Shown here piece after piece: positions 1 through 23,484 of a stretch of 23,484 nt of DNA; position 1 is the first letter of the stretch; each line of letters opens with the position of its first letter. Made by a program: the position numbers and the translations under genes. The notes beneath the pieces were generated by a model, which made no database searches, was not told the origin of the DNA, and saw nothing but the letters and a program-made list of their open reading frames with translations. The stretch is from Candidatus Diapherotrites archaeon CG10_big_fil_rev_8_21_14_0_10_31_34 (GTDB lineage: Archaea; Iainarchaeota; Iainarchaeia; Iainarchaeales; 1-14-0-10-31-34): assembly GCA_002763225.1 (NCBI GenBank), contig PFAI01000051.1, forward strand, positions 1 to 23,484. Direction: 5' to 3'.

Positions 1-2141
1 TTTTTTGCTAAAGTGGGGCCAATTAAAGGCAAGGATTCAACTACAAACTGCTGTAATTCAGGCTGAGATAAACCTTTTCTTCCAATTCTTAAACGAATTT
101 CTTTCCCTTTACCTAACTGCTCTCTTTTTGCAATCAAATAAAGATAAGAAACTGTTTCTTGAACTGAATCAGAGAAAAGAATTGGAACCTGATAATCCAA
201 CAAAATTGAACTTAATGCTCCTTTAATTGCATTTTCATGAATGTTTCTTAAAGTAAATAAATCTTTTTTGTTTCCTTCAACAATCATTAAAGGTTTTTTG
301 CAGTTAGCACTTAAATCAATTAATTGAGAAAATAATCTGCCATCTAACATTGAAGTCAAAAAATCTTCTGTTGTTTTTCTTTCAATTATTACTTCATCAC
401 TTAAAACATAATCCCCTATTTCTAGTTGTTTGACTTTAACTGAAACATTATCAAACTTTGACAATTCTCTTACTGCGTTTGAAGCCTGTTCTCTTGAATC
501 AACAAAAATCAAAATAAAATCTTTGTTTGCTGAAAAAGAATTCAATGTTGTCTGTGACTCCATTTTTCTTGCATTCAAACTTGTTTCATCTAATCCCTTT
601 GAATTTAATGCTTTCATTTTATCTAAAGTGGATTTCATTTTTCTTTCTTTTGCTACACTGCTCCAGTAAAAAGCTTCATCTCTTGTTCCTTTAGCCATTA
701 AAATAATTGTTTTTCCTTTTGAAAGTCTTCCAGTTCTGCCTCTTCTTTGAATTGTTCTGATTTCAGAGGGAACTGGCTCAAAAAAAACAACTAAATCCAC
801 TTCAGGAATATCCAATCCTTCTTCTGCAACCGCAGTAGCTATAAGCACATTATATTTTCCTGTTTTCAAATCTTGTATTACCTGCGATTGTTCTTTTTGA
901 GTCATTCCTTTAACTTTTTCTTTTGCTGCCTGACCAACAAACTTTTTTGGTTTAATTCCTTCTACTTCAGTTAATTGTTTTTCTAAAAAAGAAACTGAAT
1001 CACGGTAATGATTAAATACTAAAACCTTGCTTTCAGGGTTTTCCTTAAATTGCTTTTTTAATAAATTAATTAATTCAAACAGTTTTGGATGCTCTGTTTT
1101 TTTTTCAAACAGTTTTTTTGTTAAAATAACTGCTTTTGAAACTGCTTCATGAGATAAAAGAAATTTTGCTGCTTTAGTAGTAGAATCTTTTTCTAATCTG
1201 GAAAAATAATCATTCAAAGAATTAATTCCCTGGGTTTCAAGCAGTAATTCTGCATGAGAAACTTTTAATAAGGCCGCCAGACGGGAAATTGCAGTGAATA
1301 AAGCAGAATTTTTTTCCGGAGAAGAAGCAATTCTTTTTCTTATTGCAGACTGCATTTGAAGCAACTGTGTTTTGTTTACATACTGAACTGAAGTGCTTGA
1401 TGCAAAACCAAATTTTTTCAGAAAAATAAGCTGTTCTTTCATGAATTCCCTTAACAAAACTTTAATTTCCAGAAATTCAGCCGGCAAATCAACTTTAATC
1501 CATTCAGTGGTAATTTCATTCACATAAGGTTTTACATCAGAATCTTTCTCTGATTTAATTTCAATGTTTTTAATAAACAAGTTTCTGCACACATCATCAA
1601 TTCTTTCTTTTTTTCCTCCAGGAGAAGCAGTCAAAGCAAGAATTAATCCTGAAGGATTTTGTTTCATGTAATTTTGTGCAAGAAAAACATAACTGTAATC
1701 TCCTACTGCTTTATGCGCTTCATCAAACACAATTAAAGAGACTTCTTTAAAAGAAATTTTTCCCTGCAGTAAATCGTTTTCAATTGACTGCGGGGTAGCA
1801 GAAATAATCTTGGAGTTCTGCCATAAAGGAATTCTTTTAGCAGAAGAAATTGAGCCAGTCATCAAAGTAATTGATTCTTCCGGAAGATTTAAAAATTTCT
1901 GAAAAGATTTCTGGTGCTGTACAGCCAAAGGCTTTGTCGGAGACAACACTAAAACTTTTTTTTCCGGCTGTGACTGCAAAAGAAAAGCCGAAACCATTGA
2001 AGCAACAACTGTTTTTCCTAAAGCAGTTGGCGCAACAACCAAAGAATTTCCTTTCTCTAAAACCCTTGCAGTTAACACTTCCTGATAAATCCTTGATTCA
2101 ATTGAATTTTCCTTGATTAAAGGGTGTAAAACAAAAGTCAT
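1..2141 (-). CDS. hef: Hef/FANCM-like SF2 DEAH helicase fused to ERCC4 (XPF) nuclease and HhH domain; 3' end runs off the left edge
   Basis: Not in the ORF track. Segments translated by hand from the ATG at 2141: MTFVLHPLIKENSIESRIYQ..., motif I APTALGKT, motif II VFDEAH, motif VI QRRGRTG, ERCC4 motif GDY...IERKT, and HhH-like SLPLIGPTLAK at the window edge. Confidence 0.95.
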   Translation of the reverse strand, partial: MTFVLHPLIKENSIESRIYQEVLTARVLEKGNSLVVAPTALGKTVVASMVSAFLLQSQPEKKVLVLSPTKPLAVQHQKSFQKFLNLPEESITLMTGSISSAKRIPLWQNSKIISATPQSIENDLLQGKISFKEVSLIVFDEAHKAVGDYSYVFLAQNYMKQNPSGLILALTASPGGKKERIDDVCRNLFIKNIEIKSEKDSDVKPYVNEITTEWIKVDLPAEFLEIKVLLREFMKEQLIFLKKFGFASSTSVQYVNKTQLLQMQSAIRKRIASSPEKNSALFTAISRLAALLKVSHAELLLETQGINSLNDYFSRLEKDSTTKAAKFLLSHEAVSKAVILTKKLFEKKTEHPKLFELINLLKKQFKENPESKVLVFNHYRDSVSFLEKQLTEVEGIKPKKFVGQAAKEKVKGMTQKEQSQVIQDLKTGKYNVLIATAVAEEGLDIPEVDLVVFFEPVPSEIRTIQRRGRTGRLSKGKTIILMAKGTRDEAFYWSSVAKERKMKSTLDKMKALNSKGLDETSLNARKMESQTTLNSFSANKDFILIFVDSREQASNAVRELSKFDNVSVKVKQLEIGDYVLSDEVIIERKTTEDFLTSMLDGRLFSQLIDLSANCKKPLMIVEGNKKDLFTLRNIHENAIKGALSSILLDYQVPILFSDSVQETVSYLYLIAKREQLGKGKEIRLRIGRKGLSQPELQQFVVESLPLIGPTLAK

Positions 2142-2238
2142 ACAAAAAAAGTAAGTGAAATCAAATAAAAATCAATGGGGAAGGAGACTGCCAGTGAAAA
2201 GAAAAAAATTATTAATAACAAAAGCATTGATAGTATGG

Positions 2239-3372
2239 ATGAAAAAAATATTATTGTGTTTAAGCCTGTTGTTTTTAATTAGCTTTGCTTATTCATTTTG
2301 CGAGGATTCAGACGGAGATAATTATGGAATAAAAGAATTAGACTGCGAGTTTTCTGCTTTAGACTGCGATGACTTTAATCCAAATATCAATCCGGGAAAA
2401 ACTGAAGTTTGCAGTAATGGAATAGACGAAGACTGTAATGGAAAAGATTTAAGCTGCATGCAGTGTGCTGAAGGAGAAATTTTTTTCAGGTGTTCCTGCC
2501 AGGGAAAAATATATGAAAAAGGGACAGGTTATTGCTGCAACAATGTGTTTAATGAAACAAAATGCGAGCCAGGCTGCACTGGAACTGTAGCAGACCGGCT
2601 TAACTGCATTACAGAACAAGGCTGCCCCGGAGAAACTATGTGCAATATATGGCTAGCTCCACCACATCAATTATTTGAATGCCATGATGTATTTCCAGAT
2701 GATAACTGCCCTTGCATTGAAAAATGGTCTTGCGAAAACTGGAGTTCATGCATTAATGGTAAAACCACAAGAAAATGCACTGATAAAAAAAATTGCAGCA
2801 CAATAAAAATTAAGCCAAAAACTACATCCACTTGCACTACAGAAACAAAAAAAATCAGTGTTAAGCTGTTAAAAAATACTATAAAAGAAAACGAGTTAAT
2901 TACTTTAATTGCCTCTTACAACAATAATCCTTTGGTTTCAGCTAAAGTTGAATATTCAGGTAAAAGCATTTTAACAGATTTTTCCGGTAAAGCAGTTTTA
3001 ACTGCAGTTTTTGGCCAAAACAAAATTAAAGTAAGCAAGCAGGGATTTGATTCAGAAGAATTAACAATAAATGTAATAAAAGAAATTGATGCAGGCTGTG
3101 GAAACAATTACTGCGATGAAAAAGAAAATGAATTTAATTGCCCGATAGACTGCAAAAAAACCAGTGAAACAGGAGACCAAAACAAGGATGACCCTAAACC
3201 AATTTCTGAAGAAAAACAAAAATGTGGAAACAAAGTATGCGATAAAGGAGAAGGCATAACTAATTGTTTTACTGATTGTTTTAATCCACTGGCGCCGGAA
3301 AGCCTGGTGTTTTTCGGGGTAGTTTTTCTTGTCCTTATATTGTTTATAATCACTTTATTGAAGATAAAATAA
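2239..3372 (+). CDS. Cysteine-rich, C-terminally membrane-anchored surface protein with MopE-like putative metal-binding motif and CGNxxC repeats
   Basis: Likely start is the ATG at 2239, giving a signal-peptide-like MKKILLCLSLLFLISFAYS. Contains DCDDFNPNINPGKTEVCSNGIDEDCNG, WSCENWSSC...RKCTD, two CGNxxCD-x-E-xxxNC-x-DC repeats and a hydrophobic C-terminal helix followed by KIK. Confidence 0.8.
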   Translation: MKKILLCLSLLFLISFAYSFCEDSDGDNYGIKELDCEFSALDCDDFNPNINPGKTEVCSNGIDEDCNGKDLSCMQCAEGEIFFRCSCQGKIYEKGTGYCCNNVFNETKCEPGCTGTVADRLNCITEQGCPGETMCNIWLAPPHQLFECHDVFPDDNCPCIEKWSCENWSSCINGKTTRKCTDKKNCSTIKIKPKTTSTCTTETKKISVKLLKNTIKENELITLIASYNNNPLVSAKVEYSGKSILTDFSGKAVLTAVFGQNKIKVSKQGFDSEELTINVIKEIDAGCGNNYCDEKENEFNCPIDCKKTSETGDQNKDDPKPISEEKQKCGNKVCDKGEGITNCFTDCFNPLAPESLVFFGVVFLVLILFIITLLKIK

Positions 3373-3452
3373 AGAAAAAAGCCCTAAAAAAAGGATAAAT
3401 TTTTAAAGAAAGGAATTTTATTGTTTATAGACTAAAAGGAGGCTTTTTTTTT

Positions 3453-3656
3453 ATGGCAGAAATTCCTTTAGCTGCATTAGACAGAATAATCAGAAAAAGT
3501 TCTGGTTTAAGGGTAAGTGAAACAGCTTCAAAAGAGCTGGGCTTGTTTTTGGAATCAGAAGGAGAAAAAATTGCAAGAACTGCAGCAGAATATGCAAGGC
3601 ATGCAGGCAGAAAAACAATTGTTGACGCAGACATCAAACTAGCAGTAAAAAAATAA
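3453..3656 (+). CDS. Archaeal histone (HMf/HMt-type histone fold)
   Basis: 67 aa with MAEIPLAALDRIIRK, RVS and ARHAGRKTIVDADIKLA histone-fold signatures. SD-like AGGAGG upstream. Confidence 0.95.
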   Translation: MAEIPLAALDRIIRKSSGLRVSETASKELGLFLESEGEKIARTAAEYARHAGRKTIVDADIKLAVKK

Positions 3657-3680
3657 AGTTTAAATTAAACTAATTTAATT

Positions 3681-4049
3681 TTATTTAGATTGTGCTAACA
3701 TTAAACGTTTTTTAAGAACACTAATTGCTTGTGTTACTGAACTCAATTCTTTTTCAAAACTTTTGATATCTTCTGTTTTGTTTTTTTTCCTTGCCTTTTT
3801 TAAATGAGCAAGAACACTTCGTCTGTAAGGCATAGAATCAGATAATATTTTTTTGATTTCTTCAGGATTAACTAATTTGTTAAGAAAACATTTGGTTGCA
3901 TGGCTATTAAAAGTCAGTCTTCTTGGAATCAAATTTGATAAATCATTTGCAGTCCTTATTTTTAATCTTGTTTTACCAAAGGCATAATCAAATTTATTTT
4001 TTGTACCGCCAGTAGCTCTTTTTGAGGGTTGCCTGCCAAAACCTTTCAT
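3681..4049 (-). CDS. Hypothetical basic (Lys/Arg-rich) protein
   Basis: 122-aa ORF. Its ATG overlaps the cmk stop (TAATG), and it fills the gap to the convergent histone gene. No motif recognised. Confidence 0.65.
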   Translation of the reverse strand: MKGFGRQPSKRATGGTKNKFDYAFGKTRLKIRTANDLSNLIPRRLTFNSHATKCFLNKLVNPEEIKKILSDSMPYRRSVLAHLKKARKKNKTEDIKSFEKELSSVTQAISVLKKRLMLAQSK

Positions 4050-4630
4050 TATAACACTTTTTTTAATTCCTTTAAAGCAATTTCTCTGACTTTTTTTTCT
4101 GAAATGTTTTCTGTATCAATAACTAAATCAAATTTATCCAGTTCTTCTCCTAAAATAAAACCATACAAGTGTTTGTAAATTTCTCTTGTTTTGTCTTCTT
4201 TTAATTTAATTGCTTTTAATACATCTTTTTTTGATTGGCTGTTTCTTCTTGAAATTCTTTCTGCTCTGACTTCAACTGAAGCCTTTAGCCAGATTTTAAA
4301 TCCTTTTTTGCTTAAATAACCCATTGTCCAGGAATCCATTACAACATTTCCTTCTTCAATCAACGATAAAAGTTTTGCATCTAATTCCTGATCAAACTTG
4401 TCTTCATTCAATCTTTTTTCAAAAGATTGTTTTGCTTCTTCACTTTCCCACCAGCCACTGTTTTTTTCTCCTGTTTCATCAAGAAATTCTTCTTTTTGTC
4501 TTTCAAGCAATTGCTTCAGCAAAGAAGAAGTATGAATACACTTCAAATTAAATTCTTCTGCAATAAATTCAACTAAATTACTTTTCCCTGAACCGCTTAA
4601 ACCAGAAACAATTACAACTTTGTTTTTCAT
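4049..4630 (-). CDS. cmk: Cytidylate kinase (archaeal type)
   Basis: Start re-called at the ATG at 4630 (MKNKVVIVSGLSGSGKS, P-loop). Also D..LD, VVMDS, KIWLKASVEVRAERI, Y..LYG and FDLVIDT, typical of archaeal (d)CMP kinases. Confidence 0.88.
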   Translation of the reverse strand: MKNKVVIVSGLSGSGKSNLVEFIAEEFNLKCIHTSSLLKQLLERQKEEFLDETGEKNSGWWESEEAKQSFEKRLNEDKFDQELDAKLLSLIEEGNVVMDSWTMGYLSKKGFKIWLKASVEVRAERISRRNSQSKKDVLKAIKLKEDKTREIYKHLYGFILGEELDKFDLVIDTENISEKKVREIALKELKKVL

Positions 4631-4682
4631 AAGAAAAAAAGGTTTGAATTTGTATTTAAACCTTGTGTAGTAAAAATTTTTG

Positions 4683-5459
4683 ATGACCCCAAAAGAAAAA
4701 TACAAAATTTTAGTGAAAAAAACAAAAGAGTTTTTTGAAAGGCAAAAATTCAATAAAGCAGTAATAGGGTTAAGCGGGGGCCTTGATTCATCTTTAACAG
4801 CAAAAATTACTGTTGACGCAATAGGAAAAGAAAACGTTTTAGGTTTAATAATGCCTGAAAAAACCAATTCACCTGAAAGCTTGGAGTATGCAAAAGAATT
4901 AGCAGAACAGCTTGGAATAAAAGCAGTTAAAATAGATATAAATGATTTTTTCACGCCTTTTTATAAATTACTTCCATGGGACCAAAACAATGCTTCAAAA
5001 ACAAATTTAAAGCCAAGAATAAGAATGACAGTGCTTTATAATTATGCAAACAGACATAATGCAATTGTAGTCGGAACATCAAACAAAACAGAAATAATTT
5101 TAGGTTATTTTACCAAGCACGGAGACAATGCAACAGATTTTATTCCAATAGGAAATTTATTTAAAACAGAATTATACGAAATAGCAAAAGAAATAGGGAT
5201 ACCAAAAAAAATAATTCAAAGAAAACCTTCAGCTGAACTGGAAGAAAACCAAACAGACGAAAAAGATTTAGGTTTAAGCTATAAAGAAATAGATGAAATA
5301 CTGGCTGAAAGGGAAAAACAATCTTTTAAGAAAAATTTGAGCAAAACAGAAATAGAAAAAGAATTAACTGAAAAGTTTGGAGAAAAAGCTAAAAGCATTC
5401 TGAAAAGAATTGAAGAAAACAGGCACAAAATTAAGCCAATAGAAAAAATTGAATTTTGA
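4683..5459 (+). CDS. nadE: NH3-dependent NAD+ synthetase
   Basis: SGGLDS PP-loop, NLKPRIRM, GTSNKTE, GYFTKHGD, KPSAEL, QTDE. No glutaminase domain. Confidence 0.95.
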   Translation: MTPKEKYKILVKKTKEFFERQKFNKAVIGLSGGLDSSLTAKITVDAIGKENVLGLIMPEKTNSPESLEYAKELAEQLGIKAVKIDINDFFTPFYKLLPWDQNNASKTNLKPRIRMTVLYNYANRHNAIVVGTSNKTEIILGYFTKHGDNATDFIPIGNLFKTELYEIAKEIGIPKKIIQRKPSAELEENQTDEKDLGLSYKEIDEILAEREKQSFKKNLSKTEIEKELTEKFGEKAKSILKRIEENRHKIKPIEKIEF

Positions 5460-5506
5460 TTAAAACCAAAAAAAAGAAAAAAACAGGAATTTAATTTTGA
5501 TTAAAA

Positions 5507-6370
5507 ATGATTTCAAAAAAAATGAAAAAAAAATTAGTTGAGTTTGTCAGGGAAGACATTGCAGGAAAAGACATTACCACAGAATTAATCACAGAAAAAA
5601 AATGCAATGCAATAATTAAATTAAAAGAAAAAGCAGTTGTATCCGGATTAGAAGAAGCAAAGTTTTTGTTTGAATTTTTCAGGGTTAAAACAAAAGTTTT
5701 AGCTAAAAACGGAAAAAAATACAATAAAGGAAAAACTCTGATAAAGTTAAAAGGAAGCAATAAACAAATTCTTATAGCTGAAAGAACTGCATTAAATGTT
5801 TTAAGCAGAATGAGTGGAATTGCAACTTCAGCAAAAAAAGCCCAAAAAATCGCAGGAAAAAACTGTAAAATAATGCTGACAAGAAAAACCTGTGCAGGAT
5901 TAAATGAATTAGACAAAAAAGCAGGAATAGAAGCAGGAATCCTGCCTCACAGAAAAAACCTGAATTCAGCTTTCCTAATAAAAGAAAACCATTTAAAATT
6001 CGGTTCAATTCAAGAACTCATTCAAAAAGCAAAAAAAATGAATAAAAAAAACAAAGAAAAAACAGGAAAAGGAAAGCAAAAAAACAAATTAACTGAAAAA
6101 AAATTAATTGAAGTTGAAATACAAAACTTTTTTGAATTAAATCAAGCAATTAAAGCTAAACCAGATGTAATAATGCTTGACAATTTTTCTTTAAAGAATG
6201 CAGGAAAAGCATTAAAGGAAATAAGAAAAACAAAAATCAAGATAGAGGTTTCAGGAAACATTAATTTTGAAAATTTAAGGGAATATTCTTCTTTGAAACC
6301 GGATTTTATTTCAATGGGTTTATTAACTCATTCAGTTAAAGGAATAAATTTAAGTTTGCTTGTTAGTTAA
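5507..6370 (+). CDS. nadC: Nicotinate-nucleotide diphosphorylase (carboxylating), quinolinate phosphoribosyltransferase
   Basis: ED..G.DITT, ERTALN.L.RMSGIAT, TRKT, HR, LIKENH, EVE, MLDN, SGNI, SMG.LTHS. Confidence 0.93.
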   Translation: MISKKMKKKLVEFVREDIAGKDITTELITEKKCNAIIKLKEKAVVSGLEEAKFLFEFFRVKTKVLAKNGKKYNKGKTLIKLKGSNKQILIAERTALNVLSRMSGIATSAKKAQKIAGKNCKIMLTRKTCAGLNELDKKAGIEAGILPHRKNLNSAFLIKENHLKFGSIQELIQKAKKMNKKNKEKTGKGKQKNKLTEKKLIEVEIQNFFELNQAIKAKPDVIMLDNFSLKNAGKALKEIRKTKIKIEVSGNINFENLREYSSLKPDFISMGLLTHSVKGINLSLLVS

Positions 6371-6375
6371 TTATT

Positions 6376-6963
6376 GTGAGTAAAATGAAAATTGGCTTGT
6401 TTGGAGGGTCATTTGACCCAATTCATTTAGGGCATTTAGTTGCAGCACAACAAGTGTTAGACGAAAAACTATGCGAAAAAATATGGTTTCTGCCTTGCTA
6501 TCAAAATCCATTAAAAAAAAAGTCAACTGAAACAAAACACAGAAAAAAAATGCTTGAAATAGCCATAAAAAACGAAAAAGGTTTTGAATTAAATGAAACT
6601 GAATTAAAAGAAAAAAAAACTAATTACACAATTGAAACAGTAAGAAAACTGAAAAAACTGTTTTCTGAACACGAATTTTATTTTATTATTGCAGGAAAAG
6701 CACTAAAAGAATTCAATAAATGGAAAAAATACGATGAACTGGCAAAAGAAATTAAATTTATTGTTGTTTCTTTCCAGCATTCAGATAAAATCCCGAAAAA
6801 AATAGGGAAATTCAATCCAATAAAACTGAATCCGACTTTAAGCAGCAATATTTCTTCTACTTTAATCAGAAAAGGAATAAAAGAAAAAAAAGATGTATCA
6901 GTTTTTTTACCAAAAAAAGTTTTGGATTACATTAAAGAAAACAAATTATATGAATTCAAATAA
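6376..6963 (+). CDS. nadD: Nicotinate-nucleotide adenylyltransferase, bacterial NadD type
   Basis: IGLFGGSFDPIHLGH, P...NPLK, YTIET, W, ISSTLIR, V.DYI.E.KLY. Start is GTG 6376 or ATG 6385. Confidence 0.92.
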   Translation: MSKMKIGLFGGSFDPIHLGHLVAAQQVLDEKLCEKIWFLPCYQNPLKKKSTETKHRKKMLEIAIKNEKGFELNETELKEKKTNYTIETVRKLKKLFSEHEFYFIIAGKALKEFNKWKKYDELAKEIKFIVVSFQHSDKIPKKIGKFNPIKLNPTLSSNISSTLIRKGIKEKKDVSVFLPKKVLDYIKENKLYEFK

Positions 6964-7004
6964 AACGCAGAAAAAAAGAAAAATAAAAAAAAGATTAGAA
7001 AAAA

Positions 7005-8786
7005 TTAAAGCTTAAATCTTTTTCTTTCGTCTTTGGTTTCTTCTCTTAAATAATTAACAAATTCGTCTCTGAAATTAGAGATATCTAATACTTTGCCTGT
7101 TTCAAGGAATGCACTGATATTTTTGATAAAAACATTGCTTCCAATCACATCAGGCAAAATAACAAAATCAACTTCTTTTTCATATAACTCTAATGCATCT
7201 CTTTTAGTTTTTGCACGGGAAAAAATTGAAATCTTTGGATTAATTTGTTTTGCTTTTTCAGCTAAATACAAAGCATAAGTTATTTCAGGAATAGCAATAA
7301 CCAATAAACCGGCTTTAGCTAAATTAACTTTGCTCCAGATTTCCTGGTTTTCAATGTTCCCGCAAACAGAATTAATTCCTAAATTGATTTGATTAAAAAT
7401 TACATCAGGGTCATGGTCTACTACAACAACATCATTATGTCTTCCGATTGCTTGAGCAATGCTTGAACCCATTACTCCTGCGCCTACAATAATAATATGG
7501 TTTTGCAGTTCTTTTTCTTCAGGAAGCCTTTCCAAATCATTTAATTTGTTTACAAACCGGAATCTGTTTGAAAAAGGATGAAAAAGTCCTGAAAGTTTTG
7601 AATAAATTCCTTCACTTGAATTCATAAAATATGGAGTTACTGCCATAGTAACTGCAGTAACAATAATTGTAATGGAAAAAATATCTGAAGATAATACTCC
7701 TGAAGTAAAACCATATGCAGCTAAAATAAAAGAAAACTCTGAAATTTGTGCCAAAGAAAAACCAACTATCAAACCATTTCTTGTCCCATAACCTGCAATA
7801 ATACTGATTAAAACAAAAACAATTGGCTTAAGGATTAACACAATAAAAAGCATTATTCCTGCAATCAATAAAACAAATTCTAAAGGACTGGAAAAAATCA
7901 AAGTTAACTGAACGCCTAAAGAAACAAAAAAAACTGTAACAAAAAAATCTCTTATCCCTCTTATTTTGCCGATTAATTCAAGATTGCTTGAAAGAGCTGA
8001 AAGGCTTAAACCAGCCAAAAATGCTCCAACTGCAGGAGAAAAATCAAGCATTGAAGCAAGAAAAATAAAAACAAAACAAGTGCTTAAACCGGTTAAAAAT
8101 AATAGTTCCTGGCTTCTGGACGAATAAGAAACAATTCTGGAAAAAACAAATCTTCCAAGCAAAAAAGCAAGCAAAAGCAACAACAAACCTTTAACTATAA
8201 TTGGGACAACCGCAGTAAAAGTAAAAGATTCAAGTGAAACCAAAGGCAAAACCAATACAATCAAAAAATCCTGCATTAACAGAAAGCCAATCATTAATCT
8301 TCCATGCAAAGTATTTAGTTTATTGGAATCAGACAAATTTTTTACTACAATCATAGTTGAACTAAAAGCAAGAATTAAACCTAAATAAACTGAAACCAAA
8401 AAATCCAATCCAATAAAATTAAATAAAGCAAAAGAAATAACTGAAATCAGGAAAACCTGAATAATGCTTCCAATCAAAACAATTTTGCCGATGTTTTTTA
8501 ATTTATTTAAATCTGATTCAACTCCGACAGTAAACAACAAAAAAGCAACGCCTAACTCTGAAATCAAAAAAATATTTTCCATTCCCTGAGTTAAGCCAAG
8601 TAAATTCAATCCAATTGGACCAATAATTACTCCGGCAACAATATAAGACAAAATTAAAGGCTGTCTTAAAAGCCTTCCAATTAAAGCAGTCAAAGTTGCA
8701 AAAACAACAATTAAGCCGAGTTCTGCAACCAAACCAGAAGACTGAATAAACTCAAAATTAACTATTGAAAAAAGTTCTTCAAACAT
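7005..8786 (-). CDS. Kef-type (CPA2) cation:proton antiporter with C-terminal KTN/RCK (TrkA-N) domain
   Basis: Many TM helices with ELGVAFLLFTVG.E, SSTMIV.K, G.LL.QD, FFVSLG and LAQISEFSFIL. C-terminal IIIVGAGVMG Rossmann motif. Start taken at the ATG at 8786. Confidence 0.92.
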   Translation of the reverse strand: MFEELFSIVNFEFIQSSGLVAELGLIVVFATLTALIGRLLRQPLILSYIVAGVIIGPIGLNLLGLTQGMENIFLISELGVAFLLFTVGVESDLNKLKNIGKIVLIGSIIQVFLISVISFALFNFIGLDFLVSVYLGLILAFSSTMIVVKNLSDSNKLNTLHGRLMIGFLLMQDFLIVLVLPLVSLESFTFTAVVPIIVKGLLLLLLAFLLGRFVFSRIVSYSSRSQELLFLTGLSTCFVFIFLASMLDFSPAVGAFLAGLSLSALSSNLELIGKIRGIRDFFVTVFFVSLGVQLTLIFSSPLEFVLLIAGIMLFIVLILKPIVFVLISIIAGYGTRNGLIVGFSLAQISEFSFILAAYGFTSGVLSSDIFSITIIVTAVTMAVTPYFMNSSEGIYSKLSGLFHPFSNRFRFVNKLNDLERLPEEKELQNHIIIVGAGVMGSSIAQAIGRHNDVVVVDHDPDVIFNQINLGINSVCGNIENQEIWSKVNLAKAGLLVIAIPEITYALYLAEKAKQINPKISIFSRAKTKRDALELYEKEVDFVILPDVIGSNVFIKNISAFLETGKVLDISNFRDEFVNYLREETKDERKRFKL

Positions 8787-8838
8787 AATAAATAAAAAAA
8801 CGCAAAACAAGTATATAAACCTTTTTTAAAAAAAAGAA

Positions 8839-10239
8839 TCAAATTTTTTTCCATCTGACACCGTCTTTTGAATCAATTAATTCAATTCCATTGCTTTTCA
8901 GTTTATCCCTGATTTCATCTGATTTCTTCCAGTTTTTTTCTTTTCTGGCCTGCTCTCTTTCTTCAATTAAATCCATTAAATCTTTGCCTAATTTTTCTTC
9001 TTTAAAATCCATTACTCCTAAAACAGAATCAAATTCTTTCATTAAAGAAACAACTTTTTCAGAATCCTGTTTTGAAAGCTTTTCTTCATCAATCAGTTTA
9101 TTGACGTGTTTCATAAAATCATTCAAAAAAGTTAAAGCTAAACTAATATTCAAATCATCATCTAATGCTTTAATAAAATTTTCTTTAGCTGAAGAAATAA
9201 AAGAATCAATTTCTTTTTCTCCTTTAATTTTTTCTTTTTTTATTTCATTTAACTTTGAAACAAATTCATTGAATTTTTCCACTTTTTTTTCTGCTTCCTG
9301 AACTGTTTTTTCAGAGAAATTTAATTCGCTTCTATAATGAGTTGACAATAAAACAAAACGAATTGCTTTAGGAGAAAAGCTTTTTGAAATTAAATCTCGT
9401 AAAGTGTAAAAATTGCCTAAAGACTTGGACATTTTTTCTCCATTAACAATTAAATGACTGCAATGAAGCCAGTAATTAACAAATTTTTTTCCTGTTGCGC
9501 CCTCTGACTGGGCTATTTCATTTTCATGATGAGGAAACTTGTTGTCAATTCCTCCGGTATGAATATCAAAAGAGTTTCCTAAATACTTTATGCTCATAGC
9601 AGAACATTCAATATGCCAGCCAGGCCTTCCTTTGCCTAATTCTGTTTCCCAAAAAACTTTTCCGTCTTCAGCTGAATAAGCTTTCCATAAAGCAAAATCT
9701 CTTGGATTCTCTTTCTCGTATTCGTCCTGGCAGACTCTGGCACCTGACTTTAATTCATCTAATTTGAATCCTGAAAGCTTGCCGTAATCCTTGAATTTCT
9801 TTATTGAAAAATAAATGCTGTTATCTTCTCCTTTGTAAGCCAGGCCTTTCTTTAATAATTTTTTTATTAATTCAATCATTTCAGGAATAGTTTTTGTTGC
9901 TTCAGGATAAAACTCTGCTTTCTCTAAATTCAGTATTTTAATATCATCAAAAAAAGCTTTCTTGAATTTTTCAGTGAACTTATCTAAAGAAATGTTTTCT
10001 TTTTTTGCACCCTTAATTGTCTTGTCATCTACGTCAGTTAAATTCATTACCTGAATTACTTTAAATCCCCTGAATTTCAGGTAACGCCTTAACAAGTCTT
10101 CAAAAATATATGCCCTAAAATTTCCTATGTGAGCAAAATCATATACTGTTGGACCGCAAGTATACATTTTCACTGAATTCTTTTTTAACGGCTTGAATTC
10201 CTGTTTTTTTCTGGCCAGAGAATTATAAAATTTAATCAT
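8839..10239 (-). CDS. cysS: Cysteine--tRNA ligase
   Basis: MYTCGPTVY, HIGN, DFALWK, GRPGWHIECSAM, DIHTGG.D..FPHHENE, KMSKS. Confidence 0.98.
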   Translation of the reverse strand: MIKFYNSLARKKQEFKPLKKNSVKMYTCGPTVYDFAHIGNFRAYIFEDLLRRYLKFRGFKVIQVMNLTDVDDKTIKGAKKENISLDKFTEKFKKAFFDDIKILNLEKAEFYPEATKTIPEMIELIKKLLKKGLAYKGEDNSIYFSIKKFKDYGKLSGFKLDELKSGARVCQDEYEKENPRDFALWKAYSAEDGKVFWETELGKGRPGWHIECSAMSIKYLGNSFDIHTGGIDNKFPHHENEIAQSEGATGKKFVNYWLHCSHLIVNGEKMSKSLGNFYTLRDLISKSFSPKAIRFVLLSTHYRSELNFSEKTVQEAEKKVEKFNEFVSKLNEIKKEKIKGEKEIDSFISSAKENFIKALDDDLNISLALTFLNDFMKHVNKLIDEEKLSKQDSEKVVSLMKEFDSVLGVMDFKEEKLGKDLMDLIEEREQARKEKNWKKSDEIRDKLKSNGIELIDSKDGVRWKKI

Positions 10240-10305
10240 ACTCAAAATAATTTAAAGTAAAAAGTATATTAAGGTAATTGAATAAAGAAAAAAGTAATTT
10301 GACTT

Positions 10306-10707
10306 TTATTTTAAAGAATTAAATCTTATTTTAGGTTTTTTTGGCAAAGATAACTGTTTTTCATCAGCCAAACCAATGTGGTTGTAATAAGAATTTGATT
10401 TTTTTTCTCTGAAAAAATAACCTTTATCTAACTCTTTTTTTTCTTTATTTAAAGTCATTCCTTTATTTAAAGTCATTTCTCCGTTTAACTCAAATTGGTT
10501 TTCTGTTAAATCAATACTGGTTTCTTTTTTTATTCCGGGAAGTTCAACAGTAATTTTCAGCTTGTTTCCTTTATCTTTTACATCAAGCAAAGGAATTCTT
10601 GCATCAAAATCCATTTCAGGAAAAGAAGGAAAAGAATCAAAAAACCCTGAAAGGTTTTCCTGTTTCCTCATTTTTTTAAACGGATCCCAAATATCAAGTT
10701 CATCCAT
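10306..10707 (-). CDS. Hsp20/alpha-crystallin small heat-shock protein, degenerate C-terminal half (possible pseudogene)
   Basis: WDPF, P.LDV.D, ITVELPGIKK and Y..RE motifs, SD GGAGG upstream. Carries an internal duplication and lacks the A-x-(Y/F)-x-NGVL segment before LPK. Confidence 0.75.
   Translation of the reverse strand: MDELDIWDPFKKMRKQENLSGFFDSFPSFPEMDFDARIPLLDVKDKGNKLKITVELPGIKKETSIDLTENQFELNGEMTLNKGMTLNKEKKELDKGYFFREKKSNSYYNHIGLADEKQLSLPKKPKIRFNSLK
10443..10477. repeat. 17-bp direct repeat, 18-bp period, within the hsp20 gene
   Basis: ctttatttaaagtcatt at 10443-10459 and 10461-10477, encoding MTLNKG/MTLNKE. Confidence 0.9.
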
Positions 10708-10757
10708 TAAACCGCCTCCAAAAAAAGGTTTTTCATTAATAATAAAATAAAAAAAAT

Positions 10758-11387
10758 TTAAAATCCTATTATTTTCATAAAAATTAAATCCAATACAAGA
10801 AAACAGATTAAAGCAATTGAATGAACTAAAATATTTGAATTAACATGCTTTGAAATAATTTTATAATACACTAAAACTGATAAAACGGCAAAAATAACTG
10901 TAAGCAAAACTATTGCACTTACTATAGGAACAGCTGAAAGAAATGCATCTGAATCCATTGCAACAGAAATATTGTCAGCTGATTCACTTAAAGTTACTGC
11001 ACCGGTCTGAAATTCTTTTACTGAAGAAAAAATTTCTCCTGGCAGAATAATTGGAATCAACAAAAACAAAAAAACTGCTGCCGCCCCTAAAAGCCTTGTT
11101 AAAGAAACAGCTGAAGCAATTCCATAAAATTCTGTTCTAACGCTTTTTCTTGCAAACAAAGTAATAATTAAAACAATCAAAATTGAAGCAATAATCCATG
11201 CTAATACAGCTAACAACAAATTAAATATTTCAAGAAAAAAATCAATGTTTAATCCATAAATCAGCAAGCCTAAAACTGAAAGAATTCCTGGAAGCAAAAC
11301 AAAAAACACTGCTTTAGCAAGGTTAGGATTTTCAAGATAATGTTTTACTACTGTTCCAGGCTGATAAAAAATATTTAATGGATTCAT
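10758..11387 (-). CDS. YIP1-like multi-pass membrane protein
   Basis: N-terminal IFYQP..V motif followed by about five hydrophobic helices. Confidence 0.6.
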   Translation of the reverse strand: MNPLNIFYQPGTVVKHYLENPNLAKAVFFVLLPGILSVLGLLIYGLNIDFFLEIFNLLLAVLAWIIASILIVLIITLFARKSVRTEFYGIASAVSLTRLLGAAAVFLFLLIPIILPGEIFSSVKEFQTGAVTLSESADNISVAMDSDAFLSAVPIVSAIVLLTVIFAVLSVLVYYKIISKHVNSNILVHSIALICFLVLDLIFMKIIGF

Positions 11388-11423
11388 TTGATCACTAAAA
11401 TATTGTTTTCTTTATTTATAAAA

Positions 11424-12398
11424 CTAACCTTTAAACACTTTTCTTACCGGATCCAGAATTCCATCTAACTCTTTTGCAAGAGAATTCTTTAAATCCATTG
11501 GATGAAGTTTTTTTTCATTAAAAGCTTTTTCCAGTTCAGCAAAAGAATTGAATTGAATGTTTCCGCCAAATTTTTCAGGTCTCTTAACTTCCAAAAATTT
11601 AATTTTGGGAAAAACAATTAATTTCATAATCTGCATTAAAGCATTATTTGAATCTCCTTCAATGCAATAAGCTTTATTTATTTTCTTTTTTATTTCGGTT
11701 TCAGTGTCCCTGACAGAAATCAAATTAGTTGAATCACTTGAACTCATTTTGGTTCCGGGTTTTTGCATTGAATCAATTAAAGGAGTATGAACAAAACAAG
11801 ATTTCTTGTAATTAATTTTTCCCAGAATTTCTCTTGCAAGCATATGAATTTTTCTTTGCTCTACTCCTGACTGGGCTACATCAATTTTCAAATGCTTAAT
11901 GTCATTAATCTGCATTAAAGGATAAATTGACTGAGAAACAGTTGCATTATCAATGTCTCTTGCAACTTCCTGCATTGCTCTTAAGCCTCGGTTAATTGTA
12001 GTGTTTAAAGACAAAACAAACAAGTCTTCAATGTAATCCTGATTTTTCTGGAAAGAACTTCCTAAAATAAATTCCGGTTCTTTAATGCCTAATTTAGAAA
12101 AAACTTTTTTCCATAATTTAACATTTTCAATTATTTCTTCTTCTGTTCCTTTTTTGTTTAAAAAAGCATGCCAGTCAGCCAGCAAAATTTTTACTTTAAA
12201 ACCTGTTTTCTCCATCTGACTTAATTTGATTGCAGTAACCATATGACCTAAATGAACTTCTCCTGAAGGCTCGTAACCACAATAAGTTATTGGATGCTTT
12301 TTTTCTTTTAATAACTCAAGAATTTCTTCTTGGGTAATTAATTCAACAGTGTTTTCTTCAATTAACTGTATTTTCTGCATTAAATCCATTTCAACCAC
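11424..12398 (-). CDS. tyrS: Tyrosine--tRNA ligase (archaeal/eukaryal type)
   Basis: YCGYEPSG.VHLGH, LLADWHA.LN.K, IYPLMQ..D, EQRKIHMLARE, KMSSS, LHPMDLK. Start is GTG 12398 or ATG 12389. Confidence 0.97.
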   Translation of the reverse strand: MVEMDLMQKIQLIEENTVELITQEEILELLKEKKHPITYCGYEPSGEVHLGHMVTAIKLSQMEKTGFKVKILLADWHAFLNKKGTEEEIIENVKLWKKVFSKLGIKEPEFILGSSFQKNQDYIEDLFVLSLNTTINRGLRAMQEVARDIDNATVSQSIYPLMQINDIKHLKIDVAQSGVEQRKIHMLAREILGKINYKKSCFVHTPLIDSMQKPGTKMSSSDSTNLISVRDTETEIKKKINKAYCIEGDSNNALMQIMKLIVFPKIKFLEVKRPEKFGGNIQFNSFAELEKAFNEKKLHPMDLKNSLAKELDGILDPVRKVFKG

Positions 12399-12448
12399 TT
12401 TTTTTCCATGTATTCTATTTATAGTTAATTGATTATTATTTTATTTGT

Positions 12449-12874
12449 ATGGTTAAGAAAGTAATGGCTTTTGGAACATTTGATGGAATACATCCAGGGC
12501 ATATTTATTATTTAGAACAAGCCAAAAAATTCGGAGAATTAACTGTGGTCATTGCAAGGGATGAAACTGTAAAAAAAGTGAAAGGAAGAAAAACTTTATT
12601 TAAAGAAAAAGAAAGAAAAAAAATGATTGAAAGCCTGAAAGCAGTGGATAAAACTGTTTTTGGAGCAAAAAAAGAAAGCAAATTTGAAATCCTCAAAAAA
12701 TTTAAGCCAGAAATAATTGTTTTAGGCTATGACCAAAAACCATCAAAAAAAGAACTGGAAAAAGAACTAAAAAAAATGAATTTAAAAGCTGAAATAAAAA
12801 GAGTTAAAGCATTAAATTCAAAAAGATTTAAATCATCAAAATTAAAGAAAAAAATAATTGAATTGATAAGTTGA
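12449..12874 (+). CDS. ribL: Archaeal FAD synthase (FMN adenylyltransferase), cytidylyltransferase family
   Basis: VMAFGTFDGIHPGH, VVIARD, E.ER...ESLK.VD, P.IIVLGYDQ, KSSK. Confidence 0.8.
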   Translation: MVKKVMAFGTFDGIHPGHIYYLEQAKKFGELTVVIARDETVKKVKGRKTLFKEKERKKMIESLKAVDKTVFGAKKESKFEILKKFKPEIIVLGYDQKPSKKELEKELKKMNLKAEIKRVKALNSKRFKSSKLKKKIIELIS

Positions 12875-12924
12875 ATTAGTTCTTTGAATTATTTTAATTA
12901 GTTAATCTGCTTTCTTTATTCTGG

Positions 12925-12978
12925 TTATTGGTTTGATTTTATTATTTGATTTTATTATTTGATTTTATTGGTTTGATT
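12925..12978. repeat. Four tandem copies of a 13-14 bp unit
   Basis: ttattggtttgatt / ttattatttgatt / ttattatttgatt / ttattggtttgatt. The rightmost copy is the 3' end and stop of the zinc-ribbon gene. Confidence 0.85.
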
Positions 12979-13220
12979 TCTCTTTCAATTGTTTTCTGTA
13001 TTCAATTAATTTTTCCGGAGTGGCTTCCATTACAAAACCATAAAAACCGCAGTCAACACAACGCATCTGAGGAGACAAAGCAACCGCATCTTTTCCCATT
13101 CCATAAATTTTTGGTTTCACATTAGTTGAACCGCAGTCAGGACAAAAAGTTAAATACTGTTTTTTTTTCCTGTGAAGCTTTTTTTACTGCTCTGTCAAAC
13201 AAATCCAGATTTTCTTCCAC
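12965..13220 (-). CDS. Small zinc-ribbon protein (CPDCG...CVDCG), frame interrupted at an A9 run
   Basis: Not in the ORF track. GTG at 13220 (AAGGT upstream) reads MEENLDLFDRAVKKASQEKK. The +1 frame continues QYLTFCPDCGSTNVKPKIYGMGKDAVALSPQMRCVDCGFYGFVMEATPEKLIEYRKQLKEKSNQ-stop. Span is 256 nt (3n+1). Confidence 0.75.
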
Positions 13221-13268
13221 AAAATTACCTTTTAATTTATTCCTTAACTTATTCCCTCAAATTATCCC

Positions 13269-14099
13269 TCAATTTTTTTCCTTTAATTTTTTTTCTAAAT
13301 ACTTGACTATTTCTAAAGCAACATTAATTTTAGTGGATTCCTCAAAAGCACGGAACTGAGGAGAACGATTGGTTTCCAAAACAAACCATTTTTTATTGAA
13401 TAAAGCTAAATCAACTCCGGAAATTTCCAAATGAGATGCCTTACAGGCTTTAACTGCAATGTCAGAAATTTGTTTAGTTAACTTGAATTCAACTGCTTTT
13501 GCTTCCTGAGCAATGTTTTTAATCCAGTGCTGGGATTCTTTTTCAAAGCCTCCTATTACTTTTCCTCCGACAACCATTACTCTAATTTCTTTTTCAAATT
13601 GAATGAATTCCTGAACCAAAAAAAGTTCTTTGTTGGTTGTATTTAAAGAAGACAAAAAACCATGGATTTCAGAAAAAGCTATTCTTCTGATTCCTTCTCC
13701 TCTTTTTCCTTCCAAAGGCTTTAAAACAAGAAAATCCGAATCAGAAAAAGGAAGAGAATAAACTGTTTTTTCATTTAACAAAAAAGTTTTCGGAATATTC
13801 AGTCCTGCTTTAAGAAAAGCAGCGTAATTAGTGAATTTGTTTCTTCCAGCCATAAAAACAAGTTTTTCATCAACAATTTTTGTTCCGGCAGAAAAAAAAC
13901 TTAACGCTAAAGCTCTTCCTTGTAATCCTTCATTTTTTAAAACCCTGAATAAAACTACATCAAATTTTTTTTGTGAGGGAAGCTCTGCCTGAAAGTTTTC
14001 AGGAGAAATAACTGTCACAAAATGCTTTCTTTTTTCTGCTTCTGATTTAATTCTTTCAACTTCAAATTGTTGTTCTGTTGAAACAATCCCTAATTTCAT
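13269..14099 (-). CDS. RimK/LysX-family ATP-grasp ligase (catalytic motifs intact)
   Basis: NK, IPKT, LVLKPLEGKRGEGI, VQEFI, EIRVMVVGG, WIKNIAQ, GVDL, VLETNRSPQF. Confidence 0.9.
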   Translation of the reverse strand: MKLGIVSTEQQFEVERIKSEAEKRKHFVTVISPENFQAELPSQKKFDVVLFRVLKNEGLQGRALALSFFSAGTKIVDEKLVFMAGRNKFTNYAAFLKAGLNIPKTFLLNEKTVYSLPFSDSDFLVLKPLEGKRGEGIRRIAFSEIHGFLSSLNTTNKELFLVQEFIQFEKEIRVMVVGGKVIGGFEKESQHWIKNIAQEAKAVEFKLTKQISDIAVKACKASHLEISGVDLALFNKKWFVLETNRSPQFRAFEESTKINVALEIVKYLEKKLKEKN

Positions 14100-14100
14100 T

Positions 14101-14988
14101 TCAAAACCTGTTTTTTGCCTTAATTTCTTTTACATGATTGTAAATGTATTTCATTAAAATATTAGCAAACTTGTTTTTAAAAAAATCCGGCATTATTCCT
14201 GGTGCAAAATTCACTTCAATTAACTTGTATTTTCCGTCTACTTCCATAAAATCCACTGCACAAACTCCTAAACCCAAAATTGCCGCAGCCTTAACTGCAT
14301 CTTCTTTCATTGCAGAACTTAATTCAATTAACTCGGCTTTTCCGCCCTGAGAAACATTAGTTCTCCATTCCCCTTCTTTTGGAATTCTTTTAATCCCAAA
14401 AACTTCTTCTCCGAAAACCATGCAGCGAATATCATAATTAGCTGATTTAACAAACTCTTGAGTTGAAATAAATTCCTTGAATAATTTTAATGTATCCAAC
14501 ACAGGCCTGAATTCACTTTCAGAATTAGCAATCATTACTCCTCTTCCGCCAAAGCCCGACAAAAGCTTAATTACAACAGGGTAACCAATTTTATGGCTCA
14601 TATCAATTGCAGTCTGCGGAGAAACAGCTAAAGAAGAAATTGGAACAGGAATATTTTCTCTTGACAAAACTTTTACAGTAAAATACTTGTGGTTAGTTAT
14701 CTGAAAGGCTTCTGGAGTCAAAGGAGTAAAAACATCTGACTGATTTAAAATATCTAACACAATTTCTCCAAACATTAAGTCCTTAGAAAAAAATCTTGCA
14801 TAACAGGCATCAAAAGAAGTTAAATCAGTGCCTCTGAACAATAACCTGTTTTTTCCATTAACACATTCAACTTTGATTTTTTGCAGAGGAGCATATAAAA
14901 CAGTATCAAAAAATTTATGAGCTTCCTCTAAAATCATTTGCTTTACTTCCTGCCTTTCATTGCTTCCTCCAATATACAAAAATTTCAT
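14101..14988 (-). CDS. RimK-family ATP-grasp (alpha-L-glutamate ligase-like) protein, catalytic motifs intact
   Basis: HK, IPVP, YPVVIKLLSGFGGRGV, QEFV, DIRCMV, WRTNVSQGG, AVD, LIEVNFAPG. ATG 14988 is preceded by SD-like GTGAT (alternative start GTG 14997). Confidence 0.92.
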   Translation of the reverse strand: MKFLYIGGSNERQEVKQMILEEAHKFFDTVLYAPLQKIKVECVNGKNRLLFRGTDLTSFDACYARFFSKDLMFGEIVLDILNQSDVFTPLTPEAFQITNHKYFTVKVLSRENIPVPISSLAVSPQTAIDMSHKIGYPVVIKLLSGFGGRGVMIANSESEFRPVLDTLKLFKEFISTQEFVKSANYDIRCMVFGEEVFGIKRIPKEGEWRTNVSQGGKAELIELSSAMKEDAVKAAAILGLGVCAVDFMEVDGKYKLIEVNFAPGIMPDFFKNKFANILMKYIYNHVKEIKAKNRF

Positions 14989-14989
14989 T

Positions 14990-15850
14990 TCAATCACTTT
15001 TCTTTATTTTACTTAAATAAAATTCTGCTGTAGCTTCAAACAAATTCTTTCCAAGAATTTCCTGAAAAAACATAAAATCAACTGAAGATTTAACACTCAC
15101 AATGTTTCCCTGAATTGATTTAATCACAGCAATATCCAATCCAATAGTATTTTTTGCTTTAATTATGTCTGATTGTTCTTTTTCACTTAAAGTAATACCA
15201 GATCCTTTTTTAACATACTCAAATTTTTCTTTATTCCAAGGTCTTCTGACAGTAAAAACCTGTTCCCCTATAATTGCACTAACATCCAAATCTTTTTCAA
15301 AAAAGTCCTGCAATAAAAGAGTATCAAAATCAGATTTAATACTTTTAACAATTGAAAGCAAAGACTTTTCGGATTCAACCAAGACATCCTGAATTTTTTT
15401 GTATCCGTCAAATACCTGAAGAATCAAAGGAAAAGAAAATTCTTTTAAAGAAGCATTAATAAAAGAACTTGAACCAAAAATATTTGTATCAGGTGTTTTA
15501 ATTTTATGAGCATTTAAAGTAGTAATCTGAAAAGCCTTGCTTGAAAGAATAGAAAAAGAATCAGGTTTTACCTGACAATAAATTCCTTTCTGAGAAAATT
15601 CATCCAATAAAGGTTCAACAAACTGAGTAAACTGAACTCCTACATCCAAAAAACATGAATCAAATTCATCTAATTTCAGGCCACCAAAAATCAAAGTAGT
15701 TTGTTTTCCTTCAGTTAACAAACCTAATTCACTTATATCAATTGCTTCAACTGAAATGTTTTTTTTGTTAAATGCTTCTTTTAACTGAGCAATATACTGA
15801 TTGCCTTTTTCATGAATAAATAATGTTTTCATAATAACTTCCTTAATCAT
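14990..15850 (-). CDS. Degenerate RimK-like ATP-grasp protein (probable pseudo-enzyme)
   Basis: RimK length and layout (SK..Q...L...IKTPDT, FPLIL, LLQDF, D.SAIIG, GLDIAV), but the catalytic K, glycine loop, DIR Arg, VD and EVN motifs are substituted. Start is 15850 or 15832. Confidence 0.75.
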   Translation of the reverse strand: MIKEVIMKTLFIHEKGNQYIAQLKEAFNKKNISVEAIDISELGLLTEGKQTTLIFGGLKLDEFDSCFLDVGVQFTQFVEPLLDEFSQKGIYCQVKPDSFSILSSKAFQITTLNAHKIKTPDTNIFGSSSFINASLKEFSFPLILQVFDGYKKIQDVLVESEKSLLSIVKSIKSDFDTLLLQDFFEKDLDVSAIIGEQVFTVRRPWNKEKFEYVKKGSGITLSEKEQSDIIKAKNTIGLDIAVIKSIQGNIVSVKSSVDFMFFQEILGKNLFEATAEFYLSKIKKSD

Positions 15851-17405
15851 TTACTGCTTCAGGATCAATTTTCTTTTTTTCTGCTTTATTTTTTTGATCA
15901 GATTTTAATTGTTTTTCCGGCGCCCAGACTTTTTTTATTTTTGTTTCAGGATCCTTGGAAATTTCATTAAAAACAAATTCTGAAAGCAAATCAGTTACAA
16001 CAGATTTTCTTCTAATAAGTTTATGCACATATCTTTCAAAAGACTTTGAAAGGTTTTTATAAGAAGCAACATTAGCATAAATTAAGCCTTCCTGTAAACG
16101 CCAGAAAGCAGGAGTTCCTTTTTTTGCAAAAATCAAGTAACCTCTTTTTTTGTCTGTCTCGCTCATTGCTTCATCCAGTAAACGATAATCAACCATATAA
16201 ACTCCTGCAGTCTGAGGAGAAGGATCCATAATAATTATTTCGTCTCCTTCAACTCCAACGCATAAAACAAAATGCCCTGACCTTGATTTTTTTGAAGGAA
16301 ACAAAACAGGTTTTTTATACCACAATAAAAGCATTGCACTGTCAGCAACCCATGACTTAACTTCATCTTTTAAATTATAAATCTGGTTGTATCTCACTAA
16401 CTGTCCTTTAAGCAGGCCATTAGAAAGTTTTTCAACTGAATTAATTAAATCCAATGGTTTTGTTCCGCCAGGAGAAGAAGTTTTAGCTAATTTTCCAATT
16501 TCCTGCTGAGAAAAATTATAACCAAAAAAAGACATCATCATTGAAGCAGAAGCAGGTCCGCAAAAATAATTCAGCTGAGGAATAAATTTGGTTCTGATTG
16601 CTTCAAGTTTAGAGATATCACTTCTCGCTCGCTTAATATAAAACTCTTTTTTCAAAAATTCTTTGTTTGGAATAACCATGTTATATCCTGAAGGCAGTCT
16701 AAGCATTACTCCATGAATGTCTACTCCAATTATTTCTCCTGTTTCTTCTCCAATTTTAATCTGCTGTCCTGGCTTAACTAAATTTCTTTCAATATAAATG
16801 CTTGAAAAAAAGTTTTCAAAAATTTCTTTGAATCCAAAGAAAATAAATGCAAGAACCAAAATGATTACTGCAGTAACCAGAGTGTTAAAGAAACTGCTGA
16901 ACAAACCAATATCAATTCCAACAGAAGAAAAAGAAATCATTAAAACAATCAATAAAAGAAAAATTTTTACTACAAAAAAAAACGAAGAAATAATCGGCTT
17001 TGAAATGCCAAACTCTTCTAAATAAGAATCTGAACCAAACCTTGAAAACAAAAAGCTTACTGCATCAACAATTAAAGTTACCAGAATATATCCTAAAACA
17101 AAAACCAAAAAGAAAATTACTACTGAAGGAAGCAAAGCCATTACTTTTGAAACCAAAACAGACGCAACAGAAATTTTTAACACACTTAAAGCAATAATTA
17201 AAGAAACAACAAAAACAAATAATTCAATTGACTTTGCAACAGAATCAATTGTAAGATAACTTGTTTTTTGTTTTCTTAAAACAAACTCCAAAATTTTTCC
17301 AACAATTTTGGCTAAAATTAATCCTAACAAAATCACTGCAATTGCCTGAGCAACATTGCTGAATAAAACTTCTTCCAGCAAAATATTTCCTAAAGTTTCA
17401 GCCAT
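15843..17405 (-). CDS. MscS-like mechanosensitive channel (TM helices plus beta-domain) fused to a C-terminal C39/papain-like cysteine peptidase
   Basis: N-terminal ~200 aa of TM helices. FGFKEIFENFFSSIYI and KPGQQIKIGEETGEI..VD.....L....G..MVIPN match the MscS pore helix and beta-domain. Then PQLNYFCGPASASM (Cys282), SQ.EI, GT, GHFVLCVG (His378) and IMDP (Asp394). Confidence 0.88.
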   Translation of the reverse strand: MAETLGNILLEEVLFSNVAQAIAVILLGLILAKIVGKILEFVLRKQKTSYLTIDSVAKSIELFVFVVSLIIALSVLKISVASVLVSKVMALLPSVVIFFLVFVLGYILVTLIVDAVSFLFSRFGSDSYLEEFGISKPIISSFFFVVKIFLLLIVLMISFSSVGIDIGLFSSFFNTLVTAVIILVLAFIFFGFKEIFENFFSSIYIERNLVKPGQQIKIGEETGEIIGVDIHGVMLRLPSGYNMVIPNKEFLKKEFYIKRARSDISKLEAIRTKFIPQLNYFCGPASASMMMSFFGYNFSQQEIGKLAKTSSPGGTKPLDLINSVEKLSNGLLKGQLVRYNQIYNLKDEVKSWVADSAMLLLWYKKPVLFPSKKSRSGHFVLCVGVEGDEIIIMDPSPQTAGVYMVDYRLLDEAMSETDKKRGYLIFAKKGTPAFWRLQEGLIYANVASYKNLSKSFERYVHKLIRRKSVVTDLLSEFVFNEISKDPETKIKKVWAPEKQLKSDQKNKAEKKKIDPEAVND

Positions 17406-17557
17406 TCAAATCCCTTTCAGTATAATAAAAGACATTTAAAGAGTTTAAATAGATTGCCTTAAAAAGAAGGTTTTTATAAGGGAAAAAACACTAAAAAAAA
17501 TTAAAAAAAGTAATTCAAGAAAAAAGAAATAAAAACATAACAGGGATTTAATTGTAT

Positions 17558-18664
17558 ATGGAGAAAACAAGGAAAAACCGCTTTTTGAAAAACGATTCCG
17601 GCAGCCAAAAAAACAAAGAAAAAAAAACTTTTATAAAAAAGTTTATTAAAAAAAAAGGAAAGAAAAAACTTTTTTTTGAAAGCCAGGGAAACAAAAACTT
17701 TGATTTTAATAAAACAAGAGAATACGGGGAAAAAATTTTAACTGAAAATCTTGGATTAAACAAAAAAGAAAAAGTTCTTGTAATATGCGACGAAACAACT
17801 TTTTTGATTGGAAAAGCATTTCATTTTGCCGGAAAAAAACTTGCAAAAAAATCCAAACTGATTGAAATCAAATCACTTCCATTCAATGGAATGGAACCAA
17901 ATGAAATAATAGCAAAAGAAATGCTTAAATTTGAAGTAATTTTAATGCCGGTAAAAAGTTCTTTAAGCCATACAAAAACAAGAATGCATGCATCAAAACA
18001 GGGAGCAAGAATTGCTTCAATGCCAAGATTAAATTATGAAATGATTGAAAGAGATTTGAAAGCAGACTACAATAAAATAAAAGAATTAAGCCTGAAAGTA
18101 AAAGAACTTTTTTCTAAAGCAGATTTAGCTGAAATTAAAACAGAATTAGGAACAGATATTAAAGTTCCATTAAAAGGAATGAAAGCAGGAGGAAGCAAAG
18201 CAGGATTTTATTTAAAGCCAGGGCAATGGGGGAATATTCCTCAAGGAGAAATATATATTGTTCCAGAAGAAGGAAAAGCAGAAGGAAAATTTGTTGTTGA
18301 TGCATCAATGGGAACAATAGGAAAAATAATTAACCCGATTGAAATAACTGTAAAAAAAGGATTTGTTTCAAAAATAGAAGGAAAAGAAGAAGCAGAAAAA
18401 CTAAGAAAATTGATTAAACCTTTGGGCAAGAATGCAAGAAATATTGCAGAGTTTGCAATTGGAACAAATGATACAGCAAAAATAATTGGAGTGGTATTAG
18501 AAGATGAAAAAGTTTTGGGAACCGCTCATTTAGCAATAGGAAACAACACTTCAATGCAAGGCGGAACCACTTACTCTGAAATTCATTTGGATGGAGTTTT
18601 TACTAAACCAACAATCTGGCTAGACGGCAAACTCTTTATGGAAAAAGGAAAAATATTAATATAG
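17558..18664 (+). CDS. M29-family (thermophilic metalloprotease-like) aminopeptidase with Lys-rich N-terminal extension
   Basis: EP, S.SHT, ASMP, GNIPQGEIYIVP, G..VVDAS, NIAEFAIGTN, EDEKVLGTAHLAIGNN, SEIHLD. Confidence 0.9.
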   Translation: MEKTRKNRFLKNDSGSQKNKEKKTFIKKFIKKKGKKKLFFESQGNKNFDFNKTREYGEKILTENLGLNKKEKVLVICDETTFLIGKAFHFAGKKLAKKSKLIEIKSLPFNGMEPNEIIAKEMLKFEVILMPVKSSLSHTKTRMHASKQGARIASMPRLNYEMIERDLKADYNKIKELSLKVKELFSKADLAEIKTELGTDIKVPLKGMKAGGSKAGFYLKPGQWGNIPQGEIYIVPEEGKAEGKFVVDASMGTIGKIINPIEITVKKGFVSKIEGKEEAEKLRKLIKPLGKNARNIAEFAIGTNDTAKIIGVVLEDEKVLGTAHLAIGNNTSMQGGTTYSEIHLDGVFTKPTIWLDGKLFMEKGKILI

Positions 18665-18692
18665 TTGGTTGATTATTTTAAGAGTTGATTAA

Positions 18693-21543
<2,851 letters not shown>

Positions 21544-21606
21544 CTTGAATTTCATTTAACTAAATAAAATCAAAACACGCTTAACAAAAAAAAAGAATAA
21601 AAAAAA

Positions 21607-21894
21607 TTAATCTAAAACAGTTAAAGTTCCGAATTTTCCTGTGCTTAACTGTTTTTCTCCTTTGTATTCAGAAACATAACCGTTTTCAATCTTTATTTTT
21701 TTTCCTTCTTCTACCTGATCAATTTGTTCATTCCATAAACTGATTTTTATTTCGCCTGAATCATCTTTGCCTGCTGCATTGCAGACTCTGCCTGAAGCTC
21801 TAGGAGTATCAAAATTTCTGATTTCTCCTATACTAACAATTTCTAATTCAATGTCAATTTTTCCTTGACCTGATTTCAAATCTTTCACTTTCAT
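21607..21894 (-). CDS. ssb: Single OB-fold single-stranded DNA-binding protein (archaeal SSB/RPA-like)
   Basis: MKVKDLK, V......D.SG.I..SLW, I.IENGYV.EYKG...LS.GKFG. SD GAGGCGAT upstream. No acidic tail. Confidence 0.85.
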   Translation of the reverse strand: MKVKDLKSGQGKIDIELEIVSIGEIRNFDTPRASGRVCNAAGKDDSGEIKISLWNEQIDQVEEGKKIKIENGYVSEYKGEKQLSTGKFGTLTVLD

Positions 21895-22105
21895 TTCATC
21901 GCCTCACTAAAAAATAAATAGACTTACTTAATGTTTTACAATGAAAACTTATTTAAAGTTAAAGGAGAAACTTTTTGTTTAACCTTGTGTTTTAGCAACC
22001 TACCTTTTTTCTAAAAAGGCAGTTTTGATACAACTTGTTTTTGTTCAACCTTTTTTCAGTACGGGCTTGCCCCGTACATTTGATACAACTTTGAAAAGTT
22101 GTTTA

Positions 22106-22189
22106 CGCAGGGAACGAGATTCGAACTCGCGCGCCCTTTCGGGCACGAGCTTAGCAGGCTCGCGCATTAAACCACTCTGCCATCCCTGC
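22106..22189 (-). tRNA. tRNA-Ser(GCT)
   Basis: Reverse complement has acceptor stem GCAGGGA/TCCCTGC, discriminator G, anticodon arm CGAGC-CTGCTAA-GCTCG, long variable arm GCCC-GAAA-GGGC and T-loop TTCGAAT. CCA is not encoded. Confidence 0.96.
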
Positions 22190-22295
22190 AAACGTTTCGC
22201 CGTTTGAGCACAAAGCACGACATTCATTTCGTTCAGTCGAGCTGTAAAAACAAGTGCTATTACTATTTGTTTAAAGGAAATTTTATAAAAAGAGT

Positions 22296-22640
22296 TTATC
22301 TTCGTCTTTTTGGGGTTACTGGTTTTCTAGTCAGGTTTCTCCTGCCTTTAAGAGAAGTTGAACTCGGCAAAAGACCATCTTTTTTGGCTTTTAAATTAAA
22401 TAATTGTTTTGCAGTACTAATTGTTGCCTTTTCCCAATTCAAAATATTTCCTTTTTTTAAGTTCCCTTGCTTAATTAATCTATTTTTTTCTTTTTTTAAA
22501 TCATTTAAAAAAGAAATTCTAACCAAATCAATTCCTACATTTAATCCTGCTTCAGCATATTTCCAAGCAAGGTCTAATGCAATTCTTTTTTCTGGAGACA
22601 ACATTGTTTTTCGGTCTTTAACAATTTTATTTTTCAGCAT
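22296..22640 (-). CDS. Hypothetical basic (Lys/Arg-rich) protein
   Basis: 114-aa ATG-initiated ORF with the A-rich coding-strand bias of this genome, lying between two tRNA genes. No motif recognised. Confidence 0.6.
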   Translation of the reverse strand: MLKNKIVKDRKTMLSPEKRIALDLAWKYAEAGLNVGIDLVRISFLNDLKKEKNRLIKQGNLKKGNILNWEKATISTAKQLFNLKAKKDGLLPSSTSLKGRRNLTRKPVTPKRRR

Positions 22641-22786
22641 AAATTAACTTGTTTTTTGTTTCTTTTAATTATTTCCTTTTTTATCCTAAAATAATGGTCT
22701 TTAAAAAACTTTTATACCACAATTTTCTGTGCATCACAGTGCAAGTTTATTTCACACGTTTTGATGAACCTTTTGAAAAAGGTTCT

Positions 22787-22989
22787 GCAGGAGTAGCAAA
22801 GCGGTCAAATGCGCCAGACTCAAGAAAGCTTTTTGAAAAAAAGTTTAGATTTACAAAAACTTTTTAATAAGAAAGTTTTTCCCGAAATCAAATTATCAAA
22901 AAATTCGCTTTATGCGAAAGATTGATTTCAGGATTTTGGAGTTATCTGGTGGCTTAGTGCCTTCGGGGGTTCGAATCCTCCCTCCTGCA
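22787..22989 (+). tRNA. tRNA-Leu(CAA) with 119-nt intron at the canonical 37/38 position (exons 22787-22824 and 22944-22989)
   Basis: Acceptor GCAGGAG/CTCCTGC plus discriminator A, D-loop GG, anticodon arm CCAGA-CTCAAG^A-TCTGG, variable arm GGC-TTAGT-GCC, T-loop TTCGAAT. Confidence 0.93.
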
Positions 22990-23050
22990 TTAGCAAAAAG
23001 TTTAATGCACACCATCGTGGCTTAAAATTTAAGAAACGGTGGTGTAGTAT

Positions 23051-23410
23051 ATGAACCTCAGAGAACGAAAACAAATCGAATTAGACCCAGATTACCCAAA
23101 AAAACAAAAAGCTTTAGAAAACCTCTTAAACAAAATCAAAAAAATATCAGAACCAAACCGTTCTGTCCTCTTAAACTTTCACGAAGGCTATTCAATAAAG
23201 AACGGCAACCGAATAGGCACTCAAATAAAGAACCTCTATGTTTTAAGACGCATAACAGAAGACTTCAAAGTAAGCCTGTCAAAATTGACTGCCAAAGACT
23301 TAGAATGCATTAAAATTAACTGGGCTAAACAAAAAAGCCCTCACGCAATAAGCAGGGACTTAAGAGTATTAAAAGCCTTAATCAAACACAGGCGGTGTAG
23401 AAATCCTTAG
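23051..23410 (+). pseudogene. Probable truncated tyrosine recombinase/integrase (N-terminal core-binding region only)
   Basis: Starts about 60 nt downstream of tRNA-Leu with GGTGGTG SD. Pattern ISE.NR..L..F....,G....T..K.LY.L, L..LT.KDL, S...I..D...LK..IK resembles archaeal integrase N-termini. Stops at 119 aa with no R-H-x-x-R-H-Y catalytic domain. Confidence 0.55.
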
Positions 23411-23484
23411 CAGGTTATAATTAACCTGATTTTTATTGTTTTATCTATGTGCTCTATGTTGTAGGCTATTCCTTTTATGGTGAC

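Follow-up and report, generated by a model that had tools for sequence, protein, structure and literature searches.

We found that a gene of Candidatus Diapherotrites archaeon CG10_big_fil_rev_8_21_14_0_10_31_34, a tiny groundwater archaeon, encodes an MscS-type membrane core fused to a C39-like cysteine peptidase; the fusion is real and conserved, is confirmed at the level of sequence and has its catalytic residues intact. The gene lies in a window of 23,484 nucleotides (the whole stretch of DNA analysed; Table 1), and it stands at the head of a tight operon, followed by a degenerate ATP-grasp gene and then by one or two intact RimK-type ligases. This operon is the main functional clue to the protein and was absent from the preliminary description of the locus. 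With a probability of about 0.5, we suggest that the membrane-tethered peptidase or transpeptidase and the RimK-type ligases may form and cleave a peptide or tail of the glutamate type at a tension-sensitive pore, a reading drawn from sequence and from analogy with known systems.

Table 1. Features of the fusion gene and its neighbourhood in the window; residue numbers are those of the fusion protein.
Feature	Position	Strand	Basis or remark
Fusion gene: MscS-like core, C39-like cysteine peptidase, helical extension, charged tail	15843..17405	-	520 aa
Five TM helices, residues 17-209	16779..17357	-	model, profile alignment, positive-inside rule
MscS beta-domain (PF00924), residues 195-255, VIPN at end	16641..16823	-	Pfam, profile
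Linker helix between beta-domain and peptidase, residues 259-273	16587..16631	-	model
Papain-like (C39_2-type) peptidase domain, residues 274-431	16113..16586	-	Pfam, fold comparison, conservation
Catalytic codons	Q277 16575-16577, C282 16560-16562, H378 16272-16274, D394 16224-16226	-	
Conserved helical C-terminal extension, residues 432-496	15918..16112	-	model, conservation
Variable K/E/D-rich tail, residues 497-520	15846..15917	-	present in operon-bearing lineages
AG1, degenerate RimK-like ATP-grasp (predicted pseudo-ligase)	14990..15850	-	start overlaps fusion-gene stop, 8 nt
AG2, intact RimK-family ATP-grasp ligase	14101..14997	-	start overlaps AG1 stop, 8 nt
AG3, second intact RimK-family ATP-grasp ligase	13269..14099	-	
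AT-rich divergent intergenic region between fusion operon and M29-GCS2 genes	17406..17551	.	promoter role inferred
M29-family aminopeptidase, divergently transcribed	17552..18664	+	loosely tied to module
GCS2/YbdK-like carboxylate-amine ligase	18693..20021	+	recurs near module, 16/47 operon-bearing loci

The ORF listing showed a single uninterrupted reading frame with an ATG start, as the preliminary description had it. In the AlphaFold model (mean pLDDT 77.6), the protein consisted of five long transmembrane (TM) helices, beta strands at residues 215-258, a helix at 261-271 and a papain fold at 282-428. A search for MS_channel plus Peptidase_C39-like domains had been proposed earlier as a check of the architecture, and Pfam detected both, all four matches exceeding their curated cut-offs: MS_channel_2nd (residues 195-255, E 4.1e-5, 24.1 bits against a cut-off of 20.2), MS_channel_1st_1 (residues 83-126, E 1e-4, 22.6 bits against 22), Peptidase_C39_2 (PF13529; residues 274-395, E 1e-10, 42.7 bits against 24) and Peptidase_C39 (PF03412; E 8.6e-7, 29.3 bits against 22). 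No ABC transporter domain was found in the protein by Pfam or in the model, and neither 7TM_transglut nor Transglut_i_TM was among its Pfam matches at E<=0.1.

The profile of the family matched solved MscS at E 1.5e-10, with TM1-2 and TM3 plus the beta-domain covered (residues 175-254 for the beta-domain part), and Foldseek matched MscS, MscK and YnaI at E 6e-6 to 1e-4. Together with the Pfam matches and the AlphaFold model, this bore out the TM helices and the MscS beta-domain ending in VIPN (V244-I245-P246-N247) that had been read from the sequence at the outset. The last TM helix was TM3a/TM3b-like, its N198 and A-G motif aligning with N117 and G121 of MscS as counted from the chain numbering in the profile alignment, and N198 was kept in 77 of the 81 family members. 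Compared with E. coli MscS (PF00924), the TM3b motif, the beta-domain and the first two TM helices aligned, but the fusion protein has five TM helices instead of three, and its TM3a-like helix carries bulky residues at positions where the Gly/Ala-rich helix of MscS packs Gly or Ala, so a pore function is not assured. The positive-inside rule predicted an N-out/C-in topology, like that of MscS, which supports a cytoplasmic location of the peptidase domain.

We then considered the place of the peptidase within the protein. MS_channel_3rd (PF21082) gave no match in the fusion protein at E<=0.1, and in the model the beta-domain led through one helix into the papain fold, at the slot where MscS has its alpha/beta domain. 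The idea of an intact C39 peptidase in place of that domain thus holds at the level of domain order. The preliminary description had placed the peptidase directly after VIPN; the order was right, while about 25 residues including the one helix lie between the two. The same genome encodes two canonical MscS paralogues, one of which, on contig C31, has PF21082, and the fusion protein therefore need not be a general safety valve. MscS-family channels are known to vary mainly by added N-terminal membrane and periplasmic domains. Putting an enzyme where the vestibule domain normally lies would elaborate MscS in another way, with a tension-sensing pore and a catalytic site united in one protein.

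The active-site motifs Q277-x4-C282-G283, H378 and D394-P395, with a His-Asp spacing of 16, were all present as first described. The Q277, C282, H378 and D394 tetrad was kept in 80 of 81 family members at 27-82% identity, which indicated that the motif match is more than chance. In addition, Q277/C282 and H378/D394 aligned residue for residue with Q11/C17 and H96/D112, which have a catalytic role in ComA. In the sole exception among the members, L069, the four catalytic positions read G/Q/S/D, and in the protein P0045 the Q and the H position are each occupied by E. Such sequences would suit a peptidase fold that replaces the vestibule purely as a structure with no catalytic role, but with the tetrad otherwise invariant across so divergent a family, we regard this explanation as extremely unlikely.

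Structural comparison of the papain fold gave the top score to PeiR (Z 19.9, rmsd 2.2 over 149 residues), followed by the peptidase domain of ComA (Z 17.3), Alr0975 (Z 16.9 over 164 residues) and PCAT1 (Z 16.6); the ComA and PCAT1 superpositions had an rmsd of 1.9-2.3 over 134-136 residues. Since these four lie within about 3 Z units, the fold matches give no single specificity. PeiR is named a pseudomurein (cell-wall) endoisopeptidase, whereas the fusion domain is predicted to be cytoplasmic, and the sequence similarity between the two was marginal (E 0.09-0.11). In the PDB, the strongest papain-like match of the family profile was Alr0975 (E 1.7e-4), with PeiR next at 0.091, while the top match of the single-sequence search was ComA at E 2.4e-4. 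Alr0975 was also the top Foldseek match of the fusion protein (E 7.5e-8, 199 columns).

Alr0975 (MEROPS C83) acts on a ligase-made gamma-glutamyl tripeptide via an acyl-enzyme, as indicated by PDB entry titles and passages of PMC10318531. The fusion domain could likewise be a phytochelatin-synthase-like or BtrH-like transferase: GCS2 and an ATP-grasp, acting like GshA and GshB, would make a gamma-glutamyl di- or tripeptide, and the papain-like domain would deglycinate or oligomerise it through a Cys282 acyl-enzyme beside the channel. The leading place of Alr0975 in both searches speaks for this, as do the acyltransferases CcbD and CtaG (Z about 12), a sub-threshold Phytochelatin match in the relative P0087 (9e-4) and a GCS2-type ligase near 16 of the 47 operon-bearing loci, in an arrangement that differs by phylum. 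On the other hand, the phytochelatin synthase model PF05023 had no match in the fusion protein at E<=0.1, GCS2 was missing from most loci, PeiR and ComA were equal to Alr0975 or better in Z, and Alr0975 is a soluble protein. A transferase of this kind is therefore quite unlikely in our view.

DPANN archaea carried the fusion at 80 loci, of which three lie on records titled complete chromosomes, and the family proved to be DPANN-wide and restricted to DPANN. Contigs bridging the domain junction (about 16580-16640) were present in four of four runs with 0-1 differences; the runs may all stem from a single campaign, and the source sample may be among them. Because 80 independent loci carry the fusion and all four runs bridge the junction, it is not the assembly chimera that the preliminary description had asked about. 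In the search for relatives, 58 of 116 matches reached E<=1e-10, and the full-length ones (about 480-550 aa) were the same fusion. The relatives ranking below about 1e-7 were solely generic small C39 or C39_2 proteins. Shorter relatives among the matches at E<=1e-10 looked like fragments.

The order of fusion gene, AG1-sized gene and AG2 on the same strand was observed in 45 of the 80 loci, and in 2 further loci the contig end falls inside AG1. Operon-bearing loci span Iainarchaeota, Micrarchaeota, Aenigmatarchaeota and Nanohaloarchaeota. AG2 and AG3 both exceeded the cut-off of the rimK_fam model (TIGR00768; 143.4 bits), with 146.9 bits (E 7e-43) and 161.4 bits (E 3e-47), respectively. In AG2, K104, K144, the G-rich loop, R212, N214, D249 and E261-x-N263 were invariant in 25 of 25 sequences, which identifies it, by its residues, as a predicted live RimK-type ligase. 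The AG1 orthologues lacked the G-rich loop, the WRSN-GG motif and a full E-x-N motif in 25 of 25 sequences, and AG1 is accordingly a predicted catalytically dead ATP-grasp. A complex prediction of residues 258-520 with AG1 scored 0.00 and 0.30 against a mark of 0.32, which leaves the case for binding where it was. The fusion operon holds all three RimK-domain genes of the 81%-complete genome, and the RimB-type retropepsin PF05618 had no match in this genome at that completeness. We dropped orf141 (12449-12874) as a module member; it is a cytidylyltransferase-like housekeeping gene, and its synteny is confined to Iainarchaeota- and Micrarchaeota-type loci.

In 33 of the 80 loci the fusion gene had no adjacent ATP-grasp: 31 rows make up a single clade, and L021 and the truncated L071 are the other two. 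This suggests that the peptidase-channel can work without a linked ligase. The active site was intact throughout the clade. Among five genomes checked that have a fusion gene of this ligase-free kind, a RimK-type gene was unlinked and had no AG1 neighbour in four, and none was found in the fifth. Neighbours within the clade also varied: of the 22 loci examined, 6 had triosephosphate isomerase upstream, and 5 had giant FG-GAP or CARDB proteins on the downstream side. This clade, with its intact active site and its varied neighbours, would fit a tension- or membrane-regulated protease whose targets have no connection with the ligases, such as a cytoplasmic or membrane protein subject to regulated proteolysis; the ligase genes would then be adjacent for some other reason. 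Against it stand the tight operon with overlapping codons, conserved in four phyla and 45 of the 80 loci, and the position of all RimK-family genes of the genome inside that operon; we consider it unlikely. In the family tree, copies from bins titled 'Methanosarcinales' fell inside the ligase-free clade, beside loci titled Woesearchaeota or Nanoarchaeota.

The preliminary description had also proposed an ATP-independent analogue of a peptidase-containing transporter (PCAT). In this case the C39 domain would remove a double-glycine leader, a ribosomal peptide would leave through the MscS-like pore without ATP, and the ATP-grasps would be graspetide-type maturases. The ComA and PCAT1 C39 domains (PF03412) do resemble the fusion domain in papain-like fold (Z 16-17) and in the Q/C/H/D tetrad, ComA being the best single-sequence match, and they too sit in the cytoplasm attached to a membrane conduit, as predicted for the fusion. 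AG3 gave weak matches to graspetide maturase models (TIGR04187 at 3.8e-8), and C39-ABC transporters are, in the part of PMC8939145 that concerns them, the commonest partners of graspetide ATP-grasps.

However, the fusion domain lies C-terminal to an MscS-like core and not N-terminal to an ABC exporter, the protein has no ATPase, and directional export would lack an energy source. AG2 and AG3 matched rimK_fam far better than any maturase model, and one ligase of the pair is predicted dead in every lineage. A precursor gene was sought by clustering 2025 small ORFs from 28 divergent loci and the window with BLAST at E 1e-4, a search of low sensitivity for short peptides; no conserved free-standing small ORF, and so no conserved GG-leader gene, was found there, and each conserved cluster inspected lay within large-gene coordinates, mostly on the opposite strand. 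With no such ORF found in those loci and the window, and with RimK-type ligases as the conserved partners, the PCAT-like idea is poorly supported, and we judge it improbable. The other suggestion of that description, a protease or transpeptidase coupled to membrane tension, is still a live idea.

Our preferred reading, the ligase-linked one, builds on the operon. The fusion gene would be co-transcribed with the dead AG1 and with one or two live ligases (AG2, AG3), often with a GCS2-type ligase close by, and an active papain-like cysteine peptidase or transpeptidase would replace the vestibule-forming alpha/beta domain. The ligases would most likely produce an acidic oligopeptide or peptide tail of the glutamate type, which the channel-tethered peptidase may cut or transfer where a tension-sensitive pore opens to the cytoplasm. 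The peptide and the glutamate pool could thereby be coupled to the osmotic or membrane state, and the system would parallel RimK/RimB and RloABC in an archaeal, membrane-bound form. We infer the heptamer, the pore and its gating, the chemistry of the substrate and the physical contact with the ligases. Against this reading stand the loci that have no adjacent ATP-grasp, the bulky TM3a-like helix, the fold matches that give no single specificity and the small number of contrasts behind the link of tail and operon.

The RimK-RimB(-RimA) system of Pseudomonas and E. coli likewise pairs a RimK-family alpha-L-glutamate-ligase-type enzyme with a dedicated, putatively counteracting peptidase, but RimB is a soluble retropepsin and not a channel-fused cysteine peptidase of papain-like fold, and the archaeal operon has an extra, predicted dead ATP-grasp. 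Bacterial RimK acts on ribosomal protein bS6, which archaea are not known to possess. The module would extend the logic of a ligase with a dedicated peptidase, as in RimK/RimB and RloABC, to archaea and to another peptidase class. RimB is described in PMC11957791 as trimming poly-Glu and stimulating RimK. RloABC also includes a polytopic membrane protein with a papain-superfamily domain, encoded with a RimK-like ATP-grasp. According to the sections of PMC11957051 on this system, the papain-fold domain of the TM protein RloB is inactive, and RloB together with the ATP-grasp RloC is genetically linked to hypo-osmotic tolerance. The RloB domain is predicted to be periplasmic and its membrane part is 7TM, whereas the fusion domain is intact and predicted to be cytoplasmic, on an MscS-like membrane part.

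A more specific version of the ligase-linked reading is a mechano-enzymatic osmostat, in which a tension-gated heptamer would carry a cage of seven active peptidases, and tension or pore state would control the cleavage of ligase-made oligo-glutamate, either free or on the channel's own tails. We hold this to be unlikely. If true, osmolyte polymerising, depolymerising and release through the pore would be coupled in one machine with a RimK-type ligase pair.

We found no paper on an MscS-C39 fusion and none joining 'mechanosensitive', 'C39' and 'ATP-grasp'; a search on MscS together with peptidase C39 in archaea gave nothing relevant among the papers listed. The fusion with its ligase operon thus appears to be a conserved combination that is unstudied as far as the papers found go. 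Related neighbourhoods of ATP-grasps and peptidases may be described by Iyer et al. in 2009. For DPANN with C39 and mechanosensitive, only an unrelated C39 locus came up (PMC6393860). Few multi-gene sets are conserved in several DPANN phyla whose genomes are very small, and the module is one of them, which argues for an important role; candidates are osmotic or glutamate homeostasis, a protein-tail code and symbiont physiology. With three or four genes and a core protein of about 500 aa, it would be a compact system for structure and biochemistry.

Finally, the C-terminal part of the protein was compared across the family. The helical extension (model pLDDT about 60) has conserved R436, Y443 and Y449 and ends in an R-x-W-x-P motif. 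The tail beyond this motif had a median of 19 aa in operon-bearing loci (range 5-57, n=45) versus 3 aa in loci without the operon (range 2-8, n=32), an association that is a hint only, since the family tree gives just 2 independent contrasts. It could be taken to mean that AG2, perhaps with AG1, glutamylates the acidic C-terminal tail of the channel and the C39 domain trims it, so that gating or conductance is tuned. RimK is known to tail a protein C-terminus, as stated in PMC11957051 where its activity is described. The tail ends are diverse, with K, N, D, Q, R, S and L as last residues besides E, and in several operon-bearing members the tail is just 5-9 aa long; together with the small number of contrasts, this makes such a self-modification switch very unlikely. 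An L-D/N-E-F motif common to six tails from Nanohalo- and Aenigmatarchaeota would fit it.

As shown by the ORF listing of the window, the fusion gene is a single uninterrupted frame of 520 aa with an ATG start, and the motif residues claimed in the preliminary description were all found in its product (VIPN 244-247, Q277-x4-C282-G283, H378, and D394-P395). The expected domain pair, MS_channel plus C39-like, was recovered in Pfam, with all four matches above the curated cut-offs. A family profile built from 24 members and run against solved structures matched MscS (E 1.5e-10), with query 12-83 on TM1-TM2 and query 175-254 on TM3 and the beta-domain, in agreement with an MscS-like N-terminal half. 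In this profile alignment, the invariant N198 and an A-G motif were paired with MscS N117 and G121, and the helix before them carried bulky residues at positions of the MscS Gly/Ala pattern. MS_channel_3rd (PF21082) gave no Pfam match in the fusion protein at E<=0.1, while the genome also encodes two canonical MscS paralogues, one of which carries it, indicating that the peptidase does occupy the place of the alpha/beta domain. The AlphaFold model had a mean pLDDT of 77.6. K+R counts averaged over 81 family members were 0.2 for the N-terminus, 5.0, 0.7, 2.0, and 0.1 for loops 1-2, 2-3, 3-4, and 4-5, and 2.5 after TM5. This distribution fits an N-out/C-in orientation under the positive-inside rule, so the peptidase domain is predicted to lie on the cytoplasmic side.

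Features of the window, the fusion protein, and loci carrying its homologues (L-handles)
Feature	Position	Strand	Remark
Hef-like helicase-ERCC4 nuclease	window 3-2141	-	runs past window end
405-aa protein, MopE-type metal-binding motif	window 2155-3372	+	adjoins Hef-like gene
NAD-synthesis cluster	window 4680-6963	+	NAD synthase, quinolinate phosphoribosyltransferase, cytidylyltransferase-like (NMNAT-type) gene
CPA2/KefC-like cation:proton antiporter, TrkA-type domain	window 7005-8810	-	about 7 kb from fusion gene
51-aa ORF, one CxxC pair	window 12965-13120	-	just downstream of AG3
AG3	window 13269-14099	-	1-nt gap after AG2
AG2	window 14101-14997	-	start 8 nt ahead of AG1 stop
AG1	window 14990-15850	-	start 8 nt ahead of fusion gene's stop
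Fusion gene	window 15843-17405	-	
M29 aminopeptidase	window 17552-18664		divergent from fusion gene
GCS2/YbdK-like carboxylate-amine ligase	window 18693-20021		divergent from fusion gene
Five long TM helices	first, from N-terminus		AlphaFold
MS_channel_1st_1	residues 83-126		Pfam E 1e-4
MS_channel_2nd	residues 195-255		Pfam E 4.1e-5
Beta strands	residues 215-258		AlphaFold
Single helix	residues 261-271		AlphaFold; between beta strands and papain fold
Peptidase_C39_2	residues 274-395		Pfam E 1e-10
Peptidase_C39			Pfam E 8.6e-7
Papain fold	residues 282-428		AlphaFold; pLDDT about 85-95
Helices	residues 432-489		AlphaFold; pLDDT about 60
FG-GAP/CARDB genes	L037:8515-13701, L044:3131-7033, L052:8478-11132, L054:5723-7594, L057:4342-7080		same strand as fusion gene
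M29 peptidase	L078:5555-6706	-	divergent from fusion gene
FGase-family amidohydrolase	L021:4564-5304	-	adjoins fusion gene
Fusion homologue, degenerate active site	L069:7001-8311		Nanohalalkaliarchaeum bin

Residues 259/268-431 of the model were compared with known structures by Foldseek and VIA-align. The matches included PeiR (Z 19.9, rmsd 2.2, 149 aligned residues), the ComA peptidase domain (Z 17.3, rmsd 1.9-2.0, 134-136 residues), Alr0975, a primitive phytochelatin synthase (Z 16.9, rmsd 3.2, 164 residues), and PCAT1 (Z 16.6, rmsd 2.3, 136 residues), followed by the BtrH-like transferases CcbD and CtaG (Z about 12, rmsd 3.1-4.2, 141-153 residues). The Alr0975 match speaks for a transferase of phytochelatin-synthase type whose substrate would be a GCS2/ATP-grasp product, a reading we consider rather unlikely. 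In a single-sequence alignment, Q277/C282 and H378/D394 fell on ComA Q11/C17 and H96/D112, residues with a catalytic role in ComA. The Q/C/H/D tetrad was conserved in 80/81 family sequences, consistent with the intact peptidase proposed earlier, and a purely structural role of the peptidase-fold domain is highly improbable. The single degenerate active site among the 81, in L069, has G/Q/S/D at the catalytic positions, and this locus keeps the AG1-AG2 operon nevertheless. In P0045, a homologue from the protein search, E replaces both Q and H of the tetrad.

The protein search returned 48 proteins at E<=0.001 with 30-96% identity, most of them about 500 aa long (range 325-573) and mostly with the same domain pair, labeled only 'C39 family peptidase', 'mechanosensitive ion channel', or 'hypothetical protein'. 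In a one-genome-per-species prokaryote set, 82 relatives were found and 80 loci kept. Most bore DPANN titles (Iainarchaeota/Diapherotrites, Micrarchaeota, Aenigmatarchaeota, Nanohaloarchaeota, and Woesearchaeota/Nanoarchaeota), eight were titled Methanosarcinales or euryarchaeote, and the remainder merely 'archaeon' or 'uncultured archaeon'; three of the loci come from records whose titles state a complete chromosome. When residues 258-520 were queried against 1.84 billion cluster representatives, 116 matches were obtained, 58 with E<=1e-10. Within the latter set, full-length matches measured 480-550 aa and had the domain at about 250-500, and shorter matches were fragment-like. Matches weaker than about 1e-7 were all generic small C39-like proteins. 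The ESM Atlas cluster of the fusion has 73 members, 100% archaeal. The domain junction was bridged with 0-1 differences by contigs from 4/4 groundwater runs, possibly of one campaign and one possibly the source sample. Together with the relatives at 80 loci, this rules out the assembly chimera that had been considered.

In the window, the fusion gene leads a series of four genes on one strand. AG2 (146.9 bits) and AG3 (161.4 bits) exceeded the RimK-family cut-off of 143.4 bits, and AG1 gave weak matches (rimK_fam 9.8e-11, Pfam RimK 9.2e-7). The order fusion gene, AG1-sized gene, AG2 on the same strand was present in 45/80 loci, and in two others the contig stops inside AG1. ATP-grasp genes were not found within the fetched flanks of the other 33, one of which, L071, breaks off inside the fusion gene. 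In AG2, K104, K144, the Gly-rich loop, R212, N214, G218, D249, and E261-x-N263 were kept in 25/25 sequences, whereas 25/25 AG1 orthologues had no Gly-rich loop, WRSN-GG motif, or full E-x-N motif, W205 alone being invariant. One predicted dead ligase (AG1) and one predicted live ligase (AG2) thus form a conserved pair. Of the 47 operon-bearing loci, 16 had a GCS2-type ligase near the module. It immediately followed AG2 in nine loci of Nanohaloarchaeota type, and its placement in Iainarchaeota-type loci differed, either upstream or downstream.

AG1, AG2, and AG3 are the sole RimK-domain genes of the 81%-complete genome. According to PMC11957791, RimB both stimulates RimK and trims the poly-Glu that RimK makes; PMC11957051 describes RloB as a polytopic membrane protein whose papain-superfamily domain is inactive and RloC as an ATP-grasp, both acting genetically with retropepsins in hypo-osmotic tolerance. 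These precedents support a reading, to which we give a probability of about one half, in which a glutamate-type peptide or tail would be assembled by the RimK-type ligases and then cut or transferred by the tethered cysteine peptidase, beside a putative tension-sensitive pore. Trimming in the RimK system is done by a retropepsin-type enzyme, whereas here the peptidase is a cysteine peptidase and no RimB-type retropepsin was found in the 81%-complete genome; unlike in RloB, the papain fold of the fusion retains its tetrad. The suggested analogue of a peptidase-containing transporter, a PCAT-like exporter, did not hold up well and is improbable: no free-standing conserved small ORF was found in 28 divergent loci plus the window, a search of low sensitivity for short peptides, the ligases are RimK-type and not graspetide maturases, and an energy source for export is missing. 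MscS-like cores are already known, as are C39-like peptidases and RimK-type ligase/peptidase pairs. No account of an MscS core joined to a C39 peptidase was found in the literature searched, including passages of PMC8939145, PMC10318531, and PMC6393860, and within that scope the fusion and its ligase module have not been described before.

A FastTree of 81 fusion proteins with tails removed gave two groups, 31 rows without an adjacent ligase versus 50 rows, the latter comprising 48 operon-bearing rows, the operon-free L021, and the truncated L071. A RimK-type gene was found elsewhere in 4/5 ligase-free genomes examined (E 1e-58 to 1e-64, open frames of 364-386 aa), with no AG1-like neighbour in these four, and was not found in the fifth. 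Because the gene is unlinked or missing there, the peptidase-channel can exist without a linked ligase; we regard a protease acting independently of the ligases as unlikely. The unlinked frames (L084-L087) exceed AG2 in length by about 80 aa, a hint of an extra domain.

The motif R-x-W-x-P was near-invariant, with a K/E/D-rich tail beyond. The tail had a median of 19 aa (range 5-57, n=45) in operon-bearing loci and 3 aa (range 2-8, n=32) in loci without the operon. Since the tree allows only two independent contrasts, both concordant, the tie between long tail and operon is a hint, not a result. A switch formed by the protein's own tail is quite improbable. Six tails (L023, L024, L027, L029, L030, and L069) share a short L-D/N-E-F motif within otherwise variable acidic sequence, which could be a docking motif.

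Neighbours varied among the 22 ligase-free loci inspected. Triosephosphate isomerase was upstream of the fusion gene in 6/22, and giant FG-GAP or CARDB proteins, surface-type and 623-1728 aa long, were encoded directly downstream in 5/22. Small-peptide hydrolases recur beside the fusion gene even without ligases (L021 and L078), the latter with an arrangement like that of the window. The 51-aa ORF of the window fell in no small-ORF cluster conserved across loci. The CPA2/KefC-like antiporter is an osmotic or ion-homeostasis gene.
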